Positions 1-58,760 are shown, counted from the whole stretch's first letter. The stretch: 58,760 nt of DNA, filler included, from Circinaria calcarea (GCA_051942165.1; 9 parts of 9 records of this genome joined end to end with filler, not necessarily neighbours in it); one strand, 5' to 3'. The notes: a model not told the origin generated them from the letters alone. Translations and numbers: made by a program.

Positions 1-1105
1 GGTAGAGCTGTTTTGAAAGGGGAAGAGAGAGAGACGGTATTAGATTGTTGAGTTGAAGGGTTGGAGGTAGTGGATGGAGGACCGCGTTTTTTGGAAGGTG
101 ATGGGAGACCGGATATGACAGGAGGTGGGAGGTCAAGTCCCTCGGCCGCTTTGCGGGAAAGTTGGCGGGCGAAGTCGGAGGCGTGCCACCATTCCAGAAA
201 TTTGAGCGCGAAGATGGAGGTGGGGAGGAGAATCTTGAGGCTGGAGAGGAGGCGAGGAAGGATCGCTGTGGCAAACGTGCGAGCGTTGAAGATGCTGGAG
301 GTTTGCGGGAGGCCAGCGCGGGAGTTGGTGGATGGAGTAACAGGTCGTGATGCGAGAGCAATGGCACGATGGTCGGCTTCTCCTAGGCGTCGAATCCGTG
401 TCCCGATAAGGTAGAGGAACGGGGAGGAGTATGGGGTGTTGGAAAAGAGGTATACAAGGTTGAAAGTAAGGAGGGAGAAGTAGTAGGCTGCGTTTATGCT
501 CGGATAAATGGTTCGGAGGAACCACTTGTAATAATGTAGGATTCTCTGGCGGATTGTAGGATTCAGAGGGAGATTATCGCGATTATAGCTTGGGCCGAGG
601 ATTATTGTTTGTGGTACATGGATATCGTAGCTCTCATCGAGCTTGCGTTTGATATAGGGCAAACCAACCATGACGGCTAGGTTCTTCCAGACGTCTTGCG
701 ATCGAAGCTTCAAGGTCTCGCGCATGAGATCCGGAACGGCGACCCGGGCTCGAGGGGCGTCACCACTTTCTGTCCGCAGCACCCGCTCCCTTTTGAGGCC
801 ATAGAAGTTCTCGGTGAAACCCCCACCATACGTCAGCAGGTAATGCCGTTCCACAACCAGCATGAGCAGGGCATATATCTCATCGAAAGAATTGAGGACG
901 CGTAAAAGGTATCGAGGATGACGATGGGTGGCAAGTGCCAGGAGATAACGCAAAGAAGGTGGGATGAGGGAGGAAAGCTGCTGCTCGGAGAGAAGTTCTG
1001 GATACGATCAGCTATACTCTCGATAGAACAGGAGTGACATTCCAGACCAAAGAGAGACGGCTTGTGGTCATCAATTCCGCTCTGTAAGGTCGACATGAAC
1101 TCCAT
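1..1105 (-). CDS. PEX12: Peroxisome assembly protein Pex12 (RING peroxin), 3'-truncated at contig edge; exons 1105-1048, 997-<1
   Basis: Manual translation after removing a 50-nt GT..CAG intron (1047-998) gives [115 protein letters not shown], typical fungal Pex12. Frame is open to base 1; the C-terminal RING is outside the window. Missed by the ORF track. Confidence 0.92.
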
Positions 1106-1394
1106 TGTTTGGAAAGTGAGCACCACGCTCTAAAGATCGTTCTGCTACCAAAGAGCAAAACACGTCTACGAGGACCGAGGCCGTAGGTATGGCGTGCATA
1201 AATCGACTCTCGGGTGATCGTCGCTTAGTGCCCGACCCATGCTTTCCCCAGATTCCGCGCCTAAGCTGCTTGCGTCATTTAAGCGTGTTTCAAAAGTGTG
1301 CGCTCGGGTGTTTTATCAACGGCCCGTTGATTATTCAAGAATCATCGGAACTCTACTCAGGAACTTCTTCACATAATCTACACTATCCTGAGTC

Positions 1395-2286
1395 ATGACA
1401 GATACCACGATGGCACCGTCGGATCCCTGTAGGGACCCGGATGTTCCCACCAGCAGAAAGTCTTTCGTACCTTTAGGTAATGGGTTACCGCCACTGAACA
1501 GGGTAGATTCAAACTAACTCTCTTATAGAAAATAACCCAGAAGTCATGTCCGAACTTTTACACCGCTTGGGACTCTCGAAATCAGTCGGTTTCCATGACG
1601 TATATAGTATCGATGACCCAGACCTCCTTGCTTTCGTCCCGAGGCCAGCATATGCTTTGCTTCTTGTTTTCCCAGTTAGCGATACATATGAAAGGTTCAG
1701 GCAGTCCGAGGATCAAGAAAAGACGGAGTATGAGGGCTCAGGCCCAGAAGAGCCGGTGATGTGGTTCAAGCAGACTATAAGAAACGCATGTGGACTGATG
1801 GGGTTACTACACGGCGTCAGCAATGGACCCGTAAAGGAATTCATCGGTATAATACGGGTTAATCTTACCAGAGTAACAGTTAAGCTGACTGTTCATCCTC
1901 CAGCCCCTAATTCCGAACTCTCGGAATTCTTGCAGCAGGCGACGCCTCTCAAACCAGTCGCGCGAGCGAATTTGCTATATGATTCTCATGCATTCGAGTC
2001 GGCTCATCAATCTGCTGCTGCGAAAGGGGATTCGGCTGCACCCGCAGCTGAAGAGAATGTCGATCTGCACTATGTATGCTTCGTCAAGTCCTTGGACGAC
2101 AATCTATGGGAGTTGGACGGGCGAAGAAAGGGACCTCTAAAACGTGGTAGATTGGGACCAGAAGAAGACGTCTTAAGCGAGAAAGCCTTATCACTAGGCG
2201 TCAAGAGCTTCCTGAAAAGGGAGGAGGAGGCTGGAGGAGGGGAACTGAGATTTAGCCTCATTGCGCTGGCTCAAAGCTTTGAATGA
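1395..2286 (+). CDS. YUH1: Ubiquitin carboxyl-terminal hydrolase (peptidase C12, UCH-L3/Yuh1 type); exons 1395-1476, 1529-1846, 1904-2286
   Basis: F(V)PLENNPEVM across intron 1; catalytic motifs QTIRNACG, LHYVCFV and ELDGRRKGP; C-terminal FSLIAL; canonical GT-AG introns with CTAAC/CTGAC branch sites. Confidence 0.92.
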
Positions 2287-5200
2287 GCGTAACCATGATC
2301 GAAAATCTATTCATGACGTAACGAAAAGCATCACAGACAGATCGATACCCCGGATACTGCGAAGGCAGATCCACATTGTATACGAAGGAACGGGTTACTG
2401 GGAGGGATTGGTTCGATTGAGAGACTATGGCTGTTGATACTTACTTCCTAACTGTTTATTCAACAGACATTTGTATGCTACCAATGAAACTCGCTTTTGG
2501 GCCGAAGATAACGGAAAAGTTCGTCATGTACAGCCAGACATGGATTGAGGTGGCCCGTTGACTGATATTAAGTCTATCAAAGTTTATCAGTGAAGCTACC
2601 ATGATCGAGAGTGCTCCTAATCGAAGGCTGCCCTCTGTGCCTCCTTGGTCAGATATACGCTAATTAACTCTTAGGGCTCACGTCTTCTTCCACATGAATC
2701 AAAGACCGGCATGTATTGCAGGCCATGGCCGTGGAATAGTAGGGATATAGCAGGTAAGTTCTGCATTCATTACTTCATTAATAGTGTGTATATGCATGTC
2801 TCGCAGATCATCCTATCAAATTTACATGGAAGACAGAGCTGCGATGCGAACATGCAGCAAAATATGACATATGCAAAAACGTGTCTCTTTTCCTCTTACT
2901 ACTTCCTCGAACAGCTGCTATGGTCTAATTTTGCACTGTGTTGAAGATGCTGAGTCTGCAAGGGATCATCCCTACCACCTCTACCAACTGTTGGCCTCCG
3001 AGGTCGTCATTTCCAACCAGTCTGGCCGTTTAATCGCCAGCCTGACGAAACGCGAAGCCGCACAGCAAGCGTGGGCAAGACGTGCTTCTTACCTTAAGCG
3101 GCGGCGAGAACATTGAGACTCAAGAGTACATCATTATTGGCGGCGCTCAAAGTAGAAAGCACGTCTTCTCTTCGCTTTCCACCCCCCTCACCATCCGCTC
3201 GAGCCAGCCGAGAGCAGCCACTCCACCCAGTTCAACTGCGCCCCACCCTTTCACCTCCTTCCACCCTATCAACGAGTATAATCGAAGCTCTTCCTCTTCC
3301 AGCGTACTCAGAGCAGCGGAGGCGCAGAGCACGGAGAGAATGAAGTATTACATGTTGAAAGGATTAGAGAAGATCAATAAAAGCGTGATCGTAACATGTT
3401 CGATTGATCGAGGCATTTATACTGATTGCTACCTATGGTAGCACCATACCGTCTAGGGATAATCAATTGATGGCCCGTTTCCCCGGAACAAACTGCGTTT
3501 TCAACCACCCTAGCAAAGTCAACTTTCCACCGGCGGTCTCTGCGGAGATTGTAACAGATTTTTTTCCCTCGGACTGGTAAGGGTTGTCATCGACAGCCAC
3601 TAAGAACGGCTTTAGTCGGAGAGAGAGATAGCACGCCGAGTCCGAGCCAACCTGTCAATTGCTGGATAGACGCTCGCAACGCGGTAGCTGATCCAAAGAA
3701 AGATATACCCAATCGGAATTGAAACCGCATTCCAGCACAACATTTACCTCATGGCGACTCCCGGCTCTACCATGTATACTGATTGTAAGGTAAAAGTCCA
3801 TACGGATCGACCTTAGCGCTGATCAGGAAAGTTGGAACATTCCTTCTTGCCAATCGGAAGCTGCAAACCTTATACCACCGGTCGATTCGAGCTGTCGAGG
3901 AATCTTGTAACCATGTAAATATCACATACTCCACTCCTTTGCTAGCACGTGGATACCCGCAGCTTATATGCATGCAATCACTAGCGTGCTACACCACCAC
4001 GAAGATCTCAAGCAACGTTTCCACGTTTCAATCTCGAGGTGTTGTTTGCTGCGATAATTATCAGGGCAGACCAATATTCTGCATATGTCCCTGGATATCT
4101 ACAATGGCTGATTACCCGACGGAAACGGGTCGATCTATCAGACCGGTGCTCTATTCCACATAAGCATTTCGCTCATCAAGGTTGTTATCTCATATATTCC
4201 GAGAGATGTTTTCGACATATCATTATCTACTGCATAGCAGTTACTGGAACAGACAGCGTCTATCTTGCATTACGCTGAAACTACTCGCTTTCTTATCTAT
4301 TTAATAGGATAAGGCGATAATGCTTTCCCACAATACAACCCGTTATCTTCTTTGTTCTTAAGGGAATATCTCAGTGGATAGCCTTCGAGACCGCGAGGGA
4401 AAAGGCCACCGAACATTCTATCTGATATTGAAAAACTGCCACTTTGCCAACAGCACAATGGTTTCTGAAAAGGGTTGTATCTTACTTTCCACGTTTCTTT
4501 CTATCCGCAATGGAGCCATTTCTCCAAACGTATCATCGACCACGCCGGATTGGAATGGACAACAAAGTCTAGAAATCCCAAGCAACGGGCTGTACGAATC
4601 ATTATGCACGCAGGATCTGTATAAATTCTATAACAAAAAGCGCTTACGCGCAAGATTTAAGTGGGATAGGACTCGGAGATTTCAACTTGGACGATAGAAT
4701 GCCGCATGATCAAAGGGAACAATACTCGGCCATAACGTAGCTTCGTACCTTTAATCAAAAAACAAATACGGCGATGAAGATTGGCGTGGGATCAATATTG
4801 CAAGCTCATCCGCCCTCGATATATTATATTGACCCTTCAAAGCATCTGCCCGCCCCCTGGCCCCTTCTCCTTTATCGACGGCATCTGTTAGCAAGTTTAG
4901 TTTGAGAGAGATGTAAGGATGTCATAAAGTAGCGGGTCGGTATCAACGCTCCTTTGGACTTCTTGAACAGGTGTAGGTAGCCGTTATGCTCATTATTCCT
5001 TGTCGAAGCATTAGGATCTTGCGGGTTTTGACGTACCTAGAGCTTCGACAGAGACCAATTGCTGCATGAAAGCTTCAAAGACAGAAGCGCTGAGAAAGGG
5101 AAGAAGCCGCATGAAAAGGAACTCACAAGACAAGAGGAAAATAGTAGCCCCAGAGTGGGAGCATGCAGTGGTAAATGTCTCATATGTCTCCTCACTAATC

Positions 5201-5313
5201 CAAGTCCTTTCCACTACATACAGAAAATGTACACGAACCCACCGCATACCTCCCAGTACTCCCCGGGTATCAAAACTCCCACCTTCCTACCACCACCCAC
5301 CAATCCTAACAAA

Positions 5314-6452
5314 TCAAACCAGGAATATCGGAATCTCACTAACGCTCGTTCGCCTGCTCTTCCCTTCTCGTTCCTCCTCTGCCGTTTTTACATTCAGGTT
5401 GGCTAATCTCCTCATCTTTCGCTTCGCAAAGGTTTCTTGTAACGGGGTTGGTCGCGGAAGGCCGTCGTAGAAGTCAAGGTCGTGAAGGGGCTTAGGCGGT
5501 TTCAAAATACTCCTTTTGAAAGGCTGGATCGAAGCTGGGTCGGATTTGGTGGAGAATTTAGGAAGAGGGTGGAGATTGGTTGTCAGAAGGGCCGAGGGTT
5601 CGGGAAGGGTAGGCAGAGGAATGTTTGTTGTCGTCGGTATTTTGGGGTTCGGTGGCCCCTTTTTGGTGATGGGACGACTGTTGTTCTCCTGCATAGTATT
5701 CTGAGTTGACGCTCTGCTGGAATTTGTGGTTTGATGCTTCTTGCGAATGACAGGAGCGTCAAGATCGTCGTCGTCTTCAGAAGTGGTAACATCACCTTGA
5801 TCATTGACAGGATCCGGTGGTACTGACGACTTTTCTATCGTAGTCCCAGCTTTGAAAGAGGCTACATCGTAAGCCCTAGCGCCCTGAGACGACCGGACTT
5901 CGGCCTTTGAATATCCTGCCGCCGCCCTGGTGCTTGATCTGACGCCTTCAATCCCTGTTAATGAGGTTTGATTCCTGCTTGAACTTGTCATCAAGCCTTG
6001 CAAGGTCGTCCCTGCCCATGGATCATTGTCATTCGCAACCTCCGGTTCGGACTCGTCCTCACTTTCCGTCCTTGGTCGCCCAGCTTGCGCTCTAATTTGG
6101 TCTAATGCTTTTCTTTGCTTCATAGTTTTGGCCTCAGCTTCTTTCTTCTTCCGTGTCTCCGCCCGCATGGTGGTAATTGAGTCAGTGGGTCGTGATATAG
6201 TGCTGATGGCTGAAGCATTCTTATCTTTTGCTCGGTTCTTCATGCGTACATACTCGGCATGGTGGAGGTGCTGTGTGAAGGATCGAGCTACGGCTTGAAA
6301 TTCGTCCTCGACCATGATATAGATATCGTCATGGTTGAGGCCTTCGTACATAAATCTAAGACGGGTTCAGTATGAGTGCCAGGAGCTAGCGTGCTCTTGG
6401 ACAGACTCTTCAGTAGGAGGCGCAGGGGGCGGCGAGGTTGAAGGCGTACGAT
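5314..6452 (-). CDS. Conserved fungal hypothetical protein, 5'-truncated; exons >6452-6407, 6355-5314
   Basis: 345-aa ORF extended upstream across a 51-nt intron (6406-6356) to RTPSTSPPPAPPTEE-FMYEGLNHDDIYIMVEDEFQAVARSFTQHLHHAEY. Recalled as a conserved Pezizomycotina unknown; ends EIPIFLV. Confidence 0.75.
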
Positions 6453-6552
6453 NNNNNNNNNNNNNNNNNNNNNNNNNNNNNNNNNNNNNNNNNNNNTTAA
6501 TTAATTAANNNNNNNNNNNNNNNNNNNNNNNNNNNNNNNNNNNNNNNNNNNN
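6453..6552. other. Artificial contig-joining spacer
   Basis: 44 N + TTAATTAATTAA (stops in all six frames) + 44 N. Confidence 0.98.
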
Positions 6553-6792
6553 GTCATCGATATTATCTATTTTATTATGTATTTCATCGTGTTTCTTAGC
6601 GCAAAATCGATTTCGAAAATCTCGATAAATAGGTCCCGACCTATTTATGCCAAGGCACTAAATTTGGGTGTATTGGCGAAATCGATTTTGAAAATCAAAA
6701 TTGCGTTGCCGAACGCTCACTTGGCAGATTTTCAGGGTCCAAAATCGATTTTCGAAATCGATTTCGAAAATCAGGTGTTGCCGAACAGGCCC
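6553..6792. mobile_element. DNA transposon/MITE terminus, PIF/Harbinger-like (one end only)
   Basis: Ends GTTGCCGAACAGGCCC followed by TTA (reverse: TAA-GGGCCTGTTCGGCAAC). Repeated subterminal AAATCGATTT(T)CGAAAATC motifs, a second GTTGCCGAAC at ~6705, and an 11-bp perfect hairpin at 6625-6648. Lies at a contig break. Confidence 0.6.
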
Positions 6793-6869
6793 TTATACTT
6801 TGTGTTCGCATATCATCAAGGGCTTAAGATTGTCTATGCCACGTTCTTAGTTAAATCCTATTCCTCAAT

Positions 6870-9800
6870 ATGGATACAACACCTTCCGAGGCGGGAGCAA
6901 GGCGCGTCCAGGACAGTGGAGATCGGCCATCGAAACGAATCAAAAATGTGGATTCTCCGTTTATGACGGAGTCACCAGCTCCTGCAAAGAGATTGCGCAT
7001 CGCTGATGATATCGTTCAAATGTTCAAAGACCAAGACGAGTTCATCAGGGCGGAAGAAAGGAAGGAACAAGACGAGTTCATCAGGGCGGAAGAAAGGAAG
7101 GCAGAGGTGCTGGAGTGGCTGCTCAAGAATGAAGCTCCGATTGAGGCACCCCATATGGCTCCTGTTAGTGAAAGTCGACTCTCGACGGGCGGGGTAACTG
7201 AACCTACACTTGTCGAGTCATGGACCGAACAAGGTGGACCACCTCTACCCATTCTGACTCCTGGAGAAGGAGATAATGGGATTTATTTCAGACCAACAAA
7301 GGAAGAGGGGGAGGTTAATGCTATATATGACGAACCGAGCAGGGACCCCGTCCTAAATGATTTAACTCCCGGTGACGACTTTATCATTCCGAATATAGAG
7401 GGATTCAAGACTCATATTCAATGTCTCAACCCAGGGCTTGCCCCGTTTCTCGTTGAGCGAATGGCTAGGCATCAAGACAGTCGCTATAAAAAGCTTTTGA
7501 ACGCTAAGATTATGCACATAAAAGACACCAAATCGGGCCAGTGCGAATCCAAGGGGTTCTGCTTTGCCCTTGGCGGAAGTGTGGAGACGCCAATTCAACG
7601 GAAAATCGAGGATTCTACTAGCAAATTGACCACAGCGGATTTCATGACGAGCACATATCATAACTCGGATGGAGGTGATGCTCGTGAAGGTGTTATTACT
7701 CCCGCACAATTCCCACCCGGTCTCCCTCTACCCCCTGTTCATCGTCTACCAGCGGCATTCGAATGTCCTCTCTGCTTTAGGGTCAAGGAGATATGCAAGC
7801 CTTCAGATTGGTTGAAACATGTATATGAAGATTTAATGCCTTTTACTTGCACGTTTCCAGATTGCTCAGAGTCCAAGGCATACAAACGTAAGGCTGACTG
7901 GGTACGCCATGAAAACGAACGTCACAGACAGCTAGAATGGTGGACCTGTAATATCGCCATTCCTGATATCGCCATTCCTGGGGACAACACTGGGCGTAAA
8001 TGTGGGCACAAATGCTTTAGAAGGGACAATTTCATTCAGCACCTCGTTCGCGAGCATAAACTTCCAGAATCTCGGGCAATAAGACCGCTATCATCATTGG
8101 CACGATTACATACTGCCAACAAGGAGTCTAATATACAGGCAGAGGAGGAGAGCACCATCTTCGTAGATGAAATAACTAAGCTACTAGCAACCTGTCGAGA
8201 GCGTACATCCAACAAACCACAAAACGAGCCATGTAAGTTTTGCGGAAATGTCTGCCACAGTTGGAAGCAGCTTGCAGTACATCATGCGACGCATATGCAG
8301 CAAATCAGTACTCCAATCCTAAAACTCGTAAGACAGAAGGATGTAACCGTTGAAGACCTTGAGATCTTTGAAGAGTCCCGGCAGTATACAAGCTTGCTAT
8401 TACCTACGGAAGCAGAACCAAACCAAGATATCAGAAATCCAGCTTCATTTTATCCACTTTGGTCCAGCTTCGTCCAGCCAGACCCGCTGGCCCCGCTGGC
8501 TGCTTCCGATTATCCTACGCCAGATATAAAGCCAAACGTAGCATTTGGTTTCTCCGCAGAATCTCTCTCTTTTGACCCCAGACTAAGCAAAGACTTTAGC
8601 TACCACGACCGCACACAGATCTCCCGTACAGTTCAGGCTTCTGCTTGGCGCGATAATCTCCAACATTCTAACCTAGACATGGATGTTATGTCTGTTGCTT
8701 CGGTAGGGACATTTAATGACAGTGGCTTTTACTCAGGAAATCACTCATCTACTGGATCAACTTCGTCACTACAAGGGATTCCTCGTGCAGCACAGCAAGA
8801 AGTCTTACTGATACTTGCTTCCGACGGTGTGCTCCAACAGTTGTTTGCCGAAGCCATCAGAAAAGTATCCCGTCAACGTTTCATCCGCAATATTAAACGC
8901 CTAATCAAGACGTATTGTTTGGACCTACAGGAAGAGGCACAGGATTCTCGAGAAGTAGATGCAACCGCTATGCTTGGAAGACATGCACAATGGTTTGCGA
9001 ATAGGCTATTTGACGCATCGGATCCAGAAATGACATCACGCCAGAAGGGTATGGATAGCTTGAAAAGTCAAGAAGTGGACAAGTTATATATGATCGAAAA
9101 CCATTATGAGAGAGCTTTTCCTCGTCCGGTGACCCCCATTACGTACTTTGACGATCACAACTACGATACTGAAAGCGATGATAGTACTGGAAGCCGAAGT
9201 ACTTTCAATGAAGATGCGGAGCAAGGTGTTATTAATTATTCACAATTCCCCAATTTGGAGCATATTAGAAAGTTTTTAATGACAGGAATACCCTTTCAGA
9301 ATCTGCGTTATAATGTCTGTCAGTTTGTCTGGCCGGAAAAAAATGAAAAACGAACCCAGGAGCCTGCTTCATTTACCAGGCCGGAAAAAAGTGGGAAATA
9401 TGCGCAGGAACTAACCTCCAACGCCGCAATAGCGAAGTTTTGTAGGATGGCTGACGATATTTCTTCTTGCTCTAAAGAAGCGACAGAGGGGGGTTCTCGA
9501 AGGTCAAGCTGCTCTAATACTAAACTGCCGGTAAAGGGGTTGCGGGATTCTTTGGAGGATAAACTCGATTCTGGTATAATCATATCAAACACAAGGCCAC
9601 CAGGACTAATGGAAACTGAAGAAGAAATGGACTTCGTTCAGTTGATAGATAAGGTGAAAACAATTGAACCAATCTTGCAAAATATTCCAAAGCATTCTAC
9701 AACAATAAAAAGTAACTTTGCAGAGAGCCTCGTTTTGGATGAAGAATTAGATCAAGCCGCAATTTATAGTCAATCCGATCTGCTTCAGGCGACCACCCCC

Positions 9801-12419
9801 GACCACAAACCACCCCGTCGGGATAATACTGCGTTGGATAGCTCGAGCCACACTTCGAAATCAACCAATGGCACAGACATTACTCTCTCAGAGCCTGAGA
9901 TCGACTACCTTATTAGCGAGGCGGATAATTTCCCGAGTGATGAAGAGAACCTTCCAGACTGTGAGTCAGAACAGCGGCTTTTAAATCCAAAAGCGTATTT
10001 TCAGAAGCTCGAAAATTTGGAACACAAAATCTATGAAAACTCTGCTGTACGCTTCTACAAACCAGACTATGAAGACATAAGACGATACCGAGATCCTTTC
10101 GAGCTTCGTATCCCGTTCAGAGAGAGTGCATGGTCTGATTCAGGTATTAGGGATGATACAGTGCTGAAGATATGTAACCAAACGGGATTCAACGGATTAT
10201 TTCAATTACTTGAATGCCGCAATCTCATATTCCGAGTGAGTGACAATTTACGCACTTTACAAGAAGCCCGTTTTTGCAACGCATACTACTTTAGTATTCT
10301 TGTCGAAGACACGCACCGAAGGAATGTAGCGAGACTAGTACCTGTTAATATAGCTAGTGTTCACGAGCTTTGTGTGACGTTTGAGTCCAGTCTCGAGAGT
10401 GCTGTTAAGTCTGTCAACCTTTCTGGTTTAGACTGTTATCAGGGAAGAGAAGACTCGTTTTCCAAGAATACCGAAGGACTGACTCGATGTTGCGTCGATA
10501 TGCTCGTTTCCGTGGATCTGGCAAATACAGCGGACGCTAATCCAACGTCTCTCTGGCGTCGAGCTGTTCACATACTAGACTTTGCAGTTTTGGCATATGC
10601 CGGCGCACACATCGAACCCATCGACGTATCCCATTTGGGAGTCCGATTAGAGTGTTTTGCTATTCAGGGTCCATTTGCTGATAGTGCGGGAAGCCCGGAA
10701 ACCGCCCATAATATAGCTCTAGAGTGTGTTATGGTGCGGCGTAGAAAGCTGCAGTGCCTTGATCAGTTCTTAGGGGGGAAGGAGGTTTGGGTATTTCACA
10801 GGGATTCTGCAAATATTGTCTATGAAAACATGTTACTTTCCACTGATGCCGAGATCTTGGCGGATATATGGGGCCCCATGTGGAGATCGACTCGGGCCTC
10901 CGACCCAGAGCACATATATGAGTACAACATTGGCAATGGATCAATCATGCTATGGCCTCGCAATGAGGCTATCGACCCGCTACCTATGCGTACACCGTCA
11001 AACTCCCAAGAAGTCTTTTGCCACTGGGTTTCATCCCGGGATTGGAATTCTGATGCCCTCAAGTCTCATCAAGCGGGTCTTACAAAACGACACTTTGATG
11101 GGTCCGAAACTTTGCTCATTGGGGCGGACGGGAACATCGGCCTTCGTGTGAATGACCAATGTATCCCTTCTGTCGCCCGTCTTGCACAGTTGAAGAAAAG
11201 GTTTAGGGAAATTGGGGCACTACAAAGCCCCCGTACTCACAAGTCCACGCGTTACAAGGACTCACATGCTGTGCAAGTACAAGGAAGCGCTATGGGCTTT
11301 GTCTCCGTATCTGGGACCGTCACCTACAAGAGACGGGAAGGTCATACCATGAAAGATGCGTTGGTGGAGTGTTGGAGGAACGGAACTCGAAATATCGTCG
11401 AGCTCGAGGCATTCAGTGGAGTAGAAGTCTCGCTTTGTACGCGAAATGCAAGGCGACGACGACTCTTACATCTCTTGGGTTCGCAGAGTATGAGAAAATA
11501 CTTGAAGAGTATTTCGTTTGAGTGGATAGACGATGCCTGCGAGATGGGCTATTTCAAGGGACTACGTAGCCCAAGGGCATTTCGTACCTTCTGGAAGCAG
11601 CACGGCGATTGGCGGCGAAATATCGGCGATGCTGTTTCAGAATGCTTAGAGGCGTTACAAGACACCGGCATCCACCAGGAGAATAAAGAGCTCTCTGCCT
11701 TGTGGGTTGAGACATTTGACGAGGAGGGTGAATCTGACGGTGAATCCACATCTGAACTAGACCAAGCAGGGGCCCTTGCCATGACAACACAGGGTGACTC
11801 TAGTTTTGAGGCAGCAGAGGAATGGATAGTCACACTCTTCCGCTCGGAGCACACTTGGACCGGCTTCTTGAAAGACTCCCCTGAATGTCTCACAATGGCT
11901 GTCATGGACAGCGCATGTCTCGACCTGGATGGGATCGCAGGACAAGTTGCAGGTTACGGGAGACGATGTCAGTCCCATCGCGTACGGCACAGAGACGGCA
12001 GCATCGACAGATGGGCAGCCGGTTACCCGGTACTTCAGACCGCTATCGAGCTCAACGAAGAGATTTTGAAAGACGAAGGATTGTATTGTGAGAAGTCCAA
12101 AGACAAAGGCCACAAGCGATACCTAGACATTAGCAGCCTCAAGAAAGACTATCGCTTCGTGCTCGGTGATCAAGGGTACCTGAGAGTTTATACCAGACCT
12201 TCCCCCGATGCTCCGTTGATAATGGAATGGGAGCCGGTGGACAGCGAAACCTGGGAGGAGCTGAAGAACGTGAACATGAAGGAGATCATGCTGGGCACGA
12301 AGGCGATGAAGCATCACCGGGAGTATATCAGGGGTACGTGGGAATGCAGTCCGCTCTCCATTCTCCTCGTCTCAAATTCGAACAAGCCATTGTTTTGCAA
12401 GAGAGGGTTGAGTCTTTGA
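6870..12419 (+). CDS. Intronless 1849-aa multidomain protein with N-terminal C2H2 zinc-finger cluster and uncharacterised middle and C-terminal domains
   Basis: Single long ORF; FECPLCF..DWLKHVYEDLMPFTCTFPDC..WVRHENERH..WWTC..C..FIQHLVREH..CKFCG..HHATH fingers at ~7758-8300. Confidence 0.88.
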   Translation: MDTTPSEAGARRVQDSGDRPSKRIKNVDSPFMTESPAPAKRLRIADDIVQMFKDQDEFIRAEERKEQDEFIRAEERKAEVLEWLLKNEAPIEAPHMAPVSESRLSTGGVTEPTLVESWTEQGGPPLPILTPGEGDNGIYFRPTKEEGEVNAIYDEPSRDPVLNDLTPGDDFIIPNIEGFKTHIQCLNPGLAPFLVERMARHQDSRYKKLLNAKIMHIKDTKSGQCESKGFCFALGGSVETPIQRKIEDSTSKLTTADFMTSTYHNSDGGDAREGVITPAQFPPGLPLPPVHRLPAAFECPLCFRVKEICKPSDWLKHVYEDLMPFTCTFPDCSESKAYKRKADWVRHENERHRQLEWWTCNIAIPDIAIPGDNTGRKCGHKCFRRDNFIQHLVREHKLPESRAIRPLSSLARLHTANKESNIQAEEESTIFVDEITKLLATCRERTSNKPQNEPCKFCGNVCHSWKQLAVHHATHMQQISTPILKLVRQKDVTVEDLEIFEESRQYTSLLLPTEAEPNQDIRNPASFYPLWSSFVQPDPLAPLAASDYPTPDIKPNVAFGFSAESLSFDPRLSKDFSYHDRTQISRTVQASAWRDNLQHSNLDMDVMSVASVGTFNDSGFYSGNHSSTGSTSSLQGIPRAAQQEVLLILASDGVLQQLFAEAIRKVSRQRFIRNIKRLIKTYCLDLQEEAQDSREVDATAMLGRHAQWFANRLFDASDPEMTSRQKGMDSLKSQEVDKLYMIENHYERAFPRPVTPITYFDDHNYDTESDDSTGSRSTFNEDAEQGVINYSQFPNLEHIRKFLMTGIPFQNLRYNVCQFVWPEKNEKRTQEPASFTRPEKSGKYAQELTSNAAIAKFCRMADDISSCSKEATEGGSRRSSCSNTKLPVKGLRDSLEDKLDSGIIISNTRPPGLMETEEEMDFVQLIDKVKTIEPILQNIPKHSTTIKSNFAESLVLDEELDQAAIYSQSDLLQATTPDHKPPRRDNTALDSSSHTSKSTNGTDITLSEPEIDYLISEADNFPSDEENLPDCESEQRLLNPKAYFQKLENLEHKIYENSAVRFYKPDYEDIRRYRDPFELRIPFRESAWSDSGIRDDTVLKICNQTGFNGLFQLLECRNLIFRVSDNLRTLQEARFCNAYYFSILVEDTHRRNVARLVPVNIASVHELCVTFESSLESAVKSVNLSGLDCYQGREDSFSKNTEGLTRCCVDMLVSVDLANTADANPTSLWRRAVHILDFAVLAYAGAHIEPIDVSHLGVRLECFAIQGPFADSAGSPETAHNIALECVMVRRRKLQCLDQFLGGKEVWVFHRDSANIVYENMLLSTDAEILADIWGPMWRSTRASDPEHIYEYNIGNGSIMLWPRNEAIDPLPMRTPSNSQEVFCHWVSSRDWNSDALKSHQAGLTKRHFDGSETLLIGADGNIGLRVNDQCIPSVARLAQLKKRFREIGALQSPRTHKSTRYKDSHAVQVQGSAMGFVSVSGTVTYKRREGHTMKDALVECWRNGTRNIVELEAFSGVEVSLCTRNARRRRLLHLLGSQSMRKYLKSISFEWIDDACEMGYFKGLRSPRAFRTFWKQHGDWRRNIGDAVSECLEALQDTGIHQENKELSALWVETFDEEGESDGESTSELDQAGALAMTTQGDSSFEAAEEWIVTLFRSEHTWTGFLKDSPECLTMAVMDSACLDLDGIAGQVAGYGRRCQSHRVRHRDGSIDRWAAGYPVLQTAIELNEEILKDEGLYCEKSKDKGHKRYLDISSLKKDYRFVLGDQGYLRVYTRPSPDAPLIMEWEPVDSETWEELKNVNMKEIMLGTKAMKHHREYIRGTWECSPLSILLVSNSNKPLFCKRGLSL
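7032..7101 (+). repeat. 36-bp in-frame tandem duplication (QDEFIRAEERK x2)
   Basis: CAAGACGAGTTCATCAGGGCGGAAGAAAGGAAGG at 7032 and 7068. Confidence 0.95.
7951..7980 (+). repeat. 15-bp in-frame tandem duplication inside a zinc-finger knuckle
   Basis: ATATCGCCATTCCTG x2. Confidence 0.95.
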
Positions 12420-13002
12420 AGATACGATCGCGGAAGCCAAAACCAATTCAACCAAACGATTCGACGGATATCAAGGCATATTGATACCACAAACATGAGC
12501 CTGTCATGAAGTCATTCACTTTATCGAGAAGAGCCCCCGACCAGGGGTTGAATAAGTACACGGAAGTAGCAAGCAGCGACAACGCTACTCCTTCACACTT
12601 CCTCGGAAATCATCAAAACACTCCCTACGAGACCTCTCAGGATTCAGCCACTCCCCGCCTATTCGCGGCACGGTATCATGAACGAGCTTTGAATAAGTTT
12701 AAGCCAATGCTCGGGCTAGTCGAGAGCACACACTAATGTCGGCTGGGGGAGCCACCTGTAAACACTCCCATGGATGTCAACCAGATTCTCTCCTCGCCTC
12801 AATCTCCAGGAATCCAGCAAACAGATCCCCTTCGCCTCTAAGAAAAGGAAAACTCTTAATCCACCACCACCAACCTCACCTCGCCTCTACGCTACTCACA
12901 CATCCCAAACCCCCTTCCTATTGCACACTGTTTCACTTCCCGCTTCCTCACTCTCCTAACTCGTCCCCTCTATTCCCTTCCCCTTCCCTTCCTCCTCCTC
13001 CC

Positions 13003-13102
13003 NNNNNNNNNNNNNNNNNNNNNNNNNNNNNNNNNNNNNNNNNNNNTTAATTAATTAANNNNNNNNNNNNNNNNNNNNNNNNNNNNNNNNNNNNNNNNNN
13101 NN
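13003..13102. other. Artificial contig-joining spacer
   Basis: 44 N + TTAATTAATTAA + 44 N. Confidence 0.98.
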
Positions 13103-14510
13103 AATGATTGCAGGAGGCTGCGCTCACCCTTCCACATCGCAAACCAGCCCAAAGGTGAGGCAAATTCGACGGTGTACGGGGCGAATATTTTATTAGTCAT
13201 TTCCAAAACTTCATCCGGGGTGATTCCATGATTATAAATTCGAGTCTCCCCAACTGCTGAAGCGTTTGCTCGTGCTCGTTGACTCTGAATGAGTTTCGCC
13301 TTCTCCCCACTGATTTGTGTGTAGATGCTATCATTTAGGTCGGAAATCAGGGTCAAGGGCGTCATCACGTGGAAGAGAGGCCAATAAAACTCACCGCGTA
13401 TAACCATCTTCACGAGGAACAATAATGCAGCCACCATGAGTATCATGAATGTATACACTGTCCCAGTAAACTCAGATGAACTCAACAAGTTTGAGTAATT
13501 GGCTTACCCAAAGGTCGTGATGTAAGGGTAATCGGTCTTGAAAACGCAGTCCATGATCGCCCAATATATGTCTGTTGTAATTCCATCGAAGGGTATCTTG
13601 AGTTGCTCGCGAATAGCACTAGCAGCTCCATCCCCGCCCACCAGATATTTGGCATGGACGAGCTCGGTCCGTCCGGTATTGAGGTTCTTCAAAGTCGCTG
13701 TTACGGGATAGGACGTGAATGAGTCCTGATTTACTTCAAACTTTTCCACGGTTGTACGGCGCTCGACAACGGCTTTATGTCGTAAAAGGTCTCGGATGTA
13801 GATTCTCTCAAGCTGACCTTGTGTGATGACATGTATTCCACGGTATCTTGAATCACAGGTAAAGCTTCTGTTGTAGAAGAGCTTCATGCCATTTTTGAAT
13901 ATGGCGGTGTGATCTAAGATTGGCCCTTCTTCATGAACCTCTTCAGCCAGCCCCCAGGAATGAAGGAGCTCCAAAGAGCGAGGTTGAATTGCATCCGCTC
14001 TCCCAGAAAGTAGAGGGGTCTCTGCTTTGTCTGTTGTTTGTTAGTTATTTACGTGTACATTCCAGAAACCCCGATGCTCTTGCGATATAGCTATTATGAT
14101 AAGCTTACCGACAATACGAAAGCTAACTCCCTGTCTAGCGAGGCTAACAGCTAGTTCCAGACCAAATGGTCCACCTATCCGGCCCATATCAGTAAGTCAA
14201 AACGAACGAAAAGTAGGGACGAGATCTTACCACCGCATATGAGGACGTCAACTTCCTTCTGTGGGTCCCACCAGGGAGGAGCCCCATGCGGGGACTCGGT
14301 GCCATTGTATAGTGTCGGCCATGTTCTCAATACGTTCAATCCCAGAGAATTATGGCTGGACGAAGTCAAGGGTTCCTGGGCCGGAGGCGTAGTATAATGA
14401 GGACCATCTCCGGTATCGGTCAAATGATGCGCGTCGTCAGCCCATACTGCTACCTTTGCTGGCTGGGCGAACCCATTTTTCCAAATATATGGAGGCAGTG
14501 TTGTAGCCAT
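13103..14510 (-). CDS. FAD-dependent aromatic monooxygenase (phenol hydroxylase/FAD_binding_3 family), multi-exon, 3'-truncated
   Basis: Spliced exons (14510-14231, 14174-14109, 14030-~13508, two more downstream) give DVLICGGGPFGLELAVSLARQGVSFRIVDKA..GRADAIQPRSLELL, the DG motif KYLVGGDGAASAIRE, and IIVPREDGYTRIY. Confidence 0.88.
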
Positions 14511-15276
14511 CGAAGTAGATGCCGGACTGAAACTGCTGTTTAATCCTAGTATTCCTGGGATAATCACAGTGTGTGTTCAGCTCGGTCATGGATTGCTTGA
14601 TATAGGAGTGTGATGTGTAAAATAATTCGAGGAGACTATTAGAATAGGTATATACAACATACTCCGGTCTGAGGCAAAGGCGAATAAAGCTTAATTGGTT
14701 TAAATGGAGGAAAACACTTGCAGGTAAGCCTACCACTAGCACAAAACACTTACGACTACCAATATAATTCAATAGAGGATTCTCACTTTATACCAAGTAC
14801 TGAAGTTATCACAGCAAAATCCATAGACCGTGCTGTATTCCATAGGACTCGACATTCCATCATCAGGCCTAACTTATTTTTTTGGGGGGGAGATTAGGTG
14901 TTCTAGGGCATTATCCAAGGCGGGTCCGAACTTGAATTACCGCAGCCGCAAAGCGTGTAAAAGAATAACCGCCTAATTTGCTCGGTTATCGTAATTTTCG
15001 GCTAATAATGGCCCTAATTTTGTGGTAGCGACTCAAGGCCAGCGGGATATTGCCCTGTAATTAGGCATGGACTACGGCAATCAAGTAAATAGGCTCGACG
15101 GTTCAATTTACAATCCCACTTCGAACATTGGTATAGAGACTAAGGACTAGATAGAGTATGCTATAAATAGGAAATAGATATAAAACTTCTATACTAGATA
15201 CGAGCCGCTCCGATCGGAGCACGATTCATCATGTATCGGAGAGTATTTTTACTCTAGTTATTGTTTTTTGTCCACC

Positions 15277-16335
15277 CTAGCATGGCCTGAAAACATCGAA
15301 TGCGTCCACAGGACCTGCACCCTCCGCGATTGATCCACCAGGAATATATATTCCACCGCCAGCAGACGCTGCTGATGTCCCATGCCTGGGTAGCGCCATT
15401 GGCGCCAATTTTGTCCAAGTATCCGTCACTGTGACATACGCTTCTGTTTGATTAAAGACGCCGTTGGATCCTGGAGTGGGATTTCCTTCGCCTCCAAAAG
15501 TGTACACCACGCTGCCGACCACTCCTGCGGAAAGACCACCGCGGGCGGTCGGCATGTCAGCCTTCTGTGTCCATCCTGCTTCTGACGAGCGGATGTCGAG
15601 CACGTAGGTCGTGTTGCGCACGTTAATCTGCCCGTGGTTTCGTCCACCAAGTACATACATCCTATGTCCGACAAGGGCAGCTCCGGCGTGATCGCGAGGA
15701 GCCGGAAGACTTGGCAGCGTCTTCCACACGCCACTCTTAGTATCATATGACGTGACCGTGTCCACAGTGTCATGTAAACCGCCTGGGGAGCCGTCCAAGG
15801 AGCGCATGCCAGCCGTAAGGTAGACTCTCGTCCCGCGCACTCCTACTGCAGAACTGCCCCGGGCTTGTTCTTTGGGCATCGGCGGCAGCGTTTCCCAGTG
15901 GTCTGTTTTCGGGTCGTAAACATAACAATCCGGGAAGGCTGTCCAAACCTCGCCTCCAGCTAAGCCTCCAAGGACGTATATTTTACCATCTACCACAGCA
16001 GCGTTGGCATGATTCATCGCAATTGGTAGTGGCGCCACTGTGCCCCAGCTATCCTGGGAAATAGAGTACACTTCGACTTTGTCTATAGTTTGAGTGATAG
16101 TTTCGTTTGTGGCAGATTGTTCCAAGAATATGCCTCCCATGATATAGATCTTGTCGCCCAGCGTAACGGTACTATGCTCTTGACGTATACCGCCAGCGAT
16201 GGGAGCAAGATTGGTCCAACGGCCGGGTCTGCCAATGCATCGAGTGGTATCGCTGGGAGTTGACTGATGGGGAAGAGGCGTTGACACGGTAACGGTAAGG
16301 GTAATACCCACGAGTAGCGCGATTCCTGCCCTCAT
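15277..16335 (-). CDS. Secreted kelch-repeat beta-propeller protein (352 aa, intronless)
   Basis: Hydrophobic N-terminus MRAGIALLVGITLTVTV; about six kelch repeats (KIYIMGG, KIYVLGG, RMYVLGG, VYTFGGEG, IYIPGG) with Y..W motifs. Confidence 0.9.
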   Translation of the reverse strand: MRAGIALLVGITLTVTVSTPLPHQSTPSDTTRCIGRPGRWTNLAPIAGGIRQEHSTVTLGDKIYIMGGIFLEQSATNETITQTIDKVEVYSISQDSWGTVAPLPIAMNHANAAVVDGKIYVLGGLAGGEVWTAFPDCYVYDPKTDHWETLPPMPKEQARGSSAVGVRGTRVYLTAGMRSLDGSPGGLHDTVDTVTSYDTKSGVWKTLPSLPAPRDHAGAALVGHRMYVLGGRNHGQINVRNTTYVLDIRSSEAGWTQKADMPTARGGLSAGVVGSVVYTFGGEGNPTPGSNGVFNQTEAYVTVTDTWTKLAPMALPRHGTSAASAGGGIYIPGGSIAEGAGPVDAFDVFRPC

Positions 16336-17201
16336 GTTGTATTGCAGCAGGCCTTGTTGCAAAGCTAGCAACACAAACGAACTTAGAGAACAAGACGATT
16401 AAGCGGGGGAAGATTTAAAAAGGATAATTCTTAACCAAGTGACATCTTCGAGACTGGGTAAACATCAACTATTAATATGAATTAGCCGAAGCAAAAATAG
16501 GAGATGATCTAAATCGACCTTCAAGCAAAATAAGTACCGCTTAGGATAATGCTTGTGAGCGATACAGGGGTATATTTGAGTTGAAATGCGGTTCTAAGAG
16601 TAATAATGGCTGCTACGGGACCTAATAGGATACAGCCCCACTTCCTAATATTAAACTATGTAAGACTTGCACGGGCGAGCATGTGCATGTAGATGGGGGT
16701 TTGTCAATCTTAGGATACTCGGTGCTCTTACCCTGCATCCGGTTCGTGCGCCTTGCCGAGAAAATGGAGAGCATCGTCAAGACCAGAGTATGCAGATGGA
16801 GAAACCTGACTTCCAACCAGAGTCTGGCAACTTTCCTCATCTTAAGGAGAAGAGATGGCAAAAATCTGGCATGATCAACGTGGAGGCAGCTCCAGACGAT
16901 AACCCGGGTATAGTCATTGCTGCACTGGGGTCGATTCCCTCACGGCCATCCACCTCTGCAAAATCGTATACTAGAAGATACGATCATTACTCCACCTAGC
17001 ATGGAGTTGGGGCTACCACCACTTTGATAGAATGCAACCCTATTGTTCGCGCTCGAGCTCGCTACTCTTCAATGGGCATGCCATGGCGGTGTCATCGAGT
17101 TATATTAAATGCTTAGTCGCTCCTGTTCCTTACGCAACCTCAACGTTACTCGCCTTTCACAACATCAAGAAAGCTTTCACCTATCATCCCAACTGCTCAA
17201 A

Positions 17202-17899
17202 ATGCTCTCTTCTGCTCTCTTCCAAACTGCGATTGTCCTCTTCGCCTCTCTCTCAATCGCAGCCCCAGCTCCGTCTTCCCCGGCTCCGTCTTCCCCACTC
17301 TCCGCATTCCAAGGGCCCACAACTCTCAATATTACCTCTCTCGGTGCCCGTAACGGCCGGTCTACCATAGAGTGCTGGCAGCTCGCCAACCCATTCAAGA
17401 CTACCGACCAAGTGGGAGTACCTGGCACCTCCCAGCTGCTTCTTGGGAACATTACGGATATGAGTTACACCGTGATCCCGCCCAGATATTTCCCACCCCA
17501 ACATTCCGCGCCAATAATTCAGTACGTGAGCTTTTCTCAAGTTCTCCTCTCCCTCGTCTTCCAAAACCCTGAAAAGTCCATTCTCCTCAACGGACTATAA
17601 TGATCTAAGAGAAACCCAACCTAATACCTATCCTTTCCCAATCTAGGTACGGTCTCTTCCTCTCCGGCCTCGCTCATATCACACTTCCCTACGGGAAAAA
17701 CGAAGCTTATGTTGTCGGAGGTACCACAAATGCGTTGCTCATTAACACGGATGTGGCAGCCGTCAGCAGAGAGGGGCATACCACCGTTTATCCCAGCGAT
17801 GAGGAAACATTATTACTGCAGTTCCCCATCAATGATGGAGCCATTCCGCCACATATAGTGCTGCACGACGGCGCTTGCACGGTTGAGGAGCTCTTATAG
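17202..17899 (+). CDS. Small secreted protein, probable cupin-like fold; exons 17202-17521, 17647-17899
   Basis: Signal peptide; LNITSLGARNGRSTIECWQL, HSAPIIQYGLFLSGLAHITLP, EGHTTVYPS, IPPHIVLHDGAC match a recalled fungal small secreted family; 125-nt GT-AG intron keeps frame; TATA-like sequence at ~17101. Confidence 0.85.
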
Positions 17900-18497
17900 A
17901 GGAAAGCGTGCACGCAGCCGGATGAGAGGGATAGCTTGACTTTTTTTCAAGTGTCCTGAACAACCTAAACGGCAGGGAGTAGCTTCAGGTAGATTAGATA
18001 TATTGGACGGTACAGCGCTGCAAGTAGTCCCAACATTCCAGTCCAGACTGCCAAGAATTATATAAATATAGTGTAGTGAGCTCCAAATGAACGGATATAC
18101 TGTATATTTGATGCCCGCTCTTGCCAATTATAATGCCTATAACACGTGTTGTATTTTGCCGCCCTGTCTTCCTCCGTTCTTCCCTAGTACCTTCATAGAT
18201 CCAATGTTATGGCGTCAGTGCCATACTATGGGAGGTTAGCTCCGGAACGGGGTAACGCTGGACCGGCTGCTCAGTATGCTCATGGAGGTGAGCAACGTGA
18301 GCAACTGTCAAGCTACGGTGTCACGATATGGCATCGATAAAGGAGTGGAAGAACGAGTCCTGCTACAACTGCGTGTATGATTATTGTGCTGTGTACGTTC
18401 GCTGCACACAGCGAGAGAATCTATCTATGTGTGTGTGGGCACTCGGAATATGGTAGTATAGGCCCGAGGAGCTAACCGCAAAGGTTTGACAGCAACA

Positions 18498-18811
18498 TGT
18501 TATATAGGCAGGCTATTCCCGTAGCATGCTTATAGACACAATAACTTGAACAATAATCGATAACCATTACGTTCCAGGTAATCGTGCACCATGGAGTAAC
18601 TCTATCCTTTATATAAGTCTAGCCTATCCTAGCACTCTTACATATAACGAGTCGGTGTAAGGGTGCTAGGATAGGCTAGATTTATATAAAGGATAAAATC
18701 ACTCCGTGATGCATGATTATCTAGAACGTGATATGCGTCTATTATTATTCTAGTCATATGTGTCTATAAGCATGCTGTTCTAAAGAGTGGGAATAGCCTG
18801 CCTATATAGTA
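18498..18811. repeat. ~310-bp foldback: two inverted ~145/156-bp LTR-like copies separated by 13 bp
   Basis: 18498-18642 is the reverse complement of 18656-18811. Both units begin TGTAAG; the left ends TATAACA. Mismatches in the inner arms are transitions. Confidence 0.9.
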
Positions 18812-19083
18812 GCTATGCTCCCGTGGCTCCCACTGATCCTGTAAGGGCTCTACCCGAGAACCCCTACGAACCCTACGGGTGAACTATACACCGAGGTCAC
18901 GAGGGTTGGCTTAGCGAGAAAGGTTTTATCGCGAAGCGTTACATCAGAATTCTTGAGCAATAATTCATACGCTATGCGAACCAATTGAGCACATTATCAC
19001 ACAATCTACCGACCCTTAATCGTAAGATCATTATACTATTCGTAAAGGATCCTTACATACTGGCGGCGCTGCACCTTTCACAC

Positions 19084-19510
19084 TCAAATCCTCTTCCAAC
19101 TCCACCCACACTGCACATATCGAACCGCAACCAGAAACCCGCATCCAACCGCCATGACGCTTCCGCAGAAAAGCTGCAGATACAAGTAACCGCCTCCATT
19201 TAGGGTGATGAGCGCCCCAGCGATGGGGTTGCCGGTTAGTACCGCGATGCTGATGATGCTGAAGCTCGTGCCCATGCGCATCCCAATCTCGTCGACCTCG
19301 GAGATTTCTTGAATGAGGGCCGGGCCCAAGGAGACGAAGGTACCGGAGGTGCAACCGAAGAGGGCCGAGAAGATGATTGTCGGAGTAGAGCTGCTTGTGG
19401 GGATCCAAAGGGCTAGGACGAGGAGGGTCGAGAGGAAGGTGGTAATGATCATCACGTTGAACCGACCAATGCGATCGCCGAGCCAACCTGGAACGACGCG
19501 GCCTACGACA
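19084..19510 (-). CDS. MFS monocarboxylate-transporter-like permease (Mch type), last exon only
   Basis: After CTGAC..CAG acceptor: VVGRVVPGWLGDRIGRFNVMII..LALWIP..FSALFGCTSGTFVSL..IGMRMG..LTGNPIAGAL; several TM helices. Confidence 0.88.
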
Positions 19511-19549
19511 CTGAATGGCAGTCTGTCAGTAAACCCCGTCGATGCAAAC

Positions 19550-19649
19550 NNNNNNNNNNNNNNNNNNNNNNNNNNNNNNNNNNNNNNNNNNNNTTAATTA
19601 ATTAANNNNNNNNNNNNNNNNNNNNNNNNNNNNNNNNNNNNNNNNNNNN
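19550..19649. other. Artificial contig-joining spacer
   Basis: 44 N + TTAATTAATTAA + 44 N. Confidence 0.98.
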
Positions 19650-20359
19650 GCCTTCTTGCAGGGAGGCGGGAGCATACGCCCGCCACGATCCCTAACAATA
19701 CTGCACCTCTGTAACCAAGCTGGTTTTTCTCGGTGAGCTGTGATACCACTGATACGATAGCTTGCTTGCCGTTCTCCGGGCTTTTGAAAATCTTACGTAG
19801 CGCCCTTCGGGTGACCACTAAGGCTGACCTTTTTATGCTGGCTCTTACGTTGAAGGACATACATAGCTCCGTCAACTGCGCATCCGCAGTCACCAGATCG
19901 CGTCCATGTAGTCTCCACAACTCCGTTTTCCCCGCGCAGTTTTGGATGGCGATGGAACACCATTCTGTCAGGACAAAGGCATTCGACGGTGCTATGCCAG
20001 TCTTGGAGGATTCAGAGTTCAAAAAGTGGGCGAAAGTGGCGAAACATTTTGTGGATGCCGACAAAAGAGCCTGTAGACACTCCTGAACAGCCCGACGGGA
20101 CGGACGGTCACGATAGGCAGGGAAGGTCTGGAAAAGTAATAGTAGGATGTGCTGCAGAATGTTCTCAGGAAAGCCTGGTTTGGGTCAGCTCAATTTTGAA
20201 AGTCAATAGCCCGCCTAGAGTTTTCAAACCAGGTTCTATTATTTTGGGAAGCAAAGCTGCAAGCTCTGCTCTCCGCCTCGATGTAGAGCTTGTGCTGAGG
20301 TTTAGGGACAGGTGCTCAGGGTAGTTATCTACTCCCCTATCGCCATTGACATACTCCAT
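19650..20359 (-). CDS. GCN1: Translational activator Gcn1, N-terminal fragment; exons 20359-20230, 20174-<19650
   Basis: LSTSSTSRRRAEL..LLFQTFPAYRDRPSRRAVQECL..IAPSNAFVLTEWCS..SALVVTRRALRKIF matches recalled fungal Gcn1 N-termini; 55-nt intron. Confidence 0.8.
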
Positions 20360-20874
20360 ATTCTATCACCGACTTGAGAACCTCCTCCGTGCCAATGTGA
20401 AAAGAGTGATACCAATGGAGTCAATAGTATAATGTTTTACTTCATGCCCACTATCTACTTGTGAGTCAATCGCATACTAAGCGCCGAAGTTTATCCGTAG
20501 AGTAAGTAATTCCCCCGAAAGTGGGAGTACCGTTCTGAGTGTTAATAAAGCTGCAGACTTGGATAGGCACAAACCTTCAGGCCTTACATCGACACAGACA
20601 GTAGTAAGCTATTCGAGCGCATTAGCAGGTATGTCTATATTTCCTTTCTATCAGTAAATACGTTGGTCAGAATTTTTCATGGCAATTCAAGAATTATCTT
20701 ACACACGCCAAGCGTTGTCTAGTATCCGCTTCCGCCGCCTTCCTTATGCCTTCGTTGCCTCTATAAGTTATACTGTTTTTAAATTGTCCACCTCTAGATT
20801 ACATTATAGCTAAATCATTTTGTACCCCAAAAGGAATACCCCTCGCTACAGGTTCTGGCAGTAAAAGTAACAAC

Positions 20875-23800
20875 ATGGCCCCCAATCGAAAGAAGAAAAA
20901 GCTTGCCAGTAATCCAGCACGTGGATTCGCAACAACTTCCACAATTTCAAAGGCCAGAATTAATGATGATGCAGCCACACTGGAGGAAGATCTTGCTCCA
21001 GCTACCGTCAAAGTTGAGTCGAACTCGAACACAGCCCAGGCGCCTGCTGAATTGCAGAATCCGGATAGGGAACTCTCCGAACTCACCCCAGAGGAACTCG
21101 AGAAGCAACTAGAAGACTCTGAATTGCAGCTTCTCGTAGAGAAGTATGGCGAAAAGGTGAAGAAAGACATTACCCGACAAGTGGGTAGACTGGAAACGGA
21201 ACGACGACTCCTCCGTATACAAGCCGAAAAGCTCAATACATCCTGGTTTCTGCCCGAGGAGTTAATGTTAGTCATTACAGACCATCTAAAGACGTACCTT
21301 GGCAGGGCGGTGTCGTACATTAGCCACGAGGCCAAATCAAGCCTAATCCTCTCGGGAGAGGATCTCAGCATCAAATCCTGGACGCTGAGACGCACGCTAA
21401 GCAACTTAGGTTTCACTGATGAAAAGGCACACCAGGCGATCTCATATCTCTTACACAACAGGCATATCAGGGAGCAGGCTAGCGTAAACGTTAGCAAAGA
21501 CTCCGTTTGGGGACTCGACCAATGTCTGGACTGGTTGGCTCTCATGTGTAATGCTGAAGAAGTACCTGATTACGAGACTTACCTTACGAGAGCCAAAGAA
21601 GGGAAAAGTACGCGTAGCTCTCCCGCCCATATTGATTTCCCCGTAGGTAAGGACTATGTCACTTATTCTCTTTCTCTGGGTTCATGTCCTAACAACCCGT
21701 CTCGATCGGGTGGTATCTGCTGGTTTAGTCGACATACACATCCGTACTTGGGCTTACGTAACATAGCTACATCTGATACCACGCCATCCGTGTCCGGAAT
21801 GATGACTCCAAATGACAATCCAATCGGTAGCACAGACGACCAAGGGGGCTTCTCGATCGACACTGGTGATAAGTCTACACCGGATAGTATTAGCGATTCA
21901 GATGACGAAGTGGAGCCTCAGGATTTTTTGAGCAGGTTTCTTGAATTACAAACACGCTTATTCAAAAGGCAACCGGACCTTACTCTTACCGATCAACGGA
22001 GGACCAAAGGTTCCAGAGGGAAGAAATCCAAAGGACCGCCTCCTATTAGATATTCTGATCCCGGTAGCGAAAGGCTATTACGAAAAATTCGTAAACTGCA
22101 ATCTGATATGCTGTTTGATAAAGAAGAAGCCTATGAGAAGTGGGCTGAAGTCCGCCTTACTCTCGTCAAAGAAGAGGTTGAAAGGAAGAAACTGCACATT
22201 GAAAAGAAGGATGAACTAAGCTTTGGAGATTATGATGATTCTCCGCGGACGTCAGGCTCAACAGATTCCACTGATGACGAAGACTCTTTAACAAAGCTTG
22301 GAGACTTTCTCGCAAACCTACCGGAAACAAGATTTGACAACGATACTGGAACTAGTAGCGTCGTCACCGCAAACCCTGACGGAGGCTCTATATGTATCAG
22401 AGACTTTGGCAAGCATCAGGGTTTGCCACCCCGGCGAATACTTTCTGAGGCGTGCAAAGCGAGGTAAGCCCTATTTTCTTGGAATTATATACGCATAATA
22501 ACTTGATGTATTTCTTGCGCAGAGATTCCTTGGCCGTGGTATCATATAAAATAACATCCACATCAAACTTTTCAAGTCGTCAATCAATCATCATAAGGTG
22601 GTCTCGAGATCAAGAGTTACCAATCCCCTCGCCCATTCCTGGGGTAACGTGTGAGGCGAATTCCCGTGCCGTAAGAGTCGATATGACTACGGTGTCCACG
22701 CCAGATGCTCTCCAATCTGAAGCATTCATTTCTACCGCTGCATTGTTCCTTATTTTCAGCTCCTCTCCCAAGGAGGAGAAAGCATATCTACGTTTGCCAT
22801 CAACTTGGAAAGACTTATGGGGCGAGTTCTCCGATGCTAGGAAAGCCGTGGTTGATACTTCGGATCGTGAGGAACTGAGAGAGACTCGTAACCTTGTTGA
22901 AACTTCAAACCTAGTTCTGAGCACTCAAGCGTCTCCAGCCAAAATTGCTGGATCAGAGAGCATGCCGAAGACAGATCTCGAAGCCAATGTGCCTAAAGCA
23001 ACGGCTGGAGAAGGGATCGCTGATAGTGCAACACTCACTAGCTTATGGAAAGCAAAGATATCTACAAATTCATACCAAAACATGCTCAAGGCACGCATGC
23101 TATTACCCATATGGAGTTTCAAGGATGAACTACTCACCGCCATCGAGGACCATCAGGTAGTCATAGTCTGTGGGGAGACAGGCTGCGGAAAGAGCACACA
23201 GGTCCCGGTATTCATCCTAGAGAACGAACTTTCGAACGGACGATATTGCAAGATTTACTGTACAGAACCTCGGCGTATTTCTGCAATTTCCTTAGCTCGT
23301 CGGGTGAGTGAGGAACTTGGCGAACGGAAGAACGATGTGGGAACCTCCAGGTCACTGGTAGGATATGCCATCCGGCTCGAAAGTCAGATCACAGCAGAGA
23401 CCAAACTTGTATATGCTACCACCGGGATTGTCATGCGTATGTTGGAGCGATCGGACGACCTGGGCGACATCACCCATCTGGTACTTGACGAAGTACATGA
23501 ACGGACGATTGACAGTGATTTCTTGTTGATTGTTCTTCGCAAATTAATGAATCGGCGCCCAGGATTAAAAGTTATTCTTATGTCAGCCACCGTCAACGCT
23601 GAGCAGTTCTCGAGGTACTTGAATGGTGCTCCTGTTATGAACGTTCCTGGTCGGACTTTCCCAGTCGAGACTCGATACTTGGAGGATGCAATAGAAGCAA
23701 CGAGGTACGGCAGAGACCACGGATCAAGCAACAGTCACACTCAAGAAGACGACGATGATCATGATGATGAGACGGATAGAGTCAAGAAATCCGATATAGC

Positions 23801-25916
23801 GGTATTAAAAGGCTATAGTTTGAAGACGCGCAATACCCTTGCGCAATTCGACGAATACCGGATCGATTACGAATTGATTGTAAGTCTACTCGAAACAATT
23901 TCAAAGCAGAACAGTTACGCTGCCTATAGCAAAGCAATCCTCGTCTTTCTACCTGGCATTGCAGAGATACGGCGACTGAATGACATGCTCGCTGGTCATC
24001 CTGCTTTCTCGCATACCTGGTACATATACCCCTTGCATTCTACAATCGCAACTGAAGAACAAGAACGAGCGTTTCTCGTTCCTCCCCAAGGAGTGAGAAA
24101 GATTGTCCTTGCTACGAACATTGCAGAGACCGGTATTACAATTCCGGATGTTACATGTGTGATAGACACAGGAAAGCATAAAGAAATGCGGTTTGTTAGC
24201 CATGTCAGTTCGCCTTAGTCAAACCTGCTTACTCTCCTAGGTTTGATGAGAGACGTCAACTATCAAGGTTGATTGAATCCTTCATCTCACGTGCCAATGC
24301 TAAACAACGTCGTGGACGTGCCGGGAGAGTCCAAAACGGACTCTGTTTCCACTTGTTCACTAAGTTTCGCCATGATAACATAGTAAGCTTAATCTTACCA
24401 CTTCCTTCAAGCCAACCATTAATGCGTAAACAGATGGCTGAACAGCAGACTCCCGAGATGTTGCGACTTTCGTTACAAGATCTTGTTCTTCGAGTTAAGA
24501 TTTGCAAACTGAGTGGCATAGAGCAAACAATGGCAGAAGCTTTGGATCCCCCGCTACCTAAAAACATTCGACGGGCCGTTGAGTCGTTGATCGATGTCAA
24601 AGCCTTAACCAGTGGTGAAGATTTGACACCACTTGGAAGACAGCTTGCCAAGTTGCCTTTGGATGTGTTCCTTGGAAAGCTGATATTACTTGGAAGCTTG
24701 TTCCGGTGTTTAGACGCAACGCTGACAATTGCTGCAATCATATCTTCCAAGTCACCCTTTATTGCTCCTATGGCCTCACGCGCTCAAGCTGATTTGGCCC
24801 GCCTGGCTTTCAAGAAAGGCTTGTACTGTGTTCAGGGAATGTATGATTATGCTAACCGATGGACACAGGTGATTCTGATCTTCTCACAGTCTACAATGCA
24901 TACTGTGCATGGCGCCGAGTATGTACAACCACCGGGTCTTTGGAATATCAGTTCTGTCGCAAAAATCTCCTCAGTCCCCAAACACTGTCCAACATAGAGG
25001 ACCTCAAAGCCCAGTTAACAACGTCACTGGTAGAAGCTGGATTTCTTTCGTTGGGCGAGTCGGAGAAGGCAGCATTAAATAAGTATACTTTACTATATGG
25101 CCTTGTCACTTTAGTCCCCTCGAGCTAAAATGATTAGGGCTCGTTTCTACTCCCGCCAAAGACACTTCGTCGAGATACCGAAAAACTACGATGCCAACGC
25201 CAATGATCTCGTGATCAACTCCACTATTGCCTGGAGCTTCTACCCCAAGCTCATTGTCCGTGATGGCAAGGGGTGGAGGAATGTGGCCAACAATCAGTCC
25301 GTCAGTTTATATCCCACGTCTGTCAACAAAGGCATAATCAACCCGTCCAAATACTTGTCCTATTATCATATTATGCAATCCAGCAACAAGTAAGTCAATT
25401 CGCACCTCACTACCCCAACCAAGTCTTAAAACTAGGGTGGGGGGTTGGCCAACGCCCGTTCTGTTATAACAGCAATTCAAGGCTTCATCTCAGCCACGCA
25501 TTCTTCCGCTCCAGGCGGGCTTATGGTTTTATACTCATATTTTGTCTAGATTCTATAACGCTCACGAAACGAGTCCCGCATCCGATTTCGCTATTGCCCT
25601 CGTATGCGGAGACGCTGACTTCAAGGTATGTCAATCCTTCAACCCGGTTCTGCATGCAAAACCTAAATATTTTTTTCTCTATGCCGTCCGTACGCTCATA
25701 CTCTTCTTCTAGATGTACTCAGGCGTCATCATCATCGACGGCAACCGCTTACGCTTCTCCATCGCCGACTGGAAAGTAATGGTTGCTATGAAAGCGCTCA
25801 GGACGAAGTTGAGAGAAATCATGGTCCAGTCTTTCCGGACTCCGGGAAAGAAGATGAACGAGGAACAGGAGTTTTGGTGGGAAGTTTGGAGGCGAATTTT
25901 CACGAGGGAAGGTTGA
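20875..25916 (+). CDS. DEAH-box ATP-dependent RNA helicase, DHX29/DHX57-like; 9 exons (introns 21647-21766, 22464-22522, 24191-24240, 24383-24433, 24819-24868 GC-AG, 25083-25137, 25390-25549, 25626-25712)
   Basis: GETGCGKSTQ, TEPRRISA, DEVHER, MSAT, LATNIAETGITI, QRRGRAGRV, HA2 region (LTPLGRQLAKLPLD), OB-fold C-terminus; N-terminus MAPNRKKKKLASNPARGFATTS. Confidence 0.93.
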
Positions 25917-26093
25917 TGATGGGGATCTTATTCTTGTGAAGGTTGAGGGTGTTGGCCAAAATCAATAATGGGCAGGTCCGGCGTTCGGGTAGAGCGACGG
26001 TATCATGGCAGTAAGTGCATCTGAAATGAACTAGCAGATGGTCTTACCGTCTGTATGGCCGAGTATAAAATCAGTGTTGGCTCTGATGATACT

Positions 26094-26193
26094 NNNNNNN
26101 NNNNNNNNNNNNNNNNNNNNNNNNNNNNNNNNNNNNNTTAATTAATTAANNNNNNNNNNNNNNNNNNNNNNNNNNNNNNNNNNNNNNNNNNNN
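26094..26193. other. Artificial contig-joining spacer
   Basis: 44 N + TTAATTAATTAA + 44 N. Confidence 0.98.
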
Positions 26194-27357
26194 AACATGT
26201 TCCAAGGTCTGGACGACAATAGGCGAAGAACGTGAAGAGTCGAACGATGCATTTTGCGACAGACTCAGCGCTGGACGATTTTTAGCGGGCAGAGATGTGG
26301 CGAAATGGGCTCCAAATGGAGGAAGTTGCATGCCGCCTTCAGGAGCAACGGTAGGAGAAAACAACGGTAAACTGGAGGCACCTTCCAGATGCTTGAACAT
26401 ACTCAAATGAGCCAAGGATGGAGTCTGAGGTATTATCTCCGAGGTAGTTCGGCTAGGCTGGCCGGTGGAAGTCGTTTCAGGTGTTGTGATGGTGAGTCCT
26501 AGATTACTCGGCTTCCGCTTTTGAGACTTTGGAGGAACGATGAACGATGGAGACGCTGGGGCGGAAAAGGCAAGAGATTGGTTTGCATTATTACCGTTAG
26601 AGACACCTAAACGCGGTAACGGCGATCCAAAGGCTTGTCTGTTGGAACCACTCGTATTAAGTGACAGGTTTTTAGTGTTACGCATCTTTTTGTTGGGAGA
26701 ACCGGCACGGCTGAAACCAGCCAGATGTGGAGCGGGACTGGCCGGCAGGCTGTCTTGACTCATCACGCTGTCTTCACTCACCGGGGAAGATGCCTTCAGC
26801 GACGAGAAAGACGAGAGTGGTAGTGATAAGGTTGGAGACTCTGGAGATGAGCTGGGTGATGGTTCTGTGAGAGTCGAATCAAGGGTAGATATCGTTGTTG
26901 TTGGTGATGAATCTGAGGACTCTGATTTGAAAGTATTAGAAGAGCTTCGGCGGTATATGTAAGAGGGTGGAAGACTGTGGTTGCTTGGCCTCCGGTTGGT
27001 AGGCACAGGATGTCGATGTGACGTGTGTGTCGTTGCCGCCCCTTCGTCTGGGCCACCACGGGTCCCTAAACCATCTCCAAACACAGACATGAAAGATGGC
27101 AACGAAGCTAAGAGCGATTGTGAACCCGTTGTTGCCGGCATGCTTGGGTTGTGACCTGGTAGCAATGTCTCTGCTCGCACCTGCCTCTGGATATTTGCTA
27201 CCTTCGGCCTGCCTATATCGACCGCCCAGCGGTCCTGAAAAGGCTTTTGGGTTTGATGGGGATCTAGGAAAGGAGGACCTTTGAGAGAAGAATCATCAGC
27301 TTCACTGCGAGTTGCTGAAGATCGCCAGCATGATTGCAACGCAACATCCATCATCAC
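26194..27357 (-). CDS. MSG5: Dual-specificity MAPK phosphatase (Msg5/Pmp1-like), N-terminal regulatory region; catalytic domain outside contig; start may be ATG 27141
   Basis: Ser/Pro-rich ORF with SDSSPTTTISTLDS..EPSPSSSPESP and the MAPK-docking-like KKMRNTKNLSL, resembling yeast Msg5 RNTKNLSL. Confidence 0.65.
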
Positions 27358-29818
27358 TCTTCTTCCTTGACAAAATCAACAACAAGCAAAGAAGCAGCGG
27401 ACCCGAACAGCAGAGCCACTATACAAGTATCTGCGGCCGCCCACGGCTACAGGCATCCTGATGGGCAAACATGCCAGGAGCCCGGGCACCCACCAAAGGA
27501 AAGCGACTTACCACAAATTGTTGACCAAGCGTTTGACTATCTCGTTGCGCCTGTGGTATCTTATTGGCGCTCTCCCCCAGGAGTCACTGTGATGCGCGCT
27601 TATGTCCAAGTTGCGATAGATGCAATCCAAGAATGTATGTCGATGGCGTCCTTCGCGCGCCGGTGGTCCGTCCGCGTTCACGGTCAGTCCTTCAAGGAAT
27701 GAAAGTGGATAGATAAAATTCGAGAAAGAAATGGGGTCAAAGGAGAGAACAAATGTGGTGAAGGAGTAAGAGGCCAGCCGGCAATGCCAGAATGGATGCT
27801 ATCTGGTCGGAAGCACGAATGGCGAAGGGAGAGAGATCTGTTGGAGAGAGTGTGAGTGTGGGGGGGGGGGTGGAGGACAAGTCTAACGAATCACCAATCA
27901 GCCTCAGCGCTTGGGTGTGTTTGACACCAACCAATTGCCAGATCTAAGTTTAACCGCCGGTCGTTTTTAATCCCTGTAGCAAGTAGGCCCGAACCAACCG
28001 TTGTGCTGTTTCCGACCAAGAGGCATACCTACCTCCCCGAGCAAAGTCCAGCTGCTGGAGGCAGTCTTGACAGCTGAGGCCGTGGGCGAACAATGACTGG
28101 AAGGAGCATTTGCTGATGACGGACCGGACCGGACAAAGGGATGCAGGTCAGACAGCAGAGTACCGTCGACAGAGCATTCATCCACACACACTACCGACGC
28201 TCGAATGATAATCAGAATATTAATAGCGCGTTCACCGGATCTACTTTTACCCCTGGTAATCAATCCTTCTTCCCGTTCCTCCGGTGTGTCGCATGCGATT
28301 GATCCGTTACAAACAAGAGATCTACGGCTGTTCAAACATTATTCAAGTCGTGTTAAATCGATGGTGGATCCCTCCTCTGTAGCACCACTATCTCCCCTGA
28401 TTGTCTTCCCCAGAGATGGATGTTGGTGTTGTAGAAAGTTGTTGTTGTTTGCATAACTCTGTACTTCTCGCCTGTCCATTTCGGAAACGCCGTCCTTTTA
28501 GCGTACATTTCTAGTGTGCAGGGGTCAAAGACTTGAAACGGTGGACTATGAATAGATATCCGTAGCTAACCTAAAGTTAGCGTAGCGTCAACCCCTGGAT
28601 TCTGCCCGTTTAGGGCCTCGATCATTTTTTACTCCGTATGCTGATGTGCTGAAATCGCATGAAAGGAGAACCCACGAAGACTGCTCATGACAGGAACCAT
28701 TCCGATGGGGAAAAGGTAACCGGGAGCACTATTGAAGCGATATCAGTAAGCTGAACTTTAGATTTAGGTTTGGAAGGAGTCATGGTGCTTATCGGGTGGC
28801 AGTGGAATGGCAATAGTCGAGCTGCTGGTATTGCTTTATTTGCTGGGGCACGTTGTGCTGATAGCGAACTCTGTTACCTAAACATTGGCAGCCCTCATCT
28901 CTTCGAAGTATTTGTGATGCGTGTCTGACAATTGCAGTTGACAAGATAAACCGTCTTTACTACGTGGCATGTAGCTTAAGGGCGATGATTCAAGAATGGC
29001 ACAGGACCTATCGATACCCGCTGCAAGTACTAATCGTCCCTCGCCTCAAATATACATTATCAGATCTCATTTTAGTATGGCAGCGGGCTTGTAGCGGTTC
29101 CAAGCGGAGCTTAGGGAGACCTCCCAATCGCGATGTCGGTCTAAATTCAGTTAAACAAGGCAGTTACCAATCCATAGTGAGAAATCTAGGAACCGGTAGA
29201 GTAACTCAATCACATAAGTAGGATATTATACAGACTCCATAGCACCATCTATCTGCACCTACTCCCTACCGAGTACCAGTGGATTCAACATGATTTTGAT
29301 CCAGATCGAGATGGACAGGAGGGAATTTTGGTGGGGTTCGGAGGCTTTTAATCGCTTTTTCACCCTTCGACGTCTGTAGGGAAGGAGATCGATTCCTTCG
29401 AGGCCACAGTGGTAGCCAATTGCAGTTTAGGTGGAGGCCGGGAAGCCGCCGACTCGATAGGATTCTCTTCACTATCAGTCAGGTCCTTCGTAGAGGCTGT
29501 CGATCGATGCCCGGAAAACGGCATTGGACGCGGCAAAACAACTGTTCTCTAGACTGGTGGCCCCTGAACGTTGGAACCATTCAATCGTGTCCTGCATTAG
29601 CTCCTGTGCATTGTCTCCCCAGCATGAATGTGCCTCTGCAGAAGACTGGCTGCTGCTGCGGTGGGATAAAGCAATTCCTCTCTGCGAAGCTAAATCTCTG
29701 CGTCCGAGTAAAGATCTCCGACTTCCTCTTACTTACCTTTCAAACAATATCCTGCCACGAGGAGGAGAGTCCTCGCTTTCGACTCCGGTATTCCGTGTGT
29801 GTGACCCGTAAGGAGGCT

Positions 29819-29843
29819 GGGGCTTGGGCTTGGGCTTGGGCTC
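29819..29843. repeat. (GGGCTT)n hexanucleotide microsatellite upstream of the Mto2-like gene
   Basis: GGGGCTTGGGCTTGGGCTTGGGCT. Confidence 0.85.
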
Positions 29844-29861
29844 CCTCCCGCCGCGAACTTC

Positions 29862-32384
29862 ATGCAGGGTCAAGCGCGAAAAGCGAACATGTCAGCGAGC
29901 CACAGTGTTGATGAGAGAACATCACGACCGTCATCATCAAACCCAGTCGAGCAATTGCCTTTGTGGCCGCAGAATTCGTTTGTAGCAGACAGAAGGCCGT
30001 CGTTAACGCAATCAACTGCTGTCGCTTCGAGCAATGATCTAGGAAGCCGGAGCCCTCTGTCACGACCCAACCTCCACCGCCGAGGCATCACGTCAATCGC
30101 GCTTCCCAACGTTGCGCATCTCGTAGATGCGTTCAATCAAACCGGACGACCACGATCAGCTGGTTCCCCCAAAGCAGGTGAAAGCCCGTTGCACTCAGCC
30201 TTGACTGGATCATACTTTGCACTACAGCCAGGTTCATCCGGCCTTGAAGCCCGCTCACCAGCACCAAAACGGCCCCCAGCATCTCGAAGCAGCCATGGAA
30301 TAGAAACCTTCAGTGGCCCTCCTCCAGCCTTGAGCACCCGACGGACCTATTCGACGGAGCGAGCCTGGCGACGGCCCCCAGCAACCGATCCACCAGCTGT
30401 TCATTCGCGACTTACGCCACGAGCTTTAGCAAATCTTGATGCTGCAAACAACGCCATTGAAGCTGCCACAAACTACTTTGCTCGAGATCCGAAATCCCCC
30501 TCGAACGACCCATCAGAATCAAGTCCCACAAACACCCGCACCCAGTCGATGCCGAGCGCGGCCGGAGACAGAATGACTCCAACAGCCAGAAAAACACAAA
30601 CTAACCGTAAAATAGCTAGGGAGGACGAAGAAGACTCAACACTGTGCGGAGAGAGTTCGCGGGAATCGAATCGGTTGCCAACTGATGATTCCCATGGCAA
30701 CGAAGCAGGCTGTTCACACTCGTCACAAGAGGATTTATTCCTCAAACTTGCATCTGCAGATGCAACACCCGACAGGAAATCAGGTGACATAAGGTCAGGT
30801 GAGCATCAAGGCAAGAACTCCGGCTCTTCCAGATCCAGAGACCGGCGATACCCTGCCTCGGCACATTCTCTAGATCAACGGCACCTTCCACGAGTCTCGA
30901 GCAAGGCATCAAGGGCTTCAAATACCGGCTCACGAGCGCCGCCACTCAACCGCGAGATATCCCCTGACTCACCTCAGTTCCAAAGCCGAAGACCATCCAT
31001 ATCAGAGTCGACGATCGGGATCCCTTCTCGAATCTATCGCCAATCCAACCTCTCACACTTGACGAATGATTATTTTAATCCGTCCCCACTGGCCAGTCGT
31101 TCAACATTCAAGGGTGAACGCGTTGCAGAGGCAGTTACGCCGCGTGTTGAGGGAACCGAATCTACCGTGTCGACAACGGCCCCGTCAACGGTCTGGGATG
31201 AACTTGATGATCTCAAATCGCGGATCAAAAAACTTGAGCTCACTAGTACCATGCCTTCATCGTCTGAGGCTGCAATTTCAAAAGCTACCGGTGAACGACC
31301 ACGCACGGCAACGACGACCATAACTACCATGTCACGATCGCCGAAACATGACGCTGCTGCAAATTCTGCATCTCCAGAAACTTCTGTCCTTGGTGGACCC
31401 GATGAGAATGAAACACACCCGCTTCTAAATGCTGCCCTTGCCAAATCAAAGAGAAAAATCAGTCCGTCGCTATATAGAACGTTGGAGGCTACCGTGTCAG
31501 ATGCAATAGAGATGACCAGAATTACGGGTGGTATGGGTACGAAAGAATCCGTCCCTAACACTATTGATTGGCAACTTAAGCGGAAAGCAGAGAATATGTG
31601 CAGAAATCTTACAGAATTGTGTCATGTACTGATGGAGGATGAAGCAGAGCCTATAGCTCTCAAAAGCACGCCTCGACCAGTGAGCAGAGATACGACTTGT
31701 TGGCAGCAGTCTCGTGCAGATAGTGTAGAGGATACACGATACCAGCAAGCGACAGATCTTGAGCTCGAATCAACTTCAACTTCGAGGGTCATAAGCCGCC
31801 TTGAAGCAAGGCGTTCTAGCTTGCTAGGCCTCGGCAGTGATATTTCGGGTAGTATAGGAGATAGGGACCGGCGAGAGGAGCTAGCGGCACCTACTAAAAC
31901 CACCCCATCAGCTACTGTTCTCAACAGGACGTCTACCGTGCTCCAACGTATTCATCGCAACACTGACGACGATGGCGAGACCATCGCAAGGCTCTCTCCA
32001 AGGGTTATAGCAGAACACGGGCACCCAACTTCAGCGGAGAGACAACTTACATCACGGGAGTACATTGCACAGCATCCTGTTCACGGTCTGAAACAGGGGC
32101 CTTCTTCTGTACAATCCTCTCTACCCGATCCGGAAAGCTATTTTTCTGAGGCATCGCCCTTTCCAACCACTCCTATCATCCAGCCTGGTAATCGGAGACA
32201 TTTGGATCAGTCTACGCTGCCCTTTGCAGATAGTGCGCACTCAGTTGAAGCCCACCAGCAGAGACCTGTATCACTCGGTCAGTACGCCTTGAGCGGATGG
32301 CAGTGGTCAAACAGTTTGAGTCGTCGACTGCGACACTCCAGTATGGATATTGTTGGCCAGAATGTCGAGAACCGCGAAAGCTAA
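29862..32384 (+). CDS. Mto2/Spa18-like disordered MTOC protein (840 aa)
   Basis: Disordered ORF with core EGTESTVSTTAPSTVWDELDDLKSRIKKLEL..HPLLNAALAKSK..LEATVSDAIEM..KAENMCRNLTELCHVL, colinear with recalled S. pombe Mto2 motifs (VLQELENLRERLNQVEL..ALCRSLAELCLGL). Confidence 0.75.
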   Translation: MQGQARKANMSASHSVDERTSRPSSSNPVEQLPLWPQNSFVADRRPSLTQSTAVASSNDLGSRSPLSRPNLHRRGITSIALPNVAHLVDAFNQTGRPRSAGSPKAGESPLHSALTGSYFALQPGSSGLEARSPAPKRPPASRSSHGIETFSGPPPALSTRRTYSTERAWRRPPATDPPAVHSRLTPRALANLDAANNAIEAATNYFARDPKSPSNDPSESSPTNTRTQSMPSAAGDRMTPTARKTQTNRKIAREDEEDSTLCGESSRESNRLPTDDSHGNEAGCSHSSQEDLFLKLASADATPDRKSGDIRSGEHQGKNSGSSRSRDRRYPASAHSLDQRHLPRVSSKASRASNTGSRAPPLNREISPDSPQFQSRRPSISESTIGIPSRIYRQSNLSHLTNDYFNPSPLASRSTFKGERVAEAVTPRVEGTESTVSTTAPSTVWDELDDLKSRIKKLELTSTMPSSSEAAISKATGERPRTATTTITTMSRSPKHDAAANSASPETSVLGGPDENETHPLLNAALAKSKRKISPSLYRTLEATVSDAIEMTRITGGMGTKESVPNTIDWQLKRKAENMCRNLTELCHVLMEDEAEPIALKSTPRPVSRDTTCWQQSRADSVEDTRYQQATDLELESTSTSRVISRLEARRSSLLGLGSDISGSIGDRDRREELAAPTKTTPSATVLNRTSTVLQRIHRNTDDDGETIARLSPRVIAEHGHPTSAERQLTSREYIAQHPVHGLKQGPSSVQSSLPDPESYFSEASPFPTTPIIQPGNRRHLDQSTLPFADSAHSVEAHQQRPVSLGQYALSGWQWSNSLSRRLRHSSMDIVGQNVENRES

Positions 32385-32635
32385 TGAATTTTTGGGAACG
32401 AATTTATGATTTGTACAAATAGGGCTTGGATTGGTCGAGCTTGACTGAAGCTTTGGCTAGAAAGATTTTGAAAGAGGGGCTGCTTCGTGGCATCATTTTC
32501 CACTGGAAGTTTTGTAGATATACTTACTCCTTTCTAGTCTATAACTCTGCAGTTCAGCATCTATGAGCCGCTTCAACCAATTCGATTCCACTGTGAAGCT
32601 GTCCACTTGAATACTTGACATTTGATGTGATATCG

Positions 32636-32735
32636 NNNNNNNNNNNNNNNNNNNNNNNNNNNNNNNNNNNNNNNNNNNNTTAATTAATTAANNNNNNNNN
32701 NNNNNNNNNNNNNNNNNNNNNNNNNNNNNNNNNNN
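32636..32735. other. Artificial contig-joining spacer
   Basis: 44 N + TTAATTAATTAA + 44 N. Confidence 0.98.
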
Positions 32736-33230
32736 GGGGGGGAGGAAGAAAGGGAGGAGATAGAGATGATAGAGGGTGAAAAGGGAAAAGGAAGGGGAGA
32801 AGACGGATCAGCAAAGGATCTAGGGACCCGTGGCAAAGATTGTTATTTTTACAACTTGATTAACCTTTAAGGAAGGGGGGCAGAATCAGTTTTTCAAATT
32901 GATTGATTTTCCGTTTCAAACGGTTTTTTATTTCTAGCGTGCTGTGCTGTGCTGTGCTACTCGCAAAAGGGGTATTCCCGATTCGCCATGACCACCTTTT
33001 GGGGGTATCCATTTGGCAAAGTCCATTGCCAGAACAGAGCAGAGCAGAGCAGAACCAGAGCCAGAATAAAAGGGGGTATCCATCTATTGTTACATATTCC
33101 CCTCGCCTAAAATCAAAAGCTACAAGGCCTTGAGAAACGTGGCGCGCGTGATTTATGGGTTGAGGTTGCTGGTTCTGCTACTCGAGAATGTAGAGAATAG
33201 AAATGTTTGAACCTGACGACTCTTCTAGAG

Positions 33231-36200
33231 CTAGCTTTCCCCAGCTGCCGGGCGTGACGTTGGCAAAGTCTTCGGCACGCGGGGCTGAGGGATCGGTGGT
33301 TGCAGTCCCTGCAAAGACCCCGTATACGCAAAAGCGTTATTCTGCAGCAGCGGCCCCAAATTCTTTTCATCTAGCTTTGACAAATCCTTTGCCGTTGCAT
33401 GAGCAATGTACGGTGAAACATACGACTCCTGAACTCCCAACGGCGTCCCGTTCTCCCTGGTATGCTTTTGCTGGAGCATCTTTTGACGATCCTTTTGAAC
33501 GATTTCACTAATAATGTCCCGGAGATGCTGGGCAGCACTCTCTTTGAGGATGGGCGCTTCAGGGCTATCCTTGAGTTGCCTCAGCATGGTGCGACATGCT
33601 AGCTCATTGCGCAAGTGCGGACAAGCCCTGGGGGTCCCGTAGTGAGCCAGGCCGCACAGGTTGCAGTATTCGTAGCCGGCAAGCTTGAAAGGACAGTAAC
33701 CGCGTAGGTGGCTACCGAGAATGTTGTTGCATGCCAGGCAAGGTGGATGATTGGGAGATGGGGCCACTGCGGTTGGCCATGCGATGTTCACACGCTGGAA
33801 GTTACCGGCTATAAATCGGTTCGTATTAGTACGCTGCCAAGAGAAGGAATTAGGAAAGGAACATGCACTTACACCTGGCTTGTAACGGAGAACCCTTTGA
33901 TACATGCTGACTACGCGAAGGCCCAAGCTCTGGCGTTGGCGCTGGCAGCTCAGTTATGTTGACTTGCTCATCATCCTCCGCAGCTGTTTCCTCACCTTCA
34001 CTCTCGGCGTCTCGAGCTTGGAAATCAGTATCGTTATCCGAGTCAACTCCACGTCCCTTAGCCGGAGAATCCAGGTCGTCTGCCTTCATTTCCGGCCCTT
34101 GATAATTGACAGTCTATACTCATTAGCGAATGACTATCAAAAGGCAGAAGCACAGGAGTATACCTGGCGTTGACGCTTCCCCCTGCCAAGAGTCTCTATT
34201 CTGGCAGCGTTCTCCAACTCAACTAGCCGAGAACGCTCCTCAAGAATCTTCTTCCAAACAGTCGAGTCTGGTACGGTCTGACCATTACCTGACGTGTTTT
34301 CCAATCCATCCTCTAATGTCCCTGTATCATTTGCCCAAACACGGGCGAAGCTGAACTGAGACTCCGCAGACTTATCTGTGTCTGTTTTCGTAGTTTCTGC
34401 CTGGCTACGGTCAAGCAATTTGTCGACAGAAGAAGAGTCATAACGTATGTCATCCGTGTTATCATCTTTGAACAAGGCTTCGGCACCAAAACGTAGGACT
34501 GACTCGAGATCATTGTCATCCACCTCGGTGTTATCCATCTGTTCAATAAGTGCATGATCCATGGCCATCTTCTTCTTTCCAATCTGCATAATCTTCTCTT
34601 CTGCTGTCCCTCGAGTCATCAATTGAAACACTAGCACTTTGTTCTTTTGACCGATGCGATGAGCTCGAGACAATGCCTGAATATCTTGATGGGGATTGAA
34701 GTCAGGATCCAGAATGATCACCGTATCAGCAGACGCCAAGTTAATTCCAACGCCACCTGCACGAGTTGACAATAAGCATGCGAATAGCGCAGAGTTAGGT
34801 GCATTAAACTCGTCGATTCTCTTCTGTTTTTCCAGACTACCCATTGAGCCATCGATACGCTGATGCAACATTCCGAGTCCATCTAAGAAATCTTCGGTGA
34901 CAGTCAACATGTCCAGAAATTGGCTGAAGATCAGCACCCGATGACCTCGTTCTTTCAATTTCGGTAACATTATATCGAGCAGCTGGAATTTTGATGAAGC
35001 TTCCACAAGTCCTTGGTGGGAGATAGCAGCATTGGTGGTTTTCTCTTCGATTTCGATATTATAAACGAATGGATGACACAGACATTTCCTCAGTTGCATG
35101 AGGATATTCCTAAGACCCGCTACTTTTGCTCCCCGTTTATCACCACCAAAAATAGCTCGCAGGAGGTCTGAATTCTTGGCCAATATGGACTTGTAGAGCT
35201 CCTTTTGAAGAGGGCTGAGTGTCACCGGTACAATCATTTGTGCCATCGGAGGAAGGAATGTTAGAACCTGTGCCTTGGTACGGCGAAGGAAGAACGGACG
35301 CAGAAGCTCATGTAACTCTCGAACATTCTCTTTGGTAAGTATCGCGTATCGCTCTTCTAAAGCCGCCGCGTCGATAGAAGGGTCTAAGAACTGAAGAAGA
35401 TTGAACAATTCTCGCTGATTATTCTGCAAAGGGGTACCTGAGGACAAGTCAACAAATATCTCAGATGGAAGGTGTGGGACTTGCCTGTTAAGAGAACTCT
35501 GAATGGTACTTTGAGCTTACTCAGTGCTAGATACAACAGACTCTCCTCATTCTTGAGTCGCTGTCCCTCATCCACTATCAGCCCTTGCCAGGGAATACGA
35601 CGGAAAATCTTTTGGCATGCATCGTCTTGGGCGGTATTGTACGACGTGACTAAAACATGACATCTGAGGTCTTTAGCGCCCTCTGGGTACATCTCGTACT
35701 TGTGAGCAAGCTCTCGTGCTTTGGCGGAACCAAAGTACATGACAACCCGTAATGACGGTGCCCATTGCTTGATTTCCCTCCGCCAGTTTGCACAGGTTGA
35801 GTCAGGCACCACAATAAGAAAAGGCCAACACTTGTGAGATTGAACTAAGGTAGTCAGGAATGCGATGACCTGGATCGTTTTCCCGAGACCCATTTCATCT
35901 GCCAAGATGGCGTTTTGTTGACGATGCCACTGATACAGCAGCCAGTTCATTCCCTCCATTTGGTACTTCATCAATTTTCCTCCGATCAGCGATTCGGGCT
36001 GGCTCTTCATCTCGATCTTGGAATCAAATTTCTGGGATCTGATCTTTTGGAGGTGTGAATTAAGATTGTATTGTCCGGGAAGATGTGTGTAATGGGCCAA
36101 TACCCAGTCCTCATATGCTAGCTTAAAGTCCGCCCATCGTTCGGAGTCCTGAGGATCTGGAGGAGATTCCCATACCACATCTTCATACCCGAGGCCCTTG

Positions 36201-38408
36201 TACTTAACACGAGCTTGATCGATTTCCTTTATACGTGCCTTATCGACTTCTTGTAAACGTGTTGAGACTACATTAGTGTATCTAACCTCGAAGACAATGT
36301 CGACACGTAGATAGTCCTCAGGAACAGCATCTTCAAAGCGCATCTTTGGAAGATTTGTCCCATTGTCTCGCCTTGCAAAAGCTTTCCTCATGGCAGCATT
36401 GGTAACGCCCCATACCCAAGCACCTGGAATCCAGGTGGCTCTGTAATACGAGAGATTTTGCCATTTGACTAGGTATTCTTTGTCGTCCTCATCGACTAGC
36501 TCCGTCGACTCCCCCAAGGTATACTTATCGACATCGGTTGGTCGCCAGGCAATCAAAGTTTCCAGCTTGGCAGGTGCGGAGGCGCAATCTTTGCATGACC
36601 AATCTCTGGAGTACTCAACAAAGCGTTCCGTGGCATAGTGCTCGTTATTACCGCCCTCTAGGAATCCTTTGTCCGATCTCAGGGGTAAATGATGCATGTG
36701 AAACCCTCGATAACAACCAGTACAACGGAACAAGACGTTACTGGCCTTGTTAATCAAATCGGTCGAAACCTCCACAATCGGATCTTCGCCATCGTTGTCC
36801 TCTCGTTCTTTCTGCTCTTCACGTGCCGTCTTTCGCTCTCGAAAAGGAACACAGCTGGCGCCAAGCTCGTGACATTTTTGACACCTTCCCTGCCTTGGTG
36901 CTTTATCATCCTTCCTTTGTATGGATTCCACGCATCTACGGCATTGAAGCACAAAATCTCGTGGGCCGACCTTGGTTACCAGGTGATCTCGCGAGCCACG
37001 AGGACCGAGGCAGCTCTGATGATAGGATAGTGTGCAACCTTGACAATAGACTAAATGGCCTTTTGAAATGCTCTCTCCATAGTCGCCACATGTATCACAG
37101 AACGGTTGATGCCGAGATAAAAATTCGTCCCTCTCAGGCAAGACTTTGAAGTTTTCCTTGGCACCAACAGCCTTCACAACTGTGTTTGTTGATAGAGTAT
37201 CGGGTATATCGTCTTCCCCCCTTTCGCGCATACTACTCATCTTCCTTCCGGTTCGGTCCGATCTTCGTGTAACACGTATTTCTGATTCCTGAAGTTGACC
37301 ACGTTTCCGCTTGCCAAGATACCCCTGTTGATACCCCTGACTTTCATCACTTTCTAACACACTGTCCGACTCGTCTTCAGTGGGGGCTTTATTCCGCATG
37401 GAGCGTCCTGACCCTTTTATGGGTTTTAGTCGACGACTTCGTCTTTTAGGCTGGTTAGTGTCGCTCCCTGAGCTCTCGCTCGAAGATCCCTGCGACGAAG
37501 ATTCCGAGGGTGGAACTTGTGACCGAGTTGTTCTGCCGCTGTGATTAGGATTTGGTATACTCAGTAGACGTCGTTTGTGAGTTGTTCGAAACGCCTTTGT
37601 AGTCGGTTGACTTAGTTGATCGTCACCCGAGAGGTCGAGTTGTGAAATGTCAACAAACCCGGCAGGTCTTCGCCGCTTGGATTGTAGTGACCTTGAGGAA
37701 ACCATGATGATGTCCGAATCAAATGAGTCGGATAATTGTGGTTGTTTTGAGGACTGATTATTCAAGACTTTGATGGATTGTGATCCACCTGGTAGTTGGC
37801 TCAGGTGCTCAGATGTTAGCTATGTCAAAAACTATTAGTGTTGATCTTGACCACGCAGCGCGCATGACTTGAAAGTGAAATGGATGGCGCTCGAAAATCA
37901 CTTTGATAACGTCGAGATTCATGCAGCTTACCATCAGCTCCTGAGCATCTATGAACTTCACTAGATACTGTAGCTGTCCTGACTTCGTACTCTGCTTGTG
38001 AACCCTGTCGATAGTAGTCTTCTCCTCGTAGACTCGGTATTCCCACCGTCTCTGAAGTGGGGGAACGACAACGGCAATACCTCTGCGGCGAGGTAATCCT
38101 TTTGGAGCTTCTTCTATATAAGCCTGCTCAGGTGTGAATCGATCAGACAAAAAGACAGGTGAGCAGTGGCCCTGGGGGCTTTCTGTGTCGCTTCCCTGCC
38201 GGAGATTTTCACGATCTACGGACTGATCTTTCGCCGATGACAGCCTTGTATCATACTCATTGGCTTCTCCCGGCAAAAGGTGTGTAGACAGGCCGTCGAT
38301 GAGATTTGGTCTGCCAGCAACGGTGGACTTCAGCTCCTTCTCTGTTTTAGCAGCCTCATCTTTGGCAAAGCCTGCCTGCAAGCCCATCTTTTCCGTTGGG
38401 CCTGTCAT
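33231..38408 (-). CDS. mit1: Snf2/CHD-family chromatin remodeler Mit1 (SHREC/NuRD-like); exons 38408-37932, 37819-35485, 35437-34164, 34113-33873, 33808-33231
   Basis: PHD-like Cys/His clusters (FCDTC..LVYCQGCTLSYHQSCL), chromo-like EYLVKW, ILADEMGLGKT, DEGQRLKN, LLTGTPLQNN, LLSTRAGGVGINL, QALSRAHRIGQ, C-terminal CNLCGLAH..CPHL zinc finger. Confidence 0.9.
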
Positions 38409-38856
38409 GTCAGGGAATGATTTCCAGCAGCAAACGATAATTACAATTCGAGTCTTAAACCAATGTCAGATGCCGACAACAGAATGCGAAAGTATATCGT
38501 AGTCTTTAAACAGATATTGGCAACAATCAGAGCCCTTCGGATAGAGACCCATGGCTATATCAAACGCATCACAGCATTAAACCGTGAGTACAGTTAAAGA
38601 TTGTTCCTGATATAGGCTTGAGAGCAACGTTGGATCACGAAGAGACGACCAGTTAACGCGTTCGGGCGCCAACTAAAACAATTTAGCCGATTTAAAATCC
38701 CCGGGCGTGAATCCCTGCAAATCCCCTATACCATATGGTAGCCCCGTCGATCATTTTGGAGCAGATTGAATTTTCGAGCTAAGGAGCTAAGGTATGTAAG
38801 TACGAAAAAGTGTGGAAAACCCTAAATCAACCCAAAGGCATCGAATTGTTAATGTG

Positions 38857-39176
38857 ATGTTGAGAGCATTCGTTGATGTCGCTCAAGCTGTCAAACCGAC
38901 GAACCATAACCATTACAGTGCGTTCAAAGGTGTGACTTCTGTCCGGGCAGTTTCCACGAACACCGCGATTCATCGGGGTATAAGAAAATCCAGAGCTGGG
39001 CCTAGAGAGGAGAGACCAGCATACCCAAATAGCAAAGCCCTCAACCGCGACGGATCCTTCAGCGAGAGAAGCCGACAAGATGAGTGGGCCTCCACAAGGA
39101 TTCGACGGCCCAACCATCAGGCCAGGCAAGATGTTGAGGACATGGAGGAATCTGCCCGGCGTAAGGAAGGTCGGCT
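38857..39176 (+). CDS. N-terminal fragment of a probable mitochondrially targeted protein, possibly rRNA methyltransferase Mrm1
   Basis: Basic presequence-like start; RAVSTNTAIHRGIRKS resembles recalled fungal Mrm1 N-termini; open to contig end; divergent from mit1. Confidence 0.4.
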
Positions 39177-39276
39177 NNNNNNNNNNNNNNNNNNNNNNNN
39201 NNNNNNNNNNNNNNNNNNNNTTAATTAATTAANNNNNNNNNNNNNNNNNNNNNNNNNNNNNNNNNNNNNNNNNNNN
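39177..39276. other. Artificial contig-joining spacer
   Basis: 44 N + TTAATTAATTAA + 44 N. Confidence 0.98.
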
Positions 39277-39320
39277 AGCTCCTGGAGCTTGTTCCGAAGC
39301 TCGGGGTTCTCCTCTGCCAT
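39277..39320 (-). CDS. Probable extreme N-terminus of a Cps1/DIP2-like acyl-CoA ligase-like protein
   Basis: ACAATGGCA context; MAEENPELRNKLQEL runs off the contig and resembles the DMAP1-binding N-terminus of fungal Cps1/Cmr2. Only ~15 codons visible. Confidence 0.35.
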
Positions 39321-40145
39321 TGTTTCAATGTTCGCTGATCTCAAACACTGCCCTTAGCATATCCCAAGTCAGGTAAGACCACCCTTGTCCGTATTGCCGG
39401 CCGTCAAGTCGTACAGATGCAGTGCTTACTTGCAAACAAGACTTCGTATCAATCCAAAGGGTCCCACGCTTTGAAGGGCAACCTCTGCACCTACTCCGTA
39501 CAGAATGCGCCTTCAAAATCAATCGCCAATTAACGGCCCTTGAATCACGGAGTGACCGACTCCGACTCCGAGGGATCTATTATAAGAAAAATTGGCTTTG
39601 CCAGGTGGGCACGTGCCATCAGATTAGATCCTTGTGTACAGAAGAGGCGTAACGGACTTTCCAGACAGCCATAGCGAGGAATCATCCCTTTGTGAACCCA
39701 CTCTCTCCAATCTTACATTGTGAATCTGTCTTTACCCATAATGAAAAGGACTAAACCCCTAATACTAACAAAAAACTTGAACTAGGTTCACAAAGTTAAA
39801 GCTTTGGTTCTATGCCAGGCCGGAGAGATTTGCCCGGAATTGGAACCTCCTATAAAGACATTATAGTAGCCTTTCCAGGTGACACCATATCTCCCAAGTA
39901 AAGGTTGAGGCACTATATGGCCTACGCTTACTCTCTCTCTGCACAATGCTGCAAACGGCCGTTCTCTATGTCAAGTCCTTCCAACTCGTTCCTGCTTTGG
40001 TGACATACTTCGAAGCCCTCTTCTTGTAGCCATCTCCTAGCTATCGTTACTTTCTGTCAGAAACATGGTCAGATAGGTTTTAGACCTATTCCATAGGCGA
40101 CTCCCTTTCTTCCTCGAATTAGCCGTCAATGCATTTGCTTACCGT

Positions 40146-41710
40146 ATGGACGCCGTTATGAATTCTTTGTTGCCGATCACGTACCATTAAAAACAGATTT
40201 CGAGGACCGTTTTAGTAGTCTTTGTTCTGTGCGGTACTAATATTTTAGTATTGGACTGTTTTCCCTATGCGTTGTTATTCTCTCCTCGTTTCTTAGGCCC
40301 TACCAGTTGACCGGCCGCTTATACCAAATGTTGTCATCTCGTGTACCTCGTCAAGCTGACCCGGAATCTCGGCGACTATGTAGTCGGTATCGAGCCTTTC
40401 GCGCCCCTTTGAAAAACCCGGGCGGGTTCTCTATCCCGCAGCTATACAAGCTAGGTTATCTGGAATATGCCAATGCACATCCGAACAATCTAACTTCCCC
40501 CATCCATCCTATTATGGATTTGGAAAAATGGCGACGAGCCCCTGTCGATCCTGATGCAAAGCCTCTGGAAGATGAGGACAGAAGACTCCTCGAGCCGGTT
40601 CTTCGCCTTGCGTCAGCCATGTTTCTGAGTCCTGGCAGTGTTGCTTTTCTACACAACGTTACATATGGAAAGCGCCACCATCTAAAAGACATCTCCATCC
40701 GATATAAGGAAGATTTATATGCTCTAAATGCACCTCCGAGACCTTCCGCGCGAATGAAAAGTGAGTTTGACGAAGTTATATCTCAAATCAGTCCCCATAT
40801 TCATTTCTATATGATTGATTCTCAAGATCCTGAATGGAGCCGGCGCCGAAACGGCAGTTGCCAACGCAACAAACAAATGAAGATATTCTTCTCCGAATCA
40901 ACCAGACTTGGCAAAGTAGGGCAGGGCTCGAACATTAGGATCGACGGTGCTTTTCTGGTGAGGCTGCGCAGTCTGGAAAAGTCGGAGACCCTTCAAGATA
41001 TCAACCATACGCTCCGCATTCAATTCAGGATGGCCTTGACAATATGCCACGAGTTAAATCATGCTATAAATTTGGCTGTGGCACCGAGTACGTCTGGTAC
41101 TGAACCATTCTGTAAGGATCACGATATTCCCGAGCTAGGCTATTCTTGGGAAGAAGAAGTGTTTGACGGTCTGGCGCAATCAACGGATTCGAGTTATCTA
41201 TGGCAAATGGCAGTGTATCGTTTCCCGAAACCTGCCCACTACAGGAATAGATATGGCCGTTTCAAGAGGGGAGAGCCACCGAAGAGCTTCACAATCTACT
41301 GGCTCTCCATGAAGTGGCTCGCTCGGCTTAATCGTCAATCCGCCTGGGATAGATGGAACCAAAACCAGGATCCGAACGTCTTGCATATCCCAAGGTCGAT
41401 TGGGGTCCAGGTCACGGAGGTTGATGAAAAATATCAGGCAGTTTTTGAATGGGACCCTGCATCATTCGAAACAGATGAGACAGCATTCAGAAGCAAGCCA
41501 GGCTGGATTCGTCGGCGGGGCAGAATGGACGGCCATGACGTTACAGATTCTGACCCTGATGGGATCCCACCGCTGGAGCAAGTACGTTCCAACCGAGCTT
41601 TCGACGCAGATATCGAGCATTTGTCAAGCGGAGTTACTGGGCTTCTCTCGGAGCTGGGTGGCGAACACGGATTAGCCTTAGACGGTAACATCGCTGAACT
41701 AGGCCCCTAA
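40146..41710 (+). CDS. Uncharacterised protein with HExxH zincin-like motif; possible first exon 40146-40180 (otherwise start at 40328)
   Basis: 467-aa ORF containing ALTICHELNHAI..EPF..PELGYSWEEEVFDG; a putative 68-nt intron (40181-40248, TACTAAT branch) adds a hydrophobic N-terminus. Confidence 0.72.
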
Positions 41711-42287
41711 TCTAGACGCCAAGAACCTTGATGACAATATATCAAGGTTAAGAAATGCTGGTGAGAAAACGGCGTACGAGGGTGTTCCAATTTAAATAGA
41801 ATATAACTCAAAGGAAGATAGATGAGAAGCTATGGATGCGGGAGGTCAAGGACTGAAGTGCTATCTGTAGGGAGCGAAAGAGGGATGATGGTAAAGTACT
41901 CGGGCAGCCTGAGCCGTGCACGCCCTTTGTATGGCTTATGTCAACCCAGCTAGACCATTCCGTCCGTACCTTGTAGCCAAAAGAATCCACGGTCCAGGCT
42001 ACCTTACGGCAGGGAATGATGTGTACCACGCTAGTGAAACTCACAAGATGTATTGAGGGAACCGTATATTGAATACAAGGAATGTAATGATGGTCTTGCA
42101 CCTTCACACCCGGATCGTGTAAGTGATAGTTCAATGTTGATCGGGCATTAGGTGACAAAAATACCACATATTAATTCCGAGGCCAAAGTTTAATATCTCA
42201 TCGGATATCTGGCAACCCTCGTCTGTAAGTCCAAGACAATCTAAGCTTCGATTAAGAAGGTACCGCAAATTTAAGATTGACCCGGCT

Positions 42288-42942
42288 TCAATCCTGATAA
42301 CATGAATAGTACAGAACGATCAGAACTTCAAACCCCTTCTCCGGCCCGGCATCCCATTCGTAACTCCACATTCCATCGCCTTCGATATCCCAATAACCTT
42401 TCAAGGCAAAGTGCCTCCCTGTCCTACCTGGGCGCACGACCGATCTGTCTTCCTCGGCAGCGATGGGTGCGTCCTTGATAGCATTCTTGGCATCCTGGGG
42501 GACGGGCCGAGCGGCCGTGTGCTGAATGATGGAACTCGTCACCATGAACTTATACCTTGAAGGTGGAGGGAAGGTATCAGCAGTGGTGTCGGCAATGAGA
42601 TCAGAGAGGATAAGGTCCTGTTTTGAAACCATCAGCCTCAATCTGCCCGGGTGTAAGGAGGGAGAAGCCATATAGTACAATCACTCTGTTGTTCCATTCC
42701 GGGACTTGGCTATGATCGTAGCAGGTGACCGGCTTGAACGTCGATGCGAGGGCCTGTTAGACGTTAGAGAACAGCCAGCGGATACAATACGCCCAATATG
42801 GGTAAGATGACCTTACATTGCATGCAATCTTAAACATGCGGTGGCGCTGGACGAGCAGGTTATCATAGGAGAGGCATCCGTATTCATTACCCCAATACAG
42901 AGGCGGTGTGGGGAAGACCATGCCATCTATAATGGTCGGCAT
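42288..42942 (-). CDS. Divergent Tctex-1-type dynein light chain; exons 42942-42817, 42753-42679, 42617-42288
   Basis: Spliced product KIACNALASTF..YDHSQVPEWNNRVIDLILSDLI..YKFMVTSSIIQH..GYWDIEGDGMWSYEW..KGFEVLIVLYY follows the fungal Tctex-1 pattern; both introns are phase 0 and canonical. Confidence 0.8.
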
Positions 42943-44259
42943 TGATCCTTTTTGATTACGCTTGTGGAGCTTCTCCGAGCTGGCTTTCTAATAGGAATAG
43001 GATGAAATGGCTAAAAGCAAAGACGTTGAACCCAAGGACCCGATATCATTGTAAATTTTCTTTCTTTCTGGATTTCAGGGAGAATCGCCAGAGCCTTCAG
43101 AAAACTGCAACTGGTCCGCCGCTTTGTTCCCCCGGTTTCTTGAAACACACACACATATATAAAGTTGCCATCCTTTCTTTGTTCGCCGGATTCGGACGAT
43201 CACCAGGGGCTAATAACACTTTCACCAACGGAATATGCTCGTGATAAGTGGGTAATCAACCCAGGTATCATGGGAGTAAAGGTATCAGAGTAAACACTCT
43301 CATATTTGTCCGAATGTTTATGGTAATATTATACTCCGGTAATGGGAAGGCAGAGAATAGAAAAAATATAAGATACGGTGATACGGTACCTATTTTCGGA
43401 AGTTTAGGGCTGTCAGCCTTACTTTCCGCTAACCTAGTTATGACTAGCTTACTTTACTAGCGGCCACATCTCTTTTTCCGATTTATCTTCGAGATGCAAT
43501 AAAACTCAACTACACAACATTCGTTCTCCTCGGTCCAGAGGAGCTATGAGCGCTTCCCTAGGCCGGGAAGAATCAACCATACAATCACGGTACTTTCCCC
43601 ATCTAGATCAGCTAATCTCTTCCCAAGAACGCCATTGGACTCCAGGCCACAACCATACCGGGGAGTCCGCGGATTGGATAAGGATTACTATTTCCAACGG
43701 AAGGCGTCTTTGAGTATAGATTTGCTGAGAGGGAAGGAAGGAGGAGAATGGCTGCAGGAACGATCATGGTACCAAATGACCACTGAGCGAGGCTGGCGCG
43801 TACCGGTGCAAGGAACGGAGAGCATTACGAACCAATGCGATGTAGTGTCAAGGTCAGCACCAGAAAAAAAAAGGTTTCTACGCGGCCCAGTCCCAGCCCA
43901 CTCAGCTTAAGCACAAGCTGCTATCTTATCGATCCTGTGGGTAGCATCATGATCCGTTAGGAAGGAGAAGAAGAATTCAAAGACTGCGCAGTTCGCAATG
44001 TATGTAAAATCTCTGTGAGTCCTCCACTATCCTGCCGCCGCTTGCATTCTTACCCCTACGCACCATCGAACAACCAAAATGATGAAAAACACCATATATA
44101 TCACAGACCTGTTCTGAAAACACAATGTGGATATCTTCTTGGAGACCTTCTGATCATATATTCCCGTCTCCTGCCTCATCATCTACAGTTATCTTGTCGA
44201 ATTGGACAGCATAGCTAACGATTTCCAAAGTACTCGGATTTCCCCTCGTCCTTACCTAC

Positions 44260-45707
44260 TTAGTCGTCCTCATCACTATCACTCCCACTATCCCATCCTT
44301 CCTCATAGGCCTCCGCGATCTCTCCCAGTTCATTCCCTAGCGCCTCCCTTTCTTCAAAGCCAACCATTCGCATGACAGTCTTTTGGAGAGCTTTGACTCG
44401 AACGGCGACTTGGGTTGTAGAAGACAGTGAGGCGTGGATGGCAAGTGAGTCGGGAGATATGAAGGAAGGGAATATACGAGGAAAGGTGGGGAGGAGCGGA
44501 TGGGGGAGGGGGGTGTGAAACCTGTAATGAGTCGAGGGGTGTTAGCTACATACACGGTACTTAGGGAGAATGTAGGTAGAAGATAGTAATAATACCTTTC
44601 CACCATTGGCAGACCTGCAATGCGCCGTCGTTTCCGTGCGTAACCCTCATCTTCCTCGTGGTCACGATCGGGCTCCTCAAAGTTCCCCCGGTAGCTATCG
44701 ATTTGGCCAAAAATATGAGCTGCTTTCGCGGTTTTCCGACCATACGAAGACATGGACTGCGGCTCCCCGGGAAAGAAATCGATATCAAGATCTTCCGCTC
44801 CCGCATCACCTGCCTGCAGCTCATCTTCCGCAACAGGTACATTACTCCTCTCCGCCCCCGGCGCCCTCTGATCTTTCTGCGCAGCTCTCAACCTCGTACG
44901 CCGCTGACGTGCCAGCTCCTCCGGATCCAGAATACTGCACTGCAGCCTCGCGATGCGTTGGTTGCCATTGACATTGAGCGCCGCCTCCAGATCATTGAAT
45001 GTACGTCGCTTCTGATCGTCATTCCTCATTCGGGAGGGAAGCGTCACGGACTCGATGGCTGTTGCGAGAAGGGCCGAGGTATGCCAGTGCGAGCTTCGAT
45101 CGAGGCAGACGTAGCTGGGGAGGTGTCGGGGGGTCATGGCGAGGGGGATGTACATGGAGGCGTGGGCGGAGATGTCGTGCAAGGTCCTGGCGGCGTTGAT
45201 GGTGCGGAGGAGTTGCTTCTCCTACATATCTTGTCTTAGTCGTTTGCCGTGCAGTAAAACAGAGTGGGTCTTGCGTCTGGTGTAGAAGACACCCAAAGGA
45301 GGATATTACCCCCTGCCCGCTTCCGCTTCCGCCCCCTTCCTCCACTCCCCAAACCCAGATCCCAACCTTCCCAAACTCATCCCGCACCCTCTCTACATAC
45401 CGGCTCGCGAATCCGGCCCACGCATCATCCGCGCCCGTGAACACCTGCACCCCTTGCATGCTGTCACACTCCTCTGCCCACAGCCGCAGATCCCGGTCTA
45501 GCAGATCGTGTTCTCGGTCCAAGCTGGCGAATAGCTCGTCGCCGGTATTGTAGCTTTCAAAGGGGAGGAGGGAGGAGTGTAGGGTGTAGTCGTTGAGCTG
45601 GATGAGGGAGCGCGGGTGGAAGTAAGTATGGGTGTAGTCGGACCAGTAGCGGACGGTGGAAGGGGTGAGGGGGTTGGTGATGGGACTGGTGGTGGTGGTG
45701 GTAGAGA
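44260..45707 (-). CDS. DML1: Dml1/Misato tubulin-like mitochondrial partitioning protein, 5'-truncated; exons >45707-45310, 45221-44596, 44521-44260
   Basis: [57 protein letters not shown]; acidic C-terminus [17 protein letters not shown]. Confidence 0.93.
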
Positions 45708-45807
45708 NNNNNNNNNNNNNNNNNNNNNNNNNNNNNNNNNNNNNNNNNNNNTTAATTAATTAANNNNNNNNNNNNNNNNNNNNNNNNNNNNNNNNNNNNN
45801 NNNNNNN
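45708..45807. other. Artificial contig-joining spacer
   Basis: 44 N + TTAATTAATTAA + 44 N. Confidence 0.98.
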
Positions 45808-45809
45808 CT

Positions 45810-46970
45810 AGTGATTATCTCGATATTTCAGAAGATTTAGTCTCTATTCTCCCTTATGCGTTCGGAGTCGCCTCGGACAACGCAATTACTGCTTTATTAT
45901 ACTCACAAAGAGTGGTTGATACGCTATCGACAATTGGAACGGACGATAACTTTATCAGGAACAGGATCAGGATCAGATCAGCCACCGAGAAGCCGCTGTT
46001 CATGACAGCGCTCGAAGCGCGACAACCCGCAGCTTTCAAGTTCTTCCTACAATACTACGAGAAACAGGACGAGATACTTCGAGACCACCTTAAGGTGGCG
46101 ATCGAACACTCCGATAAAGATATGGTGGTTATGCTTCTCGACGCCGGTATAGATCCATGGGATAGAAAGACTAGCTTGGATTGGAGTCCTCTAGAAACGG
46201 CCGTGAAGTTCGATTCATTGCCAATACTGAACAGTCTCATGAGCATCAAGACCGGGACTACCAATTTTGCAGATGACTATGAGAAAGCGTTGTTGTACGG
46301 AATTAAGCATTGTGGGCAGGAGTTTATCAAGCTACTCTTAACCGCAAATATCCCCACGCCGTTGGATGAAACCGATGCAAGATCGCAATATGTTCATATC
46401 CCCGACAAGGTTGTACTGAGGTCTGCTCTGGAGCAGAGACGACTCGATGGCTTATTCGGCGTCGATGATGTTCAACATCTACTTGTACAACACTCTATGC
46501 TCCCTTCATCCGCAAACAGCGTAGACACATCCTTCGCTTCTCGCAGGAGACGGGAGCATAGCATCTCAAGAATTGACCGGGGGGAACGATCACCCTTGCA
46601 GGGACATGAACTTCCTGCGCCGCACTCATACTTTCAGACGATACCGGACCGCCCCGCCGAATCTTTCCACTCTCGTGGCCTTCTCCTTGACCAAATATGC
46701 AGTCCTGGGAAGGTCAATGTAGTATGTCCTGGAGACTGTATCATTGATGCTGGACAGGATCACGGAGATGTCCCTACAGCCTCCAGCCGATCTTCATATC
46801 AAACCCTTTGGGATGATGCAACTTCGTATCATACAAGGGATACTAGTTTATCCTATCTTACCGATTCAGTTGACCTGGTAAATAACAATGAGTCTAGCAG
46901 TCAATATGAGACAGATATGGAGATATATAATAATAGTGCTAACGATTACCTCCTGTGTATCAACCGATAA
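45810..46970 (+). CDS. Ankyrin-repeat-containing protein, C-terminal fragment
   Basis: Frame open from contig start; degenerate ANK repeats HLKVAIEHSDKDMVVMLLDAGID, SPLETAVKFDSLPILNSLM, ALLYGIKHCGQEFIKLLL. Confidence 0.7.
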   Translation, partial: SDYLDISEDLVSILPYAFGVASDNAITALLYSQRVVDTLSTIGTDDNFIRNRIRIRSATEKPLFMTALEARQPAAFKFFLQYYEKQDEILRDHLKVAIEHSDKDMVVMLLDAGIDPWDRKTSLDWSPLETAVKFDSLPILNSLMSIKTGTTNFADDYEKALLYGIKHCGQEFIKLLLTANIPTPLDETDARSQYVHIPDKVVLRSALEQRRLDGLFGVDDVQHLLVQHSMLPSSANSVDTSFASRRRREHSISRIDRGERSPLQGHELPAPHSYFQTIPDRPAESFHSRGLLLDQICSPGKVNVVCPGDCIIDAGQDHGDVPTASSRSSYQTLWDDATSYHTRDTSLSYLTDSVDLVNNNESSSQYETDMEIYNNSANDYLLCINR

Positions 46971-48328
46971 GCCTGTGGTACTGGCCTTGTATTACTACCA
47001 ACTGCAATACATACAGCCACTAGAGAAGCTGTGGGGAGTCCTCCGGAACAGTTCCATCCTTCGGTTCTTGAGAAGCTTGCAGCTTCGAACTAATAATACG
47101 AATTGTGGTTCGCAATATTAATACGTCCATCTATGATAATGGTGGAACCTTGAGCGATACCTGCGAGACCTGGGGCAGACCTTGTGCAAGGTAAGAAGGC
47201 TTGACGAAATCTCAGATCGTATTCCAAAAAGTGTTCATGATCCGAAGTAAAGCTGACATGTGTCTTTATAGTATGTCGACTGAAATGGCGGTATCCAAGT
47301 AAATTATGCTGATGGCGAGGAGCACCAAACTCTACCGTAAAACACGGGTCTATCATTCAAGCGATCTGACCAGTATCATTTTGGCAAGAGATATAAGCCA
47401 AGGCCCTCGTTCGGAAGCAACAAAGCATGGATGAGAGACCACCCGAGAACTACGAACCCAGGGCTTCTATGGTACAAGGCATTGAACTGCCGAAAGAGAA
47501 CTATCTCGCTTGCACCATTACTGCAGCTTTAGGTTCTCCCGGTGGTGTTAAAAACACCTCCGATCCGTCACAACTCGATATTCATGGCGGTCCAAGCTCG
47601 TATCCATGCATTCCCACAATCAAACTCTACGAGATATGAGTTTTCCAGCGCATGTTACCTATTATACCCGAGCCCTTGGAATTATATACTTGCAGCGAGT
47701 TGTTCGAATATGGCTTACCGAGTCACGTGTGATTTACATATTACGCGAGGTCCATGCTCAACACCTCCGACACATCTTATAAGAGCACTTTTCGCTGCAT
47801 AATTAATGTAGCTATCGCCTAAATCGCAATATATGCATGCCACCACACATGCATGCTGCTTGACACAAGTCCTGTAACCTCCTCCACTCCCTTTATACTA
47901 CCCGCATCCCTCGTACACTCCCATGACTAGCAAACCGAAAACTGGCTTCGTAACGTCAAAGTAATATAAAGTATTACCAAGTTGCAAAGCCATATACCAT
48001 AGTTCTCAAATTTCATTTAGGTTATCATCCCCTCAGATCGCTCCTCAAACTCAGCGTGGTAAACTTGAGTATAGCGGCACGCATCGTGTCCTCCCAACTG
48101 CTCTTTTTGAATCGGTCTTCTCGCTTCATATTAACGCTCCTGCTGATCGATTGTATATTCAAATTAAACGATTAGCTTTATCACATTTTGATTGCCTAAT
48201 CTACTGACAAAAGGTAAGCCTGTTGAGTATATCAAGTGAAGGAAGGATGGATTTCTAATCGTGGGGAAACCCCCGGGGGGATATACTGCTATGGTAACTA
48301 ATGCGCTGAAATCCCCACTATCCCTATT

Positions 48329-48419
48329 TGTAAGGGTGCTAGGATAGGCTAGACTTGTATAAGGGATAGAGGCACTCTGTGGTGCACGATTACCTGGGAC
48401 GTAAGGGGTATCGATTATT
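48329..48419 (+). mobile_element. 5' fragment of the same LTR-like repeat family as the 18498-18811 foldback arms
   Basis: TGTAAGGGTGCTAGGATAGGCTAGACTTGTATAAGGGATAGAGGCACTCTGTGGTGCACGATTACCTGG aligns with both arms. Confidence 0.85.
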
Positions 48420-48450
48420 TGGGGGGTTTGGGCCTTTCTAGTAAGAACAA

Positions 48451-48634
48451 TGTTATACACGGCAGCCCGGCACCGATACTCTAAGCCAGGTGTCGTAAAG
48501 CCCAGGTGGTAGGCATACCTTGTTGGCACAGAATCTAAGCCGGTATATTAGCTAGAAGGGCTCCGCTAGCATAATATAGCTCCGTTGTGGATGTATAATA
48601 GAGCTATATAAAGCCAGGCGGGGGTGGCCTTACA
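48451..48634 (-). mobile_element. Solo LTR (184 bp) with near-perfect 5-bp TSD
   Basis: TG..CA termini (minus strand TGTAAGG..TATAACA), flanked by AACAA / AACGA; internal TTTATATAG. Confidence 0.6.
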
Positions 48635-49789
48635 AACGAGATATCGATTGGCTGAGAGCGTTATTATTCCGGGCCTACCTAACATCCTCCGAGCATGACC
48701 CCCAAAAAAACCCCTCCAATTACTTGGGAGGTTTTTGTGGGTTTTTGTTATGTTAACCTAATGTGATTTAGGCTCGGAATAACAGATATCCGAGGGGTTA
48801 AGCCTAATTAGTCAATATCAAAACTTTAAATTTATTAGCGTGGACCGGGGTCTGTTGCTGCTGAAAGGGGGGGGAAATCACGGGACGCCCGTCGGGGTGG
48901 AAGCTGGCTGCTGAGGGGGCGCTGCTGCTCCCGCTGGTCTATCAGCCCGTTCATTTCAGGGTTGACACCGAAAAGAATACGTGTTGGCGTTAAATTCTGT
49001 ATGTTTGTGGGTGTGTTTCTATTCACGCCTAGCAGTTCACGGTTTCCAGACATTTTACTATTAAATTTAGGCGTATTCACGTCTTTGATCTGTGTATATA
49101 GAGTCTACTTTTATATTTAATTAGTTAATTCCTAATAATTTCTACTTGATAACTTAACGTTGAATCTTGGTGGTAAATATGACTTCATAAGAAGATTAAT
49201 TGCCTTTTTAAGCCAACATAGCATTGCATAGCTCTATTGTAGGTCCACGTCGGAGCTATGTACTACTAGTAAGAATTACATTTTGGTAATGAATTCTATT
49301 GGCTTCCATAACTAACATTCTTATTACAGAAAATACCAAACCCTCCCAATTACTGCCAAAAGTTGTTGCCTGTGTTAATGGTCCCCCGATTGGCATCACG
49401 GTCGAAGGAAGAAAAGGCATTGCAAACGTGGATAGCTAAAGGCACCCACCACCCTAAAGAGCCTCAAGCCATGGTTATTGTTCTTCAAAAGCTTAACTCG
49501 AGATCCCCCCTCGTCGATTCTGATTCAACAGGGATCCGAAGCGCAAGGGAGTCTTAATCAGGAACCTTTAACATTCAGCTCCCTCGTTGAAGATTTTCAG
49601 GCATTTGTCAAGTATCTGTCGAAAGCCGATTTTGACCTTTTCGCGCCGAAAAGCTTTGATGAAGTTCGCCAATGGAACGAGATTTTTAATCTCATTATGG
49701 ACGTTCCTAGCCATGACACGATACTTGAAAGTGGCTTTTTCAATATCGCTCTTGAGTGGCTGACCAATACGCCGGGAGGTGTCAGGTTG

Positions 49790-49885
49790 GGGAGAAGGGA
49801 GGAAAGAAGAGAGGAGAGAAGGGAGGAGAGAAGGGAGGAAAGAAGGGAGGAGGGAAGGGAAGAGGAAAGGGAAGAGGAAAGGGAG
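49790..49885 (+). repeat. Purine-rich ~12-bp tandem repeat (REER-encoding)
   Basis: About 8 degenerate copies of AGRGAGGARAGA, followed by GCAAGCCGG x3 at ~49961. Confidence 0.85.
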
Positions 49886-51376
49886 GTTGGAGATAAATTT
49901 ATCCTCCAGCTCAGGGGTTTTGCGAGATCCGAACCCTGCAAAGGGGAAAGGAGAGCAGGGGCAAGCCGGGCAAGCCGGGAAAGCCGGAAAGGGGAAAAGA
50001 GAAAAGGGGGGTGCGAAGGGAAAGGGAAAGGGGCAGGGGCAACAAAAAGCATAGGTAGATAATCCACAAGCAAACATGGCGTATAATAAAATCCACCACC
50101 GCTAAATTGACCCCCTTTTTTCGTCTCCACATCCCCCCAAAAAAACCCTCGGAACTGAACGAGATGATTTCGCAATGTGATTAAAACATGCCAAAGAAAA
50201 AAAGCACAGCCCAGCTTGATTCATCCACGCTGCGCGAGAAGAAATACAAGTCCGGATGGGGGGAGAAAAAGTACTTCCTTCCCGTGGCGTGAGACAGCAA
50301 TGTGGAACGAGAGGGGGAGCTGGGAATCTGGCAACGGAAAACGGGGGGGGGGGAATGTCCAGTGCGGGCCCTGGAATCTGACCGTCTTGGCGGTCCAGAA
50401 GGTGGATCGCGGCTGAGAGTCCAGTCCAGTCACCCCGGACTGCCAGTACAGTTCGCACAATCAGTCCGTTCAGTAAATACATGGAGAGTTAGATAGCCTC
50501 GGTAATCAACATCGAGGTATAAAAGGGGCGAAAGCGGAATGGCATCAGCCCTATGAGAATGTAGGATTGGGCTGGACTACCAAACTACTGGCGGCGCTGT
50601 CATAGGGGAAATTTTCAGCTACCGTATCCATCGAATATAACACTGGCGAAAAAAGGAAAATTTCGTTGAGATTATGGTAAGGAGGAAGACGCCTAGCAAT
50701 AGGGACAACCAATCTAGCGTATGGAACAGCCGGGCTCGTATGAGGGGTACTGCTTACCAAGTACTGGTAAAGAAAGATGTTTGGTTTTCTCGTGATCATG
50801 CTTAACAAGTAGAAGATCATATGTTTTGCGAGGAGCGGTATTACGATGAACGGTAACGTCACTTCGTGATACGATGTGACAAAGATCTTAGATGGTCACG
50901 CCTAGCACAGTTGAAAAATTCTAGGACTATAAGCAGGACACATGCCTCCCAAAACCCCAGCTTTGTATTACCCAGACCTATAGCAACGTATGTTCCTGAA
51001 CTCTGTTGATATAAAATACAATTGAAGATGTATACTTCTATAAGTATCATTACATTTCTCTTCGATCTGTTTCACGAAGGGGCGGCGCTTTGCGGTGGAG
51101 GACGAGCAAACAATGTTGCAAAAGAGGAACAGATGGGTAAAGAGGAAAATCAAACGTACCCATGCAATAAATCAAAGAGGGTATCAAACTCGCACCACGC
51201 TAATTACTGCTCCAGTAAAGAGGAAAATGTAACACACATGTTTCGTCTAGCCACCGAATCGGCCCTCCCAGCACTAGGAAAATCTCCCTGACTCAAGTAT
51301 CTCATCAAAGATAATAAATGTCAAGATGTACAGTGTTCCATAGATGAGTTCTCATAAAGTGATACCTGTTTCCTAG

Positions 51377-52237
51377 TCACTTGACCTTCCTTGGTGGGTT
51401 TGCTTCGATCCTCACGCACTCCGCCAATTCCGGGTGAGCTTGTGCAAAAGCGGGACCCAAGCTCCAATTATTCAGCTTTCGTAGATGTTGCTCAAACAGA
51501 GGGTTAATCGACATTTCGTCAGACGCCGGGTCGGGTAAGATAGTATCATTGTCGTCGTAAGGCCAGTTGATGGACAGGCTTGTCGTATAGGGTATAAACC
51601 AGTTATCGAATGGGTAGCTGCGGTAGTTGGCCACCATCAAGTCACGTACACGCGGCCACGGTAGATAATCCAACCAAGCAGAATGCGGAGTTGAGAATTG
51701 TAAGGGGGTCGGCCTCATCCATTCCGGAAGGCGGTCGTAATTTTCCCGTGTTGGAGCTACTTGCCAACGCAAGACAACATGCATCGCATAAAGTGAAGCA
51801 ACCTGTTCTGGTAGGGAGGAAAGATCGGGGAATTTACTATGGATGTCAATTAATATCCTCGAGACTGGATGAGAGTATGGGATGCGCTCTGGGCGAAGCA
51901 GACAAGATACATCGAGATCAGCAGGTCCGGCTAGCTCACATGTCGGAACGCCCTCAGAAGCTCGCAATTTCCTCTCTGCAACGAACCCCAAGAGGAGCTC
52001 ATCTAGAGGGCATGTTGGAGGCACATTGTTGATCATTGCCGGATTTGGTGGCAGTGATACATCGTTGAGGATAGGCGTCCTGTAAGCCTGGATTGAGGCC
52101 TGGGGATGCGACGTGGTGAGTGTAATATGAGAATCCGCGGGAAGTGGCGGTCCTCGCCGTCTGTACTCTGGCGCTTGTCCGATAACCGGCAGCTCTTGGC
52201 CTTCATTTCCAAAGAAGCCAAAATCCGCCCTTACTGC
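51377..52237 (-). CDS. DUF3425-domain protein (usually bZIP-associated), 5'-truncated
   Basis: PPTCPLDELLLGF..HPVS..LPEQVA..RWQVAPTRENYDRLPEWMRPTPLQFSTPHSAWLDYLPWPRVRD..SINWPY..FEQHLRKLNNWSLG; frame open to contig end. Confidence 0.85.
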   Translation of the reverse strand, partial: AVRADFGFFGNEGQELPVIGQAPEYRRRGPPLPADSHITLTTSHPQASIQAYRTPILNDVSLPPNPAMINNVPPTCPLDELLLGFVAERKLRASEGVPTCELAGPADLDVSCLLRPERIPYSHPVSRILIDIHSKFPDLSSLPEQVASLYAMHVVLRWQVAPTRENYDRLPEWMRPTPLQFSTPHSAWLDYLPWPRVRDLMVANYRSYPFDNWFIPYTTSLSINWPYDDNDTILPDPASDEMSINPLFEQHLRKLNNWSLGPAFAQAHPELAECVRIEANPPRKVK

Positions 52238-52337
52238 NNNNNNNNNNNNNNNNNNNNNNNNNNNNNNNNNNNNNNNNNNNNTTAATTAATTAANNNNNNN
52301 NNNNNNNNNNNNNNNNNNNNNNNNNNNNNNNNNNNNN
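52238..52337. other. Artificial contig-joining spacer
   Basis: 44 N + TTAATTAATTAA + 44 N. Confidence 0.98.
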
Positions 52338-53421
52338 TAAATTATTAAATTAAAAATAATAAAAACGGGTTTAATAGAGTTAGAAAAATACGGGGCGACG
52401 GCGAAAGAATTAAATTTTATAAAAAATTAATAAAATCCTAAAATAACGGAAATTATAATATTAAAATTTAAATATAAAATAAAAGAATATTAAATTAATA
52501 CTTTCTATAATTTTCTTTAAACGGAAGCTTTTTATAAATAAAAAGTAAGGCAGAAAACTTTTATAAATTTAAATAATAGGTTCGAGGATTTTATTATTTA
52601 ATTCAACGATTTTATATTTTATAATAATTAAAAATATTATAATTAGGCGCTCGAGCAGTATTTATACCTCTAAATTTAATAAATAACAGCGGCGGAAAAA
52701 AACTTTAAGGAATACCCCGCGGAAAAAAAATTTATCGGAAAAAATATAATTTTATTAATTCTATAGAAAAGAATCCTATATATATAAATAAAAGAATAAT
52801 AAATTTAAATTTATTAACGTCTTAAACGCGCATAAAATTTAGAAAAAGAAACAGAAAATGAAACGGAAAAAGAAATTAAAAGCCTAAAATAAAAAATAAT
52901 AATAATATCCCGAGGACGGATGGCTATAACTGCATTTAAGGCGAAAGAGAAAATATCGGTATTTATACGGCTAAAAACCCTTTCGCCGGTTAAACGTATA
53001 TATACCGAGGTCTTTTATATCTTAACACCCAAGCGCAGAACACGCGCACGGAGGAATCTCGCGGAATAAGATATATAGGAGGTCGAGGAGATCGAGGATA
53101 TTAAGGGGAGAGAGGAACAGCATAATAGGCAGTAATTATAACGAGGAAAGGATCGTGGCGGGCGACAGCGGAAGCGTGGAGGGCGGTAGTAAGGTTAAAC
53201 ACATAGATATTAATAATAAACGGAACGATAAAAAGAATAGAGTACTTACTTATATGATTTAGCAGCTTAAAAAGCGCGCATATTGAATGTACAAATACGC
53301 CATATAAATTTATAATGAGGTGTCCAAGTAGCGAAATGGGGTGTCATAATAGCTTAGGGGTGTCCTATTAATAAAGATGGGTGTCTTAGTAGTTGGATGG
53401 GGTGTCAAAATAGACGAGACC
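52338..53421. mobile_element. RIP-degenerated DNA transposon remnant with one repeat-containing terminus (possibly Mutator-like)
   Basis: Very AT-rich and TpA-rich with scarce CpA/TpG but retained CpG; terminal ~105 bp has five G(A/G)GGTGTC-type units, most followed by AARTAG-like sequence, ending AAAATAGACGAGACC. Confidence 0.7.
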
Positions 53422-54036
53422 ATGCTTTGTGCACGTTGTTCGGGATCGACAATGTCCCCCGCTAAGGTAACGCGCGGTTCGGGGTTATTACACTGCAGTA
53501 GCTGCCGAGTAAGCATTAAGCATCCGGCATTAGCGGTGGCCCAGGTAAAGTTAGTACACTGTAAGCCGCTCGGTACCCGCACTTCAGCGTACTAAGGAAA
53601 GAGACGTTTCGGTGAGACATACAAAGAAATACGCTAAATTTCCAGATGGTCCACCCCTAACTTCCAAGTCCGCCCCTTGAACTTCGGCTGTCTTGACCGT
53701 AAACCCTACTGTATATGCTAAGACGCTGGTAGTGCTAGCAGCTGGGTCCACCATCCTCAAGCTGAAATCTTGTTACGGCTGAGATGGTGAGCCTTGTTCG
53801 CCCGTGTCATCTGCCGGGTATGGTAAGACTGGACTAGGAACTAGATCTGGCCTCGATAGAGGACGGGGAAGCTGTCAAGCGATATGAAGCGTTGCCGTTA
53901 GGACTTGAGGAATTCATAATATACATGGCTGAAGCCTCGACTTTTATCATGCCAGTCAATCTCGTCGTTTTTGAATTCTGTCGTTTGCTGCTGCGATTTC
54001 CCTCACTGCTTCGTTTAAGGCCTCGAGTTTCCGGCA

Positions 54037-55819
54037 ATGCACGCGTTTGCACTGTGGTTTCTACCTGCAGCTGCCATCTTATCTGGGTGCGCGGCAGCCC
54101 CAGCCAACAAATCAACAGGACCGACCTGTCGCTACTTGCCAGGGGACCTTCGCTAGCCTAGTCACTCTAAGTGGAAACGAGTGAACGGATCCGTTGGCGG
54201 TAGGCTCATTGTTGGGAAACCTCTGGCTCAGGCTTGCTATGGGTCCGACTACGACTCCGGTGCATGTGCTGAGATTCAGATAGAATCGACTAAACCACCG
54301 ACTTAGTAAGTCCTGCTCTGAAACCAATCTGTGACCTATTCTGCTCATATCAGAATCTTAGCTTCTAGAACCCTGTTAACGTCATGTCGCCCTACTGGTT
54401 GAATAACTCTTGCAGTGCTTTCACGTCTCTGGAGCTAGCCTGTACGCTGGGCAACATTGCCTCTTATGCCGTCAACTTCAACTGCGTAGATGACGCTGCG
54501 GCTGGGCTCAAATTTGTTAAGGAAAATAATATCCGATTCACGGTTAAGAACACTGGCCACGATTTCCTCGGCAGATCCACCGGTAAGGGAGCCTTGGCAC
54601 TATGGACACACAATCTGAAAAACATGTCCTTTTTCAATTACACTAGCCTTAGCTATAATGGCCCCGTTGTCAAGCTGGGCGCTGGTATTCAGTTGTATGA
54701 AGTTAACAAAGCCGCTGTCGACCACGGCCTGCGAGTCACAGGCGGTTTCTGTCCTACCGTCGGCATAGTAGGAGGTTAAGTCCAAGGCGTCGGTCACGGA
54801 CCTCTCGAAGGCATATACGGTCTCGGCGCAAACAACACGCTGGAGTTTGAAGTCGTGACTGCCGACGGCAGGCATCTCGTGGCCACTCCTACGAAGAACT
54901 CGCATCTGTACTGGGCGCTGAACAGCGGAGGTGGAGGCACCTACGCTGTGGTCCTCTCACAAACGACAAAAGCCTATGCTGATGGCCCTGTCGCGGGCGG
55001 ATCAATAAGGTTCAACAACATGAATGATGTCGGGTACTGGTCCGCAGTAGAAGCCTGGCAAAAGCGCCTCCTCGTTTTCGACAATATCGCTGGCTTCAAT
55101 AGCGTCTGGGGCTTCACGAACGAGACATTTGTGCTCTCCTCCGCAAAGTTACCCGGCGCAAACGCATCCACCATGTCCGCGGCCTTGAATCCGTTCATCC
55201 AAGAGCTCGAAAAGCTCAATGTGGTGCATACCTATGAAACGAGCGGTAAATCGACTTATTACGAGCACTTCGCACAGTACACCCCTAATCTGCCGTTCGG
55301 AGACTACTCAACAAACGAGATCATTGGTGGGCGTCTGATCCCACGGTCGGCTGTGCAAAACACTCTGACGGACCTGCTTGCTACCTTCCGCAATATCTCA
55401 AGGGCCAGAACCCACCGATTCAAAATCAACGGCATCGCGTCCAATGTGACCCACACGCGCGTCGGGAACACCTTGGGCTCTAATGCTGTGCTTCCTGCAT
55501 GGCGGGACTCGCTTTATTGGCTGAACATGGACGTCCGCTTCGACCCGGCAGGGACGGTGGAGACGATCCAAGAACTTCAGGCGCAGATGAACGAGAACCA
55601 GGACCAGCTCAAGGTGCTGAATCCAGGGAGCGGAGGGTACATGAACGAGGGCAGGTTTGATAATCCGGATTGGAAAAGGATTACTACGGAGCAAACTATG
55701 GCAGGCTGTTGGACGTCAAGAGGAAGTATGATCTGAACTTCATCTTGTACGGACCTGCGTCTGTTGGGAGCGACTATTGGACTATGGTCTCGGGTAAAAG
55801 GTTATACAAGGCTCACTAG
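54037..55819 (+). pseudogene. Pseudogene of a secreted FAD-linked oxidoreductase (BBE-like/FAD_binding_4)
   Basis: Signal peptide, CRYLPGD..P, KNTGHDFLGRS, CPTVGIVGG, YWALNSGGGGTY, GGYMNEG; in-frame stops at 54154, 54366 and 54777 plus a 1-bp frameshift at ~55677; intron 54306-54361. Confidence 0.9.
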
Positions 55820-56503
55820 AGATGGAAAGGGGTTTATAATAGGGACTGACTCGTTTTACTATATCTAGAACACCGGCTTATTGCCAATTTTTTTTAAATC
55901 ATCAGATCAATTTTATAGGCTATCTTGATATAGTGTGAGAGAATAGAGGTGGAATAGACTTGATTACTATGGTAACTGCTAGTCTATATATATTGATTTG
56001 GTGATCGAAACTGCAGTAGCAAAAAACTCTGCTATGTGTACGTCACGGTGGGTTATTAACCCGCTCCGTACGGTAGTTCCCACGTAGTGCAGAATCCCTA
56101 TTCATGGAAATGTATATGCTTTTTCTTTTTTCTTTTTTTTTCTTTTTTTGGGCGGGGGGGCGACATAGCGAACCTATCGAACTTAAAGAGATACCAAGGT
56201 ATAAATGGAATTAAACACAATATTTAGTATTTTTGAAGTATATCTTATATACTCGACACTTTAAGTGGTAGGCATCATAGTGAAAATTTCCAAGTGCCGC
56301 AAACCATTTATATCCCAATGCTCAAAATAAGACTGGAAGACCACAATGTTAAACAAAGGCTTATTGGCATGCATGGTGTAAAGGTTGTTTGCATTTCTAT
56401 GTGTGCGTGCTCGCCTTTTATGCTATGCAAGGGCCAACACGCCGCTATGTCTAATAGGGTCTACAGGGTGAATTCCAACACAGAACACAGCGGAAGACAG
56501 CTA

Positions 56504-57420
56504 CTACCATGGCACCTGTCGACCGTCCCATACCCACAACTTCCCACCATGAGTCTCCCTTTTGGCAACGTCGAATATCTTGATCATTCCCGTAACGCTC
56601 TGTTCCACGGTAAGGGCAGCCTTCTCGAACCCAAAAGCTTTAGCGCCGCGGTTGCCAATGTCTGTCTGAACCCAGCTATAGACAGTGAGTGAAAAGTTAC
56701 ATTATAACTTCACCGACTCCTTTCGGACTTACCCTGGATCGATAGGAAACGCGGTAAGCTCAGGCTCCTCAATGTGGATTGCCTTGGTAAGCCAGTGGAG
56801 AACAACTTTCGTTGGTGCATAGGCGGCGTTTTGCACAGGGAGCATGTCCCTACGGGATGTTAATGCCCGTGGCATATGTACGGGTTGCAGAACGGATGTC
56901 ACTCACTGGATCACGGAGGTTAGCAAGCAGCAAAACGTCCAACATCTCAGGCATGTTCCGGCACACTTACCGTGAGGAATGCGGAAGCAGAGCCCATGCT
57001 CACCCACATGGGACTTTCCGACTTCTTAAGCAAGGGCAGAGTAGCTTGGTAGAGCCAGATGATGCCGTAGGTATTCGGAACGGTATGCTTGTGCATATCC
57101 TCGACCTTAACTTCGGAAACCTTGGGATAAATGTAGGCGACCCCAGCGTTGGCAATGATGATGTCAAGGTGATCGATGCCATTGGATGCAAGCTGCTTCA
57201 CAGCGTCGGCAGGGTCAGTGGGGACGGTGGCATCGACCTTGACCAGGAGAAGAGAGGTGCCTTCAGCCTTGGGCAAATCCGCGAGAGCTTTGGAAGTTGG
57301 ATGATTGGGGTCGCGGTTGGCAGCAATGACGGTGTGGTTTGGTTTGGCGAGGTAAAGCTCAAGGAGGCCTTTGCCAATGCCTCTGTTGGTGCCGGTGATC
57401 AGCACAATGGTTGGTGCCAT
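56504..57420 (-). CDS. Short-chain dehydrogenase/reductase, Nor-1/AflD-like ketoreductase (245 aa); exons 57420-56972, 56849-56733, 56675-56504
   Basis: TGTNRGIG, IANAG, SMGS, YAPTK (YxxxK), IDPGWVQTDIGN; exons sum to 738 nt only if 56971-56850 is removed as a stwintron. Confidence 0.9.
56850..56971 (-). other. Spliceosomal twin intron (stwintron), [D1,2] with alternative [A2,3] route
   Basis: G|GTAAGT..GCTAAC..CAG|TGAGT..ATTAAC..TAG: removing the 65-nt internal intron rebuilds a GTGAGT donor for a 57-nt external intron. Confidence 0.85.
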
Positions 57421-58155
57421 AATGTGTTGGAATCGCAGAGAAAGGGAGGTAGGGAATAGTAGGTATTTGTGACGGCAAGATATAGTAGCTGAAGTTGCGC
57501 GTGCTTGATAAGCAAAGCGCGGTCATGCTGCCTGGTGAGCAAACACGTGCCGATTACACTGCTTACGGCTCTAACCAGCATTGGGAGTTGGGGGTCTGCC
57601 CATCTAGAGGGAAGAAGCCGATCCATGAGTATATGTACAGTAGTAACAAAAGGTGTGGAAGTATGGTGGTAATGAATCGACGTTGCGGTAATAATAAATT
57701 TTCGAATTTTTTTTTTTTGGAAAATCGCTTTTCGACTTCGCGCATGCCAGCTTCTGTCATTAATTACTATGGCAGCAGCGACAACGCATGACATTAGATA
57801 GATAGCTTGAGATAATATTATTGCGAAAGCAAATCTCTGCCGCTTGCGCTGCAGTCATTCACTCGTAGATGTCATTCCTAGGATAGGGAAGGTCAGGAGA
57901 TGAGCCAAATATCTACTTTGTTTCTGACTTGGACTAGAATCTTGGTTATCAATGTTTTCTGTTTTTGCCACATCTTAGAAGAGATCACTGATGGAACGAG
58001 GGTGGGGAGAATTAGCATATCTGCAACGTGGCTTACGAATCGAGGTTTTGCGTGTAGCTAATTCGTTTACACCTCATCACTCTTTCCTCCCCCAATTTCA
58101 ATCTCCAAACATAAAGAACCCCGTCACAGACCAAATTGATTAATCCCTTCCACAT

Positions 58156-58197
58156 CCGCATTCCGCATTCCGCATTCCGCATTCCGCATCCGCATTC
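58156..58197. repeat. (CCGCATT)n heptanucleotide microsatellite
   Basis: About six copies, one lacking a T. Confidence 0.9.
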
Positions 58198-58760
58198 TAA
58201 TAGGGGGGTATCAGAGCAACAAACTCATTCTATGCAAACAACGATGAAAAGGATTCGGTATTAAAAGCCATGCATGCCGAGCGAACTCAAAAGCCTGCAA
58301 GATATAGACAATACGAAGACAGAAAATGGTAACACGGCCAAGTCTCTTTTATACATGAATAGTAGCACGTAGAGAGTTGGATTGGTAACCGCTGAGCAAA
58401 AGGTATTCGCGGATTAATCAGACAAACAGGTGAAGATGCATGCAAGCGAATAGAGAGGCATTGTCCCGGCCAAAAGTATGGATTAAGCTCCATGTGGTCC
58501 TCTGGCAAGTACAGTTCATGCCGGCCAGTTCCCAAAGACCAATCGCAACGACTAGTCCGATCTTGAAGACCTTATTCGAACGGACTGAATACCCCCTCAT
58601 CCTCCCCGCTTCTGTCCATAACTCTTCTCCCGAAATCCAATTCTTCAAAGGGAGGCTTCCACTCCTTGAGGCCATGAGGGCTCGCACCTCCACTGAGAGT
58701 GAGTGTACTCACAATTGACGATGGCGGCACTATTGTCTCTTCCGACGTAGGCAACAACGC

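Follow-up and report, generated by a model that had tools for sequence, protein, structure and literature searches.

The minus strand of the window (i.e., the whole stretch of DNA that was analyzed, 58,760 nucleotides) contains a three-exon SDR gene encoding 245 amino acids at 57420..56504 (ATG, 57420-57418; stop codon TAG, 56506-56504), and this gene raises the question of how its first intervening sequence is removed. Excision of 56970..56906 (65 nt) alone gives ACG TGA, and excision of 56970..56850 (121 nt) as a single GT-AG intron shifts the frame and leads to a stop at codon 177, both as the preliminary description of this locus had claimed. A net excision of 122 nt yields a 245-aa open reading frame (ORF) reading ...SASAFLTDMLPVQNAAYAPTK... 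and ...FLTDMLPVQNAAYAPTK..., with the junction FLT-DMLPVQNAAYAPTK. Removal of 65 nt and then 57 nt (the [D1,2] order) and removal of 57 nt and then 65 nt (the [A2,3] order) produce the identical mRNA. The claims that two consecutive splices keep the frame and that their order can be reversed were thereby borne out, and all of the minus-strand signals and coordinates given for the nested introns were reproduced. We consider it highly probable (roughly 0.85), judging from these signals and from their recurrence in homologous loci, that two U2-type splicing reactions in succession remove the first intervening sequence, which would accordingly be a stwintron.

Gene model and anatomy of the first intervening sequence

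Exon 1 starts with MAPTIVLITGTNRGIGKG and ends with ...SASAFLT, its last full codon (ACG, preceded by CTC) ending at 56971. The N terminus (MAPTIVLITG) agrees with those of homologues, exon 1 matches adh_short in Pfam (E=1.8e-15), and the spliced model contains TGTNRGIGKG, ANAG, and YAPTK, i.e., the SDR motifs TGxxxGxG, NAG, and YxxxK. This Rossmann-fold domain match and the three motifs together place the protein among the classical SDRs (adh_short). Besides, the solved SDRs 3wxb and 7ypd each align with a homologue of 87% identity (P0002) from end to end; over the junction region, the alignment of P0002 with 3wxb has a single 3-residue gap, in the query. Exons 2 and 3 are separate aligned stretches also in the metagenome loci L001-L003, L005, L017, and L024/25. 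By its sequence, the gene product is a classical SDR of the carbonyl-reductase (sniffer) and Nor-1-like group.

In total, 583 proteins matched exon 1 at E<=0.001, and all homologue counts given here rest on the best 120 of these 583. Among these best 120 of 583, the closest named protein is P0007 from a Circinaria calcarea MAG (Lecanoromycetes; 95% identical, 233 aa), and another close named homologue is P0006 from Amorphotheca resinae (Leotiomycetes; 86%). The preliminary description had called the product a Nor-1-like SDR; membership in the SDR family stands by sequence, whereas the Nor-1 label finds no cluster context among the 20 ORFs scanned. "Norsolorinic acid ketoreductase" is the label that several homologues carry in their source annotation, and of the 56 ORFs in the window with 130 aa or more, the 20 that were scanned with Pfam (E<=1e-5) showed no PKS domain. 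The domains in these 20 ORFs were Pex2/12, UCH, Kelch, helicase, SNF2/Mit1, tubulin-like, and DUF3425, i.e., those of housekeeping-type genes. An assignment to the Nor-1/AflD aflatoxin-pathway ketoreductase was rejected on these two grounds, a name taken from homologue annotations only and no PKS among the 20 scanned ORFs.

The ORFs flanking the SDR gene in the window are 54780..55736 (+), with 318 aa and no Pfam match at E<=1e-5, and 51377..52285 (-), encoding a DUF3425 protein. The window also contains eight pairs of 44-N runs at regular intervals of about 6.5 kb, none of which touches the SDR gene; these look like masking rather than assembly gaps. The coordinates of all features are collected in Table 1.

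Table 1. Features of the SDR gene, of its first intervening sequence, and of the window (carets mark splice boundaries)
Feature	Position	Strand	Remarks
Exon 1	56972..57420	-	Ends with AC of codon 150 in [D1,2] bookkeeping; ends at 56971 in [A2,3]
[D1,2] stwintron (predicted)	56850..56971	-	122 nt; exact match to published search model A
Same element as [A2,3] stwintron (predicted)	56849..56970	-	Alternative removal
G1 of split external donor	56971	-	Third base of ACG in the [A2,3] reading
[D1,2] internal intron	56906..56970	-	65 nt
Rest of [D1,2] external intron	56850..56905	-	TGAGT 56905-56901 plus G 56971 make the donor GTGAGT; 57 nt in all
[A2,3] internal intron	56850..56906	-	57 nt, GTGAGT..TAG; between CA (56908-56907) and G 56849
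Exon 2	56733..56849	-	Encodes DMLPVQNAAYAPTK, carrying YxxxK; G 56849 completes codon 150 (ACG) in the [D1,2] reading
Second intron, ordinary	56676..56732	-	57 nt, GTAAGT..TAG, phase 2; splits a codon in PG^W
Exon 3	56504..56675	-	Includes stop codon
N-run pair	6453-6552
N-run pair	13003-13102
N-run pair	19550-19649
N-run pair	26094-26193
N-run pair	32636-32735
N-run pair	39177-39276
N-run pair	45708-45807
N-run pair	52238-52337

On the minus strand, the intervening sequence is laid out as G^GTAAGT..GCTAAC..CAG^TGAGT..ATTAAC..TAG^G, followed by GAC ATG CTC CCT. The internal intron has the donor GTAAGT (56970-56965), the branch element GCTAAC (56924-56919), and the acceptor CAG (56908-56906); its branch A lies 14 nt from the intron end, and the published formula counts 13 nt from motif to acceptor. 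The external intron has the branch element ATTAAC (56864-56859), its branch A being located 10 nt before the intron end, and the acceptor TAG (56852-56850), and the first bases past this 3'-most acceptor are G 56849 and then GAC 56848-56846. Every sequence-level element of a [D1,2] stwintron was found: a G directly 5' of a complete canonical donor (5'-G^GTNNGN), a self-complete internal intron (DYTRAY 4 to 20 nt before HAG; at least 42 nt), an internal acceptor followed by T-R-W-G-Y such that CAG^TGAGT becomes GTGAGT, an external intron with its own branch element and HAG acceptor, and an ORF restored by two consecutive excisions only, at a position conserved in homologues. The elements of an [A2,3] stwintron were found as well, i.e., HAG^G at 56852-56849 and an internal intron separating CA from that G.

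In the [D1,2] path, the internal intron (GTAAGT..GCTAAC..CAG) would go first, whereupon G 56971 would abut TGAGT at 56905 and form the donor GTGAGT of the 57-nt external intron; the latter would leave via ATTAAC and TAG, and AC (56973-56972) would join G 56849 to read ACG GAC (Thr-Asp). The exon resumes with G past the 3' acceptor, and for this reason the [A2,3] path would also be open; 56906..56850 would go first, rebuilding the acceptor CA^G for the intron that starts at 56970, and 56970..56907 plus 56849 would go second. We infer from these signals both the two-step removal by the spliceosome of this organism and the order of the steps. The use of the outer GT (56970) and AG (56850) in one step may be a competing, unproductive splice.

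We applied the formula of [D1,2] search model A (PMC9024468, section 2.1) to both strands of the window, and it matched the minus strand exactly at 56971..56850. The mean number of formula matches expected by chance was 0.15 per simulated window, counting both strands (200 first-order Markov simulations), and a valid internal junction arose in 25 of 2000 interior shuffles of the predicted stwintron in the window and in 28 to 112 of 2000 for each of 10 homologous loci. About one-third of formula matches were authentic in Hypoxylon (90/282; available text of PMC9024468), and consequently it is the comparative evidence, not the formula match, that carries the case. A second match, 57004..56850 (-), starts with GGTGAGC inside codons for W-V-S and was rejected. 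A third, 47190..47388 (+; 199 nt, GGTAAGA...CAAG), was also rejected, having no coding ORFs on either side and fitting the chance rate of about 0.15 per window; it sits downstream of an ORF ending at 46970 and is probably a product of chance.

The 122 nt were also checked for a hairpin or an internal symmetry like that of the Hypoxylaceae sister stwintrons. Special folding of this kind was not found in them (-34.6 kcal/mol; z = -1.03), 33 of 200 shuffles folding at least equally.

Homologous proteins and loci

Full-length homologues of 245 to 246 aa read FLT[DN]M[IL]P[MV]QNAAYAPTK, and the flanking motif pair was found with both flanks in 33 of the 120 proteins listed. Seventeen of these 33 (among the matches listed) have a 6-residue spacer from FLT to NAAYAPTK, which is the spacing that results from the 122-nt removal, and the other 16, again among the matches listed, have spacers of 0, 8, 9, 12, 15, 16, 17, or 20 residues. 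A further 49 of the 120 listed are short ORFs that end soon after codon 150, and 43 of these 49 continue with Val, which indicates a GTN donor directly after codon 150. The motif pair was unmatched in 32 of the 120 rows, and 6 long rows matched the first motif only. Two homologues with the 6-residue spacer, P0002 (87% identical, 245 aa) and P0018 (246 aa), are plausibly spliced transcripts, because their ORFs are uninterrupted on contigs of merely 972 and 938 nt, respectively. The 122-nt two-step product is the sole predicted solution that restores the exact spacing of the family.

The preliminary description had expected standard gene finders to mis-model this site, and the homologues agree with that expectation. 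An insertion or deletion lies exactly at the junction in 16 of the 33 homologues (among the matches listed), and most metagenome ORF calls end within about 20 codons of codon 150. Besides, P0007 is annotated without WVSMGSASAFLT (12 residues, WV..FLT), corresponding in the window to an in-frame 158-nt intron at 57007..56850 (-) with the donor GTGGGT. This gap is likely a gene-finder workaround, by which the Gly-Ser stretch preceding YxxxK was wrongly left out of the annotated protein. Recognizing the twin intron gives the correct 245-aa enzyme where automated annotation mis-models the gene.

The first codons past the internal junction of the window (56902..56888, -) translate into VTSVL, and the annotated P0006 has an extra VMTSVL at this place; L001-L003 and L024 also resemble the window in the block GTGAGTG.CA.TCGT.CT. 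This suggests that the insert in P0006 is an annotated micro-exon of intron sequence and that the second intron is to some degree conserved at its 5' end.

Metagenome contigs were scanned with an alignment of eight full-length homologues, and 60 loci were returned. These were anchored on residues 144 and 160 of P0002, and canonical GT/GC..AG and G^GT..AG^T..AG solutions keeping 15 to 19 codons were considered; the junctions of L040, L018, L023, and L010 were read by eye. The tree (38 rows) was obtained from a tblastn alignment anchored on the query, in which the junction columns had been blanked, and in this tree the window falls in a 27-row clade with a support of 100/100. Seventeen rows of this clade have the twin layout, with the pattern G^GT..AG^T(A/G)AG(T/C/G)..AG, and have no canonical solution of the right length. 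The metagenome loci include near-duplicates, and the 17 rows reduce to 11 distinct sequences including the window (i.e., the window, L001-3 with L024/25, L004, L006/8, L007, L011, L014/15, L034, L035, L017, and L040). The strict published formula is failed by L011, L014/15, L034, and L035 and also by L040, which have the layout in a relaxed parse only. Many substitutions and indels separate the intron interiors of the window and of its nearest loci, yet the five signal motifs have been kept. An alignment of homologous genes for a conserved split donor, as the preliminary description had proposed, has thereby traced the layout through 11 distinct sequences with diverged interiors.

L017 and L040 resume the exon with A, and the frame is therefore restored in them by the [D1,2] order only. 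The [A2,3] path, which needs G at this first exonic base, is not required across the family, and because these two loci permit [D1,2] alone, they suggest that [D1,2] is the conserved path. A single canonical intron is present in nine rows, in phase 0 in L005 and in phase 2 in L010, L013, L018, L019, L020/21, L023, and L044 (with a GC donor in L010), and L009 is intronless at this position. The phase-0 locus L005 nests in the window's own 14-row clade with a support of 98/98.

Nine loci were compared with the window for selection on exons 2 and 3. The dN/dS values were 0.06 to 0.13, with dS values of 1.3 to 2.4, against L001, L002, L003, L024, L011, L005, and L014, and dN/dS was 0.21 against L006; dS was not computable against L004. 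Two breaks were observed among the loci, namely, a one-base frame break within exon 1 of L024 and L025 (near 2711) and, in L018, a TAA in frame near the beginning of exon 2 (near 3022-3027). These may reflect decaying copies or mis-assembly.

Alternative explanations

A frameshifted gene with a single ordinary 121-nt intron (56970..56850) would have good outer sites in GTAAGT and TAG, and the frameshift could be that of a pseudogene or come from a 1-bp error in the G run at 56850-56848 or 56971-56970, a possibility that the preliminary description had raised. G runs are prone to errors, and L024 and L025 do have a frame break elsewhere in the gene. However, the same one-base mismatch between donor and acceptor phases is also seen in 10 further distinct contigs, which come from separate assemblies, conservation extends to the internal AG^TGAGT junction and the branch element belonging to it, and the dN/dS values of 0.06 to 0.13 place exons 2 and 3 under strong purifying selection in the very frame that the 122-nt removal restores. 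This selection implies that the frame downstream of the twin intron has been translated throughout the divergence, which eliminates a one-base error in the assembly and leaves a pseudogene improbable, and we consider this explanation very improbable. A canonical 158-nt intron from GTGGGT at 57007, a donor among the 24 of the published list (PMC9024468), to TAG at 56850 would be in frame and would give a 233-aa protein without WVSMGSASAFLT. P0007 (95% identical) is annotated with exactly such a 12-residue gap. Nevertheless, the 12 codons are conserved as coding in all full-length homologues and in intron-less relatives, and their removal would delete the Gly-Ser stretch ahead of YxxxK, which holds the catalytic Ser in classical SDRs. 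This intron would furthermore enclose, to no purpose, an additional donor, branch element, and acceptor that are complete and conserved, and the chance that it is the true one is, in our estimation, slight.

A canonical 116-nt intron starting at the weak donor GTGCCG (56965) would likewise be in frame, adding Val-Arg (...FLTVRDMLP...), but this donor has no G at position 5 and is outside the published 24-donor list (PMC9024468), and the GT is missing at that place in L001-L003 and L024/25. It would require an 8-residue spacer, and the sole one among the matches listed, that of P0100, has a differing sequence (EMAARPMP); this is the least probable of the alternatives, with a likelihood close to nil. 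A one-step non-canonical splice (GG..AG, 56971..56850, or GT..GG, 56970..56849) with no intermediate would yield the same in-frame mRNA as two steps, and the product alone gives no distinction between the two mechanisms. On the other hand, the U2 spliceosome needs GT/GC..AG (available text of PMC5587772), and one step leaves unexplained the internal acceptor, the split-donor motif, and the first branch element found in 11 of 11 distinct sequences. Moreover, splicing intermediates are listed in Table S1 of PMC9024468, by an accession for no-301, which is paralogous, and by an SRA read for no-7, and a one-step splice seems to us hardly credible. Two-step removal of the 122 nt is the reading that we prefer over all four.

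Known stwintrons and the one-nucleotide intron-shift model

Whether stwintrons had been reported in this gene family was left open by the preliminary description, and they are in fact already in print. In Hypoxylon sp. CO27-5, three SDR paralogues carry the [D1,2] stwintrons no-7, no-61, and no-301 "at the very same position" (PMC9024468; J Fungi 2022;8:397). According to Table S1 of that paper, the host proteins have 243, 250, and 246 aa, respectively, belong to pfam00106, and are all interrupted in phase two, and the rows for no-7 and no-61 are also marked [A2,3] YES. A cDNA accession is given for no-61 (OL672707), and the intermediate of no-301 has the accession OL624535 (PMC9024468). Translated by hand, the exon flanks of no-7, no-61, and no-301 read AGCIQ^NLTP, AGKLE^EQPQ, and AAWLE^NMIP, and these occupy the same alignment position as SAFLT^DMLP in the window.

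The window gene and these Hypoxylon genes share the protein family and the protein size (245 aa in the window), as well as the alignment position, past base two of the codon next to [FWCK][LI], which is phase two in [D1,2] bookkeeping. The Hypoxylon stwintrons have 114, 129, and 211 nt versus 122 nt in the window, and the no-301 gene and the window gene have two introns each, with the stwintron first. On the other hand, Hypoxylon sp. CO27-5 belongs to the Hypoxylaceae in the Sordariomycetes (Xylariales), whereas the window's closest named protein is from the Lecanoromycetes, and the flanking peptide differs. The likeness is drawn from the tabulated flanks, not from orthology with one of the three paralogues. 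Occurrence is tabulated in PMC9024468 for the Hypoxylaceae, Xylaria JS573, and Endocalyx cinctus, and no statement on other classes was found in the available text; a term look-up in the available text of PMC12403724 (2025) found no mention of the window's SDR gene. Both the stwintron class and the position in the gene family are already described, and there is no new mechanism. What is new is the predicted instance in a fungus whose nearest named relative is a lichen-forming Lecanoromycete, the layout across 11 diverged sequences, and the canonical introns that related genes have at this site in phase 0 and phase 2, which extend the known range of this stwintron position beyond the Xylariales.

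An alternatively spliced [D1,2]/[A2,3] stwintron has been described in the DHA1 antiporter gene of Trichoderma reesei (PMC5587772; Nucleic Acids Res 2017;45:9085), and Helminthosporium solani is cited there as an earlier case. At the time point sampled in T. reesei, splicing went preferentially by the [D1,2] path (PMC5587772). The layout G^GT..AG^TNNGN..AG^G is identical to that of the window, including overlapping internal introns that share one G and an mRNA that is the same by either path, and in both cases related genes have canonical introns one nucleotide apart. The DHA1 host gene is unrelated, however, and both of its paths were demonstrated by RT-PCR, whereas those of the window are predicted from its signals.

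Recursive splicing at ratchet points of long Drosophila and vertebrate introns is likewise a stepwise removal in which the first step regenerates a 5' splice site, as would be the case for the window stwintron. In that process, one intron does not break into a splice-site element of another (available text of PMC5587772), whereas the donor in the window is physically split by the other intron, and both parts are short fungal introns of 57 to 65 nt.

The occurrence of the twin layout beside canonical introns one nucleotide apart supports the published model in which [D1,2]/[A2,3] stwintrons are intermediates in one-nucleotide intron shifts. Both derivative states of this model were found, i.e., the phase-0 intron of L005 inside the stwintron clade and the phase-2 introns in sister clades. 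Besides, named proteins from the Lecanoromycetes, Leotiomycetes, Eurotiomycetes, and Sordariomycetes have an exon-1 read-through tail or a mis-modelled junction. We would give even odds that the codon-150 stwintron is ancient and has been kept by several paralogous lineages across the classes of the Pezizomycotina, rather than being a peculiarity of the Hypoxylaceae. If this is true, the SDR family would provide a second and larger natural test of a model documented so far for one DHA1 transporter gene.

The lone phase-0 canonical intron at this site (L005:2934-2986, 53 nt) contains a GTGAGT 4 nt before its CAG acceptor. This GTGAGT could be what is left of the split external donor, the second intron having been mostly lost, and L005 would fit the loss, though an imprecise one, of one half of a [D1,2]/[A2,3] stwintron.
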